This document shows, piece by piece, positions 1 through 64,000 of a stretch of 64,000 nt of DNA. The notes under the pieces are model-generated. The model was not told where the DNA came from. It searched no databases and saw nothing but the letters and a program-made list of their open reading frames with translations. The position numbers and the translations under genes are program-made. The DNA comes from an uncultured Desulfurococcaceae archaeon (lineage in GTDB: Archaea > Thermoproteota > Thermoprotei_A > Sulfolobales > NBVN01): positions 375 through 64,374 of the forward strand of contig CAZQFL010000007.1 in assembly GCA_964592745.1 (NCBI GenBank), written 5' to 3'. The number at the start of each line of letters is the position of its first letter. Position 1 is the first letter of the stretch.

Positions 1-59
1 ATTAGCTAGTAAGTATAAATCCCTCTCAGATTACATGTGAGTTAAAGCCTCACAATAAT

Positions 60-866
60 TTACCTTCTCGCCCATCGTAATAGCCTAACACCTACCCATA
101 CTAGAAGTCCTACTATAAGAAAGCCGGGTAGTAATACGGTTATGGATGTGATGAGATCTACCTCATCACTACTATGCGTGGTCATTCTTATTTCTACGCG
201 TGAGTTATTGCCTTTAACACTCTCTATTAATACCACTAAGCTTTCTTTAGTCTTAACTACGGTGTGAGTAGTACTCGAGCTTGGGAATAGGTCCGTGTTT
301 ACATACGTCTTATTTAAGCGGCATAAAGTTACTAGTAGACAGTTTGGTGATGGTTCCTTCACTAACACTTTCTTATCACCAACTCTGAAGCTACATCCTT
401 GACACCTTATCTCAACGGTCGATAACTTATTGTTGCTTTTAGGATTAATTATTATGACATCACCTTGCCTCACGAGATACTCCTCAGATGATTCCATTAC
501 TAATGACCCAGACATACCTAGTACTGCTAAAGCTATGGATGCGGTTAGCGCTATCCCCATAACTATTAGTATTATGGCGAGTATCTCAATAAGTACATAC
601 CTTAAGAGTTTCCTCCTCAACCTATACACCAAATCCTTAATGGCTAAACCCAACTTAGTAGTAATGCCGTGGTAAGGACTTGCACTCAACTCAACAACTA
701 GCCCACTAAGATTAACCCTATCTAACGGACCTACATAACACCAGTCCCTACCATGCTTAAAGTATACGTAAACCCTACCAGAAATCTCCTTAAGAACTAC
801 AGAACCTACCCTACCACACTTAGGACACTTACCCTTACCAACAACTCTAGAAGACATACAACCCAT
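60..866 (-). CDS. hypothetical membrane protein with an N-terminal CxxC zinc-ribbon-like segment
   Basis: 268-codon ORF. The N-terminus carries KCPKCGR...H...CYVGP. A hydrophobic helix (LIEILAIILIVMGIALTASIALAVLGM) follows, then a beta-rich region and a C-terminal hydrophobic anchor. I recognise no family. Confidence 0.55.
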   Translation of the reverse strand: MGCMSSRVVGKGKCPKCGRVGSVVLKEISGRVYVYFKHGRDWCYVGPLDRVNLSGLVVELSASPYHGITTKLGLAIKDLVYRLRRKLLRYVLIEILAIILIVMGIALTASIALAVLGMSGSLVMESSEEYLVRQGDVIIINPKSNNKLSTVEIRCQGCSFRVGDKKVLVKEPSPNCLLVTLCRLNKTYVNTDLFPSSSTTHTVVKTKESLVVLIESVKGNNSRVEIRMTTHSSDEVDLITSITVLLPGFLIVGLLVWVGVRLLRWARR

Positions 867-964
867 ACCAAACTAATCTCCAAAACTTAAAGTAGTAAAA
901 CTGTGGTAAGAAACAACAAAACAAGAATATTGGTGGGGGGCCCCGACTGGTAGCGGGGGGTGGA

Positions 965-1682
965 CTCTCACGGGACGGCCGCCTTCACTCCGCGAGTAAA
1001 TAATGTGTTCAGCCTTTTAAAGCTTTACACATTAGTAGGATTTTTCTTGAGCGCATAAGTTTTTGTGGATGAAGAGGTGTGATCATACTAAATAACCTGC
1101 AGAGGTTCTCTCTTTTGCTAATTACAAGCTTATATGCGTAACCCCTTAAGATCCTATATATCTTGCTCTTTATCCCTAGATAATTAAGCATATCCTTAAT
1201 GTCTAATAAGCCTTGATAGTTAACTGAAGTTATAGTGACTCTACCAGTACTTAAATCTATGTGTGCTTCATCATCCATAAATGCTCTTAACCAGTTCTTC
1301 ATGAGTTCAGCTGCTTTTGCTGTGTCTGCTACGAGGAATATGCGTAACGGTGCACGCCACTCCTTAGATTTACCTGCCTTTAATAGTATTAATCTGTGAA
1401 ACGCGTACCTAGACTTAAAGCGCGCTATGAACACCTCCTTGTGCTTAATAATTATAGGGGATACGTTATACTCATATATAGCATCATTAATAAACTCGTT
1501 GATTAACTCAAGAGAGCTATTTGTATACTCCACAATATATCGCTTACCCCTCCTACCCACCTCAACATAAAGATGCCCATCACCACAAACGTGGGCATGC
1601 AATCTAGCCTCTCTTACAGAACGTAATCCCAGCCACATAAACATAAATCTGGTAAAAAAGGAAAATCAGGCGGCCGTCCCGT
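965..1682 (-). mobile_element. 718-nt BHB-type intron in the tRNA T-loop (position 59/60) carrying a LAGLIDADG ORF
   Basis: The hBHBh' motif reads: T stem GGUGG/CCACC, central 4-bp helix UUCA/UGAG, 3-nt bulges AAA (5' side) and AGU (3' side) on opposite strands, then a perfect 13-bp helix CGGGACGGCCGCC/GGCGGCCGUCCCG. Cutting after the second bulge nucleotide restores the T-loop UUCAAAU. Confidence 0.8.
1009..1644 (-). CDS. LAGLIDADG-family homing endonuclease (single chain, two motifs)
   Basis: 211 aa. Motif 1 is RLHAHVCGDGHLY and motif 2 is WLRAFMDDEAHID. Spacing and flanking patterns (YIVEYTNSS..., LLDIKDMLNYLGIKSKIYR) resemble I-DmoI-type enzymes of archaeal rRNA introns. The ORF lies wholly inside the BHB-bounded intron. 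Confidence 0.85.
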   Translation of the reverse strand: MFMWLGLRSVREARLHAHVCGDGHLYVEVGRRGKRYIVEYTNSSLELINEFINDAIYEYNVSPIIIKHKEVFIARFKSRYAFHRLILLKAGKSKEWRAPLRIFLVADTAKAAELMKNWLRAFMDDEAHIDLSTGRVTITSVNYQGLLDIKDMLNYLGIKSKIYRILRGYAYKLVISKRENLCRLFSMITPLHPQKLMRSRKILLMCKALKG

Positions 1683-1820
1683 TTTGAACCACCGACCTCG
1701 GGCTCGACCCTTGTCGGTGTGTCTCCGAGGCGGGCAACCCGGTTTTCCGGGTTGCCCGGTAGCCCTTATGAGCTTCGCGGATCGGGGGCTAAGCCCCCGC
1801 ATCTCCCGCGGGCTACCTGG

Positions 1821-2909
1821 CTACCCCACCCCGCTGCTCTGGCCCCCCGTTCTTGTTTCTTGTTTTTTAGTGTTTTTAAGCTTTGTTTTTATTCTCTCTT
1901 TGACTTTTCTCCAGTCTATTTTGCTTATGGTGTGTGGCCCGCATCCGTATGTTTTCGCTATTTCTATTTCTAGGTGTAGTTCTGTTGGTATTCCTAGCTC
2001 TTCGGATGCTCTCATTGCTTCAGCTAGTGATTTAGTGTTGATGAGTCTCTGTGGTAGTGGTTGTTGTTTAATTACCTTCTGTGGGTCTAGGAAGTATGTG
2101 ACTATCGTGTTTGGTGTTATCTTAATTCTCCTAGAACCACTCCTAATACTTAATTCGCCCATAACACCCTTAAGGGCTAGGTATGGTGCTCTACTAGCCT
2201 CAGTAGGTAGCCTTCTAAGTAGTTTCTCGTAGATATTCATGAAGTCCCTCCAAATACCTAGAGCACCTACGAGGCCACCCTCACTACCTACGTCAGCAAT
2301 TCTCTTAATCACGTAGTCATGATCCAGCTCTCCATCAGCACCAGGAGCTAGTATAGCAACTAAAGCCCTACTACTAAAGTAATGCAGAGATGCTAACGTT
2401 AGAGAATCAGCTAGTGGTGACCATAACGAGTCCTCATAACCGTAAGCAAGGATATCACCACCAACATCTAAGGCTATAACGGAATCGAAACCCTCATTCA
2501 TTAACTCCTCAACACACTCAACAATACCCTGAACTCCTCGCTCCAATGTAATACCAGGTATCGTAACACCACTTAACTCAGCAATAATTGATGCTTGAGG
2601 CCTAAACCTATAGTCAAAACCACGAACAACATAGGTATTACTACCCATATAAACACAAGCTGAATTCCTAATAGCATTACGTATTAAACACCTAGGTATA
2701 GGCCCAGGGTATGGGTCAAGAATCCAACGCTCCCATAGAATAGCTACAGGTATGCACTTCCTAACATTAACTAGTGATTTAAGTACCTCACACATCACGT
2801 AAGCAGATACTACATCTCCAGCACCACCAGCACCAATAACGATGACGCCACGCCTTAACAAATTTATTACGTTCAGCTCGCTACACCCTAACACTATACT
2901 TAAGAACAC
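1821..2909 (-). CDS. conserved archaeal protein, DUF1152-like (family name recalled, not verified)
   Basis: 362-aa ORF with an N-terminal VIVIGAGGAGDVV glycine-rich loop and a DVGGD motif. The last 15 nt overlap tRNA nucleotides 1-15 on the same strand. Confidence 0.65.
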   Translation of the reverse strand: MFLSIVLGCSELNVINLLRRGVIVIGAGGAGDVVSAYVMCEVLKSLVNVRKCIPVAILWERWILDPYPGPIPRCLIRNAIRNSACVYMGSNTYVVRGFDYRFRPQASIIAELSGVTIPGITLERGVQGIVECVEELMNEGFDSVIALDVGGDILAYGYEDSLWSPLADSLTLASLHYFSSRALVAILAPGADGELDHDYVIKRIADVGSEGGLVGALGIWRDFMNIYEKLLRRLPTEASRAPYLALKGVMGELSIRSGSRRIKITPNTIVTYFLDPQKVIKQQPLPQRLINTKSLAEAMRASEELGIPTELHLEIEIAKTYGCGPHTISKIDWRKVKERIKTKLKNTKKQETRTGGQSSGVG

Positions 2910-3002
2910 TTAATAACTCATAATATAGGAAGCGAGTAAGTCACTAATACACTCACTTAACTTTTTAATGCTTATTCCATAATCAAGAGAGGGTAGAGTA
3001 GG

Positions 3003-3734
3003 TTGGCGTTTGGACCACCAGCGATGGGTTATGATAGAGCAATCACCGTATTCTCACCTGACGGTAAGCTATATCAAGTTGAGTATGCAGCTGAGAATAT
3101 TAAGAAGGGATGGACAACCATAGGAATCAAGAGTCGTAAAGGTGGCGTATTAGCTGCTGAGAAGAGAAAAATAGCACCACTCATAGATATGGATGCCATA
3201 GAGAAGATATACCTCATAGATACACATATCGGTGCCTCATTCGCAGGACTAGCAGCTGACGGTAGGATACTAATTGACTACGCTAGGAGAGTGGCAATGA
3301 ACTATAGATTTGTGTATGACGAACCAATTGATGTAGAATTGGTAGTTAGGAATATATGCGATATAAAGCAGCTATACACTCAACATGCAGGTGTGAGACC
3401 ATTCGGTGTCTCATTAATATTTCTCGGCGTCGATAAGAAGGGTGTTCAGTTATTCAAGACAGAAATAAATGGCTACTACTTTGCATACCTAGCAATAGCT
3501 ATGGGCTCAGGCGAGCAACCAGCAACGGAGCAGCTCGAGAAGAACTACAATAAGGATATGAGCGTCTCAGAAATGATAATACTAGCACTTAAAGCTCTAA
3601 GAACAGCATCTGACCAACCACTAAAGCCTGACCTTGTTGAAATGGGATTCATAAATGTCGAGAACAAGATGTTCAGGAAATTAACCAATGAGGAATTAGC
3701 TGAATGGATTAGGAAAGCAGGGGTAGATAAATGA
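3003..3734 (+). CDS. psmA: proteasome alpha subunit
   Basis: [22 protein letters not shown] is the hallmark N-terminus. The listed TTG at 3003 is probably upstream of the real ATG at 3024. Confidence 0.95.
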
Positions 3735-4423
3735 GTAGGGAATACGTCATAGCAAGGTATGAAGTAAGAGGTAAGAAATTCGAAATACTGGTTCATCCAG
3801 AAAAAGCTTTTAGGTATAGGGAAGGCGAGAAAATAAACATTGATGAGGTACTCATAGGTGATTACGTATATAAGGATGTAAGGAGAGGAGATAGAGCGTC
3901 ACCTGAAGACCTACGTAAAATATTCGGTACTGACGACATACGTAAGGTAGCGGACATAATACTGAAGAAAGGTGAGCTCCAGCTAACTACAGAGCAGAGG
4001 AGGAAATTACTCGAAGCTAAGAAAAGACAAATAATAACATTCATAGCTAAGTCAGCAATAGATCCTAGGACTAAAACGCCAATACCACCACAGAGAATTG
4101 AGAGAGCTATAGAGGAGGCTAGAGTAGCTATTGACTTATACAAGAGTGTTGAGGAGCAGGCAGCTAAGATCGTTAGGGAAATATCTAAGTACTTACCCAT
4201 AAAAATAGCTAAGGCGTACATAAGAATTAAAGTACCACCTGAAGTAGCCTATAAGGCTTACTCACAACTTAGAAGGTTAGGTGAGATTAAGAATGAGAGA
4301 TGGCTAAATGATGGATCATTAATTATAGAGATAGAAATACCCGCTGGTATGCAGGGTGAGGTACTAGATGCCATAAGTAAGGCAACTAAGGGAACGGCCG
4401 AGGTTAATATTAAGGTGAGTTAA
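3731..4423 (+). CDS. SBDS-family ribosome maturation protein
   Basis: The N-terminal [13 protein letters not shown] and the LRKIFGTDD pattern match, as does its position between psmA and rrp4 in the archaeal superoperon. Confidence 0.88.
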
Positions 4424-5152
4424 GTGAGTAGGCGTGTATATGTTAAGCAAAGAGAGCTAGTGGTTCCTGGTCAACTAATCGCTGAAGGAGACTTTAAGAT
4501 AGGAAGTAATGCATACCTATTTAGAGTAGGTAAGAAGTATTACTCAACAGTCATAGGGCTTGTAGACATAAGTGAGGATGGTGAAACATTAAACATAATA
4601 CCATTAGAGGGCTTCTATTACCCATCACCTGATGACTTAGTAATAGGTGTTGTTAGAAATATAGGAATCACTAGTTGGGAACTAGATATTAGAGCGCCAT
4701 TTCCAGCAATACTCTATGCTGCAGACCTACTTGGTAGACCTGTAAATCCTGCTAAGGAGGACTTAAGTCAGTATCTCGATGTAGGGGATATGGTTCTTGC
4801 TAAGGTTGAAGTCTTTGACCGAACTAGAGACCCCATACTAACCACTAAGGGTAAAGGTCTAGGTAAGATAACTAAGGGAGCTGTAATAGAGATAAACCCC
4901 GTTAAGGTTCCTAGAGTCATAGGTAAGAAGGGGTCTATGCATCAAATGCTTGAGAAGGAGACAGGATGCAAGATAGTCATTGCAAGGAATGGCAGAATAC
5001 TTATAGACTGCCCCAATGAAACAATAGAGAAGGTGGTGATATTAGCCATAAGGAAGATCGAGAGGGAGGCACACATACCAGGTTTAACGGATAGAATTAA
5101 AGAGTTCATACTAAAAGAAAAAGTTAGGAGGGGATTACTAAGTGGTACATGA
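4424..5152 (+). CDS. rrp4: exosome RNA-binding subunit Rrp4 (S1 + KH)
   Basis: GTG start. The C-terminus carries the KH motif VIGKKGSM. Operon position is immediately upstream of rrp41. Confidence 0.88.
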
Positions 5153-5876
5153 AGGTAAACCGAAATTAATAATGGAGGATGGTAGAAGAATTGACGGTAG
5201 AAAGCCTAATGAGCTAAGACCAATAAGAATGCAGGTGGGTGTCCTATATAATGCCAATGGCTCAGCTTTAGTTGAGTACGGTAACACTAAGGTTCTAGCT
5301 GCAGTCTATGGACCTAGGGAGCCTCAGCAAAGACATATGGCATTACCTTATAGAGCCATCATAAGGTGTAGGTATCATATGGCACCATTCTCAACTCATG
5401 AAAGAAAGTCACCGGCACCATCCCGTAGGGAGATAGAGTTATCTAAAGTTATTAGGGAGGCATTAGAGCCTGTAGTTATGACTGAAATGTTTCCGAGAAC
5501 TTCTATTGACATTTTCATTGAAGTACTCAATGCTGACGGAGGTACTAGGACAGCCTCAGTAACAGCAGCCTCATTAGCCTTAGCTGATGCGGGTATCCCC
5601 ATGAGGGATCTAGTTGCTGGTGTAGCTGTAGGTAAGGTTGACGGTATTTTAGTATTGGATATAAATGAAGCTGAAGACATGTATGGTGAAGCAGATATGC
5701 CAGTAGCTGCAGCACCCTCATTAGGTCTAATAACTTTATTACAGCTAAATGGTGTATTAACACCTGATGAATTTAAAAAGGCCTTAGATATGGCATTAGA
5801 TGGTATAAATAAAATTTATCAAATGCAGAAGGAGACATTAAAGAAGAAGTACTTAGAAGTTAAGGTGGAGGAGTAA
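5142..5876 (+). CDS. rrp41: exosome RNase PH subunit Rrp41
   Basis: [13 protein letters not shown] and [20 protein letters not shown] are RNase PH motifs. Confidence 0.92.
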
Positions 5877-5877
5877 A

Positions 5878-6774
5878 ATGTCTGTAACACCATCATCTCC
5901 CGAGTACATACTTCCAAGAATTAAGGTAGAGACTTTAGCATCATTAGTTAGAAAAGGTATCCGACTTAGTGGCAGAGGTCTTGAAGACTACCGAGACATA
6001 AGTATAGAACTGAACTATATACCCAACGCTGAGGGCTCAGCATTGGTTAAGTTAGGTAATACTCAAGTACTTGTTGGTGTTAAGTTAGAGGTAGGTACTC
6101 CATACCCTGACACACCCAATGAAGGGACTATGGTAGTATCAGCAGAGTTCGTACCTACAGCATCACCGGTATTCGAGCCTGGGCCACCTGATGAAAACGC
6201 GATAGAGTTAGCTAGAGTTATAGATAGGTCTATTAGAGAACTTAAGGCTATAGATTTAAGTAAGCTTGTTTTAATACCTGGTAAAAAGGTATGGAACGTA
6301 TGGATAGATATTTATGTGCTAGATCACGATGGGAACCTCATTGACGCATCATCTATAGCTTCATTAGCTGCATTAATGGTTACTAAGATACCTAAGGCAG
6401 AAGTAACTCAGGAGGGAGAGGTTAAGGTTGATAAGTCGACATACATAGGCCCATTACCAATGAATCATAAAGTCGTCACTGTAACCGTGGGTAAGTTAAG
6501 GGATGTACTACTCGTTGACCCTGATCTTGAAGAGGAGTCGGTACTTGATACTAAGTTAGTCATAGCTGTATCAGATGATGGTAGGGTTGCAGGGATTCAG
6601 AAGACAGGAATGGGTTACTTGACTAAGGATGAGGTATTAAGAATAGTTGATATAGCGTTAAGGAAGGGTAAAGAAATTATAGCTAAGGTTGACGAGGCTG
6701 TAAGTAAACATAAAGTTAGGGTTGAAGAAGAATCAAAGGAAGCTAAAGAGGAGGGAGGCAAGGAAGAGAGTTAA
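5878..6774 (+). CDS. rrp42: exosome RNase PH-like subunit Rrp42
   Basis: LSGRGLEDYRDISIE plus an RNase PH fold pattern, directly after rrp41. The C-terminus has an acidic/lysine tail. Confidence 0.9.
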   Translation: MSVTPSSPEYILPRIKVETLASLVRKGIRLSGRGLEDYRDISIELNYIPNAEGSALVKLGNTQVLVGVKLEVGTPYPDTPNEGTMVVSAEFVPTASPVFEPGPPDENAIELARVIDRSIRELKAIDLSKLVLIPGKKVWNVWIDIYVLDHDGNLIDASSIASLAALMVTKIPKAEVTQEGEVKVDKSTYIGPLPMNHKVVTVTVGKLRDVLLVDPDLEEESVLDTKLVIAVSDDGRVAGIQKTGMGYLTKDEVLRIVDIALRKGKEIIAKVDEAVSKHKVRVEEESKEAKEEGGKEES

Positions 6775-6814
6775 ACTTAATAATACTCTATTAGGAATGA
6801 GTTGGGTATTGAGT

Positions 6815-7072
6815 ATGGGTAGAAGGACTAAAGTCGTAGGTATTGCGGCAAGGTTTGGTGCACGTTACGGCGCTACACTTAGAAAGAAGTGGAAGGAGGT
6901 CATGGAGAGAAGATATTCTTACTATACATGTCCATTCTGTGGAGCTAAAACTAGAATGAAGAGAATTGCTGTAGGTATTTGGCAGTGTCCTAAGTGTGGT
7001 AAAGTATTTGCTGGTGGTGCTTATCAGCCCATAACTGAGGTTGGTAGAGTGACTATTACCTCTAAGCAGTAA
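6815..7072 (+). CDS. rpl37ae: ribosomal protein L37Ae (eL43)
   Basis: MGRRTKVVGIAARFGARYG followed by the CPFCG...CPKCG zinc ribbon. The listed start at 6722 lies inside rrp42 and is unlikely; the ATG at 6815 fits. Confidence 0.9.
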   Translation: MGRRTKVVGIAARFGARYGATLRKKWKEVMERRYSYYTCPFCGAKTRMKRIAVGIWQCPKCGKVFAGGAYQPITEVGRVTITSKQ

Positions 7073-7104
7073 ATCATTAATGAGGTATAACTGGATTTTA
7101 CCTC

Positions 7105-7650
7105 ATGAAGTTAATAATAACGACTTCCAGGGAGCCATCACGGAGGACTAGATCATTTGTTAAAGATTTAGTTGCCGCCATTCCCCACGCTGAAAAAGTG
7201 AATAGAGGTAAAGCAACACTCCTAGACCTTAGGAATTTAATTATAAGGAAGGGTGCTTATGGTTTAGTTATGATCCTTGAGAAGAAGGCTAACCCCTCAG
7301 CATTAGTTTTCTATATTCCTGGAGAAACAGGACTTGAGAGGGTCTTAATGGTGAGAATTAGCGGTATTAAATTAGGTAGGGAGATGAGTGACTATCAAAG
7401 ACCTCTAGGTATTAATGAATTAGTTATTAAGCCTTCATCAATACCTAGTGGTCTACCTTCAGATGTTGGTAATGCAATAATAGACATGTTCAAACCACGT
7501 ATTTACACTTCTGATACACCACCATCCAGAGCTATTGAAGTAGTGATTACAGGGAGTAATGAAGTTGCTGAGATAAATTTTGTTTGTACATCAAGTGGTA
7601 AGTATTGTGGTCCAACAATTAAAGCCTTCAAGGTTCTGAGGTTTAAGTAA
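7105..7650 (+). CDS. Brix/Imp4-domain ribosome biogenesis protein
   Basis: KLIITTSREPSRRTRSFVKDL is the typical archaeal Brix N-terminus, and the superoperon context fits. Confidence 0.8.
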   Translation: MKLIITTSREPSRRTRSFVKDLVAAIPHAEKVNRGKATLLDLRNLIIRKGAYGLVMILEKKANPSALVFYIPGETGLERVLMVRISGIKLGREMSDYQRPLGINELVIKPSSIPSGLPSDVGNAIIDMFKPRIYTSDTPPSRAIEVVITGSNEVAEINFVCTSSGKYCGPTIKAFKVLRFK

Positions 7651-7898
7651 TGGTTAAAAAGATAATTCTTGATATTGTTATTGATGTAGGTGAAAGAGGA
7701 GTAGCCATCACACTTTACAAAGCACTATTACCTGAGTCTAAAATTAGACTTAGGGGTATTGAGTCCAGGCTGGTACTTAACGATTCATCCATAAAAATAA
7801 GTATTGAAGCTCCTGATTACTCGTCGCTTAGAGCTGTAAGTAATGCATTACTTAGGTTAAGCGATACAGTATTAAGGGTAATTAAATGCTTGAGGTGA
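7650..7898 (+). CDS. small protein, KEOPS Pcc1-like
   Basis: 82 aa. Call rests on size, the strand/helix pattern and the position between Brix and prefoldin beta, as in other archaea. Weak sequence recognition only. Confidence 0.45.
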   Translation: MVKKIILDIVIDVGERGVAITLYKALLPESKIRLRGIESRLVLNDSSIKISIEAPDYSSLRAVSNALLRLSDTVLRVIKCLR

Positions 7899-7949
7899 GG
7901 ACCTAACCTTAAATAACTTAGAATGAGAATTTATGATAGGTGTTAAGTA

Positions 7950-8321
7950 GTGGCTCAAAAGCTGCCCCCAGAACTTGAGAAGTTAATAATAAGATACCAA
8001 CAAATAGAGTCTCAACTAGCTTCCATAGTCACTCAGAAAAGTGTTGTTACATCGCAGATGAGGGAAGTTGAACGCGCACTATCGATACTACAGAACTTAG
8101 AGAAAGATGCAGTAATTTATAAAAGTACAGGTTTTATCTTGGTTAAGGTTAAGAAGGAGGATGTAATTAAGGAATTAGAAGATAAGAAGGAGGAGCTAAG
8201 CATAAGACTTACAAGTCTTGAGAGGATGGAGTCAACACTCAAGAAGCAACTAGAGGAAGTTAAAAGTCAGATAGATAAATATAGGACAAGCATTGTAGGT
8301 ATGGGAGGTAAAGCTGGTTAA
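7950..8321 (+). CDS. pfdB: prefoldin beta subunit
   Basis: 123 aa, coiled coil-beta hairpin-coiled coil layout (YKSTGFILVKVKKEDV in the middle). GTG start. Confidence 0.85.
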   Translation: MAQKLPPELEKLIIRYQQIESQLASIVTQKSVVTSQMREVERALSILQNLEKDAVIYKSTGFILVKVKKEDVIKELEDKKEELSIRLTSLERMESTLKKQLEEVKSQIDKYRTSIVGMGGKAG

Positions 8322-8640
8322 GCATTTAAGAAAGTATTACCCAATAGAGAACTTAAACCTTGATCTAAGTAAGGTTGATATTGATGAGTTAGAGCTAATA
8401 GCAAGTATAGCAACGAGCCATCTTGAAGAAAGGCTGGAGAGACTATTAGGCAGGAGGACAGACTTCTTAGCAATTGTAAACATTAGTAAGAATGACTTAA
8501 TTAATGTATTAGTTGATGTAGAAGTTTTTGTGAAGCCAAGTCCTGAATTTGAAGTGAAAATAGATAAGTATATTGAGGAGGTGCTTAACATTGTTAGAGA
8601 TGAGCTCATTAAAAGATACGGTCAGAAAGATACTAAATGA
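8299..8640 (+). CDS. unlisted small conserved-looking protein (open frame of 113 sense codons with no canonical start near its 5' end)
   Basis: The frame starting at 8299 runs without a stop to TGA at 8638-8640 in AT-rich DNA. It translates to a globular-looking sequence (...PIENLNLDLSKVDIDELELIASIATSHLEERLERLLGRRTDFLAIVNISKNDLINVLVDVEVFVKPSPEFEVKIDKYIEEVLNIVRDELIKRYGQKDTK). The two listed minus-strand ORFs here are low-complexity Ser/Leu antisense artefacts. Confidence 0.55.
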   Translation, partial: VWEVKLVKHLRKYYPIENLNLDLSKVDIDELELIASIATSHLEERLERLLGRRTDFLAIVNISKNDLINVLVDVEVFVKPSPEFEVKIDKYIEEVLNIVRDELIKRYGQKDTK

Positions 8641-9661
8641 GCTGAAGGATGCACGTAAGGTTTGCTTAATAACACATAGAAATGCTGATCCAGATGCCGT
8701 AGCATCCACTATTGCTTTCAAGTACTTCATAGAAAACATAGAATATTTAAAGAATAAGAAATTAATTATACATACAATTTTCCCTGAAGGTATAGAGCTA
8801 GTAAGTAAGAACATAATGACGTCACTTAATATTGATATCGGTAATTTTCTAAAGGATGCTAATGAAGAGATAGACTGTGATATCCAGGTAGTATTAGATG
8901 CAGCTTCAGAAAGTCAGCTGGGCAAATATTCAAAACTTCTTAATAATTACATAATCATAGATCACCATGATGTAAATACACTAATTAAGAATTCTAAGGT
9001 AGCACTCTATGATAAGACCGCATCATCAACATCAGAATTAATAAGCCTGATGTATATGACACTTAATCTAAAACCTGAATCACACATAGCTTCACTCTTA
9101 TTAAGTGGCATAATCTATGATACAAGATTCTTTAGAATATCAGTAAGACCTCAAACATTCAATGTAATCTATTGGCTCCTAACATGTAATGCAATGTACG
9201 GATTAATCGTGGAGGTAATGACTAAAAAGGAGATCCCGTACGCTGAGAAAGTTGCGAGATTGAAAGCTGCTCTAAGGGCAGGACTTTATGCTATTAATGA
9301 TTACTTACTAGTTATCACATGCATCGGTGCTTATGAATCATCAGCTCTTAAGACATTACAAGATGCGGGTGCAGATATAGCTATAGCCATAGCTAGAAGA
9401 GAGAATTACGTTAGAGTAACTATTAGAGCCAATAAGAGAGTATTGGAAGGCATAAGTAACTCCTTAGCTGCAGACTTAGCTAACATATTAGGCAATGAAT
9501 TTAAAGGTTCGGGAGGAGGTCATGGAGCGGCTGCTGGAGCCCTACTAAGAGATTTTGATTGTGAGCATTTCATTAGGGTTTTAAGAAAATTCTTTGAAGA
9601 TAAAGGGTATAAGTTTAGAACCCTAGATGAAGGTAGATGGAAAAATGAGTGTGGTGACTAA
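8600..9661 (+). CDS. DHH-family phosphoesterase (NrnA/RecJ-like)
   Basis: Motifs present: HRNADPDAVAS, IIDHH and, in DHHA1, GGGHGAAAG. The ATG at 8600 (MSSLKDTV...) is more plausible than the listed 8573. Confidence 0.8.
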   Translation: MSSLKDTVRKILNELKDARKVCLITHRNADPDAVASTIAFKYFIENIEYLKNKKLIIHTIFPEGIELVSKNIMTSLNIDIGNFLKDANEEIDCDIQVVLDAASESQLGKYSKLLNNYIIIDHHDVNTLIKNSKVALYDKTASSTSELISLMYMTLNLKPESHIASLLLSGIIYDTRFFRISVRPQTFNVIYWLLTCNAMYGLIVEVMTKKEIPYAEKVARLKAALRAGLYAINDYLLVITCIGAYESSALKTLQDAGADIAIAIARRENYVRVTIRANKRVLEGISNSLAADLANILGNEFKGSGGGHGAAAGALLRDFDCEHFIRVLRKFFEDKGYKFRTLDEGRWKNECGD

Positions 9662-10377
9662 TGGTTAAGGTATACGTTGATGAGAGGGAGCGAGCTTCTA
9701 AAGTACCAAAGTATTTAGCAAGCATGGGTGTTACCGTAATATACAAGCAACTAGAATTAGGTGATTACATACCTGGTGAGGGATACATAATTGAACGTAA
9801 GAGAGTGGATGACTTAGCAAAATCAACATTTGAGGGGAGATTATTCGACCAAATTAAGAGGCTTAAGAGTTCAGATAAACATGTAATATTGCTCGTTGAG
9901 GGTAATATTAACTATTTAAGGAGGATAACAAGCAAGTATAAAGCTGTTGAAGCTGCATTAATAACTGCTATAGTGCTTTACGAGATACCAACATTATATA
10001 CGGTTAATGCACAACATAGCGCTGAAGTTATTAAATACATAGCTGAAAAATTGCAGAAGGATCGTGGCAGAGGCCTCTCATTACCAACATATAGGAGAGT
10101 CTCGAAACCTAAGGGCATAGATTTCAGGGAATGGCAATTATACATACTTTCATCATTTCCGGGAATAGGCCCAAAGATTGCTGAAAAACTCCTTATTAAG
10201 TTCGGTAGTCTAATTGATGTGTTTAAGGCATCACCAGCAGAACTTTCAAGAGTTGAAGGTATTAGTGAAGAGAAAGCCTGGCTTATCCATAAAATATTGA
10301 CAACGAAGTACAGCGTAAAATCCTCAACAACTGATTTATCTAAGTATTTAAAGAGTGTAAATAGTGATGGAGGATAG
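9661..10377 (+). CDS. xpf: XPF/ERCC4-type endonuclease, short crenarchaeal form
   Basis: Nuclease motif GDYI...IERKRVDDL, with a C-terminal (HhH)2 domain (FPGIGPKIAEKLL...). Confidence 0.85.
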   Translation: MVKVYVDERERASKVPKYLASMGVTVIYKQLELGDYIPGEGYIIERKRVDDLAKSTFEGRLFDQIKRLKSSDKHVILLVEGNINYLRRITSKYKAVEAALITAIVLYEIPTLYTVNAQHSAEVIKYIAEKLQKDRGRGLSLPTYRRVSKPKGIDFREWQLYILSSFPGIGPKIAEKLLIKFGSLIDVFKASPAELSRVEGISEEKAWLIHKILTTKYSVKSSTTDLSKYLKSVNSDGG

Positions 10378-10483
10378 TCCTCCTATTTTAGATGGAAATA
10401 AATGAATGTACTAGCTGACATTACATCATGTATTAACACTTAAGCTTTTAACCTCTAACAGCTTAACCATAACGGTTAGGGTT

Positions 10484-12700
10484 ATGCCAAGATATAAGAC
10501 TGTAGAACAAATACAGAAGATAATGTCTGACCTAGAGCATATTAGAAACATAGGTATTATCGCACATGTTGACCATGGTAAGACAACAACCACAGACTCA
10601 CTATTAGCAGCTGCCGGTATAATATCGATTAAGGTTGCTGGTGAAGCATTAGCCCTCGACTATCTCAATGTTGAGCAGAGGAGAGGTATTACTGTTAAGT
10701 CAGCTAACATAAGCCTTTACCACGAATATGAAGGTAAGCCTTATGTCATTAACTTAATAGATACTCCGGGTCATGTAGACTTTAGTGGTAAGGTGACTAG
10801 AGCTCTAAGAGTTCTTGATGGCGCTATTGTTGTCGTTGATGCTGTTGAAGGCGTTATGACGCAGACAGAGACTGTCTTAAGGCAAGCACTTGAGGAGAGG
10901 GTTAGACCATTATTGTACATAAATAAGGTTGATAGATTAATTAGGGAGTTAAAGTTAACACCTCAAGAAATTCAAAGAAGGTTTGTCGAAATAATCAGGG
11001 ACGTAAATAATTTAATTAGGGAGTATGCTGAGCCTCAATTCCGTGATAAATGGTTAATAGATGCTGCCAAAGGTATGGTTGCATTTGGGTCAGCTAAGGA
11101 TAAGATAGGGTTAACAGTGCCTATATCAGCTAAGAAGGGTATTAAGATTATTGACATGATTAAAGCTTACGAAAAAGGTAGACAAGCCGTTGAGGAATTA
11201 CAGAAGATTATACCGCTTCATGAAGCATTACTCGATATGGTTGTAAAGTTTATTCCTAATCCACGTGAAGCACAGAGGTATCGTATACCTAAGATATGGA
11301 GAGGTGATATTGATAGTGAATTAGGTAAGGCTATGATCAATGCAGATCCCAATGGTCCCTTAGTATTCTTCGTTAATGATATGAGAATCGACCCACACGC
11401 AGGCCTAGTAGCTACGGGTAGGGTATTTTCAGGTACTTTGAAGTCAGGCAAGGAAGTATGGTTAGTTATTGGTAGGACTAAACAGAAGGTACTTCAAGTA
11501 AGCCTTTACATGGGACCATTTAGAGAGCCCGTAGCTCAGGTTACGGCAGGAAATATAGCAGCTGTGCTAGGACTTGACAAGGCCAGATCTGGTGAGACTG
11601 TAGTTGATATAGCCTTCAAAGATGTCGCAGCACCATTTGAGAAGATGAGATATGTATCAGAGCCTGTAGTAACAATGGCTATAGAACCAAAGAGAACACA
11701 AGACTTAACAAAACTCATCGAAGCATTAAGAAGAATGGCTATTGAAGATCCAAACTTAGTTGTAAAGATAAATGAAGAAACTGGTGAATACCTCATATCA
11801 GGGATGGGTCCATTACACCTTGAAATAGCTTTAACCTTGCTAAAAGAGAATTATGGATTAGAAGTAGTTACATCACCACCAATAGTAGTTTATAGAGAGA
11901 CCATAAGAGGCCATTCAGAAGTACTGGAGGGTAAGTCGCCAAATAAGCATAATAAGTTATACATTAGCGTTGAACCATTAAATGAGGAAACTATAAGACT
12001 CATCCAAGAAGGCATAGTTACTGAAGATATGGATGCTCGTGAAAGAGCTAAGATATTGAGAGACCAAGCGGGTTGGGATTATGACGAAGCTAGAAGGATT
12101 TGGGCTATTGATGAAAACATAAACATACTCGTTGACATGACTTCAGGTGTCCAACACTTAAGGGAAGTTAAGGATACGATAATCCAAGGATTTAGATTAG
12201 CAATGAGGGAGGGGCCTTTAGCTATGGAGCCTGTAAGGGGCGTTAAGGTCATATTACATGATGCAGTAATTCACGAGGATCCAGCACATAGAGGTCCAGC
12301 ACAAATATTCCCTGCAGTTAGGAATCCTGTGTATGCAGGTATGTTACTAGCTAAACCAACACTTCTTGAACCATTGCAAAAGCTCGATATAAAGACTCCC
12401 ATGGACTACATGAGCTCAGTAATTTCAGTAATATCTAGAAAAAGAGGTAAGGTAGTCAATGTTATTCAGGTAAACCCAACAATAGTTAGGATTATTGCCG
12501 AGATCCCTGTTGCTGAGTCTTTTGACTTAGCTAATGAGTTAAGATCAGCAACAGCAGGTAGGGCATTCTGGGGTACTGAATTTAGTAGATGGGCTCCAGT
12601 ACCTGATTCACTATTAATGGATGTAGTCAGAAAAATTAGAGAGAGGAAAGGATTAAAGCCAGAACCGCCTAGACCTGAAGACTTCATATCGCCTTATTAA
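10484..12700 (+). CDS. fusA: translation elongation factor 2
   Basis: [23 protein letters not shown] and NKVDR GTPase motifs. 738 aa. The diphthamide-region HEDPAHRG is present. Confidence 0.97.
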
Positions 12701-12710
12701 GTCTAATGGA

Positions 12711-13778
12711 CTAAATTATACTCCAATAATCTCCTAGGATTCTTTTAATTTTACTAATTAGGTAGCCGTACTTGCGTAAACCTTTCTCACTAAGCTCATC
12801 AATTACTTCCTCATTAATTCCCGGCTTAATATAGCCCTTGACATAAGCTGTAAGTCCTTTCCTTAAACCATCACCATAACCGCCCTCTAATACTGTAACC
12901 GCACCCTTCACTACTCCCTTTCTTAACAACTTATTTACTAAGTAGCCATATGCTTCATACGTTATTTCAGTAACACTTAAATCTGTAAGGGGGTCTGTAC
13001 GATATGCATCAAATCCTGCTGAGATAACGAGGAAATCAGGTTTAAATTCACTAACCACTACTTCTATTACATTCTTTAAAACCCATATATAAATCGTGTC
13101 GTTAGATAGAGGATCTAATGGTATATTTATTTTAGTCCCTTCAGCATTTTTACCACCAAGATCTTTTAAATCCCCGGTACCTGGATATATTCCTCTTTCA
13201 TGAATATCAACATGTACAACTCTTCCATTATCCCAGAATATTTCTTGAGTTCCATTACCATGATGTGCATCAAAGTCTATCACTAATACCCTTCCGACAC
13301 TCCTCAGAGCCGATACTACGGCTGCTGCTGAGTTGTTGAATATACAGAAACCGTTTGTTGGCGCTCCTAATGCCTTACCTCTAATTCCTGAGTGATGTCC
13401 AGGTGGTCTAACAAGTATTAATATATTAATACCTTCCTGAAGAGCTACATTACTAGCTTGATAAGCCGTACTGAAAGCTGCTAATGCTACGTCAAATGTA
13501 TGTTCATTAACATAAGTATCAGGATCTATGTAATGGAAACCCTTTCTTGATTCATCCTTTATGAAGCTTACATAATCACCATCATGCACTAAGAGTAATA
13601 TATCCTCACCATATTTTACAGCACCTCTAATGTCTACCTTAATGCTCTCCTTTGATAAGAATTTATTAAGTGAATTAAAGGCTATATCTAACCTAATAGG
13701 ATTCTCAACATGAGATGCGGTTGGATCGTAATGCTGTAGGAATAGAGAGTCAAAATAGATGATTAAGTCTTTATTCAT
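12711..13778 (-). CDS. histone deacetylase-family amidohydrolase (AcuC/acetylpolyamine type)
   Basis: VRPPGHH, DFDAHHGNGTQEIF and SAGFDA motifs. Confidence 0.85.
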   Translation of the reverse strand: MNKDLIIYFDSLFLQHYDPTASHVENPIRLDIAFNSLNKFLSKESIKVDIRGAVKYGEDILLLVHDGDYVSFIKDESRKGFHYIDPDTYVNEHTFDVALAAFSTAYQASNVALQEGINILILVRPPGHHSGIRGKALGAPTNGFCIFNNSAAAVVSALRSVGRVLVIDFDAHHGNGTQEIFWDNGRVVHVDIHERGIYPGTGDLKDLGGKNAEGTKINIPLDPLSNDTIYIWVLKNVIEVVVSEFKPDFLVISAGFDAYRTDPLTDLSVTEITYEAYGYLVNKLLRKGVVKGAVTVLEGGYGDGLRKGLTAYVKGYIKPGINEEVIDELSEKGLRKYGYLISKIKRILGDYWSII

Positions 13779-14754
13779 AATTCTTACCTAATAATGCCCT
13801 AACCGCTAACCTTATAGCTGTAGCTGAGCTATACCTTGGTCTCCAACCAATTGATGTTATTTTACCTATATCTAATAACATGAACTTAACATCACCGACC
13901 CAGCCCCTACCATCTTTAGTTCCAGGTTTAAACACGTACTTAACATTGCTCAAACCCATCTCACTAACAACAATGTCAGCTATTTCCTTAACTGTTACCC
14001 AATCATTGTTCCCGACATTAAATATTTCAAAGTTATTACTCGACTTCAAAATGTAATTTAATGCTACATCAATGGCGCTTAGTAAGTCGTAAACATGAAG
14101 ATAGGATTTTCTTTGAGTGCCATCACCTAGTATCTCAAGTATTCTAGGGTTTTGTCTTAACTTCCTTATGAAGTCTACTATGACACCATGTGTTTGATAC
14201 GGTCCTACAATATTTGCAAGCCTTAATATCAATGCTTTAAATCCGTATAGTTTACTGTACGTAATTATTAAGTTCTCTGACGCTAACTTGGCTGCTCCAT
14301 ACATCGATATGGGAATTAGTGGATGGTAATTCTCAGGTGTGGGCAACTTCTTAGCATCACCGTAAACTGTAGATGAGCTCGTAAACACTAATACGTTAAC
14401 ATCGGCTAATCTGCAAGCTTCTAGGACATTAAAAGTAGCTACTACGTTTTCGTAGAAATGAACTTGAGGGTTAATTACAGAGACTTTAACCTCAGGATTA
14501 GCAGCTAAGTGGTATACAACCCCGCTCTCTTGAAATAAATTTTTAAGATCATAAGGGCTAATGTGCTTTAAATCAATCTTGAAGAAGTTAACTAATCCCT
14601 TATTAATTAAATCATTAATGTTGTTTATGTTACCAGATGACAAGTTGTCTATTACCTTAACTTTAATACCTTTACTAACTAGGTGCCTGACTAAGTTCGA
14701 TCCTATGAATCCTGCACCTCCAGTAACGACTACCTCCTTACTCAAGATAATCAC
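13771..14754 (-). CDS. NAD-dependent sugar-nucleotide epimerase/dehydratase
   Basis: VTGGAGFIGSNLV Rossmann motif and the YGAAK catalytic motif. Confidence 0.85.
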   Translation of the reverse strand: MIILSKEVVVTGGAGFIGSNLVRHLVSKGIKVKVIDNLSSGNINNINDLINKGLVNFFKIDLKHISPYDLKNLFQESGVVYHLAANPEVKVSVINPQVHFYENVVATFNVLEACRLADVNVLVFTSSSTVYGDAKKLPTPENYHPLIPISMYGAAKLASENLIITYSKLYGFKALILRLANIVGPYQTHGVIVDFIRKLRQNPRILEILGDGTQRKSYLHVYDLLSAIDVALNYILKSSNNFEIFNVGNNDWVTVKEIADIVVSEMGLSNVKYVFKPGTKDGRGWVGDVKFMLLDIGKITSIGWRPRYSSATAIRLAVRALLGKNYE

Positions 14755-15737
14755 TTCACTTTATTCATTATTGATGAGGCTATTTTGGAAGCTATATTAA
14801 GCATAGCATCTAATGACCCATTACTTGGCTCTTTAAACCTTATAAGTATATGGTTACCTCTTAAAGTGACTAATAGTTTATCTATCATGTTTTGAGGTAT
14901 TGACTTTATTATATCAACGAAGCTTATGTCACGTCGTAAGAGACATATTCTCATTATATAACCAAGCTCTGATTCCTGTATTAATAATGCTATACCATCA
15001 CTCCTACATAGTCTAAGTAACGCGTCATATCCAACAGCTCTTAGCAAGTTAATGTTCCTCTTTATGAATTCATCATTAAAGCTAGATGATATAGTTACTA
15101 CTTTAATTATTCCTAACTCTATGTAATGTTTATTTTTAATTAACTCATTAAGTAGTTCAAGTGCTTTCTCATATTTTTCAGCTTCCCTACTAAGTTGTTC
15201 AGATATCTTTAATGTCTTTGAATTTATGACGGTATAAGCGAAGCTATACATAACATTTCTAAACTCTTTATTACTATAGTTGACCTTAAATGCCTTATAC
15301 ATTATTTTACCTATCCTTGATAGCTTATCTAATTTTGATGTATTCATTGCAATTATGTCATTTAATATTTGCTCAGGGATAGTTACATTTTCATTTAATG
15401 TTTGAATATATTCTAATGCAACTTCAGTAAGTGAATTGACGCCCACTAGTCTCATTAAGATATTTGATCTACCCTCTCCATCATATCTTAATACTAAACC
15501 TAACTTCTTATCACTTAAATATTCAAGTGCTGTTGAGTTAATTAGTGTTGCACCATCCCTATGTGTTATACCCACACAGTAGCACTTACTTAATATTAAG
15601 TTCCTTCTTTCTAGAGGTGAAGGAAATTCTAAGAATACTTTATAGCCTTTACGTGTTAGGGCGGTAGCTAGTATTGCTGTCGCGAATATGTCGTCCCAAC
15701 TCCAATCTGAGTATATGGTTATGTTAGAGCTCATCAT
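14751..15737 (-). CDS. hypothetical protein, possibly a catalytically degenerate DHH/DHHA1-like fold
   Basis: 328-aa ORF translationally coupled to the epimerase gene. The N-terminal ITIYSDWSWDDIFATAIL and C-terminal TLRGNHILIRF only loosely echo the DHH and GGGH positions. No catalytic Asp/His set is visible. Confidence 0.45.
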   Translation of the reverse strand: MMSSNITIYSDWSWDDIFATAILATALTRKGYKVFLEFPSPLERRNLILSKCYCVGITHRDGATLINSTALEYLSDKKLGLVLRYDGEGRSNILMRLVGVNSLTEVALEYIQTLNENVTIPEQILNDIIAMNTSKLDKLSRIGKIMYKAFKVNYSNKEFRNVMYSFAYTVINSKTLKISEQLSREAEKYEKALELLNELIKNKHYIELGIIKVVTISSSFNDEFIKRNINLLRAVGYDALLRLCRSDGIALLIQESELGYIMRICLLRRDISFVDIIKSIPQNMIDKLLVTLRGNHILIRFKEPSNGSLDAMLNIASKIASSIMNKVK

Positions 15738-15958
15738 TATACCCCCTTTACCAACATCATAAGTAACATACTGACACCACTATAGTTGCATGTGACATTA
15801 TTTCATTATATATTCACTATCTTCTCAATGAATTTCACTTGCGAGCAAAAATATATTTCGTTTCTTTGAGTGAAGTACGTGATTACCATTCATTAATACT
15901 TCTGAATCACCCATTGATTAACTCGTGGAAAATAAGCTTATTAGCTTTTATTTATATC

Positions 15959-18070
15959 ATGAATCAGGTGTTAGGATTGTTTGATGCAGTAATTATGGCA
16001 TTATTATGTGGTGTAGTTGCGGTGATATATGCGTTAATATTAGCGTATTTAATAATGAAAGAGCCTGAGGGTAAGGGTAGAATAGTTGATATTGCTAGTT
16101 TCATAAAGGAGGGTGCAAGAGCGTATCTTAAGAGGCAATACTCAATAATATTAATTATAGCCATAATCATAGCTGCGCTATTATCGATATTCTCGGTACG
16201 CATGTCATTAAGCTACATCCTTGGTGCATTATCCTCGGTACTGGCTGGCTATGTAGGAATGTGGATAGCTGTAAACTCTAATGTAAGAACAACATATGCT
16301 GCTAAGGAACATGGCCTATCTAAGGCTTTTAAAATAGCCTTTAGAGGTGGCATGGTTACAGGATTGATGGTTGTAGGTGTTGGTACGGCCTTAATAGCTG
16401 TTCAATATCTTCTCTATGGTGGTGGACCCAACACACCTGATGTAATTAGAGATTTAATTGGATATAGCTTTGGTGCATCAACTGTAGCCTTATTCGCCAG
16501 AGCTGGAGGAGGAATATACACTAAAGCAGCTGATATAGGTGCTGACCTAGTCGGTAAGGTAGAAGCAGGTATACCTGAGGATGACCCGAGAAATCCGGGT
16601 GTAATAGCTGATAATGTAGGTGATAATGTAGGTGATGTTGCGGGTATGGGTGCTGATCTCTTTGAGTCGTATGTCGGTGCAATAATTTCATCAATGGTTA
16701 TAGCAGCATCAGCTATTAGAGTTCTAGCTGGTGGTGAGTGGATTCAATGGGCACTACTTCCCTTAGCCATAGCTAGTGCAGGTATTATAGCGTCAATAAT
16801 AACGTCACTAGTAGTTAGAGTAAGAGAAGGTGGGGATCCCTCGAAACCGCTGACTTTGGCCACCATAATATCTGCAATAATAATTTCAATACTAACGTAT
16901 CCGTTATCAACATGGTTGCTGGGACCAGGGATAGGTATTAGGGTATTCTTAGTTGTTATTGCAGGTCTTGCAGCAGGTATAACTATAGGGTTGACAAGCG
17001 ATTACTTCACGAACAAGAATAGGAAGCCTGTTAGAAGAGTAGCTGAGATGTCACAAATGGGTGCAGCATTAACCATACTTAGCGGCTTATCTTACGGATT
17101 CTTAAGTGTGGTAATTCCTGCTGTAGGTATAGCTGTAGCCGAGCTCCTAGCCTATTACTTACTCTCACCACTAGGTTTCTGGTACGGCATTTATGGTGTG
17201 GCTTTAGCTGCTGTTGGCATGCTCTCACTAACGGGTGTTGTAGTTAGTGCTGATGCTTATGGACCAATAACAGATAATGCAGCAGGCATAGCTGAGCAGG
17301 CAGGTTTGGGTGAGGATGTTAGATCACTAACTGATAAGTTAGATGCTGCAGGCAACACAATGAAGTCTATATCTAAGGGCTTTGCTATAGGTTCAGCAGC
17401 TTTAACAGCTTTAGCGTTCCTTGCCGCTTACACGAGTAGTGTCTCACAAATAGCAGGTTTAGATTTCATGGAGTCAATGTCGCTACTCTCAATACTTGAT
17501 ATTAAGGTATTGGTCGGTACGTTAATAGGTATAGTACTGCCAGCTGCGTTCATATCATTAGTAATAATGAGTGTTAGTGATGCAGCATTTGTATTGATTG
17601 CTGAAATTCGTAGACAGTTAAGGGAGAAGCCAGGCATATTAGAATTTAAGGAGAAACCTGACTATGGTAGAGCTGTAGCCATAGTTACGTCATATGCCTT
17701 AAAGAGATTAATAGCGCCAGGCTTACTAGCAATAATATCGCCTATAGTTATAGGGTTTGTACTAGGGCCATACGGGCTAGCTGGAGCTCTATTAGCAGCA
17801 ATAATAACGGGTTTACTATTAGGTCTTTTCCAGGGCAACGTAGGTAATACATGGGATAATGCCAAGAAATTCATTGAAGAAGGGCACTTTGGAGGTAAAG
17901 GAAGTGAGACTCATAAGGCAGCAGTTATAGGCGATACTGTAGGTGACCCATTAAAGGATGCTGCAGGCCCTTCACTTAATATACTAATTAAGCTGATGAG
18001 TGTGGTATCACTAGTGTTCTCACCAGTTATAGTTAGTGTGAACCTATTACGTATACTAGGTATGGTCTAA
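15959..18070 (+). CDS. hppA: membrane H+-translocating pyrophosphatase
   Basis: [27 protein letters not shown] and GDTVGDP motifs with many transmembrane helices. The ATG at 15959 is preferred over the listed TTG at 15839. Confidence 0.93.
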
Positions 18071-18115
18071 TTAGGAAGATCTTTTAGGGGTAAAACACTT
18101 TAAACATTAAGGAGT

Positions 18116-19621
18116 ATGATGTACTGCTATATAATTAAGGAGAGTTCAGAAATACCTTTAAAATCACATAGAACTAGACCAAGGTTTGAGAAGAGGCTAC
18201 TCAATAATATAGAATACGCGTTGAAAAAGGAAGGTATCGTAGATTACGACATTACTATGAGGGAAGGAGTAATAACTATTAAATCAAGTGACGATAAAGT
18301 GGGTGATGTAGTGAGAAATGTTTTTGGTGTTCACAAGGTATGTAAAGCTTTATGCATGGAGTTTAACTCAATTAATGATATAATATCTAAAGCTGAGGAG
18401 ATATTTAAGGATCATGTCATTGGGAAGAAGTTTGCTGTTAGAGTTAAACGTGCTGGTACTCATACCTTCACATCACTTGATATTGCAGCTAAGGTTGGTG
18501 AGGCATTACTTAAGTACTCAGCTGGAGTTAACTTAAGTAATCCTGATGTAATCATCAATATAGAGGTTAGGGATAACGTAGTTTACTACATACTTAAGTG
18601 TTGGGGTGGAGTTAAGGGGCTCCCCATAGGTACGGAGGGTAGGGTACTCTCGTTATTCTCTGGAGGTTATGATTCAACACTAGCTTCATGGCTTGCAGGG
18701 AAGAGGGGTTGTGAAGTAGACTTCCTACACTTCTTTATGGGCTCTAAAGACATTACAATCCAGGCCTTCCTAATAGCTAAGGAGCTTACTAAATGGTTAT
18801 CACCTTATGAATCCAAGATGATTATAATAGACATAACACCTCTCCTTTCAGAAATCAGAGTTAAGGTTAGAAATGACTACTCACAAGTAGTTCTAAGATG
18901 GTATATGTATTATATAGCTCAAAAATTAAGTAGTCTCCATAAATATGATGCAATAGTGACAGGTGAGTCTGTAGGTCAAGCATCATCTCAGACACTAAAG
19001 AATTTAAGTGTTATTGAGAAATCATTAGAATTCAATGTTAAAAGGCCCATAATAAGACCTCTAGCATTTATGGATAAAGAGGAGATTATCGAGAAGATAA
19101 GGAGTCTAGGTCTTTATGGAATGACTAGTAAAGTTAAGGAAGTATGTAGGTTAGCCATGGGTCCCGTAACTACGCGAGCGCATATGAAAATTCTAATGAA
19201 TGAAGTAAGAAAAATAAGTAAGGAACTCATCGATGTATTACTCAATACACGTATCACTGTTTCCATTAAGGATACCGAGCCAAATACTCTAAGTAGATTA
19301 CTAGATGAGTTTGTACTTAATGTTGAAGTAAACGCTGAAGAAGCTGTCAGGATAATTAAGGAGGGTGCAGTATTAATTGATGCAAGGGATCTAAAGGATT
19401 ATAAAGCATGGCATCTAAGTAACGCTATTCACGTTAGTGAACTCCATAAAATGCTTAAGAAAGGTATTGACTTCAGCAAATCATATGTAATTTACTGTGA
19501 TTATGGTACATTAAGTCTTGCATATGCTAAGATGCTTAGAAGACTTGGTATTAATGCCTTTAGTGTTAAGGGTGGTGTAAATAAACTTAAAGAGTTATTA
19601 AGGACCTCTAATGAGGGTTAG
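18116..19621 (+). CDS. thiI: tRNA 4-thiouridine synthase ThiI with C-terminal rhodanese domain
   Basis: THUMP-like N-terminus, PP-loop SGGYDS, and a C-terminal rhodanese-like segment (VIYCDYG). Confidence 0.85.
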   Translation: MMYCYIIKESSEIPLKSHRTRPRFEKRLLNNIEYALKKEGIVDYDITMREGVITIKSSDDKVGDVVRNVFGVHKVCKALCMEFNSINDIISKAEEIFKDHVIGKKFAVRVKRAGTHTFTSLDIAAKVGEALLKYSAGVNLSNPDVIINIEVRDNVVYYILKCWGGVKGLPIGTEGRVLSLFSGGYDSTLASWLAGKRGCEVDFLHFFMGSKDITIQAFLIAKELTKWLSPYESKMIIIDITPLLSEIRVKVRNDYSQVVLRWYMYYIAQKLSSLHKYDAIVTGESVGQASSQTLKNLSVIEKSLEFNVKRPIIRPLAFMDKEEIIEKIRSLGLYGMTSKVKEVCRLAMGPVTTRAHMKILMNEVRKISKELIDVLLNTRITVSIKDTEPNTLSRLLDEFVLNVEVNAEEAVRIIKEGAVLIDARDLKDYKAWHLSNAIHVSELHKMLKKGIDFSKSYVIYCDYGTLSLAYAKMLRRLGINAFSVKGGVNKLKELLRTSNEG

Positions 19622-21343
19622 AAAACCAACGTCTTGCAATATTTGAAGTATCTTAATCATTTCCGAAGGATCTATCCATACATTTAATTCACCATTAATT
19701 ATTAAACCTAAGTCATTAAGGCTTATACTTTTCCTAACTCTCTTCATTATTGCCGAGGTCAGTATGAATAATTTTCGTATCCAAGGTTTATCCTCAAGTT
19801 TACTTCTCAACTTTAAGTACTTTTCAAGTCCTAATGTGACTCTTATATATCTTAGACTTATGAGCCCGCCTTCACCCTCAATACTGATTTTCTCTCCTGT
19901 GTATTCTATTTGTTCTGGTGTGGGTGGTATTATTAACTTCAATTTTCTTTCTATGAATTCATGATATATCTTTAAACGTGCAAGTAATATTTTAGAACTA
20001 TTTGCTTCGAGTAGGTCCTTGCCTTTAACGTAGGATATATAGCTTAAGTAATCATACTCGCTAATGTTTTTACGTAGAAAATCTAGGAGCCCACCTAGTG
20101 TTAATGAGATTATCATTTTAGATAATGAAGCATCAAGTTTATCTATCGTATCAAGATTTGTATGATAATATGCATCAGGCCAAAAGTTAAGCATTAAGGC
20201 TGGAATACCTAATGCTATGTATGGATCATGATCACTGCCTACACTATAACTCATTAATGAGTACCTAATATTAAAACGTTCAAGAAATCTTCTTAATAAC
20301 TTAAATATGTAGGCCTCTAGGGGGCTTAATAGTATTATTGGGGATCTAATTATGTTAAAGATCGACTTAGTTATTTCACATTTTTCACCAATCATATCTA
20401 AATTTAACGTACCAACTACTTTTCTGTCTTCCTTAATGATCTTACTATGTAGGTATGTGTAGGTACCAAAGTATTCAGGTACGAATAAGGCCTTGAGACC
20501 GTATTTTAACTTAAAACCTCCCTCCTCATAAAGTCTCTGTAGTGCAATTAATCCCTCAATTAATGATGCTGTTCCACTAATGTTATCATTAATCATGAAT
20601 CTAGGATGGCAGAAGTGCGCTATGATGTGATATTCAGGTTGATCATGACTTACTGTAATCTCAATTACAGGTAATTCAGGTTTCTCAAAATATCCTGACT
20701 CTACAAAACCCTTAACATAAACCTTAATGCCTTTCTTTAATAACCTAATTATTTTACTCGCGGTTTTTCTATCAACACTTATTGCTGGTGCCTTCAGATA
20801 CTTGATATCGCTCTCTGATGGAAATAAGTTCACGTACGGTATACCGTCAGGATTTAAATCACGCCTAAAGAATATTATAGCTTTCGCACCGAGTTCTACT
20901 AATTTGGCATAGACTTCAAATCCCTTACCATAAGTTAACGCTATACCATCTAATGGCTCATCGTAACTAAGGCCATCACCCACATATCTTACCTCACCCT
21001 CGAAATCGCCAGGCGGTGAAAAAGCCACTATACTTGTTGGGTAATGAGTGAAGTCAGCAATAACTTTCCTCTTAGGTGATGTGATCTCAGCCCTACCTCC
21101 CTTAATGTACCAACCAATTAATGATCCTAAAAACTTTGGTATCTGAGAGTAATTGAATCTTAAGTAATTAACACTAAACCTTGTTTTATCCATTAATATA
21201 TCACGTATAAACTTAGCTGCCTGTACTAACTCATTAGTACCCTGTATTCTATGATATGAGGAGAGTTGAGTAACTATATCTAAGAATTCGTTAACTATGA
21301 AATTCTCCTTAATTAATCTCCAGCTTATGACGTATCCCCTCAC
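19598..21343 (-). CDS. aminopeptidase-like (M28/DUF4910-type) protein
   Basis: CHPRFMINDNISG matches the CHP..NDN.SG signature of the aminopeptidase-like family. 581 aa. Confidence 0.6.
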   Translation of the reverse strand: MRGYVISWRLIKENFIVNEFLDIVTQLSSYHRIQGTNELVQAAKFIRDILMDKTRFSVNYLRFNYSQIPKFLGSLIGWYIKGGRAEITSPKRKVIADFTHYPTSIVAFSPPGDFEGEVRYVGDGLSYDEPLDGIALTYGKGFEVYAKLVELGAKAIIFFRRDLNPDGIPYVNLFPSESDIKYLKAPAISVDRKTASKIIRLLKKGIKVYVKGFVESGYFEKPELPVIEITVSHDQPEYHIIAHFCHPRFMINDNISGTASLIEGLIALQRLYEEGGFKLKYGLKALFVPEYFGTYTYLHSKIIKEDRKVVGTLNLDMIGEKCEITKSIFNIIRSPIILLSPLEAYIFKLLRRFLERFNIRYSLMSYSVGSDHDPYIALGIPALMLNFWPDAYYHTNLDTIDKLDASLSKMIISLTLGGLLDFLRKNISEYDYLSYISYVKGKDLLEANSSKILLARLKIYHEFIERKLKLIIPPTPEQIEYTGEKISIEGEGGLISLRYIRVTLGLEKYLKLRSKLEDKPWIRKLFILTSAIMKRVRKSISLNDLGLIINGELNVWIDPSEMIKILQILQDVGFLTLIRGP

Positions 21344-21379
21344 AATATCATAAAAAGAATTATTAAAAATTCAGTATAT

Positions 21380-21634
21380 CTAATATTGTTCTATGCCAAC
21401 CTTCTTAGAAAAATCAAATATTGTCAATGAAACGATCTTCCCGTTCTTTATTCTTACCACAATATCATTCTCTGTCAAGAAGGATTCATCCGCATCTTCA
21501 ACATCGTATCCGAAGTTTATATATAATATATCGTTTTGTCTATCGTATTCCAACCATATATGTTCTACGTCTGCTATCATTAACTCCCTCTTAGTACTGT
21601 TACCACTTCTTTCCTTTACCATTACCATCACCAT
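21380..21634 (-). CDS. DUF2283-like small protein
   Basis: YDRQNDILYINF...VVRIKNGKIVSLTI pattern. 84 aa. Confidence 0.55.
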   Translation of the reverse strand: MVMVMVKERSGNSTKRELMIADVEHIWLEYDRQNDILYINFGYDVEDADESFLTENDIVVRIKNGKIVSLTIFDFSKKVGIEQY

Positions 21635-21644
21635 ATTCCATCAT

Positions 21645-22910
21645 TTACTCAGTCCCTAATTGCCAACTACTCAAATATTTCTTCTGCTCTTCCGTAAGTT
21701 CATCTATCTCTATATTCATGGACTTAAGCTTAAGTCTAGCAATCTCCTCATCTATCTCCCTTGGCAACACGTATACCTTCCGCTTGAGCTTATCTCTATT
21801 CCTCATGATATAGAGAACAGCGTATGCTTGATTAGCAAAGCTCATGTCCATGACTTCACTAGGATGACCCTCAGCTGCTACAAGATTTATAAGTCTACCT
21901 TCAGCAAGGAGGTAAAGCTTCTTGCCGTTTGGTAACTCATACTCTGTCACATAATTACGTATGATTCTCTTACTCCTAGATATTTTTTCTAAATCATTAA
22001 CGCTTACTTCAACATTGAAGTGGCCTGCATTAGCTAGTATTGCTCCATCCTTCATGAGTATCATGTGCTCAGCTCTAATGACATCTTTGTTTCCTGTTGC
22101 AGTTATGAAGATATCACCTATTTTTGCAGCTTCTCTCATAGGCATCACTTCAAAACCGTCCATAACGGCTTCAAGAGCCTTAATAGGGTCCACCTCAGTA
22201 ACTATTACTCTAGCACCCATACCTCTAGCCCTCATAGCAATACCCTTACCAACCCATCCGTAACCAGCAACAACAACAACCTTACCTGCTAGTAAGATAT
22301 TTGTCGCTCTAAGAATTCCGTCAATCGTTGATTGACCAGTACCGTATCTATTATCAAATAAGTACTTCGTTAATGAATTATTAACTGCAATTACAGGGTA
22401 TAGTAATATTCCTTCACGTTCCAATGCTCTTAATCTTATTACACCTGTAGTTGTCTCTTCAGTACCTCCCCATACACCTTCACCGATCCTTCTTAATTTA
22501 CTATGTATGTAAGCGTGAAGATCAGCACCATCATCTAGTACTATATCAGGTTTAATTGAGGCTATACGTTCAATACACCAGTAGTATTCATCTGAAGTCT
22601 CACCCCTCCAAGCAAATACGTGAGCACCCTCCTCAACTAGTGCTGCTGCAACTTCATCTTGCGTTGATAGGGGGTTACTACCAGCAAGCCATACCTCAGC
22701 ACCACCAGCAATTAAGGTCTTAACGAGTACTGCTGTCTCCTTAGTTACATGGAGTACTGCAGAGATCTTAATGCCACTTAAAGGCTTCTCCTTACTGAAT
22801 TTCTCCCTGATATGCAATAGAACAGGCATATGCTTTTCTGCCCATTCTATCTGAATCTTACCTTCCTTTGCTAGACTTATATCTTTAACCTTAAACTCCA
22901 CATTCATCAC
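21645..22910 (-). CDS. ahcY: S-adenosyl-L-homocysteine hydrolase
   Basis: [16 protein letters not shown], the NAD loop [10 protein letters not shown] and GHFNVE motifs. Confidence 0.95.
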
Positions 22911-22975
22911 CAGATTAATGAATCCATCAATACAAAAAAGTCTTCTTTATGAATAATTCTAACCTAATAAATGAA

Positions 22976-23941
22976 TTACCCGTTAAATAACCTGGTACTA
23001 AAGTACCTCGCAGCATAGTCAGGAAGTACTGTAACTATTTTTGATTTAACATTTAACCTGCTTCGGTATTTTCTATAAGCTTTTATGGCAGCTACAACAT
23101 TAGCTCCTGAGGAAATACCCACTAATAATCCCTCTTTTCTAGCAAGTTCCTTAGCCATATTTATAGCTTCACTACTAGACACGGTTATGAAGTCATCTAT
23201 AAGACTTTTGTATCTCCTAATTATCTCAGGTACGAAACCATCACCCACACCCTCAATCTCGTGATCTCGTGCTTTACCTTCTACGCCCCTATGAAACCAC
23301 TCGTAGGTTACTGGTGACTCAGCTGGTTCAGCACCAACAATAATGACTGACGGGTTAACCTCTTTTAACCTCTTAGCAACGCCAATTAAAGTACCCCCAG
23401 TACCTATATGGGCTACAAATAAGTCCACTCTACCAAGCTGTTCAATAATTTCTTTACCCGTAGTCTCATAGTGTGCCCTTACATTAGTTTCTAGTTTCCA
23501 TTGATCAATGAGGTAATATTTTTTAGGTTCCTTCTTAACTAATTCATAACCATATCTTAGAGCGTCATGTAATTTACTGGCGCCTCCACATACTTCAATT
23601 ACTTCAGCACCTAAGAGCTTAAGTAGTTTGATTCTTTCATTACTTAGTTTTCCTGGTATTATTACCGTAACCTCATAGCCTAAGTAGTTAGCTATAGCTG
23701 CTATAGCTATACCTGCATTACCTGATGTTGGTATAACGACTTTCATTCCCTTCCTTAACTCACCCTTCTCTTCGGCTTCCTTTAATATGTAGTAAGCCAT
23801 TCTATCCTTAATACTGCCAGTTAAGTTCATGAACTCACACTTTGCCCATACCTCAGCCTTGATGTCGCTCGGTATTACTTTACTTAGTTTAACTATAGGT
23901 GTATTACCTATTAATTCCAAGGGTGATTTAGCAATCCTCAT
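22976..23941 (-). CDS. PLP-dependent cysteine synthase / cystathionine-beta-synthase family enzyme
   Basis: IGNTPIVKL, the lysine motif GSIKDR, SGNAG and GTGGT. Confidence 0.85.
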   Translation of the reverse strand: MRIAKSPLELIGNTPIVKLSKVIPSDIKAEVWAKCEFMNLTGSIKDRMAYYILKEAEEKGELRKGMKVVIPTSGNAGIAIAAIANYLGYEVTVIIPGKLSNERIKLLKLLGAEVIEVCGGASKLHDALRYGYELVKKEPKKYYLIDQWKLETNVRAHYETTGKEIIEQLGRVDLFVAHIGTGGTLIGVAKRLKEVNPSVIIVGAEPAESPVTYEWFHRGVEGKARDHEIEGVGDGFVPEIIRRYKSLIDDFITVSSSEAINMAKELARKEGLLVGISSGANVVAAIKAYRKYRSRLNVKSKIVTVLPDYAARYFSTRLFNG

Positions 23942-24033
23942 ATGAGGTCAGTATACTTATTCAGTCAAACCTTAAAGCACTTAAGATGTAATAACCTACG
24001 TAAAGAATTTAAATACCTAAGCATAAAAACACC

Positions 24034-24085
24034 GTGGTGAGCCTAACCTCCGACACTGAACTATGATGACGCCCTGCGATGGTGA
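24034..24085 (+). ncRNA. candidate C/D-box sRNA
   Basis: GC-richer island in an intergenic gap. Layout is GUGGUGA (C-like) - 15 nt - CUGA (D') - 3 nt - AUGAUGA (C') - 12 nt - GUGA (D-like). The internal C'/D' pair is perfect; the terminal boxes are degenerate. Confidence 0.35.
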
Positions 24086-24146
24086 TTTAACTTTAATCTT
24101 AACACCCTAATATACAATACTTAATTAATCATACGTAGTAACTGAT

Positions 24147-24974
24147 ATGGGACTAAAATTGAAAGTTAATATTGGATTGGTACAATTAGAAGTACGTGAC
24201 GGGGATATAGAGACCAATATTAGTAGAGGTATTAACTACATTACCAAGCTAGCGGAAAGTAACAGTGATTTAATAATCGCACCTGAGCTATGGCCAACAG
24301 GGTACAATAAGGAATCAATTCTTAAATTCAGTAGTAATACTAGGAAGCATGAGGAACTAATAGATATACTCAAGACGATATCTAATAAGTACAAGTCAGT
24401 GATTGTGGCACCAATGCCTGTGAAGGAAGATGATAGGATATATAATGCTGCAGTAGTGATCTACAAAGATGATATCATCGCCATATATAAGAAAATACAT
24501 CTATTTAGGTTGTTCCATGAGGATGATATTTTCACTAAGGGTGATGATGTAACCTTAGTTCATGTTAAGGGATTTAATTTAGGGTTAGCTATATGTTATG
24601 ATTTACGATTTCCGGAACTCTTCAGGATATTATCGGCTAAAGAAGCGCATATCATAGCTATACCGGCATCTTGGGGAGCTCCAAGAGTTAAGCAATGGAG
24701 TACCTTACTTAAGGCCAGAGCTATTGAGAATCAGGTATATGTTGTAGGAGTTAATAGAGTTGGCTATAGTAAGGAAGTTAAAGAGGACTTTCCAGGTAAT
24801 TCATGCGTCATTGACCCATTAGGCGATGAGGTTGTTTGTTTGGGTAAGCATGAGGAAGCTGTTAACATAATTATAGATTTAGATTACATAAAAAAGGCTA
24901 GGTCATATCTACCTCTCTGGAGTGATCGTAGAGTAGATCTATACTCTCTAAGAAGTAAGTGGGGTCTTTACTGA
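24147..24974 (+). CDS. carbon-nitrogen hydrolase (nitrilase superfamily)
   Basis: Elements of the Glu-Lys-Cys triad are present (PELW, YKKIHLF, AICYDLRFPE). Confidence 0.85.
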   Translation: MGLKLKVNIGLVQLEVRDGDIETNISRGINYITKLAESNSDLIIAPELWPTGYNKESILKFSSNTRKHEELIDILKTISNKYKSVIVAPMPVKEDDRIYNAAVVIYKDDIIAIYKKIHLFRLFHEDDIFTKGDDVTLVHVKGFNLGLAICYDLRFPELFRILSAKEAHIIAIPASWGAPRVKQWSTLLKARAIENQVYVVGVNRVGYSKEVKEDFPGNSCVIDPLGDEVVCLGKHEEAVNIIIDLDYIKKARSYLPLWSDRRVDLYSLRSKWGLY

Positions 24975-26435
24975 ATGTTTAATAAAAAAATAAAAATAAG
25001 GTTTATTGAAATTATAGTGGTTACATTAGTAGTTACTGCATTCATAACCTACGAGATATCTTATGTTAGTGGTATAGACGACTATATATCTGATGAGTGC
25101 TGGTATGTTAGTGCTGCACGTAATATTTTAAGAAAGATATTCAACGTAACACCAAAGTTCACAAACGAGAATATTACTATAACCATAGAAATTGTAAGCC
25201 CCATTGATAATGAGCAGTATAGTAATTGGTTATATGATTTAAAGAACTTTGTTACTTATGGTTTAAAGGGTAAAGTGCTAAAAGATGAATCTTACTATGT
25301 ATATAATGATCAAGGAAATTACTTACCTGCTTTATGTGTTGAGATACCTAAGGAGAACCTTAAATTTGTACATCTAGCACCACATGAAAAACAATATGCT
25401 GTTGGTTACTGCTATCCCAACGCTAATGGAGTGCTTGATTACTTAAACCTAGAACACCCTCCTTTAGTTAAGTACGTAATAGGCTTAATGCTGTATTTAG
25501 TGGGTGATAAACCAATTCTATGGAGAATTCCATCAATAATATTAGCGGCTGCCATACTAATACTAATGTATCTATCAATTAGAAAAATAATACCTGAAAC
25601 CAATACTGCGATAGTTCTTGGAGTTATAGCTATGTTAGTTACGATATTTGATATAACGTTTAGATCATTAAGTATGGTTGCTATGCTAGATATATATGTA
25701 GCGTTCTTTACTTACCTAACATACTATCTCGCACTTAATGGATTAATGCTTCCAGCCATAATTACCTTAGGCTTATCAGCCTCATCAAAATTTAATGGCG
25801 CTTTCCCATTCCTTGCACTCATAGCTAAGGCTATTAAGGATTTTGATTTATATAGGATTGTACTGTTTATAGTATTGATATTCATGATACCAATAACATT
25901 ATTCTTAGTATTATCCATACCATTAATTAACTACTTAGGATTTGAGACTTGGTGGGCGAACGGTGTTATAGGAGCCATAAGCTGGCATTTGAGCATAAAA
26001 ACTTTAGGAGGTCCTCCGCAATCAGCGCCTTGGGAGTGGTTTCTCGGTATTAATCCTTTCCCATTACATCTAGTTTATGATCCAAATACTGGTCAGTGGG
26101 TCGCAGACTTAATAGCTAGAGGTAACCCACCACTATACATTCTGACCTTAGTTCTCTCCATCTTCCTAATCCCTGTCTTTAAGGATTTACCTGATGAAGG
26201 ATTCACATATGTTTATACATGGTCTACGTATCTATTCTACATAGTTATATGGTTCTTAGGGGCTAGAACCCAGTACAGTTTTTATATGGTTCAACTAGTT
26301 CCATTAATGTATACATTGCTCTTCATGGAAATATGGTATCTCATGACTCCACTAAACAGGGTGCTTCAAGTGTTAAAGGCCTGGAAAGAACTCCTAAAAT
26401 CACTATTTAATGTCTTAAGTAAAATCCCTAAATAA
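24975..26435 (+). CDS. polytopic membrane glycosyltransferase, GT39/PMT-ArnT-like
   Basis: DE motif early in loop 1 (SDECWY), LEHPPLVKY, and many transmembrane helices. Confidence 0.65.
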   Translation: MFNKKIKIRFIEIIVVTLVVTAFITYEISYVSGIDDYISDECWYVSAARNILRKIFNVTPKFTNENITITIEIVSPIDNEQYSNWLYDLKNFVTYGLKGKVLKDESYYVYNDQGNYLPALCVEIPKENLKFVHLAPHEKQYAVGYCYPNANGVLDYLNLEHPPLVKYVIGLMLYLVGDKPILWRIPSIILAAAILILMYLSIRKIIPETNTAIVLGVIAMLVTIFDITFRSLSMVAMLDIYVAFFTYLTYYLALNGLMLPAIITLGLSASSKFNGAFPFLALIAKAIKDFDLYRIVLFIVLIFMIPITLFLVLSIPLINYLGFETWWANGVIGAISWHLSIKTLGGPPQSAPWEWFLGINPFPLHLVYDPNTGQWVADLIARGNPPLYILTLVLSIFLIPVFKDLPDEGFTYVYTWSTYLFYIVIWFLGARTQYSFYMVQLVPLMYTLLFMEIWYLMTPLNRVLQVLKAWKELLKSLFNVLSKIPK

Positions 26436-26559
26436 TGTATTATCTAATACATAGAAAACTCGGGTAGTGTTACTTAAAAGAATTTCGAAAATTCAATACT
26501 TGTTTATCATTTAAGGTTTTAAACGCTACACTAAATCTATCTCATGTGGTGTTTAGGGT

Positions 26560-29472
26560 ATGTCGAGGAAATACATATACTCATTCGAGGAAGGTGATTG
26601 GAGAGATAAGAAACTGTTAGGTGGTAAAGGATCATCACTAGCTCAAATGACGCAATTAGGACTTCCAGTGCCTCCAGGTTTCACAATAACTACTGAGGCA
26701 TGTAGGGAATTCTACGGACCTAAGAGAGCTGAGATAGATATGCTTATTAAGGAACTGGAGAGGAATCCCCCGCCTAAGGTTAGGGATGAGATAATAAAGA
26801 GAATATGGGAAATCATAGATAGCCTAGATTTACCTAAAGGCTTAATGGAGGAAGTCAGAAAGTATATGGAATGGCTTGAAAAGAAAACTGGGAAGAAGTT
26901 CGGCTCACCAGAGAATCCATTGCTTGTTTCAGTTAGGTCGGGTGCTGCAGTATCGATGCCTGGAATGATGGATACGGTACTTAATTTAGGTCTTAATGAT
27001 GAAGTCGTTAAAGGATTAGCCAAGTTAGCTAATAATGAATGGTTTGCTTACGACGCATATAGAAGATTCTTAAACATGTTTGGCAGAATTGTGCTAGGTA
27101 TTGAAGAGAGAATCTTTGAGGAAGAGTTCAGTAAAGCTGATGAAGAGTTTAAGAAGGAAGTTCAAGCTAAGTACCCTGACGAACTTAAAGCAATATATGA
27201 AAAATATCCTAAGTTTAGCTTAAGACTTGATGCGCAACCACCACGTGAAATAGCACCAAAGACCTGGGAGTTAGCCGTAAGATATCTTAAAGATCTATGT
27301 GAGAAGTATAAGGAGATTATAAAGAAGCATTGGGGTGAATTCCCGCAAGATCCCTGGAAGCAATTAGAGTTAGCAATTAAAGCTGTATTTAGATCGTGGA
27401 TGAATCCAAGAGCAATATTCTACAGGATAGCTAACAATATAACACCCGATATTGCAGACTGCACAGCAGTCAATATAGTAACTATGGTCTTCGGTAACAT
27501 GGGTTGGGACTCAGGTACCGGTGTATATTTCACCAGGGATCCAGCAACAGGTGAGGATAAACCTTATGGTGAATTCCTACCTAATGCACAAGGTGAAGAT
27601 GTAGTAGCAGGTATTAGGACGCCACTTAGTCTTGATGAGCTTAAGAAGACTATGCCTGAGGTCTATAAGCAATTGATCGAGGCGGGTAAGAAGCTTGAGA
27701 GATTAAATAAGGATGTAATGGATATAGAGTTTACTGTTGAGAGAGGTAAGCTCTACTTCTTACAGAATAGAGCTGCTAAGATGACTCCAGCAGCTAGAGT
27801 TAAGACAGCAGTTGATATGGCTAAGGAGGGCATATTAACTAAGGAGGAGGCAATACTTAAGGTAAGCCCTGACACCGTATTGAAGCTAATGTATCCAAGG
27901 ATTGATCCCAAGGCTAAAGCTGAACCAGTTGCTAAGGGCTTAGCTGCATCACCAGGTGCAGTTAGTGGTCAAGTTGTCTTCCACCCAGATGACGCTGTTG
28001 CTTGGGCTAGACAGGGTAAGAAAGTCATTCTAGTTAGGGTTGAGACTAAACCTGACGATGTCCATGGATTCTATGCAGCAGTAGGTATACTAACATCTAG
28101 GGGTGGAATGACATCTCACGCAGCGGTAGTTGCAAGAGCTATAGGTAAACCTGCAGTTGTGGGTGCTGAAGCTATTAAGATAGACTATGAAAAGAAGTTA
28201 TTTAGAGTTGGTGACATAGTTGTTAAGGAGGGTGACTGGATAACTATTGACGGTAACACAGGTAATGTATATGTTGGTAAAGTACCTACAATAGAGCCTG
28301 AGTTAATACCTGAATTAGAGACTCTGCTCAAGTGGGCTGATGAGATAAGAAGACTTGGTGTTAGAGCGAATGCTGATGTACCTGACGATGCAATTATAGC
28401 TAAGAAGTTCGGTGCGGAAGGCATAGGTCTATTAAGAATTGAAAGAATGTTTAGGAAACCTGAAAGACTTGAGTTACTAAGGAAGGTCATACTGGCAGAG
28501 AGTAGAGAGGAGCGTGAGGAGTATTTAAGGCAATTAGCACAAATGATTAAACCAGACTTCAAGGAGATGCTTAAGATAATGGACGGTTTACCAGTAGTTA
28601 TAAGACTTATAGACCCACCACTACATGAGTTCTTACCAGCACCTGAGGAGATACTCAAGGAGCTGTATGAGACTAGAGTAGCTTACTACACATTAAAGTC
28701 ATCAGAGGCGGTTAAGGAGGTAGCTCCAGAATTAGTGAAGAAGTATGAGGAGAGAATCAAAGAATTAGAGAACTTACTAAGAAGGGTAATAGCGCTCAAA
28801 GAACATAACCCAATGATGGGTCATAGAGGTGTTAGAGTAGGTATAACATATCCCGAGATTTACTACTACCTGGCTAGGGCAATGCTTGAGGCAGCAGCTG
28901 AATTAATTAAGGAGGGTTATCACCCCAAGTTAGAAATAATGATACCTCAGGTTAGCCACGTTAATGAGATAAGATTTGTCAAGAAACATGCGATACTGCC
29001 CGCAATAGCTGATGTCGAAAAGGAGTATGGAGTCAAGATACCAGTCAAGATAGGAACTATGATTGAGACTGTGAGAGCGTGTCTAACAGCTGCTGAAATA
29101 GCTAAGGAGGTCGACTTCTTCAGCTTCGGAACTAATGACTTAACTCAAGCAACATTTAGCTTTAGTAGAGACGATGTCGAGAATAAGTTCATGCCACAAT
29201 ACCTAGAACTGGAGATATTATCTGATAATCCATTCCAGACATTAGATATTGATGGCGTCGGCAAACTTGTAGAGATAGGTACTAAGGAGGGTAAGAGAGC
29301 TAATCCACACTTAGAGATTGGTATATGTGGTGAACATGGTGGCGACCCAAGATCTATAGAATTCCTGCATAAGATAGGACTAGACTATGTAAGTGCCTCA
29401 CCATACAGAATAGTAGTCGCTAGATTGGCAGCAGCGCAGGCAGCTATTAAGGAAAAGCTAGGTAAGCTTTAA
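26560..29472 (+). CDS. ppdK: pyruvate, phosphate dikinase
   Basis: LGGKGSSLAQM, the phosphohistidine motif TSRGGMTSHAAVVAR, and a PEP-utilising C-terminus (GICGEHGGDP). Confidence 0.95.
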   Translation: MSRKYIYSFEEGDWRDKKLLGGKGSSLAQMTQLGLPVPPGFTITTEACREFYGPKRAEIDMLIKELERNPPPKVRDEIIKRIWEIIDSLDLPKGLMEEVRKYMEWLEKKTGKKFGSPENPLLVSVRSGAAVSMPGMMDTVLNLGLNDEVVKGLAKLANNEWFAYDAYRRFLNMFGRIVLGIEERIFEEEFSKADEEFKKEVQAKYPDELKAIYEKYPKFSLRLDAQPPREIAPKTWELAVRYLKDLCEKYKEIIKKHWGEFPQDPWKQLELAIKAVFRSWMNPRAIFYRIANNITPDIADCTAVNIVTMVFGNMGWDSGTGVYFTRDPATGEDKPYGEFLPNAQGEDVVAGIRTPLSLDELKKTMPEVYKQLIEAGKKLERLNKDVMDIEFTVERGKLYFLQNRAAKMTPAARVKTAVDMAKEGILTKEEAILKVSPDTVLKLMYPRIDPKAKAEPVAKGLAASPGAVSGQVVFHPDDAVAWARQGKKVILVRVETKPDDVHGFYAAVGILTSRGGMTSHAAVVARAIGKPAVVGAEAIKIDYEKKLFRVGDIVVKEGDWITIDGNTGNVYVGKVPTIEPELIPELETLLKWADEIRRLGVRANADVPDDAIIAKKFGAEGIGLLRIERMFRKPERLELLRKVILAESREEREEYLRQLAQMIKPDFKEMLKIMDGLPVVIRLIDPPLHEFLPAPEEILKELYETRVAYYTLKSSEAVKEVAPELVKKYEERIKELENLLRRVIALKEHNPMMGHRGVRVGITYPEIYYYLARAMLEAAAELIKEGYHPKLEIMIPQVSHVNEIRFVKKHAILPAIADVEKEYGVKIPVKIGTMIETVRACLTAAEIAKEVDFFSFGTNDLTQATFSFSRDDVENKFMPQYLELEILSDNPFQTLDIDGVGKLVEIGTKEGKRANPHLEIGICGEHGGDPRSIEFLHKIGLDYVSASPYRIVVARLAAAQAAIKEKLGKL

Positions 29473-29477
29473 GAAGA

Positions 29478-29972
29478 CTATTTTCTCCTTGGCTCTAAGA
29501 ATTCCTCAACATGGGGGGTCTCTTTAACTATTCTAAATGCTATGCTAGTCATTGATCTCTTAACATACGGTATCTTTATTAACCTTTTAATGAATCTATC
29601 TAAGTCATCTATACTCTTAAAAGTAGTTATTATCGCTATGTCATACTCACCTGTAATATCGTAAACAGCTCTTACATTCTTCTCTTTAGCTAACATTTCC
29701 TCAACCTTCTCTATGTATGCACCATCAACTTGGATCAACGTTAATGCATTAATTTGATAACCTAATTTTCTGTAGTCTATTAACGTAGTAAAGCCCTTAA
29801 TTATACCTGCTTCTTCAAGCCTTCTTATACGAAATACTATCGTGCTTGGTGATTTCCCTAGAGATCTAGCTAGTTCTCTAATGCCTTCACGACCAGTTAA
29901 TGCTAATCTCCTAATTATTTCTAGGTCCACTTCATCAAGCTTTATCTCACGTTTTGTAGACATAATAAGCAC
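29478..29972 (-). CDS. Lrp/AsnC-family transcription regulator
   Basis: HTH LDEVDLEIIRRL...IRELARSLG followed by a RAM-domain pattern. Confidence 0.85.
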   Translation of the reverse strand: MLIMSTKREIKLDEVDLEIIRRLALTGREGIRELARSLGKSPSTIVFRIRRLEEAGIIKGFTTLIDYRKLGYQINALTLIQVDGAYIEKVEEMLAKEKNVRAVYDITGEYDIAIITTFKSIDDLDRFIKRLIKIPYVKRSMTSIAFRIVKETPHVEEFLEPRRK

Positions 29973-29973
29973 C

Positions 29974-30312
29974 TTAACATACTTTCGTACCAGGCTTTAC
30001 GGGAGCTTCAACAGTTAGTAAAATAGGCTTTTCTTCATCTCCACATCCAGCAGCTAAAATCATACCTTGAGACTCTAAACCCATCATTTTCTTAGGTTTA
30101 AGGTTAGCAACAACAATTACATATTTACCCTTAAATTCTTCAGGTTTGTACCACTTCGCTAACCCTGCTAATATCTGTCTTGTCTCATTACCTAAATCAA
30201 CTATTAATCTTATCAATTTCTTGGATCCTGGAACCCTCTCAGCAGATTTTACATATCCAACTCTTAGATCTATTCTACGGAATTCCTCTATATCGATAAG
30301 TTCTGAGCTCAT
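29974..30312 (-). CDS. tRNA-binding domain protein (Trbp111/CsaA/MetRS-C-like)
   Basis: FRRIDLRVGYV...SKKLIRLIVDLG...RQILAGL...ANLKPKKMMG OB-fold signature. Confidence 0.8.
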   Translation of the reverse strand: MSSELIDIEEFRRIDLRVGYVKSAERVPGSKKLIRLIVDLGNETRQILAGLAKWYKPEEFKGKYVIVVANLKPKKMMGLESQGMILAAGCGDEEKPILLTVEAPVKPGTKVC

Positions 30313-30397
30313 CTGTCCAACCCAAATTAATTAATGATCTATATGTATATTAAGTTTAGAATGTAGTAAATACATTTCACTACGATCATATTAAATG

Positions 30398-30790
30398 TTA
30401 AGTCTTTGACATGATGGGCTTAAATTTTACCACGTAAGGTATAGCACCATCAAGAGTTCTTGCTGAAGGTGCTATAGTTGCTTCCACTTCCATACCTATC
30501 TTGATATTATTGGGATCAGCGTTTATTATTTCAGACATTACTATAGCGTCTTTAAGCTTTATCAAAGCTATTATTAGCGGAGCTTCAAAGCCCTTTATAG
30601 GTACATTGAGTATTGTGTAGGATATTACTTTACCTCTTCGTGGTAGTTCTATCATTTGTAAGTTCTTAGAACCACATTTAGGACATGCACCCTTAGGTGG
30701 GTAGGCTGTAAAACCGCAGTTATTGCATTTACTTGCCATAAGCTTTATTAACCTATCTTTAAATCTCCATATACGCTGTATTGTCGTCAT
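30398..30790 (-). CDS. DUF35 OB-fold/zinc-ribbon protein (thiolase-associated)
   Basis: CNNCG...CPKCGS zinc ribbon followed by an OB fold, located immediately downstream of the thiolase. Confidence 0.8.
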   Translation of the reverse strand: MTTIQRIWRFKDRLIKLMASKCNNCGFTAYPPKGACPKCGSKNLQMIELPRRGKVISYTILNVPIKGFEAPLIIALIKLKDAIVMSEIINADPNNIKIGMEVEATIAPSARTLDGAIPYVVKFKPIMSKT

Positions 30791-30796
30791 TTCCCA

Positions 30797-31954
30797 TCAC
30801 CTCCTTAGAATTACCGTTGTTATGTTAGATCCAACACCTCCTATATTTTGAGCTAGACCTACCTCACCACCAACGTTGATGCCTGGGAAATCCCCTCTTA
30901 ATTGCATTACTATTTCGGCTATTTGGTAAATACCTGTAGCACCTACGGGATGCCCCCTAGATTTAAGACCTCCAGAGGGATTTAAGGATGGTTTATCTCC
31001 AGGTTTAAATCTACCTTCAGCTAATAGTTTAGGCGCTTTACCTTTAGGTGCAAATCCTATACTCTCTATACTTAACATAGCGATTATACTATAGGCGTCA
31101 TGTATCTCAGCTACATCTATATCCTTAAGTTCAACTTTAGCCATATCTAGTGCTTTCTTTGCCGACACTTTAGATGCATATAACTCATCTAATGCGTATC
31201 TAGAAGTTATGTCAGTACTATCAAGCGCGTTACTTACACCTGCAACCAGCACTGGTGTATCACTTACCTTTCTTGCAAGATCCTCACTAACTAAATAAAC
31301 AGCCGCTGCACCATCACTTATAGGGCATGCATCATAGAGCCTTATGGGGTCAGCGATTATAGGGGAATTAATTACCTCCTCAAGGGTGACCTTCTTTCTT
31401 AAGTGAGCATATGGGTTGTGATACCCGTTCTCATGCATTAACACGGCCCATAACCCCATCTCTTCCCTACTTACATTATGCTTCTCCATATAGTACCTCA
31501 TTACTAAAGCATTAAGACCTGCGAAACTAACACCATATATTAACTCGTAATCAGCATCAGCAGCCCAAGCTAGCCCTCTTGAGGTGTCAGGTGTTGGTCT
31601 CTCATTAAGCTTTTCAATACCTACGACTAACACTCTCTTAAATAATCCTGATGCGACAAGAGAATAACCAGCCAGAAATGCTGCTCCCCCAGAGCCGCAA
31701 GCTCCCTCAACTTTGAATCCACTAATACCTCTTAATCCTACGTAATCGGCTATTAAGGATGCTAGGTTCTCCTGCTCAATTAAGCTACTTAACATATTGC
31801 CTACAATAATGGCCTCTGGTTTTTCATTACCCACCTCATCAATTGCCTTAAATATAGCCTCAGCAGCTAACTCTCTCAAGCTTCTATCTATATGCCTACC
31901 AACTTTAGTCATTCCTACACCAGCAATGTATACTTTAACCATGATTAACACCAA
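30797..31954 (-). CDS. archaeal thiolase (acetyl-CoA acetyltransferase / SCP-x type)
   Basis: VEGACGSGGAAF active-site Cys region, and C-terminal GHPVGATG and NIGGVG. Confidence 0.85.
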   Translation of the reverse strand: MVLIMVKVYIAGVGMTKVGRHIDRSLRELAAEAIFKAIDEVGNEKPEAIIVGNMLSSLIEQENLASLIADYVGLRGISGFKVEGACGSGGAAFLAGYSLVASGLFKRVLVVGIEKLNERPTPDTSRGLAWAADADYELIYGVSFAGLNALVMRYYMEKHNVSREEMGLWAVLMHENGYHNPYAHLRKKVTLEEVINSPIIADPIRLYDACPISDGAAAVYLVSEDLARKVSDTPVLVAGVSNALDSTDITSRYALDELYASKVSAKKALDMAKVELKDIDVAEIHDAYSIIAMLSIESIGFAPKGKAPKLLAEGRFKPGDKPSLNPSGGLKSRGHPVGATGIYQIAEIVMQLRGDFPGINVGGEVGLAQNIGGVGSNITTVILRR

Positions 31955-31956
31955 AG

Positions 31957-32715
31957 CTATCTTCTAATTATGAATGCTACCATACCTGAATCCATGTATG
32001 GTGAGAGAAACATGAATAAAACATTCTTACACTTATTCACCACTTGCTCTAAAGTCTTGAATGCATGAACTATAGGGTCTTCAACATTCACTTTAAGTAT
32101 GCTCATCAATGATTTAATCGATTCCGAGTTAAGTCCTAAGTTAGAAGCAACTTTAATCATGACCTTAGGTATAGGTGAGTAACCCGCTATACATACTTCA
32201 TTACTAACATTAATGTTACTGCAAGATTTAATTTTACTCTTAAGTTTCTTAATCCAAACATCGCTTAAGAAGTCATAATACGCTCTCAAATCAGCTTTTG
32301 AATCTATCATGAAAAATTCGTTCTCCCTTAATATATCTAAGTACTCAATTTCCAAGCATTTCTCCCTACAATTACTTGACACATTAACCATTGATATATG
32401 CTTTGATGGGACAATATATGTTATTGTTAAAGGATCAAAACCTAAGTTAATTAAGGGGTTGGTTAATTTTATTGCATCCACTATGTCATGAACTATTATT
32501 ATGTCCTTATTTAGAAGCCCTTCCAATATGCTCCTGAAGTTTGTATTGGCTATATTACCTAGCGATTTACCTATAAGCAGTAATGTCTTAGATTCTGAAA
32601 TGTGCGGATCATTATTAATGATCTCATAGAGAGCTTGAATCGTGTCTTGACGTGACCCACTTATATCTTTACTTACCCAGGATATGATTTTCAACACAAT
32701 TTCACTATACCACAC
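31957..32715 (-). CDS. short divergent HMG-CoA-synthase-like protein lacking recognisable catalytic residues
   Basis: By eye the C-terminal half aligns with archaeal HMGCS. EVCIAGYSPIPKVMIKVASNLGLNSESI aligns with YCVFHQPNGKF..AAKKLGFT.EQV, and VLFMFLSPYMDSGMVAFIIRR aligns with ILAVSYGSGAGSDAF. The His and Asn positions are replaced and the N-terminal half is shortened. Confidence 0.4.
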   Translation of the reverse strand: MWYSEIVLKIISWVSKDISGSRQDTIQALYEIINNDPHISESKTLLLIGKSLGNIANTNFRSILEGLLNKDIIIVHDIVDAIKLTNPLINLGFDPLTITYIVPSKHISMVNVSSNCREKCLEIEYLDILRENEFFMIDSKADLRAYYDFLSDVWIKKLKSKIKSCSNINVSNEVCIAGYSPIPKVMIKVASNLGLNSESIKSLMSILKVNVEDPIVHAFKTLEQVVNKCKNVLFMFLSPYMDSGMVAFIIRR

Positions 32716-32882
32716 TCCTTACTACACCTTTTATTGTTTCCCATATTTAGCTAATGAAATAGCACTAACGTGGTGTCTCAGTGTAATAATTATTAGTTAG
32801 CCAGTTGAGGTCATAGCAACAAATGTTAATAATAAATCCCAATAATTTTTAATGCTTTCGCTACATCTGAAGTTGGCAGAAA

Positions 32883-33893
32883 TTGAGGACCAGTAAGCTA
32901 ATAAGATTTATCATTATTAGTGTTGTAATTGGGTCGGCCTTTTACATACTCTTATTTATGCTTGCTTATAGAGGTAGCTTAGAAGTGTTTATTGATAGTT
33001 TTAGAGGAGGTAATGGTTTATTTATCATTGCATCATTTGCCGCTAGAGTTGCTGTGTTAACTATCCATGGCCTTGCATGGTGGGTATTAATGAGAGTATT
33101 TAAGAAATTAAGTCTTGGTAAGGTCTTGAAGGTAACGTATACATCGGTATTTACGGAGTTTCTAATACCATTAGGTGGGATAACAGAGATAGTCAAGGTT
33201 GCCTTAGTAACTAGGCTAAAACTACTAAATACCGCTGATACCCTTGCTTCACTCTTTGCTCATAGAATAGTTCTGTCATTGTCGATATTAACAACAACGC
33301 TCTTAGCTTTAATAATAATTAATGCGCCCTTGATACTGTACGTAGTATTATTAGCTCCTGCAACATTACTCACGCTAAGCAATATCATAGGTTTTGTAAT
33401 TCCATCATCCAAGAGAATTGAGTTATTCATAGATAAGATCATAGCTCGATTTGGTTTTAATATTAGTGGTTTTTCTACGAAGTATTCCAGTAGTATGAGG
33501 TCTTTAAGCAGTAATCCCACATCTCTAATCCTTTCATTCATTGTAGAATTCCTTGAGAGATTCATTAACGCTGTATTTGGTTATTTCATAGCTTTAAGTA
33601 TAGGTATTAAAATAAGTCTACTTAAGTCCCTACTTGCTTTCGATTCATTATATGTCATTATGTGGTTATTACCTTTAGCGACTCCAGGTGGTTTAGGTAT
33701 TTATGAGACCATACAAACAACCCTCTTAAGCTTCCTCGGGATAGAAATTAATCAAGCAGCAACAGCTAGCATCATATCCAGACTTATATATCTGAGCGTT
33801 GGATACGGACTATTCGCGCTATCACTAACTAGTCTAGGTATCGGATTTAAATCCCTAATTAAGTCAATATCGAGAAGTAGTATTGAGGAATAA
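32883..33893 (+). CDS. polytopic membrane protein, UPF0104 / LPG-synthase-TM (flippase-like) family candidate
   Basis: About 8 predicted transmembrane helices and a conserved-looking PGGLG loop near the C-terminus. TTG start. Confidence 0.5.
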   Translation: MRTSKLIRFIIISVVIGSAFYILLFMLAYRGSLEVFIDSFRGGNGLFIIASFAARVAVLTIHGLAWWVLMRVFKKLSLGKVLKVTYTSVFTEFLIPLGGITEIVKVALVTRLKLLNTADTLASLFAHRIVLSLSILTTTLLALIIINAPLILYVVLLAPATLLTLSNIIGFVIPSSKRIELFIDKIIARFGFNISGFSTKYSSSMRSLSSNPTSLILSFIVEFLERFINAVFGYFIALSIGIKISLLKSLLAFDSLYVIMWLLPLATPGGLGIYETIQTTLLSFLGIEINQAATASIISRLIYLSVGYGLFALSLTSLGIGFKSLIKSISRSSIEE

Positions 33894-33979
33894 CGACTAG
33901 GTAAATAGCTAACTAACTATTATTAATTTCATGAAATTTCTTTAAGTTTAATGTAGAACTTTACCTTAGGTGAAACTCT

Positions 33980-34348
33980 ATGATTAATACAGATAAGGAT
34001 AGGCTGAGAAGGAAGGTCATAGAGGTATTGAAGAACGTGTATGATCCTGAAATCCCTATAAGTGTATGGGATTTAGGCTTAATATATGAATTAAATATTG
34101 ATGATGAGAATGTAGTACATATTAAGATGACTTTAACAGCTCCCGGATGCCCAATAGCAAACTTTATTGTTAATCACGTAGCTGATGCTATAAGAAGTAT
34201 TGAAGGCGTTAAAGATGTAGATATAGAGCTAGTTTTTGACCCACCATGGGATCCGACAAAAATGACTGAGGAAGGAAGGAAAAAGTTTAAGGAGATATAT
34301 GGATACGACATTGTTAAGGAATTCTTAGGACAGAAGAACATTCGTTAA
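33980..34348 (+). CDS. DUF59/MIP18-family Fe-S assembly protein (SufT/PaaD-like)
   Basis: VYDPEIPISVWDLGLIY...LTAPGCP signature. Confidence 0.8.
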   Translation: MINTDKDRLRRKVIEVLKNVYDPEIPISVWDLGLIYELNIDDENVVHIKMTLTAPGCPIANFIVNHVADAIRSIEGVKDVDIELVFDPPWDPTKMTEEGRKKFKEIYGYDIVKEFLGQKNIR

Positions 34349-34525
34349 GGTAAGCTCTAGGTTTATTCACATACCTTCCTCATTTAATATTTAAAAGGCT
34401 ATTGACTTCTAGGCTAAGGGTGTAGCAGTCTGAATAGACTCCTACTTCACCCTAGACAATACGCCATAATTAAAGAAGTAGCTAAACATGCTGGAGGTAT
34501 TGATGCTAATGAATTAGCTAAGACC

Positions 34526-35935
34526 ATGGGTAAGAAAGTACAAGACATTATGAGAGATCTTGAAGAATTAAGTAGTAAGGGACTTTTAAGCATCGAACGA
34601 GTAAGGACCATTGAGGTAGAAACTACTGAACTAGGTATTAAGTACCTAAGTGATGGATTACCCGAGGAGAAACTCCTCAATAGATTATTAGAGCTCAAGA
34701 AGGTAGTAAGCATCAAAGAGTTGAAGGAAATTGTTAATTTAAGTTTTAACGAGTTTTCAGCAGCCATAGGTATCCTAAGGAAGCTAGGTATCGTCAGTAT
34801 CGAGGAAGGTAAAGTAAAATTAATGATTGATAAAGCCGACTTACTGAAAACACATTCTTCCAGAATTAAGGAATTATTGAAGAGGTTTAAAGAACCCAAG
34901 ATAGTTAATGAGGATGAGATTAGAAATTTAAGAGAATTAAGACGGAGAGGTCTCGTAGAATTTAAGGAGGTTAAGTATATTCGATTAAAACCTACACGTA
35001 AGTTACTAAGTTTAATTGAGAAGGGACTTATTAAGGAAGCTAAAGTTATTACAGCCTTAACTGAGAAGATAATCACTTCCGGTTCATGGCGAGAAGCATT
35101 ATTTAAGAAGTTTGATCTAGGTGTTGAAATACCGACAATTCATCCTAAAAAGAGGCATCCATACATACAGTTTCTGAACTATGTCAGATACGTAATAAGC
35201 AATATGGGATTCAAAGAATTCAAAGGACCATATGTAGAGAGTGAGTTATGGAACTTCGAGGTCTTATTCGTACCTCAGTATCATCCGTCGAGAAGAGGTA
35301 CGGATGTGTACTTCATACGTAATGAAGATTTGAATATTGACATACCTGAAGACATCATAGCTAGAGTTAAGAACATACATGAGAGGGTACTTAATTACTC
35401 TTGGGATATTACTAAAGCATTAAGACCTATCTTAAGAACTCATACCACGCCTGTGTCTATGAGGGCCATATATGAGTTAGGTGGTGGTGAGTATAGGGTG
35501 TTCTCACTAGATAGGGTATTCAGGCCTGATACGCCTGATCCTACACATTTAATGGAGTTCCATCAACTAGAGGGCATAATAGTGGGTAAGAAGGTAACTT
35601 TCAAACATTTATTAGGATTCTTTAAAGAATTTGCTAAGAGATTAGGATTAGGTGATGTAATCTTTAAGCCTGCGTATTTCCCATTCACTGAACCAAGTGT
35701 TGAAGGATACATAAAGCACCCAAAACTTGGTTGGATTGAGGTCTTCCCAGGAGGTATGTTTAGGCCTGAAGTACTTGAATCAGTAGGTCTTAAAGGATAT
35801 AAAGTAGCTGCTTGGGGTATAGGTATAGACAGGATAGCTATGATATTCTTAGGTATTGACGATATAAGGGACTTATATACTAATGATTTAGATGTGATTA
35901 AACGGATGAAAATACCTAGCAAGGTGTTCAGGTAA
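34526..35935 (+). CDS. pheS: phenylalanyl-tRNA synthetase alpha subunit (N-terminus probably extends upstream to about 34445)
   Basis: Class II motifs FRPD...HLMEFHQLEG and GIGIDRIAM. The frame is open back to 34418 and encodes LHPRQYAIIKEVAKHAGGIDANELAKT, which lines up residue for residue with the N-terminal winged-helix region of crenarchaeal PheS as I recall it. Confidence 0.9.
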   Translation: MGKKVQDIMRDLEELSSKGLLSIERVRTIEVETTELGIKYLSDGLPEEKLLNRLLELKKVVSIKELKEIVNLSFNEFSAAIGILRKLGIVSIEEGKVKLMIDKADLLKTHSSRIKELLKRFKEPKIVNEDEIRNLRELRRRGLVEFKEVKYIRLKPTRKLLSLIEKGLIKEAKVITALTEKIITSGSWREALFKKFDLGVEIPTIHPKKRHPYIQFLNYVRYVISNMGFKEFKGPYVESELWNFEVLFVPQYHPSRRGTDVYFIRNEDLNIDIPEDIIARVKNIHERVLNYSWDITKALRPILRTHTTPVSMRAIYELGGGEYRVFSLDRVFRPDTPDPTHLMEFHQLEGIIVGKKVTFKHLLGFFKEFAKRLGLGDVIFKPAYFPFTEPSVEGYIKHPKLGWIEVFPGGMFRPEVLESVGLKGYKVAAWGIGIDRIAMIFLGIDDIRDLYTNDLDVIKRMKIPSKVFR

Positions 35936-37587
35936 TGCCAGTAATTAATGTTAAGTTATGGGATATTGAAAGATTAATCCGTGAAAGCATCCTACTCAGT
36001 GAATTAGAGGAATTACTTAGTAATTTAAAAGCTGAAGTTGTAAGTATTGAGGGTGATGATATATATGTTGAAGTAAGTCATGATAGAGCAGATCTCTTCT
36101 CTGCAGAGGGTATCGCTAGAGCAATTAGGTTTTGGAAACTGATAGAAAAACCCAAAGAGGTTAAGGTATCTATACATAAGGACTTTAACCTTGATATTAG
36201 TAGAGCTCCATCATATAGGCCCTATGCATACTTAATGATTATAAGAAATGTAAAATTAGATGATGAAAGTATTAGACAGATATTTCAATTACAGGAAAAG
36301 CTTCACGTAACGTACTGTGATGATAGGAGATTAGTATCTATAGGGTTGTATGACTTAGACAAGCTGAAACCACCAATAAGGTATATAGCTATCTCTAAAG
36401 CATCATTTAGGCCTCTTGACCATACCGAAGTTATGAGTCTAGATGAAATATTGGTAAAGGTTAACAAGGGTATAAAGTATGGTCACTTGGTACGTAAGGG
36501 TGAATATCCTCTCTTAGTAGATAGCCTAGGTAACGTACTTTCTTTCCCACCAATAATTAATTGTGAGGATAATAGAGTAACCGAATCAACGAAAAATATA
36601 CTAATAGATGTAACAGGTACGGAACCTAAACTAATGGCTAAGATAATAACTCTCATAAGTTTTAATGTAGCTGAAAGAGGATATGGTAAAGCAGAGATTG
36701 AGTTAGTACCGACAAGTAATGAAGAATTAACTAAAATTCTCATCGATACTTTAAGGTATAGAGAATATACCGTAAAACTTAATGATATTGAAGATCTCAT
36801 AGGAGTAAGAATGAGTATTGATGAAGTTTATAGCTCATTGAACAAGAGCGGCTATATTGTTGAGAGGTTAAGTGATGAGGAAGTCAAAGTAAGGGTACCT
36901 CCTTATAGGATAGATGTAATAGGAATTGTCGACATTATTGAGGATATAGCAATAGGGTATGGCTATAATAAGATAGGAACTTCTATTTACCCACCAACTC
37001 ATCATGGTGAAGTTTTAGGGCTTGAGAGGTTCTCTGATGTTATTAGAGAATTAATGGTAGGTTTAGGATTCGATGAAGTTGTAAACTTCATGCTCATTGA
37101 TAGAGATTTCATAGCAATGCTTACAAACGAAGAGTTTATAGACTTGGTCAATCCTAAACTAAAGAGTTACTCAGCTGTTAGGAATTCGTTAATACCATCG
37201 ATACTCTTAAGCATTAAGAAAAATGCTGATAGATACTCAAGTATGAAAATTTTTGAAATAGGTGATTACATTAAGATACGTAAGGGTCGCATGAAAATAG
37301 AAAGATCATTAGCTTACGGTATCTATGGTGATAAAGTAACGTTAACAGATGGTTTAATAATTGTGAAATCATTGATGAACTCCCTAAACATGAAGTATGA
37401 GTTAAGGGAAACTAAATTAGGTATATTCATTGAGGGTAGAGCAGCTGAAGTATTAGTTAATAATGATGTTGTTGGTATAGTTGGTGAGTTACATCCTGAG
37501 GTAATCATTAAGTTAGGATTAAGTAAGCCTGTAGTTGTTGGTGAGTTAATTCTAAGTAGGTTATATTCAAAATTAAGATTACATTAG
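35935..37587 (+). CDS. pheT: phenylalanyl-tRNA synthetase beta subunit
   Basis: MPVINVKLWDIERL N-terminus with B3/4 and B5 domain patterns. Its start overlaps the pheS stop. Confidence 0.9.
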   Translation: MPVINVKLWDIERLIRESILLSELEELLSNLKAEVVSIEGDDIYVEVSHDRADLFSAEGIARAIRFWKLIEKPKEVKVSIHKDFNLDISRAPSYRPYAYLMIIRNVKLDDESIRQIFQLQEKLHVTYCDDRRLVSIGLYDLDKLKPPIRYIAISKASFRPLDHTEVMSLDEILVKVNKGIKYGHLVRKGEYPLLVDSLGNVLSFPPIINCEDNRVTESTKNILIDVTGTEPKLMAKIITLISFNVAERGYGKAEIELVPTSNEELTKILIDTLRYREYTVKLNDIEDLIGVRMSIDEVYSSLNKSGYIVERLSDEEVKVRVPPYRIDVIGIVDIIEDIAIGYGYNKIGTSIYPPTHHGEVLGLERFSDVIRELMVGLGFDEVVNFMLIDRDFIAMLTNEEFIDLVNPKLKSYSAVRNSLIPSILLSIKKNADRYSSMKIFEIGDYIKIRKGRMKIERSLAYGIYGDKVTLTDGLIIVKSLMNSLNMKYELRETKLGIFIEGRAAEVLVNNDVVGIVGELHPEVIIKLGLSKPVVVGELILSRLYSKLRLH

Positions 37588-37630
37588 GATTGCCTTAATT
37601 AGAGGTCACCGTAAGTGAATGTATATGTAA

Positions 37631-39775
37631 TTACTTATTCTTAAGTTTTTTAGCTTCATTAATTATGTTATTAGCAAGTACCTCACCTATCATTGGTATT
37701 TTAGCTATTCGTTCAATACCTACATTCAGTATATCATCAATTGTTCTAATACCATGCATGTACATTAGCCGTGCTCTTACACGACCAATACCCTTAATTC
37801 TCACTAAATCTATCAGTTCCTCCTTTACGCCGTATCTCACTCTCAAGGACAGCTTATTCAATTCGTTAGCGTGATTCTTAAGACCCACACTCTCACATAT
37901 TTTTGAAGCCGCATAAGTGAGCCATGAAGCTGTCTCTATAATTAAGTTAAGATCGCCTGCACCTATCTTAAATGTAGTTATTATGTAGTCTTCATCTACT
38001 TCATTAATCCATTGGTTAAGAATTAACCCTATTTTATAGGCTTTTAACCAATCGTAGAGACTGACACCTCTAATAGGGCCTGGTATGAGGCCTGATTCGT
38101 ATGCTGAGTAGGCCTCTCTTTGAAGTCCCTTATAACCAACCATTCTGACCCTAGTAAAGTCGGGTGTCATAGCTATCAGTGTTAAGTAATATAATGGTGA
38201 AGGTTTACCGATTCCCTCCAGTTCATCTATTATCATGATTGCAGTTAATGGATCTACATATAGTCTACTAACGGTCAGACCTAGTTTGGTCGGGTATAGG
38301 TATCTCCCGTCAGCTCTAATCATATCCATTTCCATAAGTCTAGGCAGAATATTCTTGATAACATAATTGGTTATATCGACACCTCTGCTCTCTAAGAGGT
38401 TCTTATAAGCAAGAGTTTTCCTTAATAAATCTCTTAACTCATCAATACCTTCAACATAACCTGAAGCTATTAATGACAGAGTATGTATTCTTAATGCTCT
38501 CTCACTAATTAGTGCTGATTTAACAGGTTCAGGTCTTCCATTAATATACCTCCACCCTTCGCCTTCATCCTTTACATCAGCTATGATAGCTTCACCTATG
38601 ACGTCATACTGCGGCCTACCAGCACGACCTGCCATTTGCTTATACTCAGCAATAGATATTGGCTTCACATATCCACCTTCAAATCTTCTAGTGTAAATTA
38701 CTACCCTTCGTGCAGGCATGTTTATACCTGCAGCAAGTGTTGGTGTAGCTACAACAAATCTGATTAAGCCACTACGAAATGAATTCTCTACAGCTAATCT
38801 AGCACCATGAGATAAACCCGCATGATGATAAGCAACACCATGCATTACTAATTTATCTAAGTCCTTAATTTCACTTCTCAATGCTTCATACTTCTTAAAT
38901 TTATCTATAATTTCTAAGTAGGTATTTCTATCGATTACTGGCACTTTCAATGCTATATTCTTAGCCATAGACTCCGCCTTATGTCTAGCTTGCTGAAATA
39001 TTATGACTTGGTAATGCTGATTTAATGCACTTCTTACAATATGGTCTATTAAGTTATTATTGAGTACTTCCTCAATTCTTCCATCATTAAATGCTATTAT
39101 AGATCTTCTCTTTATATAGAAGCCCTCAATAAGTTTCACCGGCCTCCAACTACTTAATACTAACTTACATCCAAGCCATTCAGCTAATTCTTCGGGATTG
39201 CTTAGCGTAGCACTTAAACCTACAATCTGAGCTCCAAGCTTTAAAGCGTAAATTGCGATTAACTCTATAGTAGGTCCTCTTTCTCCATCACTAATATTAT
39301 GAAGTTCATCAATAACTACAACACCTACTTTTCTTAACCATTTAGGTCTAAGTCTAAAGAGTGAGTCAAGTCTTTCGTAGGTAGTCACTATTATATCGTA
39401 TTTGTCAAGCCATTCACCCGGCTCGTCATAATCACCTGTACTAATACCTATCTTAGCACCTATCTTAGACCATAAACTAAACTCTTCATACTTTTCATTG
39501 GCCAGAGTTTTAAGAGGTGTTGTATAAATACCCTTACGACCTTTAAGGAAAGCGTTTATTAATGCTAATTCCGCAATCAAGGTCTTACCACTAGCTGTAG
39601 GTGAAGCTACAAGTATGTTCTCCCCATTAAGTAATCCCTTTTTAACGGCTTCCTCTTGCGGTGGTGTTAAGTACTTTATACCCCTAAGTTTTAACTCATT
39701 GATTACCTCCTTAGGTAGTCTTAAAGATTCTACCTTCGTTTTGCTTTCGCCCCAATACTTAATCTTTAATTCTAT
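37631..39775 (-). CDS. hel308: Hel308/Ski2-type DNA helicase (start uncertain; no canonical start codon upstream of Walker A)
   Basis: Downstream motifs DELH, SAT, TPTLAAGINMPA and QMAGRAGR are present. The listed TTG at 39580 sits just after Walker A. The frame stays open up to 39790 and encodes ...IELKIKYWGESKTKVESLRLPKEVINELKLRGIKYLTPPQEEAVKKGLLNGENILVASPTASGKT, which is the Q motif plus Walker A. Confidence 0.85.
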   Translation of the reverse strand: MELKIKYWGESKTKVESLRLPKEVINELKLRGIKYLTPPQEEAVKKGLLNGENILVASPTASGKTLIAELALINAFLKGRKGIYTTPLKTLANEKYEEFSLWSKIGAKIGISTGDYDEPGEWLDKYDIIVTTYERLDSLFRLRPKWLRKVGVVVIDELHNISDGERGPTIELIAIYALKLGAQIVGLSATLSNPEELAEWLGCKLVLSSWRPVKLIEGFYIKRRSIIAFNDGRIEEVLNNNLIDHIVRSALNQHYQVIIFQQARHKAESMAKNIALKVPVIDRNTYLEIIDKFKKYEALRSEIKDLDKLVMHGVAYHHAGLSHGARLAVENSFRSGLIRFVVATPTLAAGINMPARRVVIYTRRFEGGYVKPISIAEYKQMAGRAGRPQYDVIGEAIIADVKDEGEGWRYINGRPEPVKSALISERALRIHTLSLIASGYVEGIDELRDLLRKTLAYKNLLESRGVDITNYVIKNILPRLMEMDMIRADGRYLYPTKLGLTVSRLYVDPLTAIMIIDELEGIGKPSPLYYLTLIAMTPDFTRVRMVGYKGLQREAYSAYESGLIPGPIRGVSLYDWLKAYKIGLILNQWINEVDEDYIITTFKIGAGDLNLIIETASWLTYAASKICESVGLKNHANELNKLSLRVRYGVKEELIDLVRIKGIGRVRARLMYMHGIRTIDDILNVGIERIAKIPMIGEVLANNIINEAKKLKNK

Positions 39776-39840
39776 AGTTCTTAAGTTTGATTACATATTA
39801 AGGAACTGTAAAAATTTTAGGATTTCAGACATAATCTTTA

Positions 39841-39898
39841 TGGATGATCGATGCGGTCGTAGCTGATACTCGATGATGTGATCGGCGGGCTTTGGTGA
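39841..39898 (+). ncRNA. candidate C/D-box sRNA
   Basis: Layout is UGGAUGA (C-like) - 15 nt - CUGA (D') - 6 nt - AUGAUGU (C') - 15 nt - GUGA (D-like). It is relatively GC-rich and lies in the divergent gap between hel308 and the radical SAM gene. Confidence 0.3.
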
Positions 39899-41235
39899 CA
39901 AAAATCATGGCTAAGAATGCTTTACTATTATTCATTTATGAACGTGATAACAAGTACGGCACTCATGTATTAATAGGGTCTCTTGAACAAACAGGTATTG
40001 ATGAGCACTTCAACATACTGCTTTTAAACCTTGAGAAGGCTTTAAAAGTCATGCCAAGTCTTGCTGATAAGTATAATGTTAAGGTATTAGCGTATTCAAT
40101 ACTAACAACACACTTAGTTGAAAGGCTGAAGATGATTCTTAAACTAACTGAGTTAGCGAGGAAACTAAACTTCATAACTGTGGCTGGAGGCCCTCATGCT
40201 ACTGGAGATCCTTATGGAACGCTATTATCTTTAGGGTTTGACTACGTAATTGTCGGTGAAGGTGAAAAATCTTTCGTGGAATTTCTTGATAGAGTAATTA
40301 ACTGTGATGATGTGAGTATGATTAAAGGAGTAGCTTACAGAGAGCGGGATAAAATCATAATTAATGGAAGGGGTTTTATATATGATTTGAGCAGTTATCC
40401 GGCTTTCTCTATTAAGTACGGATTATTTAATCCAATAGAAATAACTAGGGGTTGCCCGTATGCTTGTAAGTATTGTCAAGTGAGTTATATGTTCAGTGCT
40501 AAATTAAGACATAGGAATGTTGACGATATATTAAGACACTGTAGTGTATTGCTTAAGAAGGGTATTAAGGATATACGATTCATAACCCCTGATGCTCTAA
40601 GCTATGGAAGTAGAGGTTACGATGTAGACTTATCGGCATTAACTGATCTCATAGAGGCACTTCAGAAGATCAGGGCTCAAGGTGGTAGGGTATTCTTAGG
40701 GACATTTCCTAGTGAAATTAGACCTGAACACATCAATGAGGAGGTAGTTAGGTTACTCAAGAATAGGATTGATAATAAACGTATCATAATAGGTGCTCAA
40801 ACAGGTTCGGATAAGCTTCTTAAGGCTATTGGTAGGAGACATACAGTTGATGATGTAATTAACGCTATTGAAATCCTACGTAAGTATGGCTTTAATGTAG
40901 ATGTAGATTATATCTTCGGTCTACCCCATGAGGATGAGGAGGATATAGAACTAACCATTAAACATATGGAAAGAGTAGCATCTATGGGTGCTCGAATACA
41001 TGCTCACGTATTTATGCCATTACCCGGTACACCTTTCTCGTTCGCTCCACCAGGGAAGATCAGTAATAGATTAAGGAAATCTCTCTATAAACTACTTGGT
41101 AAGGGCTTAGTGTACGGTCAATGGGAGAGGCAAGAAAGAATAGCTGAGGTTATTGCTAAGTTGAGAGATAAAGGAATAATACTTATAACACCTCAACGTG
41201 CTAAGAATAGGCTTTGGAATAATAAACGTCCATAA
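39892..41235 (+). CDS. B12-binding-domain radical SAM protein
   Basis: The N-terminal Rossmann-like cobalamin-domain pattern is followed by GCPYACKYC (CxxxCxxC). The real start is probably the ATG at 39907. Confidence 0.8.
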   Translation: MVTKIMAKNALLLFIYERDNKYGTHVLIGSLEQTGIDEHFNILLLNLEKALKVMPSLADKYNVKVLAYSILTTHLVERLKMILKLTELARKLNFITVAGGPHATGDPYGTLLSLGFDYVIVGEGEKSFVEFLDRVINCDDVSMIKGVAYRERDKIIINGRGFIYDLSSYPAFSIKYGLFNPIEITRGCPYACKYCQVSYMFSAKLRHRNVDDILRHCSVLLKKGIKDIRFITPDALSYGSRGYDVDLSALTDLIEALQKIRAQGGRVFLGTFPSEIRPEHINEEVVRLLKNRIDNKRIIIGAQTGSDKLLKAIGRRHTVDDVINAIEILRKYGFNVDVDYIFGLPHEDEEDIELTIKHMERVASMGARIHAHVFMPLPGTPFSFAPPGKISNRLRKSLYKLLGKGLVYGQWERQERIAEVIAKLRDKGIILITPQRAKNRLWNNKRP

Positions 41236-41239
41236 TTCA

Positions 41240-41929
41240 TCATCCCCTAAAATTAAATTGTTTCAAGAATCTCTTAATACTCCATGTAATCCTTAATATC
41301 TGAAGTCTTAACGATAAAGAATTGAGATAGTAGACAGGTATTGTCATACCCTTTCTAATTGCTTCTAGTATGTCCTCAACTTTATTTGACTTAGATTCGA
41401 TTAGGGTATAGGTAGTCCCTATCGCATTCAATATATGTGCATCAGAATTAGCTATTTTAGCTGCTGGAAAACCCTCAAATAATCTGTAGGTCAAGATATT
41501 AGTTAACGGATCACTAGCACCATTAAATACTTCAACTCCATCCCATACATTCACGTAGTATTTAACGACATAGTAACCCATACCTCTCCTAAGTATAGCT
41601 AAAGGATGGGCTGGTATAAGTAAGCAATTATAGCTTCTCGTTATATCAATCAATTCGTTAAACCTTGTTGATACGTCTTCAAAATAGTCCTCACAAAGTA
41701 GCAATATATCACCAAATTCTGTCCTAACCTCATTTCCGTAAATTACGGTAACATCCTTAACGTATGACCTACTAGCTATGACAGCACCTAAAAATGTATC
41801 ATGATCAGTTATTGATATCGCATTAAGCCCTACTCTACGTGCATACCTAACTATATCATGCGGATGCGCCATACCATCACTAACTATTGAGTGAATGTGT
41901 AAATCGGCTCTAATCATCACCTGTACCAT
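41240..41929 (-). CDS. PHP-domain metal-dependent phosphoesterase
   Basis: ADLHIHS..SDG and ITDHD motifs, plus a later AHP. Confidence 0.8.
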   Translation of the reverse strand: MVQVMIRADLHIHSIVSDGMAHPHDIVRYARRVGLNAISITDHDTFLGAVIASRSYVKDVTVIYGNEVRTEFGDILLLCEDYFEDVSTRFNELIDITRSYNCLLIPAHPLAILRRGMGYYVVKYYVNVWDGVEVFNGASDPLTNILTYRLFEGFPAAKIANSDAHILNAIGTTYTLIESKSNKVEDILEAIRKGMTIPVYYLNSLSLRLQILRITWSIKRFLKQFNFRG

Positions 41930-41997
41930 AAGTAGATTTCTATGAAGCTTGTATTAAACATTATATTTTGTGAGTAAGTAATGGTATTGGTGATTAT

Positions 41998-42561
41998 TTG
42001 AAAATTCACTTAAGCATCGTAGGTAATGTACCTCACAATGTAATTAACGATGTAGTAAACACTTTATCTAAGGCCTTCCATGCTGAAGTAAGTTTATCAC
42101 ATATCGATGTAATACCATCAAACTTATATGTACCCTCAAGGGCGCAGTATAGAGCTGATGCAATAAACCTATGGCTCTTATCAAAATTCAATAGGATACT
42201 TAAAAGAGTCAACTACTTAGTAGCGCTAATTGAGTATGACGCCTACGTCCCAGGATTAAATTTTGTTTTTGGTCTAGCATCACCGCACTTAAGACTTGCT
42301 TCAGTATACCTATACAGGTTAAAGTTCTTATTACCTTCATCCACTGAAGGTGAGAGAATACTTAAAGAAAGGGTTAGAAAGGAGGTAATGCATGAAATGG
42401 GTCACCTCCTAGGACTTAACCACTGCCCTAACATCTACTGTGTTATGCACTTCAGTAATAGCATTATGGATACTGATAGAAAGAGCTGGAAGTATTGTAG
42501 TTCATGTGCTCAAGGAATAAAATCATCGGGTATTACATTAGATAATGACTACATACTGTAA
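41998..42561 (+). CDS. amzA: archaemetzincin
   Basis: Zinc motif HEMGHLLGLNHC followed by CVM...C..C. Confidence 0.85.
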   Translation: MKIHLSIVGNVPHNVINDVVNTLSKAFHAEVSLSHIDVIPSNLYVPSRAQYRADAINLWLLSKFNRILKRVNYLVALIEYDAYVPGLNFVFGLASPHLRLASVYLYRLKFLLPSSTEGERILKERVRKEVMHEMGHLLGLNHCPNIYCVMHFSNSIMDTDRKSWKYCSSCAQGIKSSGITLDNDYIL

Positions 42562-42765
42562 TAGGGCTCCTTTGATCGAAATGGTAAGTAACACTTAGTT
42601 ACTTACGAACTCATTAGGTAATTAACCCTTTTAGTAACTCAAGAGTAAATATATAACATCTCCTCATGGGTAACACGTCAACTAATATTAAATCACTATA
42701 GCTATTAAGTAAAGGTGTTATAAGTATTTAAGTAATTATGTACGCTTGGGTGCGTATAGATAGCA

Positions 42766-43830
42766 ATGTTCAGTGCTGTAATTAAGGAATTGATTAATGC
42801 GTTATTATCGATAAGAATTGAGAGACCTAAGTATAAATTATCTTTAGAAGACTACGATATTAAAGGATTAATTAGAGAAGTAGGTATTCATAAGCTTGAG
42901 AGACCTATTAGGTTGTTGAGAGTTGGAGCAATAGATGCAGCTTCCGTTAGCATTCATGTAGGATTTAGTGAATTAGCTATTGCTGCAGTTAGCTATGTTG
43001 GTCATAGATTGTTCATTGCTTTACCTAGCTATAAGAACATTAATGTAAGTTCGGACATACCACCAATAATTAGTTCGTACATTTCATTAAACAATGTTAA
43101 GTGGATAACTAATAAGTATGTCAAGATAGGAACTAAATACTTAGATGATCCTGAGTTACCTGAAGGTGCTCTTGCTCATGACATTAGAATATCCTTAGAG
43201 TCATATATGATTAAGGAATTAGCTAATTTCGTGGATGCTGATGTTGTAATTATTGATGGGCCTATAGAGTATCCATTAAAGCATCCAGTAGAGGAGAGCA
43301 AGTGGAATAGAGAGATAAAATTGCTTAATGAAGAACGTGTTAAGAGCATAAGAGGACTTGTGGAAAAAGGTGTAATACCGGTATCTATAGTCAAGAGAAT
43401 ATCAGGGTCAAGATATTTAGTAAGAAATCCTAAGGAGGCCATTAATGATGCGTTAATAATAACTAAGATTATTGATAACATTGATAAACCCTCCTACCTG
43501 GGACCTATAATTACTAGAGGTAGGTATTCAAATATGACTAAATACTTGTATTACATTGTAATACCCATCAAGACGCACTTAACATCCTATAGCTTATTTA
43601 GGGTAGAATTACCTAAGGAAGCTATCGAATCATTTAGTACTGAATACATCAACAATACTTTATCGTACTTAGCTTACAACTCACTAGGTTATGGTTTATC
43701 CTTACCTTATAAGCTCTTACAGGCTGATAGAGCAAGTAAGAAGATAGTATCGATTATTTCATCATTAACTGAGGGGATTTTAAGACTTAAAGGCATACCG
43801 TTAATTCAGGGAGGTATGTTGTATGAGTGA
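42766..43830 (+). CDS. nurA: NurA-like 5'-3' nuclease
   Basis: GAIDAAS and VVIIDGPI Asp-containing motifs are spaced as in NurA. The gene overlaps the following HerA-like gene by 8 nt. Confidence 0.55.
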   Translation: MFSAVIKELINALLSIRIERPKYKLSLEDYDIKGLIREVGIHKLERPIRLLRVGAIDAASVSIHVGFSELAIAAVSYVGHRLFIALPSYKNINVSSDIPPIISSYISLNNVKWITNKYVKIGTKYLDDPELPEGALAHDIRISLESYMIKELANFVDADVVIIDGPIEYPLKHPVEESKWNREIKLLNEERVKSIRGLVEKGVIPVSIVKRISGSRYLVRNPKEAINDALIITKIIDNIDKPSYLGPIITRGRYSNMTKYLYYIVIPIKTHLTSYSLFRVELPKEAIESFSTEYINNTLSYLAYNSLGYGLSLPYKLLQADRASKKIVSIISSLTEGILRLKGIPLIQGGMLYE

Positions 43831-45631
43831 TAACTCTATGGATATCGTTAGTAAGAATGTGGTATTAGCTTATGAGAAGGCTAAATCGTTAGGTGAAGTA
43901 ATAGGTATAGTATCAAGGAGGTCGCCTTCTAGAATAGTTAAGGAAGAGAACAGAGTATATGTTGAGGTAAAGCCAGACGTATACTATAGGTTAGGTTTAG
44001 AATTAAGTGTTGGAAGTTACTTATTAACTGTAGATATAAGGACACTTAAAGTTGTTGGTTTAAGAGTTCAATCCATTAATAGATTTGATGCTGCATCAGA
44101 TTTACAGTTATCGTCATTGATATCATTAGAGCCTGAACCTGAGGGATTATTAACCAACGTTATAGTTGAAGCAGCGCCATTATTAACCGAAGATGGTGAG
44201 CCCTTCGGTACAGCTATAGAACCTCAATCCCCTGTAGTTTTACCATCAAAGCCTGACATACTATCCAGACTTATAGGTATACCTGAGGAGGGTATTCTTA
44301 TAGGGTTCTTACATAGTGGTGTAAGCCCTATAGCTAAGGGATTAGTACCCTTAAGAGTTCCAAGGAGGGAGTTCTTTAAGCATATGCTAATTATAGGAAC
44401 CACAGGGTCAGGTAAAACAACATTTGTTAAGAACTTAATGTACTCAATTATGAACTCATGGAGTGAAGCCTCATTAGTTGTAATTGATGCTGCAGGAGAT
44501 TATACGCAAATAATCATACCCCCACCGGAAGAACCTCATGAATCAGCGATATTTAGAAGGTACTTAAGCAAGAATAAATACATCGATTGGATCTCAGTAC
44601 TAGTACCCTTAAGAAAAGGTGATAGTGATTTAAGATCCTTTGTATTAAGTTACATTAAAGACAAGCTTGAAAGAATATGTAGAGAGTTCCATGGAAGTGA
44701 TTTAGAGGTATCAATCGAAGGTACACGTAATTTTGAATTTACATACTCGCTAGTTACCAAAATAACTATCAATAATTACAGCGCCTATGTAGAGGTAATA
44801 CCTATATCACTAAGCTATATCCAAATAAGAGATCATTTAGAGATATTTCCTCTATTTTCTCGTCAAGCTAAGGTATTCTTAAGAAATGTAATTAATTATC
44901 TTGAATCTTACGCTAGCGGTATAACTAATTTTACGTACCTATATAGGATATTCCAGGACAGAAGTAATGATTTAGTAAGAGTTTTAAAGATTCATAGAGG
45001 AACCCTAGAAAATATAGAGAGAGCTCTTAATTTCATAGCTAGTTCTGAGGAGGTTGACGTTAGTATCGGTAGGAAGATTTTTGGTATGCCATCTATAGAT
45101 ACATTAATGAGGAAGTACAGAGGACCTATAATACTAGACTTAGATTATGCATTAATAAGGGGTGCTCACTACTTAATAGCTAATTTAATCGCATACGAAT
45201 TTCTTAGATCACTCTATACGTGGAAGAGAAGTCTAGGCTATGGTAAACCAGTCATAGTAGTTCTTGATGAAGCTCATAGATTCTTCCCATCTGAGGGTAC
45301 ATCAACAGAGGAGGTAGAATTACTTGCTGACTTCATATCCAGGATAGCTAGGTTAGGTAGGTCAAAAGGTTTAGGACTTATATTTTCAACACACTCACCT
45401 AAGGATGTGCACAAGATAGTGATTCAGTTAACGAATACAAAGGTAATATTTAGAAGTGAGAGGGAGTACTTGGAGTTTTTAGATGTACCAAGGGAGTTCA
45501 TACCCATACTTGAGTTAGCTCAAGATAGGGTTGGTTTATTGAGAACACCAGCTATAAGATCAGGTTACGCATTATTTAAGACATCAGAACCATTATTAGG
45601 TCATTACGATGTAGGTAGGTTAATTAAGTAA
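43823..45631 (+). CDS. herA: HerA/DUF87-type hexameric ATPase
   Basis: Walker A IIGTTGSGKTTF, Walker B VVVLDEAHRFFP, and an N-terminal HAS-barrel-like beta region. Confidence 0.75.
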   Translation: MSDNSMDIVSKNVVLAYEKAKSLGEVIGIVSRRSPSRIVKEENRVYVEVKPDVYYRLGLELSVGSYLLTVDIRTLKVVGLRVQSINRFDAASDLQLSSLISLEPEPEGLLTNVIVEAAPLLTEDGEPFGTAIEPQSPVVLPSKPDILSRLIGIPEEGILIGFLHSGVSPIAKGLVPLRVPRREFFKHMLIIGTTGSGKTTFVKNLMYSIMNSWSEASLVVIDAAGDYTQIIIPPPEEPHESAIFRRYLSKNKYIDWISVLVPLRKGDSDLRSFVLSYIKDKLERICREFHGSDLEVSIEGTRNFEFTYSLVTKITINNYSAYVEVIPISLSYIQIRDHLEIFPLFSRQAKVFLRNVINYLESYASGITNFTYLYRIFQDRSNDLVRVLKIHRGTLENIERALNFIASSEEVDVSIGRKIFGMPSIDTLMRKYRGPIILDLDYALIRGAHYLIANLIAYEFLRSLYTWKRSLGYGKPVIVVLDEAHRFFPSEGTSTEEVELLADFISRIARLGRSKGLGLIFSTHSPKDVHKIVIQLTNTKVIFRSEREYLEFLDVPREFIPILELAQDRVGLLRTPAIRSGYALFKTSEPLLGHYDVGRLIK

Positions 45632-45645
45632 CTCTCGACTAATGA

Positions 45646-46602
45646 TTACCTTAAATGAATTACATCACCTGCCTCAATACGTTTAACTTCATCATTAACT
45701 TTAACTAATAATCTACCAAGCTTATCAACACCTATAGCTTTACCCTCAATAATTTCACCACCTACAAGATGCACTCTTACATGTCTGCCTATGGTTGCAG
45801 AACTTTTTAACCATTCCGTGATTATGTAATCGATATGGCCTCTTAACAATCTAGAGTATAGTAAGTCTAAATTTATAAGTATTGAACGAAGTAAGGTTAC
45901 TCTTGGTACATTATTACCGATTGCATCCTTTAAACTTATTGCTGAGTCTCTTAATTCCTCAGGTATGGTGTTATTTACGTTAATTCCTATACCTATCAGA
46001 GCATAAAGTAGTCTATCAGCTTCAGCTTTCGCCTCAATAAGTATGCCAGAGACCTTCCTCTCATTTATTAATACGTCATTAGGCCATTTAAGCCTTGCAT
46101 TTATATCTAGGATATTCTTAATAGCTTTAAGAACTGAAAGACCTGCAATGAAGCTTAGCAGGTGGAGTGATTTAATGAATGGAGGTCTCAATACTAAAGT
46201 AAACCATAGACCACCTTCAGGCGCGTACCAATATCTACCAAGTCTGCCCCTCCCCCTACTCATAGTTTCACAAATAACTATGGTACCTTCATTAGCGCCT
46301 TGATGCGCTAATTCCTCAGCAACATCCTGAGTTGTAGTACATGACTTCATGTATAGGGCAGTGTATTTAATGTTAGTATTTAAGTCTTTTAGGTACTCAT
46401 TAGCTTTACTCAGATCATCCTCATCAACTAATCTATATCCAAGCTTAGGGTGTGACTCTATAAAGAACCCCCTGCTTCTTAGAGAATTAATTATCTTATT
46501 AACCATGGACCTAGAGATGGAAAACCTCCTAGCTATCTCTGATCCAGATATGTAATTATTATAATGTGATTTCAGTATTGAGAGAATTTTTTCTTCAAGC
46601 AA
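45646..46602 (-). CDS. birA: bifunctional biotin-protein ligase / biotin operon repressor
   Basis: The N-terminal wHTH (ISGSEIARRFSISRSMVNKIINSLR) is followed by GRGRLGRYW and KWPNDV ligase motifs. Confidence 0.9.
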   Translation of the reverse strand: MLEEKILSILKSHYNNYISGSEIARRFSISRSMVNKIINSLRSRGFFIESHPKLGYRLVDEDDLSKANEYLKDLNTNIKYTALYMKSCTTTQDVAEELAHQGANEGTIVICETMSRGRGRLGRYWYAPEGGLWFTLVLRPPFIKSLHLLSFIAGLSVLKAIKNILDINARLKWPNDVLINERKVSGILIEAKAEADRLLYALIGIGINVNNTIPEELRDSAISLKDAIGNNVPRVTLLRSILINLDLLYSRLLRGHIDYIITEWLKSSATIGRHVRVHLVGGEIIEGKAIGVDKLGRLLVKVNDEVKRIEAGDVIHLR

Positions 46603-46661
46603 TAGATAGCACCCTATACGTAAATTAATGTAAGCATTATAGACTTTAGCACCACCTCACT

Positions 46662-46719
46662 ATGAACAGTTCAAAACTATAAACGGTTTTATCTTATAGA
46701 TATATGGTGTACTGTTCAT
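46662..46719. promoter_or_regulatory. nested inverted repeat in the birA-bioY divergent region (candidate BirA operator/promoter)
   Basis: ATGAACAGT (46662-46670) is the exact reverse complement of ACTGTTCAT (46711-46719). The second arm overlaps the bioY ATG at 46718. An inner pair CTATAA/TTATAG and TATA-like TTATAGATATAT lie between the arms. Confidence 0.4.
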
Positions 46720-47338
46720 GAATTTTAAGGATTACAATGTTCATACTCTACTCATGATATTCTGTACTGCCATGACTATAGTAGGTGCTCAAATAGCGTT
46801 TAAAGTAGGGCTGATACCATATACTTTCCAGAATTTTGGTCTTATACTTGCAGGTTTGCTACTACAGCCTAAACACGCGTTAATGTCACAATTACTTTAC
46901 ATCACCTTAATAGGGTTAGGATTACCTGTAGCAGCAGGTTTTAGAGGTGGTCCTTATATTCTTATAGGGCACACATCCGGCTATCTCTGGATGTTTCCAG
47001 TAACATCATATATTATGTCGCTTATTTCACGTAAATATATAGAGATAAGAGGTAGGAGCTTAGACCTTATGAATAAGTTTGATATTATATCTTTATTAAT
47101 ACTTTCCCTCATTTCAGCATTACCTCTATACTTAGTTGGGGGTTTTGTGTTTGCCATCTACACCATACCAGTACTGCCTGGTAAGGACATCATTAGCGTT
47201 ATCCATGAATACTTTAAGTACTCTTTACTACTGAATATTCCCTTTATGCTTCAAGATTTACTCATGGATCATTTAGCTGCAATAATTACTGCTAGGCAAA
47301 TCTATAAATTATTAAGAGTTAAGGGTATGATTCCATGA
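46718..47338 (+). CDS. bioY: biotin ECF transporter S component BioY
   Basis: 6-TM protein with the FQNFGLILAGLLL...GLPV..GFRGG...GYLWMFP pattern typical of BioY. Confidence 0.8.
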   Translation: MNFKDYNVHTLLMIFCTAMTIVGAQIAFKVGLIPYTFQNFGLILAGLLLQPKHALMSQLLYITLIGLGLPVAAGFRGGPYILIGHTSGYLWMFPVTSYIMSLISRKYIEIRGRSLDLMNKFDIISLLILSLISALPLYLVGGFVFAIYTIPVLPGKDIISVIHEYFKYSLLLNIPFMLQDLLMDHLAAIITARQIYKLLRVKGMIP

Positions 47339-48582
47339 TCATCGCTAAGAACTTAAATATAAAGCTTAGGGGTTCAGTCATAGTAAGGAATTTAGACTTA
47401 CAGATTAGCGAAGGTGAGATCGCCTTAATTACCGGACCTACAGGATCAGGTAAATCATTAATACTTAAGATATTATCGGGAGTTACTTATTTCCTTTACC
47501 CGGCATTAGAAGTCACTGGTTATGTAAAGGTATTTGGATTGAACCCTCAGGAAGCATTTCTCAGGGGCTTAACTTATTACATACCCCAAGATATTAATCT
47601 AGGTTTAATAAACGATTCATTTATTGATGAACTTGCGTTTTATGGTATTGAATCAATTCCATATGAAGTTATAAGTAAGCTTGGACTTGAGCATGCTGTA
47701 AAGAAAGCATTCAATAATTTATCAGTTGGTGAGAAGTACTTAATTATGATTTTACTTTCAATATTGACTAAGGCTAAGGCATTATTTATTGATGAACCTT
47801 CAACTCACTTAGATATTGATAGTTTAAAGCATATACTTAACATACTCAGAGAAATAGCTGTAACGAGCGGTCTAACTATCTTAATAGCTGATCATAAGCC
47901 ATCGCTTATTAGAAGATTTGCTGATAAAGTATACTTTATCAATGATAACTATAGAGAGTGTGACATCCCAACTATACCTCTAAAGAGACCTTCAAGTAAA
48001 GCATTAAATAAATATCTCTTAGTTATTGATAATCTATGGTTTAAGTATCATGGTTCAAGTAAGTGGTTATTTAAAGGATTTAATGAAGTCCTAGATAGAG
48101 GCTCTGTAAGTACGGTTCTAGGCCCAGTAGGTTCAGGAAAGACCACATTAGCGCGTATTATTGTTGGGTATCTAAAGCCTATTAAAGGAAGTGTGAAGAG
48201 AGTTGACAATCTATTTTATATCCCTCAAGAACCTATTTATTGGTTCATTCATGAATATGTAGAAGATGAAGTTAAGCTTCTTTGCGATATTGACTATAGG
48301 CAATTACTAAAATATGTAGGCCTAAGTGAAAAGTTGCGTGTAAATCCACATACATTAAGTGTTGGGGAGGCTAGAGCTCTTTCTGTCTATATAGCTTACT
48401 TTAGTAACAGGGATTTAATAGTGATTGATGAACCTACACTAGGTCTTGACTATAAATTAAGGGAATGTGTAACTGATTTAATTAAATTAAGCTGTAATGA
48501 AGGTAAAGGTTCACTAATTTTAACACACGATAAGGAGTTTGCTTCTAAGGTTAATGGTAAGGTAAGTGTTATAGGTGAGTAA
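47335..48582 (+). CDS. fused double ABC ATPase of an ECF transporter (EcfA-A'/BioM-like)
   Basis: Two Walker A sites (GPTGSGKS, GPVGSGKT), two signature-like motifs (LSVGEKY, LSVGEAR) and two Walker B sites (LFIDEP, IVIDEP). Confidence 0.8.
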   Translation: MIIAKNLNIKLRGSVIVRNLDLQISEGEIALITGPTGSGKSLILKILSGVTYFLYPALEVTGYVKVFGLNPQEAFLRGLTYYIPQDINLGLINDSFIDELAFYGIESIPYEVISKLGLEHAVKKAFNNLSVGEKYLIMILLSILTKAKALFIDEPSTHLDIDSLKHILNILREIAVTSGLTILIADHKPSLIRRFADKVYFINDNYRECDIPTIPLKRPSSKALNKYLLVIDNLWFKYHGSSKWLFKGFNEVLDRGSVSTVLGPVGSGKTTLARIIVGYLKPIKGSVKRVDNLFYIPQEPIYWFIHEYVEDEVKLLCDIDYRQLLKYVGLSEKLRVNPHTLSVGEARALSVYIAYFSNRDLIVIDEPTLGLDYKLRECVTDLIKLSCNEGKGSLILTHDKEFASKVNGKVSVIGE

Positions 48583-49183
48583 CTTGATAAAAAGCCTACG
48601 TACTGACTTAGCCGTTAGACTACTTATATTAATAACTTCATCAGTCATTATAATTACACAGGACTACGTAATCACTCAATTAATCATTCTTTGTTTACTG
48701 GTTATTATAGCTCATACATTATTAAAGCATATTAGATTACTCTACATGTACCTTACTTACGTCACTATTTTTACGATGTTTTTCTTTACAACTTCGATTT
48801 TTGTTCAATGGGCGTTTCAGGATGGTCTATGCATGCTAAGCTCTATATTAAGAATGATGAAGATGTATAACTTAAGTTTTGTTGCCTTCTTAGTTTTTGC
48901 TAGGCTAAGATTAAATATTAACATGCTAAAGTCAACCATTGGCAGAATATTCTTCTACGTATTAATTACATCTAAATTAATGTTTCACATTTACCTATTA
49001 GTAAATGACTCATATCATGTTGTGAAAATCAATTATGGATTTAGAGGCATTAAAGGTTTACTTAAACTTCTTTACTACTCCATTAGAGTGATTTCTATTA
49101 ATGCCTTAATTAAATGTATGGAATATTATGAATCTTTAATACTTAGGCTTCTAAGAGGTATCGTTAATACCTCTCACTCATAG
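48575..49183 (+). CDS. membrane protein, probable ECF T component (CbiQ/BioN-like, short)
   Basis: Hydrophobic 202-aa ORF translationally coupled to the ATPase. Assignment is from context only. Confidence 0.45.
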   Translation: MSNLIKSLRTDLAVRLLILITSSVIIITQDYVITQLIILCLLVIIAHTLLKHIRLLYMYLTYVTIFTMFFFTTSIFVQWAFQDGLCMLSSILRMMKMYNLSFVAFLVFARLRLNINMLKSTIGRIFFYVLITSKLMFHIYLLVNDSYHVVKINYGFRGIKGLLKLLYYSIRVISINALIKCMEYYESLILRLLRGIVNTSHS

Positions 49184-49206
49184 TATTTCTTAGCTAAGGG
49201 GTAAGT

Positions 49207-51087
49207 ATGGACTGTGGGATAATCGCTATAGCCGCTCAACCTAATACACTTAAAGTTAAGTTAGGTACAGCTATTAAGGAGTCCTTGAAGCGTCTAGAAT
49301 ATAGAGGTTATGACTCGGTAGGGTTTGCCATCATAACTACTAATGGTGAGTTGATTATTAGGAAGTCTAAAGGCACGATTGATGCTGTAAGTAAGAAGAT
49401 AGGGTTCGATTTCTTTGATGGTACTATTGGTATAGGTCATACAAGATGGGCAACTCACGGAGCACCGAGTGATATCAATGCTCATCCACACGCAGATTGT
49501 GTAGGAAGGATTGCAGTAGCTCATAATGGAATAATAGAAAATTACTTAGAGATTAAGGAGGTATTAATTCAGAGAGGTCATAGATTCACTTCCGATACAG
49601 ATACTGAGGTAATTCCTCATTTAATTGAAGAATTTAAGAAGTTAGGTTTGAGTAGTTTTGAGGCCTTTAAGAAAGCTGTATCGATGCTTAGAGGAGCATA
49701 TGCTATAGTCGCTATAGATATTGATGAGCCTGATAAGGTATTTTTTGCTAAGATGACATCACCATTAGTTATAGGTTTTGGAGATGGAGCTAACTTTATT
49801 GCAAGTGATATACCAGCATTCTTAAACTATACAAGAAGAATATTAGTAATTAGAGATGGAGAACTAGGCTATATAACCCATCAGAGGGTACACCTGGAAC
49901 TACTAAAAGAGTATCAAAGCATAAATGATTGGTCACTTAAAGTCCCTAAAACAACCATTATCGATTACAGTAGACGTGTGAGGTGGATTGACTGGACTCC
50001 TGAAATGGCTGTGAAAGCAGGCTATCCTCACTTCATGTTAAAGGAGATACACGAACAACCTCAAGCACTAAGCCAAACACTTGCCGGTATACATGATGAT
50101 ATAGCTAAGGTCTTACCTATAATAATTAAAGCTGAGAAAGTTATTATAGTTGGTGCTGGTACATCCTATCATGCATCACTTCTTGGCTCATTACTACTTA
50201 ATAATATAGGAGGTATATGGTCTCACGCGATAATATCATCTGAAGCTTTATGGTATGTAAGGAGTATTACTGATAAAGATGTAGTGATAGCAGTAAGTCA
50301 GTCTGGGGAAACAATAGATACGTTATTAGCTGTAAGGGAGGCTAAAAAGAAAGGTGCGTTAGTTATAGCGTTGTCTAATGTAGTAGATTCTGCAATACCT
50401 AGGGAGTCTGATTTAACTATATACACGAAAGCAGGTCCCGAGATAGGTGTTGCTGCAACAAAGACTTTCACGACTCAAGTAGCTACGCTATCGTATTTAG
50501 CAATAAAGGTAGGTCAAGCTAAAGGCCTACTTAAGGAGAGGGAGGCTAACGAGATGATTCAATGGTTAAAAAGAACCCCGGATTTAGTTTCAAGAGTTAT
50601 ATCCATACATGAAGCTAGGGTGAGATCGTTAGCTCGTAGGCTAATGAATAAGCAATCAGTATTTTACTTAGGTAGAGGAATAGGTCTTCCTGTATCAATG
50701 GAAGGTGCCTTAAAACTTAAGGAAGTTGCGTACATACACGCTGAAGCATACCCTGCAGGTGAGTCAAAACACGGCCCTATAGCCTTAGTTGAGGAGGAAT
50801 TTCCAGTTATATTTACTGTACTAGGTAGAATTGATGCTGAACTACTAAAAAGTAATATTGAAGAAATGAATGCGAGGTATGCATGGACTATAGGGATCGT
50901 ACCCAAAAATATTGAGGAACTGATTAAATTGCTTAAGGAACCAATAAAAATGCCTGTTATGAACGAATACATAGCACCTATAGTTTACATAGTTCCGTAC
51001 CAGCTACTAGCCTACTATACGGCAGTTGCTAGAGGCTATGATCCTGATAAACCAAGGAATTTAGCTAAAACCGTTACTGTAGTGTAG
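49207..51087 (+). CDS. glmS: glutamine--fructose-6-phosphate aminotransferase
   Basis: CGIIAI Ntn start, HTRWATHG, two SIS domains (SQSGET), and a C-terminal KPRNLAKTVTV. Confidence 0.93.
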   Translation: MDCGIIAIAAQPNTLKVKLGTAIKESLKRLEYRGYDSVGFAIITTNGELIIRKSKGTIDAVSKKIGFDFFDGTIGIGHTRWATHGAPSDINAHPHADCVGRIAVAHNGIIENYLEIKEVLIQRGHRFTSDTDTEVIPHLIEEFKKLGLSSFEAFKKAVSMLRGAYAIVAIDIDEPDKVFFAKMTSPLVIGFGDGANFIASDIPAFLNYTRRILVIRDGELGYITHQRVHLELLKEYQSINDWSLKVPKTTIIDYSRRVRWIDWTPEMAVKAGYPHFMLKEIHEQPQALSQTLAGIHDDIAKVLPIIIKAEKVIIVGAGTSYHASLLGSLLLNNIGGIWSHAIISSEALWYVRSITDKDVVIAVSQSGETIDTLLAVREAKKKGALVIALSNVVDSAIPRESDLTIYTKAGPEIGVAATKTFTTQVATLSYLAIKVGQAKGLLKEREANEMIQWLKRTPDLVSRVISIHEARVRSLARRLMNKQSVFYLGRGIGLPVSMEGALKLKEVAYIHAEAYPAGESKHGPIALVEEEFPVIFTVLGRIDAELLKSNIEEMNARYAWTIGIVPKNIEELIKLLKEPIKMPVMNEYIAPIVYIVPYQLLAYYTAVARGYDPDKPRNLAKTVTVV

Positions 51088-52245
51088 GTGCTTAACATGG
51101 AGGCAGTAGTACTTGCGGGTGGAGCAGGTAAGGGTTTAAAGGCCATAACCGGCGGTAAACCAAAGACCTTAATACCTATAGCTGGTAAATATGTGATAGA
51201 GTATGTAATCGATGTGTTATTAGAGAATAACATAGATAACATAGTATTAGTCACTGATAAGCCATCCGACTTTGAAGACATTACGGTAAAGTACGGAGGT
51301 AGGATCAAATTTGACATTAGAAAACAAAGGGGAGCTGAAGTCATCGGGGCTATATTAACTGCTGAAGATGAGCTAAGCAAGGGTGCCATACTATTTTATG
51401 GAGATACTATCGTTAAATCAGATGCGTTAAGAATGTTAATAAACACCTACTTTGAGTTTAATGAGCCTGTTATACTTGTGGTTCCTGAGGAGGACGTAAG
51501 ACTCTATGGCGCAGTTAAGGTATCTGATGAAGGATTGGTAAGGAGCATTATTGAAAAACCTAAGGAAGCTTTAGAGGGTTATTATGCATATGGAGGTATA
51601 GCGATACTAAATAGGGAGTTAATTGAGTTAGTGCGATCATTTAATTCATTAGATAAGGCAATTAATTACTACATAGACAGAGGTGGAAGAATCAGAGCAG
51701 CAATTTGGGGAGGGTTATGGATTGACATAGGATATCCTTGGAACTTACTTGAAGCTATATATCACGTACTCAACGAATTAAGAGAAAGTAAGATTGCCTC
51801 AAAAGCAAAAATATCAAGCAAAGCTATAATTGAGGGTCCTGTTATTATTGAGGAAGGGGCGTTTATAGACCATAATGCAATCATAAGAGGGCCTGCATAC
51901 ATAGGTAAAAATGTTATGGTTGGGGCTAACACGTTCATAAGACCCTATACTTCGATAGAATTAGAATCAAGTATAGGTTCCTACGTAGAGCTTGTATGGT
52001 CATCAATACAGCCATACGCAACTATAGGGAGAGCATCATTTCTTGGTTATAGCGTTGTTGGCCCTAGAGCTGTTATTGAACCATATGTATACACTAAACT
52101 ACTTGTTGAGCCAGAGAGAATAGGTATCAAAGCAATTAGAGAATATAAGAGACGTAGGGAGTACTTCAAGATAGGATCATTCATAGGTTACAAGGCTCGA
52201 GTTAAATCCTACCTGACCTTAGAACCTGGAACATTAATCTCTTGA
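51088..52245 (+). CDS. sugar-1-phosphate nucleotidyltransferase with C-terminal left-handed beta-helix (GlmU/ST0452-like)
   Basis: LAGGAGKGL...KPKTLIPI N-terminal motif and hexapeptide repeats in the C-terminus. The likely start is the ATG at 51097. Confidence 0.85.
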   Translation: MLNMEAVVLAGGAGKGLKAITGGKPKTLIPIAGKYVIEYVIDVLLENNIDNIVLVTDKPSDFEDITVKYGGRIKFDIRKQRGAEVIGAILTAEDELSKGAILFYGDTIVKSDALRMLINTYFEFNEPVILVVPEEDVRLYGAVKVSDEGLVRSIIEKPKEALEGYYAYGGIAILNRELIELVRSFNSLDKAINYYIDRGGRIRAAIWGGLWIDIGYPWNLLEAIYHVLNELRESKIASKAKISSKAIIEGPVIIEEGAFIDHNAIIRGPAYIGKNVMVGANTFIRPYTSIELESSIGSYVELVWSSIQPYATIGRASFLGYSVVGPRAVIEPYVYTKLLVEPERIGIKAIREYKRRREYFKIGSFIGYKARVKSYLTLEPGTLIS

Positions 52246-52817
52246 CGTTTGATTACATTAAGTAACTCAATTATAGATTTCACAATATCTCCGTCAATAG
52301 AATAATTAATTTTCCTAATTAGCTCTAAAGCATTCTCTAAATTGTCTATGTTTAATTCCCTAAATAGCTCACCCAATTCCCACGGGAATAAAACCCATTT
52401 TGTGGTTTTAATGATGTAGTAATCAGGGTTTATAATTGATCTAGGTTTAACGAAGAGTGCAGCTGATTTAACATTTTTAGCACCTCTTAGTCTAACTTGC
52501 TGGGACACTATTTCTAAAGTTCTACCAGAATCAACAACATCATCCACAATCAATACATTCTTATCCCTAACATCAAGAATTAATGGCTGTGTAATTACGG
52601 GTCTTTCCGCTCTCTCACCTATGCTTCTATAAAACTTAACCTCAACAACACCTAATTCCTCAATATTTAGAATGTCAGCAACTATTCTAGCTACTATGTA
52701 TCCACCTCTAAGTATACCTACAATTACGTCAGGTAAGTATTCTGATTCAATAACTTTTCTAGCTAACATTAGTGAGAGTTTATGAATCTCATCCCATGTA
52801 ACAGGTAGAAATTCCAA
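52209..52817 (-). CDS. purine phosphoribosyltransferase
   Basis: PRPP motif VLIVDDVVDSGRT. Its convergent 3' end overlaps the preceding gene. Confidence 0.8.
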   Translation of the reverse strand: MEFLPVTWDEIHKLSLMLARKVIESEYLPDVIVGILRGGYIVARIVADILNIEELGVVEVKFYRSIGERAERPVITQPLILDVRDKNVLIVDDVVDSGRTLEIVSQQVRLRGAKNVKSAALFVKPRSIINPDYYIIKTTKWVLFPWELGELFRELNIDNLENALELIRKINYSIDGDIVKSIIELLNVIKRQEINVPGSKVR

Positions 52818-52967
52818 TGAATCACCTTCACATATTATGTTATACTGACAATTAAAAATTAGGATTAAAATAATCTAACCATAAGGTTATTAATCCTCCA
52901 CCTAATTATTATCCTGTCATTAAGTGTTCTTTTACCTTAGTTAAATAATGAGTTTGGGGAGAGTAGG

Positions 52968-54320
52968 ATGAAGTCACTACGTGAAGTCATAAATGAGGGT
53001 ATTGAATCAATCGCGATAGTTGGCGCTAGTCCTGTAGAAGGTAAGGTCGGTAACATAATACTCAAGAACTTAATCAATTATGGATTTAAAGGTAAAATTT
53101 ATCCCGTAAATCCCAAATACAAAGAAATCATGGGTCTTAAGACTTACCCTAACATTAGTAGCTTACCTGAAGTACCTGATGTAGTTGTTATTGCAGTACC
53201 TCCTAGAATAGCTATTAATGTACTAGATGAGGCAAGTAAATACGGTGCTAAGTTAGCCGTAATAATTACTGCGGGATTTCGTGAAGTAGGTAACATAGAA
53301 CTTGATAAGAAATTACATGACGTTATAAGTAAGTCTAAAATGAGGGTTTTGGGACCAAATTCTGCAGGTATTACGCTTTCTAGACTAGGTATTCATGCAA
53401 GCATTGAAGTACTACCTACTAAGGGACCAGTAGGTCTAGTTATGCAGAGTGGTGCGTTAGGAGGCGTCGTAATTTCACGTCTTAGGAAGCTATCCTCAGG
53501 TATTTCGTTTTTCTTTAGCTTGGGTAATATGAGTGATATAGAGTTTTCCGACGTTCTTGATTACGCACTTCAGGATGAGGATACAGAATCGCTAATTGCT
53601 TACATCGAATGGTTAAGAAATGGTAGGAAATTTATGGAATTAGCTAAGAAGTTTGTTAAAGTTAAACCTCTATGTCTTATCAAGGGTGGTTGGGGTGTTC
53701 AAAGTAGTGAAGCTGTTAAATCACACACAGGTGGACTAGCAACTAATTATGAAGTATTTAAAGCCGTATGTAGGCAAATTGGTGCTTACTTAGCTGAGGA
53801 TTTAGATGAGTTGGTTGAGGTTTGTGAGGTCATTAGAAGAATTAAGAGTATTAAAGGAAGAAGGGCATTAATTGTAACAAATTCCGGAGGGCTAGGCGTA
53901 ATTACGGCATCCCACTTAGAAAGTGCAGGCATAGATTTAAGACCCTTACCTGAAGAACTTAAGGATAAAGTAGTTAAGGAGGCAGGTAAGAGCTTTAGTG
54001 GTAAGAATCCAATAGATTTTGGTGGTGATGCAACTATAGAGAATGTAGTTGCAGTTAGTAGGGTAACTGAATTAAGTAAGTATTATGATATTTTAATATT
54101 GGTTTACGTACCTACAGCAGCTGAGGGTGCTGAAAAGATTAGTAAAGGCGTAAGAGACGGTATTAATACAGAGAATGTACCTGTCATAACATACTTCGAT
54201 GGTGAAGGTAAGGATGAAGTTATGCTGCATGTCTCAAAATACGTACCTATAGTTTCATCAGCTCATAACCTCACCAAAGCTATTAAGGAGCTAGCAAGGA
54301 GGGGTGTAGAAATTCGATAG
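52968..54320 (+). CDS. CoA-binding / succinyl-CoA-synthetase-like protein (ADP-forming acyl-CoA synthetase alpha-type)
   Basis: IAIVGAS...GKVG...YPVNPKY CoA-binding motif and ligase-CoA domain patterns. Located upstream of iorAB. Confidence 0.75.
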   Translation: MKSLREVINEGIESIAIVGASPVEGKVGNIILKNLINYGFKGKIYPVNPKYKEIMGLKTYPNISSLPEVPDVVVIAVPPRIAINVLDEASKYGAKLAVIITAGFREVGNIELDKKLHDVISKSKMRVLGPNSAGITLSRLGIHASIEVLPTKGPVGLVMQSGALGGVVISRLRKLSSGISFFFSLGNMSDIEFSDVLDYALQDEDTESLIAYIEWLRNGRKFMELAKKFVKVKPLCLIKGGWGVQSSEAVKSHTGGLATNYEVFKAVCRQIGAYLAEDLDELVEVCEVIRRIKSIKGRRALIVTNSGGLGVITASHLESAGIDLRPLPEELKDKVVKEAGKSFSGKNPIDFGGDATIENVVAVSRVTELSKYYDILILVYVPTAAEGAEKISKGVRDGINTENVPVITYFDGEGKDEVMLHVSKYVPIVSSAHNLTKAIKELARRGVEIR

Positions 54321-54372
54321 TGAAGTTATAAATAGGTCTCACTACTTAAACCTAACTGTAAGGGGTGTCCTC

Positions 54373-56271
54373 ATGTCACACGAATTAATTGAAGCATATG
54401 AACCTTTAAATCCATTAAAAGCGCCAGCCGGTTACAGACTCGCATTAATGGGTAATGAAGCTATAGCTAGAGGTGCTATAGAGGGCGGTGTTTACGTAGT
54501 GACAGGTTATCCTGGAACGCCATCGTCTGAGGTGTTAATGACTATCCAGGAATTTGGTAAGGATTTAGATATTTATGCTGAGTGGGCAGTTAATGAGAGA
54601 GTGGCTTTTGAAATAGGTTATGGTGCAGCAATAGGTGGGGCTAGAGCGTTAGTTACTATGAAAGCTCCAGGAGCTAATGTAGCTGCAGATCCTATTCTTT
54701 CAGCAGCCTATGGTGGTGTTGATGGCGGTTTGGTGATATTAGTAGCTGATGACCCAGGTCCGCATACAACCCAAACAGAACAGGATAATAGATGGTTTGC
54801 ATTACTTTCAAAACTACCTATGATAACGCCATCAAATCCTCAAGAAGCTAAAGACTTCACGGTATATGGATTAGAACTTAGTGAGGAACTAAAACTTCCA
54901 GTTATTTTAAGAACAACTACCAGAGTTAATCATACGGTTGGCGATGTTGTACTAGGACCTATAGGGAAACCTAAGAAGTTTAAAAAATTCGTAAGAGATC
55001 CTGTAAGGTTTGTTAGAGCGGGAATGAGGTGGAACTTAGAGAGGCATAAATGGCTTAATAATCAATTAAGGAGAGCTGAAGAAGTAGCTTCTAAATACAA
55101 GCTTAATAAGGTAATATTTGACGGTAAAGTTTGCATAGTTACTGAAGGGGCTGGTTTTAACTATGTAATCGATGCTGTTAGAGATTTAGGTATAGAAGAT
55201 AGGGTTAAGATAGTAAAGCTTGGTTTAATACATCCCTTACCTAAGGAGTTTCTAATGAGGGAGCTATCAAATTGTGAGGAAGTAATTATCGTTGAGGAGT
55301 TAGATCCGTATTTAGAGTTCATGATTAAGAAGTTATTATATGACGCAGGAATTAAGATTAAAGTTCATGGTAAGGATGAGGGATTACTACCTCTTGAGGG
55401 TGAGTTAAGTAAGCCCTTAGTAATGAGTGCTATAAGTAAGGTATTAGGTATTAAATCACAAATTACTCAAAGTGTGAGCAGTGGGATTAAAGACATCCCA
55501 CCGAGACCACCACCTCTCTGTCCTTCATGTCCTCATAGAAGCTCATACTTAGCTATATTGTTTGGAATTGCTAAAGCTGGTTTCAAGAGAGATGAAGTAC
55601 CTATATTTGGTGATATAGGTTGTTACGCCCTAAGTGTTAATCCGCCATTGAATGCTATATGGACTGAGCATAGTATGGGTGCTAGCATATCCATGGCTGT
55701 GGGTCTTAAGCTCAGTGGTTATGAGAAACCTGTAATAGCTACCATCGGTGATTCAACATTCTATCACGCAGGTATTCAACCGCTAATTGAGGCTGTACAT
55801 AAGAGAGTAAATGTATTAGTCGTAATATTAGATAATGAGGTAGTCGCCATGACAGGTCATCAATCAACACCTGCATGGAGTGAAACAGAGACAGGTAGGA
55901 AGTCTAGAGCTATCAATCTTGAGGACTTAATTAAATCCATAGGTGTTGATAACTTAGCTGTAGTGGACCCATATAATGTCGATAAGATGATCAATATAGT
56001 TGCGGAATTCCTCAAGAAACCCGGTGTTAATGTAATAATTGCTAGACATCCTTGCGCTTTAATGGAAGCTAGAATTAAAGGTGTCAAGAAGAAGTATGAA
56101 GTTCTACCTGACAAGTGTACTGGATGTTTAGCGTGTGTAAGAGTTACAGGATGTCCTGCATTATACGTTGATAAGGACGGTAAAGTCAAAATAATGACCG
56201 AAGACTGTCTTGGGTGTGGCCTATGTGCTAAGTACTGTCCATATAAAGCTATAGTTGAGGTGAAAAAATAA
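54373..56271 (+). CDS. iorA: indolepyruvate:ferredoxin oxidoreductase alpha subunit
   Basis: TPP-binding GDIGCY...GDSTFYH and two C-terminal CxxCxxCxxxCP ferredoxin motifs. Confidence 0.9.
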   Translation: MSHELIEAYEPLNPLKAPAGYRLALMGNEAIARGAIEGGVYVVTGYPGTPSSEVLMTIQEFGKDLDIYAEWAVNERVAFEIGYGAAIGGARALVTMKAPGANVAADPILSAAYGGVDGGLVILVADDPGPHTTQTEQDNRWFALLSKLPMITPSNPQEAKDFTVYGLELSEELKLPVILRTTTRVNHTVGDVVLGPIGKPKKFKKFVRDPVRFVRAGMRWNLERHKWLNNQLRRAEEVASKYKLNKVIFDGKVCIVTEGAGFNYVIDAVRDLGIEDRVKIVKLGLIHPLPKEFLMRELSNCEEVIIVEELDPYLEFMIKKLLYDAGIKIKVHGKDEGLLPLEGELSKPLVMSAISKVLGIKSQITQSVSSGIKDIPPRPPPLCPSCPHRSSYLAILFGIAKAGFKRDEVPIFGDIGCYALSVNPPLNAIWTEHSMGASISMAVGLKLSGYEKPVIATIGDSTFYHAGIQPLIEAVHKRVNVLVVILDNEVVAMTGHQSTPAWSETETGRKSRAINLEDLIKSIGVDNLAVVDPYNVDKMINIVAEFLKKPGVNVIIARHPCALMEARIKGVKKKYEVLPDKCTGCLACVRVTGCPALYVDKDGKVKIMTEDCLGCGLCAKYCPYKAIVEVKK

Positions 56272-56879
56272 TGAAGGTAGTAAATATACTAATAGCTTCA
56301 GTTGGCGGTCAAGGAGGTCTAACTTTATCGAGGGTTATAGCTATAGCTGCAGTAATGGAGGGTTATAGCGTTAGAACAGGTGAAACCTTAGGAATGGCTC
56401 AAAGATTTGGATCCGTAGTTAGCTATGTTAGGGTCGGTAAGGAAGTTAATTCACCAACATTTGGTTATGGTGAAGCTAACTATATCTTAGGGTTGGAGCT
56501 TACTGAAGTTCTTAGGAACATTCAATACCTAAGCGGGGATGGTAAAGTAATAACAGCAAACGTGGTTAAACCACCAATTAGTTCAAGCTTAGGGATAGCT
56601 AAGAGATTGTACGAGAATGATATATTGAATGAGCTCACCAATCAGGTTAAGAACTTAATCATCATACCTGCTAAGGAATTAGCTATTAAGGCAGGTAATG
56701 TTAGAGCTATGAACATGGTTATTCTTGGTGCATTTAATGCATTAGCTAAAATGTTTAGTGAAGAGAGTATAACTAAAGCTATAATAACGTTATTACCTGG
56801 AAAGAAAGGTAAAACATCTATAAATGCCTATAAACTTGGTTATGAATATGTTGTAAGAAATGTTAGAAGTAAAGGTTAA
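56271..56879 (+). CDS. iorB: indolepyruvate:ferredoxin oxidoreductase beta subunit
   Basis: ASVGGQGGLT N-terminal motif. Its start overlaps the iorA stop. Confidence 0.85.
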   Translation: MKVVNILIASVGGQGGLTLSRVIAIAAVMEGYSVRTGETLGMAQRFGSVVSYVRVGKEVNSPTFGYGEANYILGLELTEVLRNIQYLSGDGKVITANVVKPPISSSLGIAKRLYENDILNELTNQVKNLIIIPAKELAIKAGNVRAMNMVILGAFNALAKMFSEESITKAIITLLPGKKGKTSINAYKLGYEYVVRNVRSKG

Positions 56880-56884
56880 ACGAG

Positions 56885-57736
56885 ATGAATACGATAGCTT
56901 TTAGACCAGGTAATTATTACATAAGTCTAAGCATTACTGGTACATATTGTGAACTCAGATGCCCTTTTTGCAAGGGTAAATACTTAGCGGGTATGCTAAA
57001 TGTATCAAACCCTGAACTTATGCCTAAGATCCTAAGCTATTACTATAGACGAGGTGCACGAGGATTCCTAATAAGTGGAGGATTCAATAGGGATGGACAT
57101 CTAATAATAAAGAGTCTTCACCTTAAGATTATTAGGGAATTTAAGAGGAATCACAACGTTATCTTCTCTATACACTCAGGTCCTGTCCCTAATGACTTAC
57201 TTGAACTTATATGGAGTAGTGAAATTGATTTCATAGATTTTGAAATACCTCCTAGCAATGAATACTTAAGGGTAGTTAAAGGTCTAAAATCGCACACATT
57301 AAATAAGTACTTCGAGTTCATGGAAAAAGCTTCAAGTTATAGTAAAGAGTTCATCGTTCCTCACATAGTTTTAAACTCAATAGCATCTAACGTTGATGAT
57401 GAATTAAGAACTATTGAGGTCATAGCGGATTTTAAACCTAGATTATTAGTTACATTAGTTGAAATAAGAAATCGTAATAGTAATTATATCGATATTGATA
57501 GAATAATTAAGGTGTTAAGAAGGGCTAGGGAACTCTTTAATGAAGTATCATTAGGATGTATGAGACCTAATGAATTTAAGGTTAAGTATGATGAAGTGGT
57601 CATTAAGGAGAGGTTAGTAGATAGAGTAGTAAATCCTAAAGTAAGTATAATCGATAAATTTAACCTAAAAGTTAAGGGCGCTTGCTGCGGTATAAGTAGA
57701 TCTCACTTTAAGTTATTTCCAACACTTCGGAAGTAA
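56885..57736 (+). CDS. radical SAM protein of unknown role
   Basis: CELRCPFC (CxxxCxxC) near the N-terminus and a GGF motif. Confidence 0.7.
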   Translation: MNTIAFRPGNYYISLSITGTYCELRCPFCKGKYLAGMLNVSNPELMPKILSYYYRRGARGFLISGGFNRDGHLIIKSLHLKIIREFKRNHNVIFSIHSGPVPNDLLELIWSSEIDFIDFEIPPSNEYLRVVKGLKSHTLNKYFEFMEKASSYSKEFIVPHIVLNSIASNVDDELRTIEVIADFKPRLLVTLVEIRNRNSNYIDIDRIIKVLRRARELFNEVSLGCMRPNEFKVKYDEVVIKERLVDRVVNPKVSIIDKFNLKVKGACCGISRSHFKLFPTLRK

Positions 57737-57751
57737 AGGGAAAACGTTATA

Positions 57752-58447
57752 TTAAAATATTAAATTCATTATGTCCCTAAGACTTTCCACGACTACTAAT
57801 TTACTAATTCTTCTCCTCAAGTTCAGTATCCTTTCCTTACTCAGATCATGCTTATGTTTAAGATATAGTACTGGATAACCGACAACCCTAAATGCTGATG
57901 CATCCCATTCACTATCACCTATATACATGAATCTATCCAGTGGTATGTTGAATCTAACTGAAATTTCCCTTAGTACCTTGTCCTTACTCAATGGATTAAC
58001 TACTTCGATCCCTCTGGGTAATAGAAATCCATTTTCATCGTAAATTAGTTTATTAGCATAAATGATTTCTATACCCAATTTCTTACCGATCAGATCTGCT
58101 AGTTCGTAAATCCCAGCACTAACTATGGCCACTCTAACTCCTTTAGATCTTAGGTGATTGATGACATCCTTAGCTTCATCATTTATATTAACACTTGAGA
58201 ACACACGTATTATGTCGTCTCTATGGATACTACCTCCCTTAGCATTAATCATAGCCTCTAAGTCTCTCCTCATCCACTCCTCATAACTTATTAGACCATG
58301 TTCAAACTGTCCCATATAGTTTCGCTTCCTAACAATACTTATCGAACCAAAAATCCTATGTAGGTATTCCCATGACGATTCACATTCTACTAGAACACCA
58401 TCCATATCGAAAACTACTATATCTACTTTTCTTTCGCTCTTTGACAT
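57752..58447 (-). CDS. HAD-superfamily phosphatase (SerB-like)
   Basis: FDMDGVLV motif I, VSAG, and GDSEWD motif IV. Confidence 0.8.
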   Translation of the reverse strand: MSKSERKVDIVVFDMDGVLVECESSWEYLHRIFGSISIVRKRNYMGQFEHGLISYEEWMRRDLEAMINAKGGSIHRDDIIRVFSSVNINDEAKDVINHLRSKGVRVAIVSAGIYELADLIGKKLGIEIIYANKLIYDENGFLLPRGIEVVNPLSKDKVLREISVRFNIPLDRFMYIGDSEWDASAFRVVGYPVLYLKHKHDLSKERILNLRRRISKLVVVESLRDIMNLIF

Positions 58448-58749
58448 TCCTTTAGACCCTCTTTTAATAACCCAAGAATTAACTCCTTAAATACCCTGCT
58501 GTTTATGCCGATTATCTCTGTATTTTTAATGATGTTCTCTAAACGCTTCATTAAATCATCGATATTAAGTAATGTTAATCCCTTTAACATTAATGAGAGT
58601 TTATCTATGTTCTCAGGTGGGTAAGCAAAAAAGTCGCCAGTTATTACTATACCATCTATATAGCATTTATCGTTGACTATTAACTTTAAGTGTAAGTACT
58701 TACCTTTAGGTTCCTTATACTCTTTCTCGAGAGTCAACTTTATAGTCAT
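58423..58749 (-). CDS. lipoate-protein ligase accessory (C-terminal) domain protein, LplB-like
   Basis: 108 aa with the ITGDFFAYPPE pattern typical of the LplA C-terminal domain, encoded directly downstream of the catalytic domain gene. Confidence 0.65.
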   Translation of the reverse strand: MTIKLTLEKEYKEPKGKYLHLKLIVNDKCYIDGIVITGDFFAYPPENIDKLSLMLKGLTLLNIDDLMKRLENIIKNTEIIGINSRVFKELILGLLKEGLKECQRAKEK

Positions 58750-58765
58750 AATAGCACCTTGTGAT

Positions 58766-59524
58766 TTAAGGTCTTAGATAAGTCCATGCCTTAGATAGAT
58801 ATTTCCACCTAAGTGATGAAGCTAATTGTAGTTCTACCTCAGTTAATGAACCTTCTATGAGCTTAGCATTTAATGCTTCACTAAATCCCTTAATTAGTGC
58901 TTTCAATGCTTCATCTCTACTTATTTTTCTACCCACATAGTTAGAGATAGTAATAACTCTTTCCTTTATTGCTCTAACACCTCTATGCATTAACTTAAGT
59001 TTAGGTGCTAATAGTGATTGAGCGAGTGTATCTATATCCGTTGCATACATAAATGTACCATGCTGTAATACAACACCCAGTCTTCTTAGTTGTGCTTGAC
59101 CTGAAAACTTCTTTCCTGCTATGACACCATCATTCAATGGCTTAAACTCAGCTGGTGCGCCTAGTATTCTTGCAGCTCTTATAACACCCTCAGCTAAGAA
59201 TTTGAATGACTCAACATAGTCTTTAGGTACTTTATCCTCAGATACAATTATAGAGTACGTTATCTCTCCATAAGTATCGTGGTATACGGCACCTCCACCT
59301 GTTGGTCTTCTAACTATAGGTATTCTACGGGATTTTATGAAATCCTCATTTACTGACTCATTTACTGACTGGAAATACCCTATAGTAATGGTTGATGGCT
59401 TAAAGATGTATAATCTAAGCGTGTCAGGTATCGCGTTAACGGATCTTAATATAAGCATAGCTTCATCTAAAGCCATATTATAAGCTCCATCACCCTCATC
59501 AATGATCAGTCTAAGCTTAATCAT
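58766..59524 (-). CDS. lplA: lipoate-protein ligase A catalytic domain
   Basis: RRPTGGGAVYHD and KFSGQAQ motifs. Confidence 0.85.
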   Translation of the reverse strand: MIKLRLIIDEGDGAYNMALDEAMLILRSVNAIPDTLRLYIFKPSTITIGYFQSVNESVNEDFIKSRRIPIVRRPTGGGAVYHDTYGEITYSIIVSEDKVPKDYVESFKFLAEGVIRAARILGAPAEFKPLNDGVIAGKKFSGQAQLRRLGVVLQHGTFMYATDIDTLAQSLLAPKLKLMHRGVRAIKERVITISNYVGRKISRDEALKALIKGFSEALNAKLIEGSLTEVELQLASSLRWKYLSKAWTYLRP

Positions 59525-59591
59525 ACGCGTCAGAAATTACTAAGAAACTGAACTTATAAGGGCTTCCTTATCATTAATGTGGGCATAAACC

Positions 59592-60542
59592 TTGAGGATA
59601 AGAGCTTCACTAGGTACGTTAATAGCATTAGGGTTAATACGTGGAATCTATACTATAGAACCCGGTATTGCTTATGTAATGCAATATGACCCTAGAGGCT
59701 GTAAGGCTAGTTGTCTTTTCTGTACCCAATCATCTAGCAGTAAGGCTAGTAAGGAGCTATTATCTAGGGTTGTATGGCCTGTAACAGATCTAAATAGTCT
59801 TGTAAGTGCCTTAAAGTCAACCAAGAAGTTTAGAAGAGTATGTCTTCAAACAATAATTAAAGATAACTTCATTGAGGAGGCGCATGAGATAGTGAAAACT
59901 ATTTCAGCTATAGGAATGAATGTATCGCTATCCATAACTCCGATACCCTATAATGAACTAGCTAGGTTTAAGAATGAAGGTGTAGATTACTTAGGTGTAG
60001 GTCTTGATGCATTCTCTGAGGAAATTTTCTTCAAGGTTAAGAAACCCTACTCCTGGCAGGCTTACTGGAAGTTTATAGATTACGGTGTCAAAGTTTTTGG
60101 TAAAGGCAGAGTGATCGTTCACTTAATTGTAGGGTTAGGCGAAACGCTTAGTGAGGCATTAAAAGTTCTTGAGAGAGTCTACAATGTAGGTGCTGAAGCA
60201 TCACTCTTCGCTTATACACCAGTAAAAGGTACGCCACTTGCTAATCTAAGACAGCCTAGCCATACCACATATAGGTTCTTGCAGTTAGTGACTGAACTAC
60301 TATCACGCGGATACAGGCTTAACGACATTATAATATTCAAAAATGGAAAATACTTCATTAGGGATAAGTTAATAGATGATGAAGTACTCCTTAAAGCCCT
60401 AATGACTAGAGGATGCCCTGGATGTAATAGACCATTCTATAATGAATCACCAAAAATCGAGCCATACAATTTCCCAAATATCGATTACCTAGGTAAGTAC
60501 ATCAATAATATTAAGAAGGAGATAAGTAATATAGTAGCATGA
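59592..60542 (+). CDS. radical SAM protein (biotin/lipoyl-synthase-related candidate)
   Basis: CKASCLFC (CxxxCxxC). Divergent from lplA. Confidence 0.75.
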   Translation: MRIRASLGTLIALGLIRGIYTIEPGIAYVMQYDPRGCKASCLFCTQSSSSKASKELLSRVVWPVTDLNSLVSALKSTKKFRRVCLQTIIKDNFIEEAHEIVKTISAIGMNVSLSITPIPYNELARFKNEGVDYLGVGLDAFSEEIFFKVKKPYSWQAYWKFIDYGVKVFGKGRVIVHLIVGLGETLSEALKVLERVYNVGAEASLFAYTPVKGTPLANLRQPSHTTYRFLQLVTELLSRGYRLNDIIIFKNGKYFIRDKLIDDEVLLKALMTRGCPGCNRPFYNESPKIEPYNFPNIDYLGKYINNIKKEISNIVA

Positions 60543-60552
60543 AAATACGTAA

Positions 60553-61353
60553 GTGAAGGTGCTAAAGATAATGTATGATCCTATAATGCTAGGAACCATT
60601 AGTGAAAAGTACTTAATTAAGAAAGTGAAGGGGAAGATACTTAAACCATACTATAGATTTAGACGGGATAGATGGTATGGTGGTGTTGTAACAGCTGATG
60701 TTGCTGGATGTAATCTACGATGTAAGTTCTGCTGGGCTTGGAGAAATGCCTGGACTCTTAAGCCTATAGGCTTACTCTTAAGCCCTGAGGACGTAGCACA
60801 TAAGCTCATAAGCATGGCGAGAAGATTCCGTATTAAGCAAGTCAGGATAAGTGGTGGTGAACCAACGTTGGGTTTTGAACATATTCTAGAGGTAATTGAC
60901 CTAGTAACTAAGCAGGGCCTACATATGATTCTAGAAACAAACGGTATTTTAATAGGTCTAAATAGTCATTATGCTGAGTTACTATCTCAATTTCGTAATA
61001 GAGGAATCGAGATTAGAGTTTCCATTAAGGGTGTTAATCCTGAAGAGTTTTCATTACTGACTGGCGCGAAACCTTATGCCTGGTATTACCAGGTTAAAGC
61101 TCTAGAGAACCTTATTGAATATGGGTTGAGGGTATGTGATGAAGTTTATCCAGCAGTTATGCTGAGTTTTAGTGATAGTAAGAGCTATGAAAAGTTTAAG
61201 AAAGTTTTAGCAACTATAGATGAAACATTACTAAAATGTATTGATGAAGAGTACGTCATAATGTACGATCATGTTAGGGAGTTACTTAATAGGTATGAAT
61301 TGAAACCTAAAAAGTACTTTTACCCTGGCAATATACCTAAGGAGTTTATTTGA
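60553..61353 (+). CDS. radical SAM protein
   Basis: GCNLRCKFCW motif and the GGEPTL SAM-binding motif. Confidence 0.75.
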   Translation: MKVLKIMYDPIMLGTISEKYLIKKVKGKILKPYYRFRRDRWYGGVVTADVAGCNLRCKFCWAWRNAWTLKPIGLLLSPEDVAHKLISMARRFRIKQVRISGGEPTLGFEHILEVIDLVTKQGLHMILETNGILIGLNSHYAELLSQFRNRGIEIRVSIKGVNPEEFSLLTGAKPYAWYYQVKALENLIEYGLRVCDEVYPAVMLSFSDSKSYEKFKKVLATIDETLLKCIDEEYVIMYDHVRELLNRYELKPKKYFYPGNIPKEFI

Positions 61354-62296
61354 TTAGGCCTGAAGTACTGATGACCTTACTCTTCCTCAAACAATGATAA
61401 ACTTTACTCTTTATATCAAGATATTGAGTTTCCCTTAATGCTTTATCTACTACGTATGCTATAGTTTGTACATATCCACTTAATTTACCAAAGAGATTTA
61501 TACTTAAGCCACTCAAGCATTTACCTGCATAAAGACAATTAAGGCATTTAGCTCCAAATCTTAAGCACATATTCTTACTTGGTATGAAGATTTTTCTATG
61601 AACTTCATTGTAAATATTTAAGAATTTCATGAAATTTATGTAGTGAACATCACTTGCTGTAAAGTAAGTATCGTATCCAGCGAAAAGCAAGAATGAATCA
61701 ACAACCTTAGGACCTACATACTTAATCCTTAGCAATTCGTATCTTAATCTCCATGGGTTTCCTTGACCGTATTTCCTTAAAGTTTTCAATAGTGAGTACA
61801 GAACTTTACTTAATTGTTTTAACTGATAACTCTTACTTACACTTATTATTTCTTCCTCACTTAACTCATTTAGATCCTCCTTTAAGCTCAATAATCTATG
61901 GATCCATCTTATAACGTTTCTATGATAATCAGTCCTACGGGATAAAAATGTAGCAGTAAGTATTATTTCTTTATCATAGCTACTAACGATAAGTCTTAAA
62001 TCATTAAAGCATGTTATTAAATTATAAATTTTCTCGTAAACTCTACTATTTACTTCTATTTCATTAATGTAGTCTAATGGATTAAACCATAACCCTGTCC
62101 ATTCTTGAATGGCGTTGTTACAGGCATTTCCTTCACATGTCAACTCATTATTGAGTACGTGTATCTTTGTTCCCTTACCATAACCAAAAATTTTCACCCA
62201 TTCATTAGGTCTAATTTTATGAAATAAGGCAGATACGAAGCTTGGATACATTGATAAATCAAGATTTATTGGAAAGTCTAAGGTCAGTACAAGCAC
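61346..62296 (-). CDS. HhH-GPD-superfamily DNA glycosylase (AlkA/Ogg-like)
   Basis: IKYVGPKVVDSFLLFA helix-hairpin-helix motif followed by an Asp (TASDVH). Confidence 0.6.
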   Translation of the reverse strand: MLVLTLDFPINLDLSMYPSFVSALFHKIRPNEWVKIFGYGKGTKIHVLNNELTCEGNACNNAIQEWTGLWFNPLDYINEIEVNSRVYEKIYNLITCFNDLRLIVSSYDKEIILTATFLSRRTDYHRNVIRWIHRLLSLKEDLNELSEEEIISVSKSYQLKQLSKVLYSLLKTLRKYGQGNPWRLRYELLRIKYVGPKVVDSFLLFAGYDTYFTASDVHYINFMKFLNIYNEVHRKIFIPSKNMCLRFGAKCLNCLYAGKCLSGLSINLFGKLSGYVQTIAYVVDKALRETQYLDIKSKVYHCLRKSKVISTSGLIK

Positions 62297-62306
62297 TTCC
62301 TATACC

Positions 62307-62777
62307 TCATTCTCTTAATGGACCTACGTCAGGGTAGCCTTGTCTTAAGCCTTTACCTGCGTAGGGCCTTAAGCCTTCACCGCCCTTCATGAGTAATGTA
62401 ATGAGATTTTTCGCATGCTTTATTGTTCTGTCAATAGCTATTTTAAGTAGTTCTTCATCACTCTTAGCTTCGTCCTCATGAACTGTTACATCAATCACGT
62501 GCTTGTTAGTTAATAATTGAACTAGCTGTAGTGCCATACTAGCTACAACATAGGATAATTTGTCGATAAACTCTTTACCAACCCATCCCAACGTGATTAC
62601 TCCATCGCAACCGTACTCCTCAATAAGTTTCTTAGCTGCTACAGGTATGTCCTTTATCCCTGGCACAGTGTAGCGTATTACTACTGCTTCAGGTAGTTCA
62701 TTTTTAATAGTTTTCTCAGCTATTGAACCCATATCAACCCTAGCAAACGTTGTATCAACTATTCCTATCTTCTTCAT
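62307..62777 (-). CDS. ribC: archaeal-type riboflavin synthase
   Basis: KIGIVDTTFARVDMGS ... VHEDEAK ... GKGLRQG closely parallels the Methanocaldococcus enzyme as I recall it. Confidence 0.8.
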   Translation of the reverse strand: MKKIGIVDTTFARVDMGSIAEKTIKNELPEAVVIRYTVPGIKDIPVAAKKLIEEYGCDGVITLGWVGKEFIDKLSYVVASMALQLVQLLTNKHVIDVTVHEDEAKSDEELLKIAIDRTIKHAKNLITLLMKGGEGLRPYAGKGLRQGYPDVGPLRE

Positions 62778-63874
62778 GAAATTACCTCCTCTATGAATTT
62801 CCCATTCTCATACACTAAGTCTCCATCAGCATATACCTTACCTTTCTTCATATCCTTAATCATGTCCCAATGTATGGACGAAACATTCTTTCCTCCTGTT
62901 GATGGGTACGCAGCACCTAACGCCATGTGTACAGTTCCACCTATCTTCTCGTCAAAGAGTATCTCTTTAGTAAACCTAGTTATATCGTAATTTAACCCGA
63001 AAGCTACCTCGCCTAATCGTTTAGCTCCATCATCAACCTCCAGCATTTTCTTGAGGAAGTCCTCACCCTTTATGGCATGGGCTTCAACTACCACGCCTCT
63101 CTTAAAGACCAGCTTAACACCCTCAACTTCAATCCCTCTCCATATAGCTGGATAAGTAAATGTAATGTAACCTTCAACGCTGTCCTCATGAGGCGCTGAG
63201 AAAACCTCACCACCTGGCATGTTTTTCTTCCCATCATCATTTATCCAAACCCTTCCATCAACCTTCAAAGTAAGGTCTGTATCATCAGCTACATATCTGA
63301 GCTCTGACACCTTCTTAAGGAAATTAATTATTTTCTCCTGCCATGATGCCTGCTTCCGCCAGGACTCTATAGGATTGTCATAATGTAGTTTAAGTGCTCT
63401 ATATACAAATTCTTCGTACTCTAAAGGACTCATACCCGCTTCCTGAGCTAATGACTTAGTAGGATATGCTGTAACAACCCATCTTAAACTTCCTTCACTA
63501 TCCCTCTTCATAAATATCTCAGTAAGCTTTCTTGTTGCTTGAGCTCTAACTCTTAACTTTTCAGGATTAATATTAATTAAAGGTTTAGTATGAGTTGCTG
63601 ATAGTATGCTTATTCTAACATCTATATTCTCAGCTATGAATACGTCAATTCTTGATAGATACTTTAATAACTCATCTTTCGCATACCTGTAAAATATCTC
63701 AGTAAGTACTTCATCATTAATCACGAGCCTAGGATATGCTCCACGCTCTACAATGCCTCTCCATAATTCCCTAATAAGAGGGTAAGCTTCGTAACTTGAC
63801 GTTATTAAGACTTCATCGAGTTTTTTCACTTCAACACAATAATCTAAGATTAACTTAGCAAACTTAGTTAACAT
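62774..63874 (-). CDS. M29-family aminopeptidase (AmpS/PepS/aminopeptidase T)
   Basis: 366 aa. The overall pattern matches (LILDYCVEVKK..., GGEVFSAPHE, HMALGAAYP, IHWDMI). Confidence 0.85.
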   Translation of the reverse strand: MLTKFAKLILDYCVEVKKLDEVLITSSYEAYPLIRELWRGIVERGAYPRLVINDEVLTEIFYRYAKDELLKYLSRIDVFIAENIDVRISILSATHTKPLININPEKLRVRAQATRKLTEIFMKRDSEGSLRWVVTAYPTKSLAQEAGMSPLEYEEFVYRALKLHYDNPIESWRKQASWQEKIINFLKKVSELRYVADDTDLTLKVDGRVWINDDGKKNMPGGEVFSAPHEDSVEGYITFTYPAIWRGIEVEGVKLVFKRGVVVEAHAIKGEDFLKKMLEVDDGAKRLGEVAFGLNYDITRFTKEILFDEKIGGTVHMALGAAYPSTGGKNVSSIHWDMIKDMKKGKVYADGDLVYENGKFIEEVIS

Positions 63875-64000
63875 GTAGTCACCGAGTAACTATTAATAAG
63901 CTATAATTAAAACTTAAACAAGCTCTAGAGAATAATGCTTTAGTGTGATTGATGAGGTTAGACAATTCATGGATTAAAGTACTTAGTTACCCTAAAGGAG

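Follow-up and report, generated by a model that had tools for sequence, protein, structure and literature searches.

A candidate five-exon initiator tRNA gene in an uncultured Desulfurococcaceae archaeon, with a predicted LAGLIDADG homing endonuclease gene in its T-loop intron

Introduction

How do introns enter and spread among archaeal tRNA genes, and how far can one such gene be fragmented? Introns at odd positions, together with split and permuted tRNAs, have fed a long debate on the fragmentation of tRNA genes. According to a standard review, it is not known how tRNA introns transpose (PMC4090602), and the documented maximum is three introns per tRNA gene (PMC8450103). We analysed a locus that bears on both questions. 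It lies on the minus strand at positions 948-1835 of a 64-kb window, by which we mean the whole stretch of 64,000 nucleotides examined, from an uncultured hot-spring Desulfurococcaceae archaeon, and it is an initiator tRNA-Met(CAU) gene with an encoded CCA. A first-pass annotation had read it as four exons and three introns, the largest with an open reading frame. Our analysis indicates that the gene very probably consists of five exons separated by four bulge-helix-bulge (BHB) introns, at tRNA positions 30/31, 37/38, 39/40 and 59/60, and that the intron at 59/60 would be a mobile element.

Results

Exon and intron map of the gene

A GC scan of the 64-kb window (37% GC) bore out the GC-rich pieces reported earlier: no stretches other than 928-997 and 1667-1856 reach 70% GC. 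In the unspliced DNA, ARAGORN called no tRNA gene even when introns of up to 3 kb were allowed, and Rfam gave no match in the unspliced gene at permissive or gathering thresholds. Joining 1835-1805, 1773-1767, 1720-1719, 1702-1683 and 964-948 yielded a perfect tRNA-Met(CAT) cloverleaf in ARAGORN. Removal of the introns at the bulges would restore this tRNA, and the predicted product is the same as the intronless Zestosphaera ortholog (L018; 65.1 bits against Rfam tRNA, gathering score 29) except for one T in the D-loop. The Zestosphaera gene occupies the same syntenic locus. The features of the gene are as follows (^ marks the predicted cut within a bulge).

948-1835, minus strand: whole initiator tRNA-Met gene; the 77-nt assembly is a perfect ARAGORN cloverleaf
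1805-1835, minus strand: exon 1, tRNA positions 1-30, AGCGGGGTGGGGTAGCCAGGTAGCCCGCGGG, kept in all loci
1774-1804, minus strand: intron 30/31, 31 nt, relaxed BHB (HBh'), CGCG[GG^A]...CGCG[AA^G]
1767-1773, minus strand: exon 2, positions 31-37, GCTCATA including anticodon CAT; the base 3' of CTCATA is variable among alleles
1721-1766, minus strand: intron 37/38, 46 nt, ORF-less hairpin, CTCA[TA^A]GGG...CTC GGAG[AC^A]
1719-1720, minus strand: candidate micro-exon AC (A38, C39), 2 nt
1703-1718, minus strand: intron 39/40, 16 nt, hBHBh', outer helix GCCTCGG/CCGAGGT
1683-1702, minus strand: exon 4, positions 40-59, CCCGAGGTCGGTGGTTCAAA, from the corrected assembly and allele comparison
965-1682, minus strand: T-loop intron 59/60, 718 nt, canonical hBHBh', from BHB geometry and covariation
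948-964, minus strand: exon 5, positions 60-76 with CCA, TCCACCCCCCGCTACCA, from the corrected assembly
1836-1880, minus strand: upstream box CTTAAAAA (1880-1873) and leader ACGGGGGGCCAGAGC (1850-1836), kept in 13/13 alleles
931-947, minus strand: 3' trailer GTCGGGGCCCCCCACCA, with a C-run that the intron-bearing clade keeps and Zestosphaera lacks

The corrected assembly has anticodon CAU. Among the archaeal initiator hallmarks that had been claimed, A1:U72, the loop CUCAUAA and the T-loop UUCAAAU were present as described; the three G:C pairs at 29-31:39-41 appear only after correction of the map. The box CTTAAAAA, which lies 37 nt upstream of the first tRNA nucleotide, is probably an archaeal TATA box. 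The trailer segment GGCCCCCC (942-935) is complementary to the leader segment GGGGGGCC (1848-1841).

The anticodon arm

The first-pass annotation had placed a single 62-nt intron (1765-1704) in the anticodon loop, which makes three introns in all and sets a mature G39 opposite G31. ARAGORN still calls this four-piece assembly tRNA-Met(CAT), and a G is found at that position in most alleles with an anticodon intron. However, the G31·G39 mismatch falls within the G29-31:C39-41 stack that defines initiators, and only the five-exon map removes it and matches the Zestosphaera ortholog. Many registers of a single anticodon intron ending before A38/G39 were tried by hand without finding BHB geometry, whereas the two-intron map fits every allele; we therefore adopted two introns with a micro-exon between them. 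The base 3' of CTCATA varies (A/G/T) among alleles, so it is intronic, which puts the 5' splice site at the canonical 37/38. Moreover, the micro-exon map is the only one that gives CTCATAACCCCGAGG, which is the sequence of all alleles without these introns. Two alleles, L019 and L150, differ at the earlier junction, but with the micro-exon map their mature sequence comes out the same; in L019 (GTCTGACCCGAGG) the three-intron map leaves the stem one base short, whereas the micro-exon map gives the correct sequence. Together, these comparisons make a three-intron gene extremely unlikely. With the corrected map, the boundaries first given hold exactly at the two ends of the gene (exon 1, 1835-1805; 3' exon, 964-948), the two middle exons (1773-1766 and 1703-1683) each contain one intron base, the 2-nt exon at 1720-1719 had been missed, and what had been taken for the second intron is two BHB introns of 46 and 16 nt around AC. 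To our knowledge, no other 2-nt exon flanked by BHB introns on both sides has been described.

BHB motifs were judged by a junction-specific check, an unrestricted automated scan being one that returns thousands of chance motifs. BHB geometry was present for all four introns in every allele. The 30/31 motif has 4/4 pairs in its central helix, an inner helix of 3 and no outer helix, which is a relaxed form. At 37/38 the central helix has 3/4 pairs and the inner helix is 3; the outer helix is 5 once the neighbouring introns are removed, and in alleles without the 30/31 intron it reaches 5 bp after removal of 39/40. The 39/40 motif has an outer helix of 7 bp, which borrows the 3' end of the 37/38 intron, a central helix of 3/4 and an inner helix of 2. 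In L019 this central helix is 4/4 through a paired change, AGAT/GTCT where the others have AGAC/GTCG.

These motifs suggest how the transcript might be processed. A single precursor of ~0.9 kb would be transcribed from the gene, EndA would cut within each 3-nt bulge and RtcB would join the exons. With no outer helix at 30/31 and, in the window, only 3/4 central-helix pairs at both 37/38 and 39/40, splicing would need a crenarchaeal EndA of broad specificity. The 37/38 and 39/40 motifs overlap, with ACACA common to both and competition for CCUCGG, and the 37/38 motif would require an intact anticodon stem. From this we infer that the 30/31 and 39/40 introns come out first and 37/38 last, in which case AC would never be released as a free dinucleotide. 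Close tRNA introns of Thermoproteales likewise must be removed sequentially (PMC8450103).

The T-loop intron and its open reading frame

The T-loop intron had been described at 1682-965, inserted at 59/60, with a textbook hBHBh' motif built from GGTGG/CCACC and TTCA/TGAG. All of this was confirmed. The perfect inner helix is also present, its length being 14 bp rather than the 13 first reported; the outer helix has 5 bp, the central helix 4/4 pairs and the bulges are AA^A and AG^T. Among 10 alleles, compensatory changes occur at 5/9 pairs of the inner helix with 95.6% of cells paired, and the covariation score was reached by 0/500 shuffles. Beyond its terminal helix the intron is almost entirely ORF.

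1668-1681, minus strand: inner helix, 5' arm, CGGGACGGCCGCCT
971-984, minus strand: inner helix, 3' arm, AGGCGGCCGTCCCG; TGAG (970-967) and the bulge AG^T come next
1009-1644, minus strand: predicted homing endonuclease ORF, 211 aa, motifs HVCGDGHLY and LRAFMDDEAHI, Pfam LAGLIDADG_3 E=1.7e-12

The HMM check agrees with the earlier report of an intact 211-codon ORF with two LAGLIDADG motifs, the score being 47.9 bits against a cut-off of 22.5. The catalytic acidic residues D22 (HVCGDG) and E126 (FMDDEA) are invariant in six homologs of 50-99% identity. The AF2 model (pLDDT 87) contains two alpha-beta-beta-alpha-beta-beta-alpha repeats. When it was compared with the PDB using Foldseek, the top 16 matches were all I-DmoI (E about 1e-10, the best being 8e-11; TM 0.65-0.78); I-Tsp061I was also matched, and the weaker matches include maturases and WhiA regulators. 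Sequence-level PDB searches with a single sequence or a profile returned only intein endonucleases at E ~1e-3 and missed I-DmoI, to which identity is ~22% and which HMMER does not detect. The ORF product is predicted to be a monomeric I-DmoI-like LAGLIDADG homing endonuclease with intact catalytic residues. The ORF is under purifying selection, with a dN/dS of 0.05-0.12 that is qualitative only because synonymous sites are saturated.

Alleles of the locus in relatives

We compared ~20 syntenic loci (proteasome-alpha / DUF1152 / tRNA), all on MAG or metagenome contigs. This survey of relatives, of the kind proposed with the first reading, showed that intron-plus and intron-minus alleles both exist. 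The 59/60 site is empty in L018 and L152/153, and in the L152 allele the T-arm reads GAGGTCGGTGGTTCAAATCCACCCCCCGCTACCA. It holds an ORF-less mini-intron of 24-34 nt in L012, L017, L019, L020 and L150, an intact endonuclease gene in the window, L001, L004 and L008, a broken one in L009, L011 and L014, and an intact antisense one with its own AT-rich upstream region in L145/146. Some of these states are found in close relatives. The flanks of L004 and L017 are 97.4% identical, yet the site is filled by an endonuclease intron of 778 nt in one and by a mini-intron of 33 nt in the other. Similarly, the flanks of the window and L009 are 95.9% identical, with the ORF intact in the former and broken in the latter. 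The element thus shows presence/absence polymorphism at one conserved site of orthologous genes, and the site states appear to be those of the classic homing-endonuclease life cycle. Divergence of the endonucleases (62/54/54%) is similar to that of the host DUF1152 (59/53/56%), so long vertical inheritance with occasional loss also fits.

Other introns of this gene vary as well. In relatives, a 37/38 intron of 1.2-1.4 kb encodes a LAGLIDADG-like ORF of 343-395 aa, and that of the window is the ORF-less version. Another LAGLIDADG-like ORF is found in the 30/31 intron of relatives, and L011 has a 1552-nt intron at this position. In L008 and L020 the gene is split at 30/31 by an inversion; the flanks of L020 are 94-96% identical to those of L019, in which the gene is in cis.

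The close homologs of the endonuclease are all in the same initiator-tRNA locus. A more distant homolog, P0013, lies at 59/60 of a different, class-II tRNA in another archaeon. It had been speculated that a homing enzyme cutting the T-arm could target many tRNA genes; these homologs indicate that the site is shared, not one enzyme. L147 adds at least one tRNA host beyond the initiator; for its class-II tRNA, ARAGORN called no gene and the exon map is partial. One related ORF, P0011, stands alone, with an intact tRNA-Pro ~70 nt upstream of it. A metagenome scan with GGTTCAAAACGGGNNG, aimed at the same intron in other tRNAs, gave at least 120 matches, nearly all of them due to chance; among the matches listed only L132 is real, and it is an initiator tRNA of the L001 type, so the scan is uninformative for other tRNAs.

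Discussion

We propose that the 718-nt T-loop intron belongs to a type of mobile element already described in crenarchaeal rRNA genes. Its endonuclease would cut T-arm DNA that lacks the intron, ...GGTGGTTCAAA^TCCACCCCCCGC..., in a naive allele. Repair by recombination would then copy the intron into the cut allele, and BHB splicing would make the insertion harmless to the host. The closest known system is I-DmoI, encoded in the 23S rRNA intron of Desulfurococcus mobilis. Both introns are BHB-bounded and would be spliced by host enzymes, and both have a long terminal helix with a loop that is nearly all ORF. Both encode monomeric, two-motif LAGLIDADG proteins of ~190-210 aa, here by prediction, in the same archaeal order. 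I-PorI, I-ApeI and I-Tsp061I are further endonucleases of crenarchaeal rRNA introns. The I-DmoI intron differs in that its host gene encodes an rRNA, whereas here the insertion is in a tRNA gene, in the T-loop at 59/60, and the predicted target, unlike that of I-DmoI, is a 17-bp inverted-repeat T-arm.

The multi-intron tRNAs of Thermoproteales (Sugahara 2008; Fujishima 2010; PMC8450103) resemble this gene in having BHB introns at 30/31, 59/60 and 37/38 and in their relaxed forms. As far as we found, however, those introns are short and ORF-less, whereas here one is ORF-bearing. Against the maximum of three introns (PMC8450103), we count four with a 2-nt exon, and in Desulfurococcales rather than Thermoproteales. 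In the searchable literature we found endonuclease-bearing BHB introns for archaeal rRNA genes only and none for tRNA genes, in line with the view put forward at first that archaeal tRNA introns are ORF-less, and we found no report of four introns in one tRNA.

Similar break points are known from permuted and split genes. According to Chan et al. (2011, PMC3218864), the permuted tRNA-iMet of Thermofilum pendens has its junction at 59/60 and the split tRNA-Lys of Staphylothermus is divided at 30/31, so that each shares with this gene either the tRNA or a break position. The split halves of Desulfurococcales lie close together on opposite strands, as do those of L008 and L020. Unlike these permuted and split genes, the gene in the window would be spliced in cis, and the split alleles described here have near-identical cis relatives. 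A LAGLIDADG-like ORF lies beside the break here, whereas the available text of PMC3218864 makes no mention of one for the published cases. In Caldiarchaeum subterraneum, a tRNA-Thr gene is disrupted by a mobile element with a recombinase (Sugahara 2012, as summarised in PMC4390854). That locus and ours are alike in that heterogeneity at the population level ties intron gain and splitting to a mobile element. As reported there, the Caldiarchaeum element has a DNA recombinase and is not itself an intron, whereas here the LAGLIDADG ORFs are inside BHB introns.

Several other explanations can be weighed against homing of the whole intron. An ORF-less mini-intron at 59/60 could be the older state, into whose terminal loop a free-standing LAGLIDADG cassette entered later. 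The mini-introns would then be ancestral rather than decayed, and the unit would still home once the ORF was inside. This is suggested by the presence of the ORF in both orientations in the same intron (sense in the window, antisense in L145/146), by the free-standing relative P0011 near tRNA-Pro and by how widespread mini-introns are. However, the helix arms of the L017 mini-intron, CGGGCTGGT.../...CCAGCCCGTGAGAG, are common to the ORF-bearing intron of L004, and the broken ORFs in L009, L011 and L014 point to ongoing decay, so recent deletion of the ORF fits at least as well as its insertion; we regard later entry of a cassette as rather unlikely. Domestication of the protein, either as a maturase-like helper of folding or splicing or as a DNA-binding regulator, would agree with the strong purifying selection and with the maturases and WhiA regulators among the weaker fold matches. 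Against this, both catalytic acidic residues are invariant, and the ORF is dispensable, since very close relatives have lost it or carry a broken copy while retaining the same tRNA. In addition, BHB splicing by EndA and RtcB needs no maturase. Domestication is in our view improbable.

Judged from this locus and its relatives, it is still less probable that insertions have destroyed the gene and that the functional initiator tRNA is encoded elsewhere in the genome. Standard tRNA finders are blank here, as might be expected of a dead gene, but the exons are 100% conserved apart from one D-loop indel while the flanking gene is 50-60% identical in protein, the BHB helices co-vary, the promoter box and leader are conserved and the intronless Zestosphaera gene lies at exactly the same locus. 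The cyanobacterial tRNA-fMet gene contains a group I intron with the endonuclease I-SspI. It shares with this locus an initiator tRNA gene that hosts a mobile endonuclease-encoding intron. It differs in that the intron is a group I ribozyme, which splices itself by another chemistry, and lies in the anticodon loop in a bacterium, with an endonuclease of another family and no BHB. This intron is cited in PMC3218864, and bacteria are known to carry group I introns in initiator tRNA genes (as cited in PMC3218864 and PMC3984707). That the 718-nt insert is a self-splicing intron of this kind is nonetheless hardly conceivable. A permissive Rfam search of 700-2100 (E up to 10) matched no group I model and no other family except for a sub-threshold chance match to the Pab19 snoRNA model on the opposite strand, the junctions form a perfect BHB motif and the intron is nearly all ORF apart from its terminal helix.

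Returning to homing of the T-loop intron, a broader reading of the locus is possible, and we put it forward tentatively, as something short of likely. LAGLIDADG homing may be the missing route at the DNA level by which non-canonical BHB introns enter and spread among archaeal tRNA genes, and the numerous short tRNA introns that lack an ORF may be what remains of such elements after decay. ORF-bearing introns may also seed split genes: if one end of an inversion fell within the 30/31 intron, a cis-spliced gene like that of L011 would become a trans-spliced one like those of L008 and L020. Counting its four introns and the 2-nt exon, this gene would be more fragmented than any other cis-encoded tRNA gene of which we found a record.

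Standard finders overlook an essential tRNA gene here, which bears on the annotation of MAGs and on estimates of their completeness. A thermostable I-DmoI-like enzyme with predicted T-arm recognition could interest meganuclease engineers, and the proposal can be tested because the predicted target is short and defined and natural intron-minus alleles exist. A single gene here provides a natural series of empty, mini-intron, intact and decayed states, of ORFs in either orientation, of the change from cis to split, and of ORFs at 37/38 and 30/31. At this locus a BHB intron of a tRNA gene is directly linked with a predicted homing-endonuclease gene, and this link could explain how tRNA introns spread.

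The tRNA locus and its relatives

Two GC-rich islands lie within 1835-948 on the minus strand; nowhere else does a stretch of the 64-kb window, which averages 37% GC, reach 70% GC. The feature at this locus is genuine and lies far outside what chance would give. The tRNA gene was detected by neither ARAGORN nor Rfam in the unspliced window DNA, and positions 1-64,000 gave no Rfam family at the gathering score and no ARAGORN tRNA. Because there is also no GC-rich island besides the tRNA locus, other structured RNA genes are not evident in the window.

Close homologs of the ORF in the T-loop intron are few (five clusters at 90% identity), and all are in one syntenic locus in which genes for a proteasome alpha subunit and a DUF1152 protein precede the initiator tRNA. 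When the DUF1152 alignment was run against species-representative genomes, 12 further loci emerged, from uncultured Desulfurococcales or Desulfurococcaceae MAGs and Zestosphaera tikiterensis. The DUF1152 protein of L009, the nearest relative, is 95% identical to that of the window. The Zestosphaera (L018) initiator tRNA gene has no introns (AGCGGGGTGGGGTAGCCAGGTTAGCCCGCGGGGCTCATAACCCCGAGGTCGGTGGTTCAAATCCACCCCCCGCTACCA) and an Rfam tRNA score of 65.1 bits.

The 5' leader ACGGGGGGCCAGAGC (window 1841-1850) is complementary to the 3' trailer ...GGCCCCCCACCA (931-942) on the minus strand, pairing as GGGGGGCC/GGCCCCCC, and the same complementarity occurs in the related loci L001-L020. This pairing could clamp together the termini of the long precursor, or those of the two halves in split alleles. 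The C-run of the trailer is kept across the intron-bearing clade and is missing from the intronless Zestosphaera. In its similarity to the 3' end of the tRNA (CCCCCC..ACCA), the trailer is reminiscent of a partial duplicate of the att type.

The ORFs flanking the tRNA were also noted. As listed, the DUF1152 ORF, with its first stop at 1821-1823, runs across a putative tRNA promoter box and leader and then 15 nt of tRNA exon 1; in relatives this gene ends ~40-180 nt upstream of the tRNA.

1821-2909, minus strand, DUF1152 ORF
60-866, minus strand, 268-aa ORF directly downstream of the tRNA, with hydrophobic segments and, at the N terminus, a zinc-ribbon-like CxxC motif (KCPKCGRVGS)

Four introns in the initiator tRNA gene

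The first-pass annotation had assembled a tRNA-Met from four pieces separated by three introns. ARAGORN supported the call, reading the joined pieces (77 nt) as tRNA-Met(CAT), but with a G31·G39 mismatch in the anticodon stem, and it is in this region that the assembly had to be changed. Alleles without an anticodon-region intron all read CTCATAACCCCGAGG, with C39, and those with one all end ...GCCTCGGAGA(C/T)AC...GTC(G/T)(A/G)(G/A)CCCGAGG. The base after CTCATA is intronic because it varies (A, G or T) among alleles. The sole map giving back the conserved mature sequence has two adjacent introns, at 37/38 and 39/40, with a 2-nt exon AC between them. Thus, the corrected map has five exons and four introns (31, 46, 16 and 718 nt), and L009 has introns at the same four positions.

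Exons of the window gene
1835-1805, minus strand, exon 1
1773-1767, minus strand, exon 2
1720-1719, minus strand, exon 3 (AC)
1702-1683, minus strand, exon 4
964-948, minus strand, exon 5

This assembly is a perfect cloverleaf that is one D-loop T apart from the Zestosphaera tRNA. The 37/38 intron is at the canonical position with the 3' end ...CCUC GGAG [AC|A38], and the 39/40 intron is bounded by C39|...GUCG[AG|C40]. A junction-specific check found BHB geometry for both in all alleles.

Bulge-helix-bulge (BHB) motifs of the anticodon region
39/40: outer helix GCCUCGG/CCGAGGU, 7 bp; central helix AGAC/GUCG, 3 of 4 pairs; inner hairpin, 2-5 bp
37/38: central helix CUCA/GGAG, 3 of 4 pairs; inner helix GAG(G)/(C)CUC

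In the related locus L019 the 39/40 central helix is AGAU/GUCU, altered on both strands to give 4 of 4 pairs. When applied to L019, the first-pass map places the 3' junction (GUCUGACCCGAGG) where it is incompatible with a proper stem. The outer helix of the 37/38 BHB is the 5-bp anticodon stem once the 39/40 intron is removed; in the window the 30/31 intron must be removed as well. Because the overlapping 37/38 and 39/40 motifs are mutually exclusive folds, we infer that the 30/31 and 39/40 introns would come out first and the 37/38 intron last. With this order the AC dinucleotide would never be set free. Sequential removal is required for closely spaced tRNA introns, and three introns is the known maximum in archaeal tRNA genes, according to the tRNAscan-SE 2.0 paper (PMC8450103).

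The T-loop intron and its endonuclease

The first-pass description of a T-loop BHB at 59/60 was borne out: GGUGG/CCACC forms the T stem and UUCA/UGAG the central helix, the bulges are AA|A and AG|U, and a cut behind the second bulge base restores the T-loop UUCAAAU. The inner helix is 14 bp (CGGGACGGCCGCCU/AGGCGGCCGUCCCG). Among ten alleles, 95.6% of cells were paired and five of nine inner-helix pairs had changes on both sides. The covariation score was reached by 0 of 500 shuffles, and pairing fell to 34-52% in slid registers.

1644-1009, minus strand, endonuclease ORF, 211 aa, Pfam LAGLIDADG_3 (E=1.7e-12)

The central first-pass reading, an initiator tRNA with a T-loop BHB intron encoding a LAGLIDADG endonuclease, is upheld. 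The motifs HVCGDGHLY and LRAFMDDEAHI place D22 and E126, both invariant in six homologs (50-99% identity). The AlphaFold model (pLDDT 87, pTM 0.84) has two alpha-beta-beta-alpha-beta-beta-alpha halves, and its top PDB fold matches are I-DmoI (E ~1e-10, TM 0.65-0.78, 22% identity), followed by intein endonucleases and I-Tsp061I; HMMER against PDB gave weak matches to intein enzymes only. Among intact copies dN/dS is 0.05-0.12, with dS saturated. An exhaustive profile search gave ~800 homologs (221 at E 1e-10 or better), which places the protein in the broad LAGLIDADG_3 family, with the tRNA-intron clade as a small branch.

A more distant homolog, P0013, lies in sense within a BHB intron at position 59/60 of another tRNA, from another archaeon (L147 755-1560; T arm GUCGG UUCA AA|C...UGAA AA|U CCGGC). 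This class II tRNA (acceptor GCGGAGG/CCTCCGC, CTTAAG present twice) is probably Leu(UAA) and lies between genes for RNA polymerase subunit L and ribosomal proteins; its D-loop and anticodon region appear to hold additional introns.

Turnover of introns and ORFs

Five states of the 59/60 site were found in the same syntenic gene.

States of the 59/60 site
Intron absent: L018, L152/153
ORF-less mini-intron of 24-34 nt, BHB core kept: L012, L017, L019, L020, L150
Intact endonuclease, sense: window, L001, L004, L008
Fragmented endonuclease: L009, L011, L014
Intact endonuclease ORF P0008 in antisense orientation relative to the tRNA, preceded by an AT-rich region of its own: L145 1860-2630; L146 330-1110

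Host flanks are 97.4% identical between L004, with a 778-nt endonuclease intron, and L017, with a 33-nt mini-intron. They are 95.9% identical between the window, with an intact ORF, and L009, where a 969-nt intron (locus 1750-2887) holds the gene in fragments of 111 and 101 aa. By these identities, the turnover is recent. The pattern of states is as would be expected of a cycle of homing endonuclease invasion, decay and loss, with DNA cleavage predicted; such a cycle is an established model, reportedly set out by Goddard and Burt in 1999. Endonuclease divergence roughly tracks host divergence, so much of the history may be vertical.

The mini-introns may be remnants, or they may be ancestral hosts of an invading ORF. 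The latter reading would fit the antisense copy in L145/146 and P0011, a related LAGLIDADG ORF that is free-standing, outside introns, with an intact tRNA-Pro(TGG) gene ~70 nt upstream (L022 2359-3154). From the antisense placement of P0008 it follows that the ORF would be expressed from a promoter of its own, and that the cassette can lie in either orientation within the 59/60 intron.

Other introns of the gene also carry ORFs. The 37/38 intron of relatives, at 1.2-1.4 kb, holds in sense another ORF that is larger, at 334-395 aa (L001 1828-2859; L004 1731-2795; also L014, L017, L019, L150 and L152), and has LILCDG and LLAGLIDGDGYVG as motifs. The AF2 model of this ORF (pLDDT 88) has weak top fold matches (E ~2e-3), all to LAGLIDADG proteins. 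The ORF forms only 8 clusters among 5.8 billion proteins, and every cluster examined is at this same tRNA locus. The 46-nt hairpin intron of the window is the ORF-less counterpart. The 1552-nt 30/31 intron of L011 holds a distantly related ORF, antisense and broken. In L008 (2820-5000) and L020 (980-2300) a break at 30/31 puts the two halves of the gene on opposite strands, with an intact LAGLIDADG-like ORF of the L011 type (373-390 aa) between them and leader/trailer complementarity over 11-18 bp (GCCCGCCGTCCC/GGGACGGCGGGT). L019, with a cis gene, and L020 share flanks of 94-96% identity, and the 3' portion of their gene aligns in inverted orientation, which shows that the cis and split forms have interconverted recently.

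Comparison with known systems

Introns, splits or permutations of tRNAs are known at 30/31, 37/38 and 59/60. Cases include the initiator tRNA of Thermofilum pendens, with its permutation at 59/60 like the site of the T-loop intron, and Staphylothermus tRNA-Lys, split at 30/31 like L008/L020 (PMC3218864). In the literature searched, which took in few subscription journals but included the main reviews on archaeal tRNA introns and disrupted tRNA genes (PMC4090602, PMC4033280, PMC4390854), we came across no archaeal tRNA BHB intron described as carrying an endonuclease ORF. The term "homing endonuclease" is absent from PMC4090602, PMC4033280 and PMC8450103, and "homing" from PMC4390854. One review describes the mechanism of tRNA-intron transposition as unknown (PMC4090602). 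Crenarchaeal rRNA genes are well-known hosts of BHB introns with LAGLIDADG endonucleases, I-DmoI among them (PMC4496867, PMC6125680). Judged from sequence, the window element, of which an earlier description is possible, would be a mobile BHB intron of the type found in rRNA genes, here residing in a tRNA gene.
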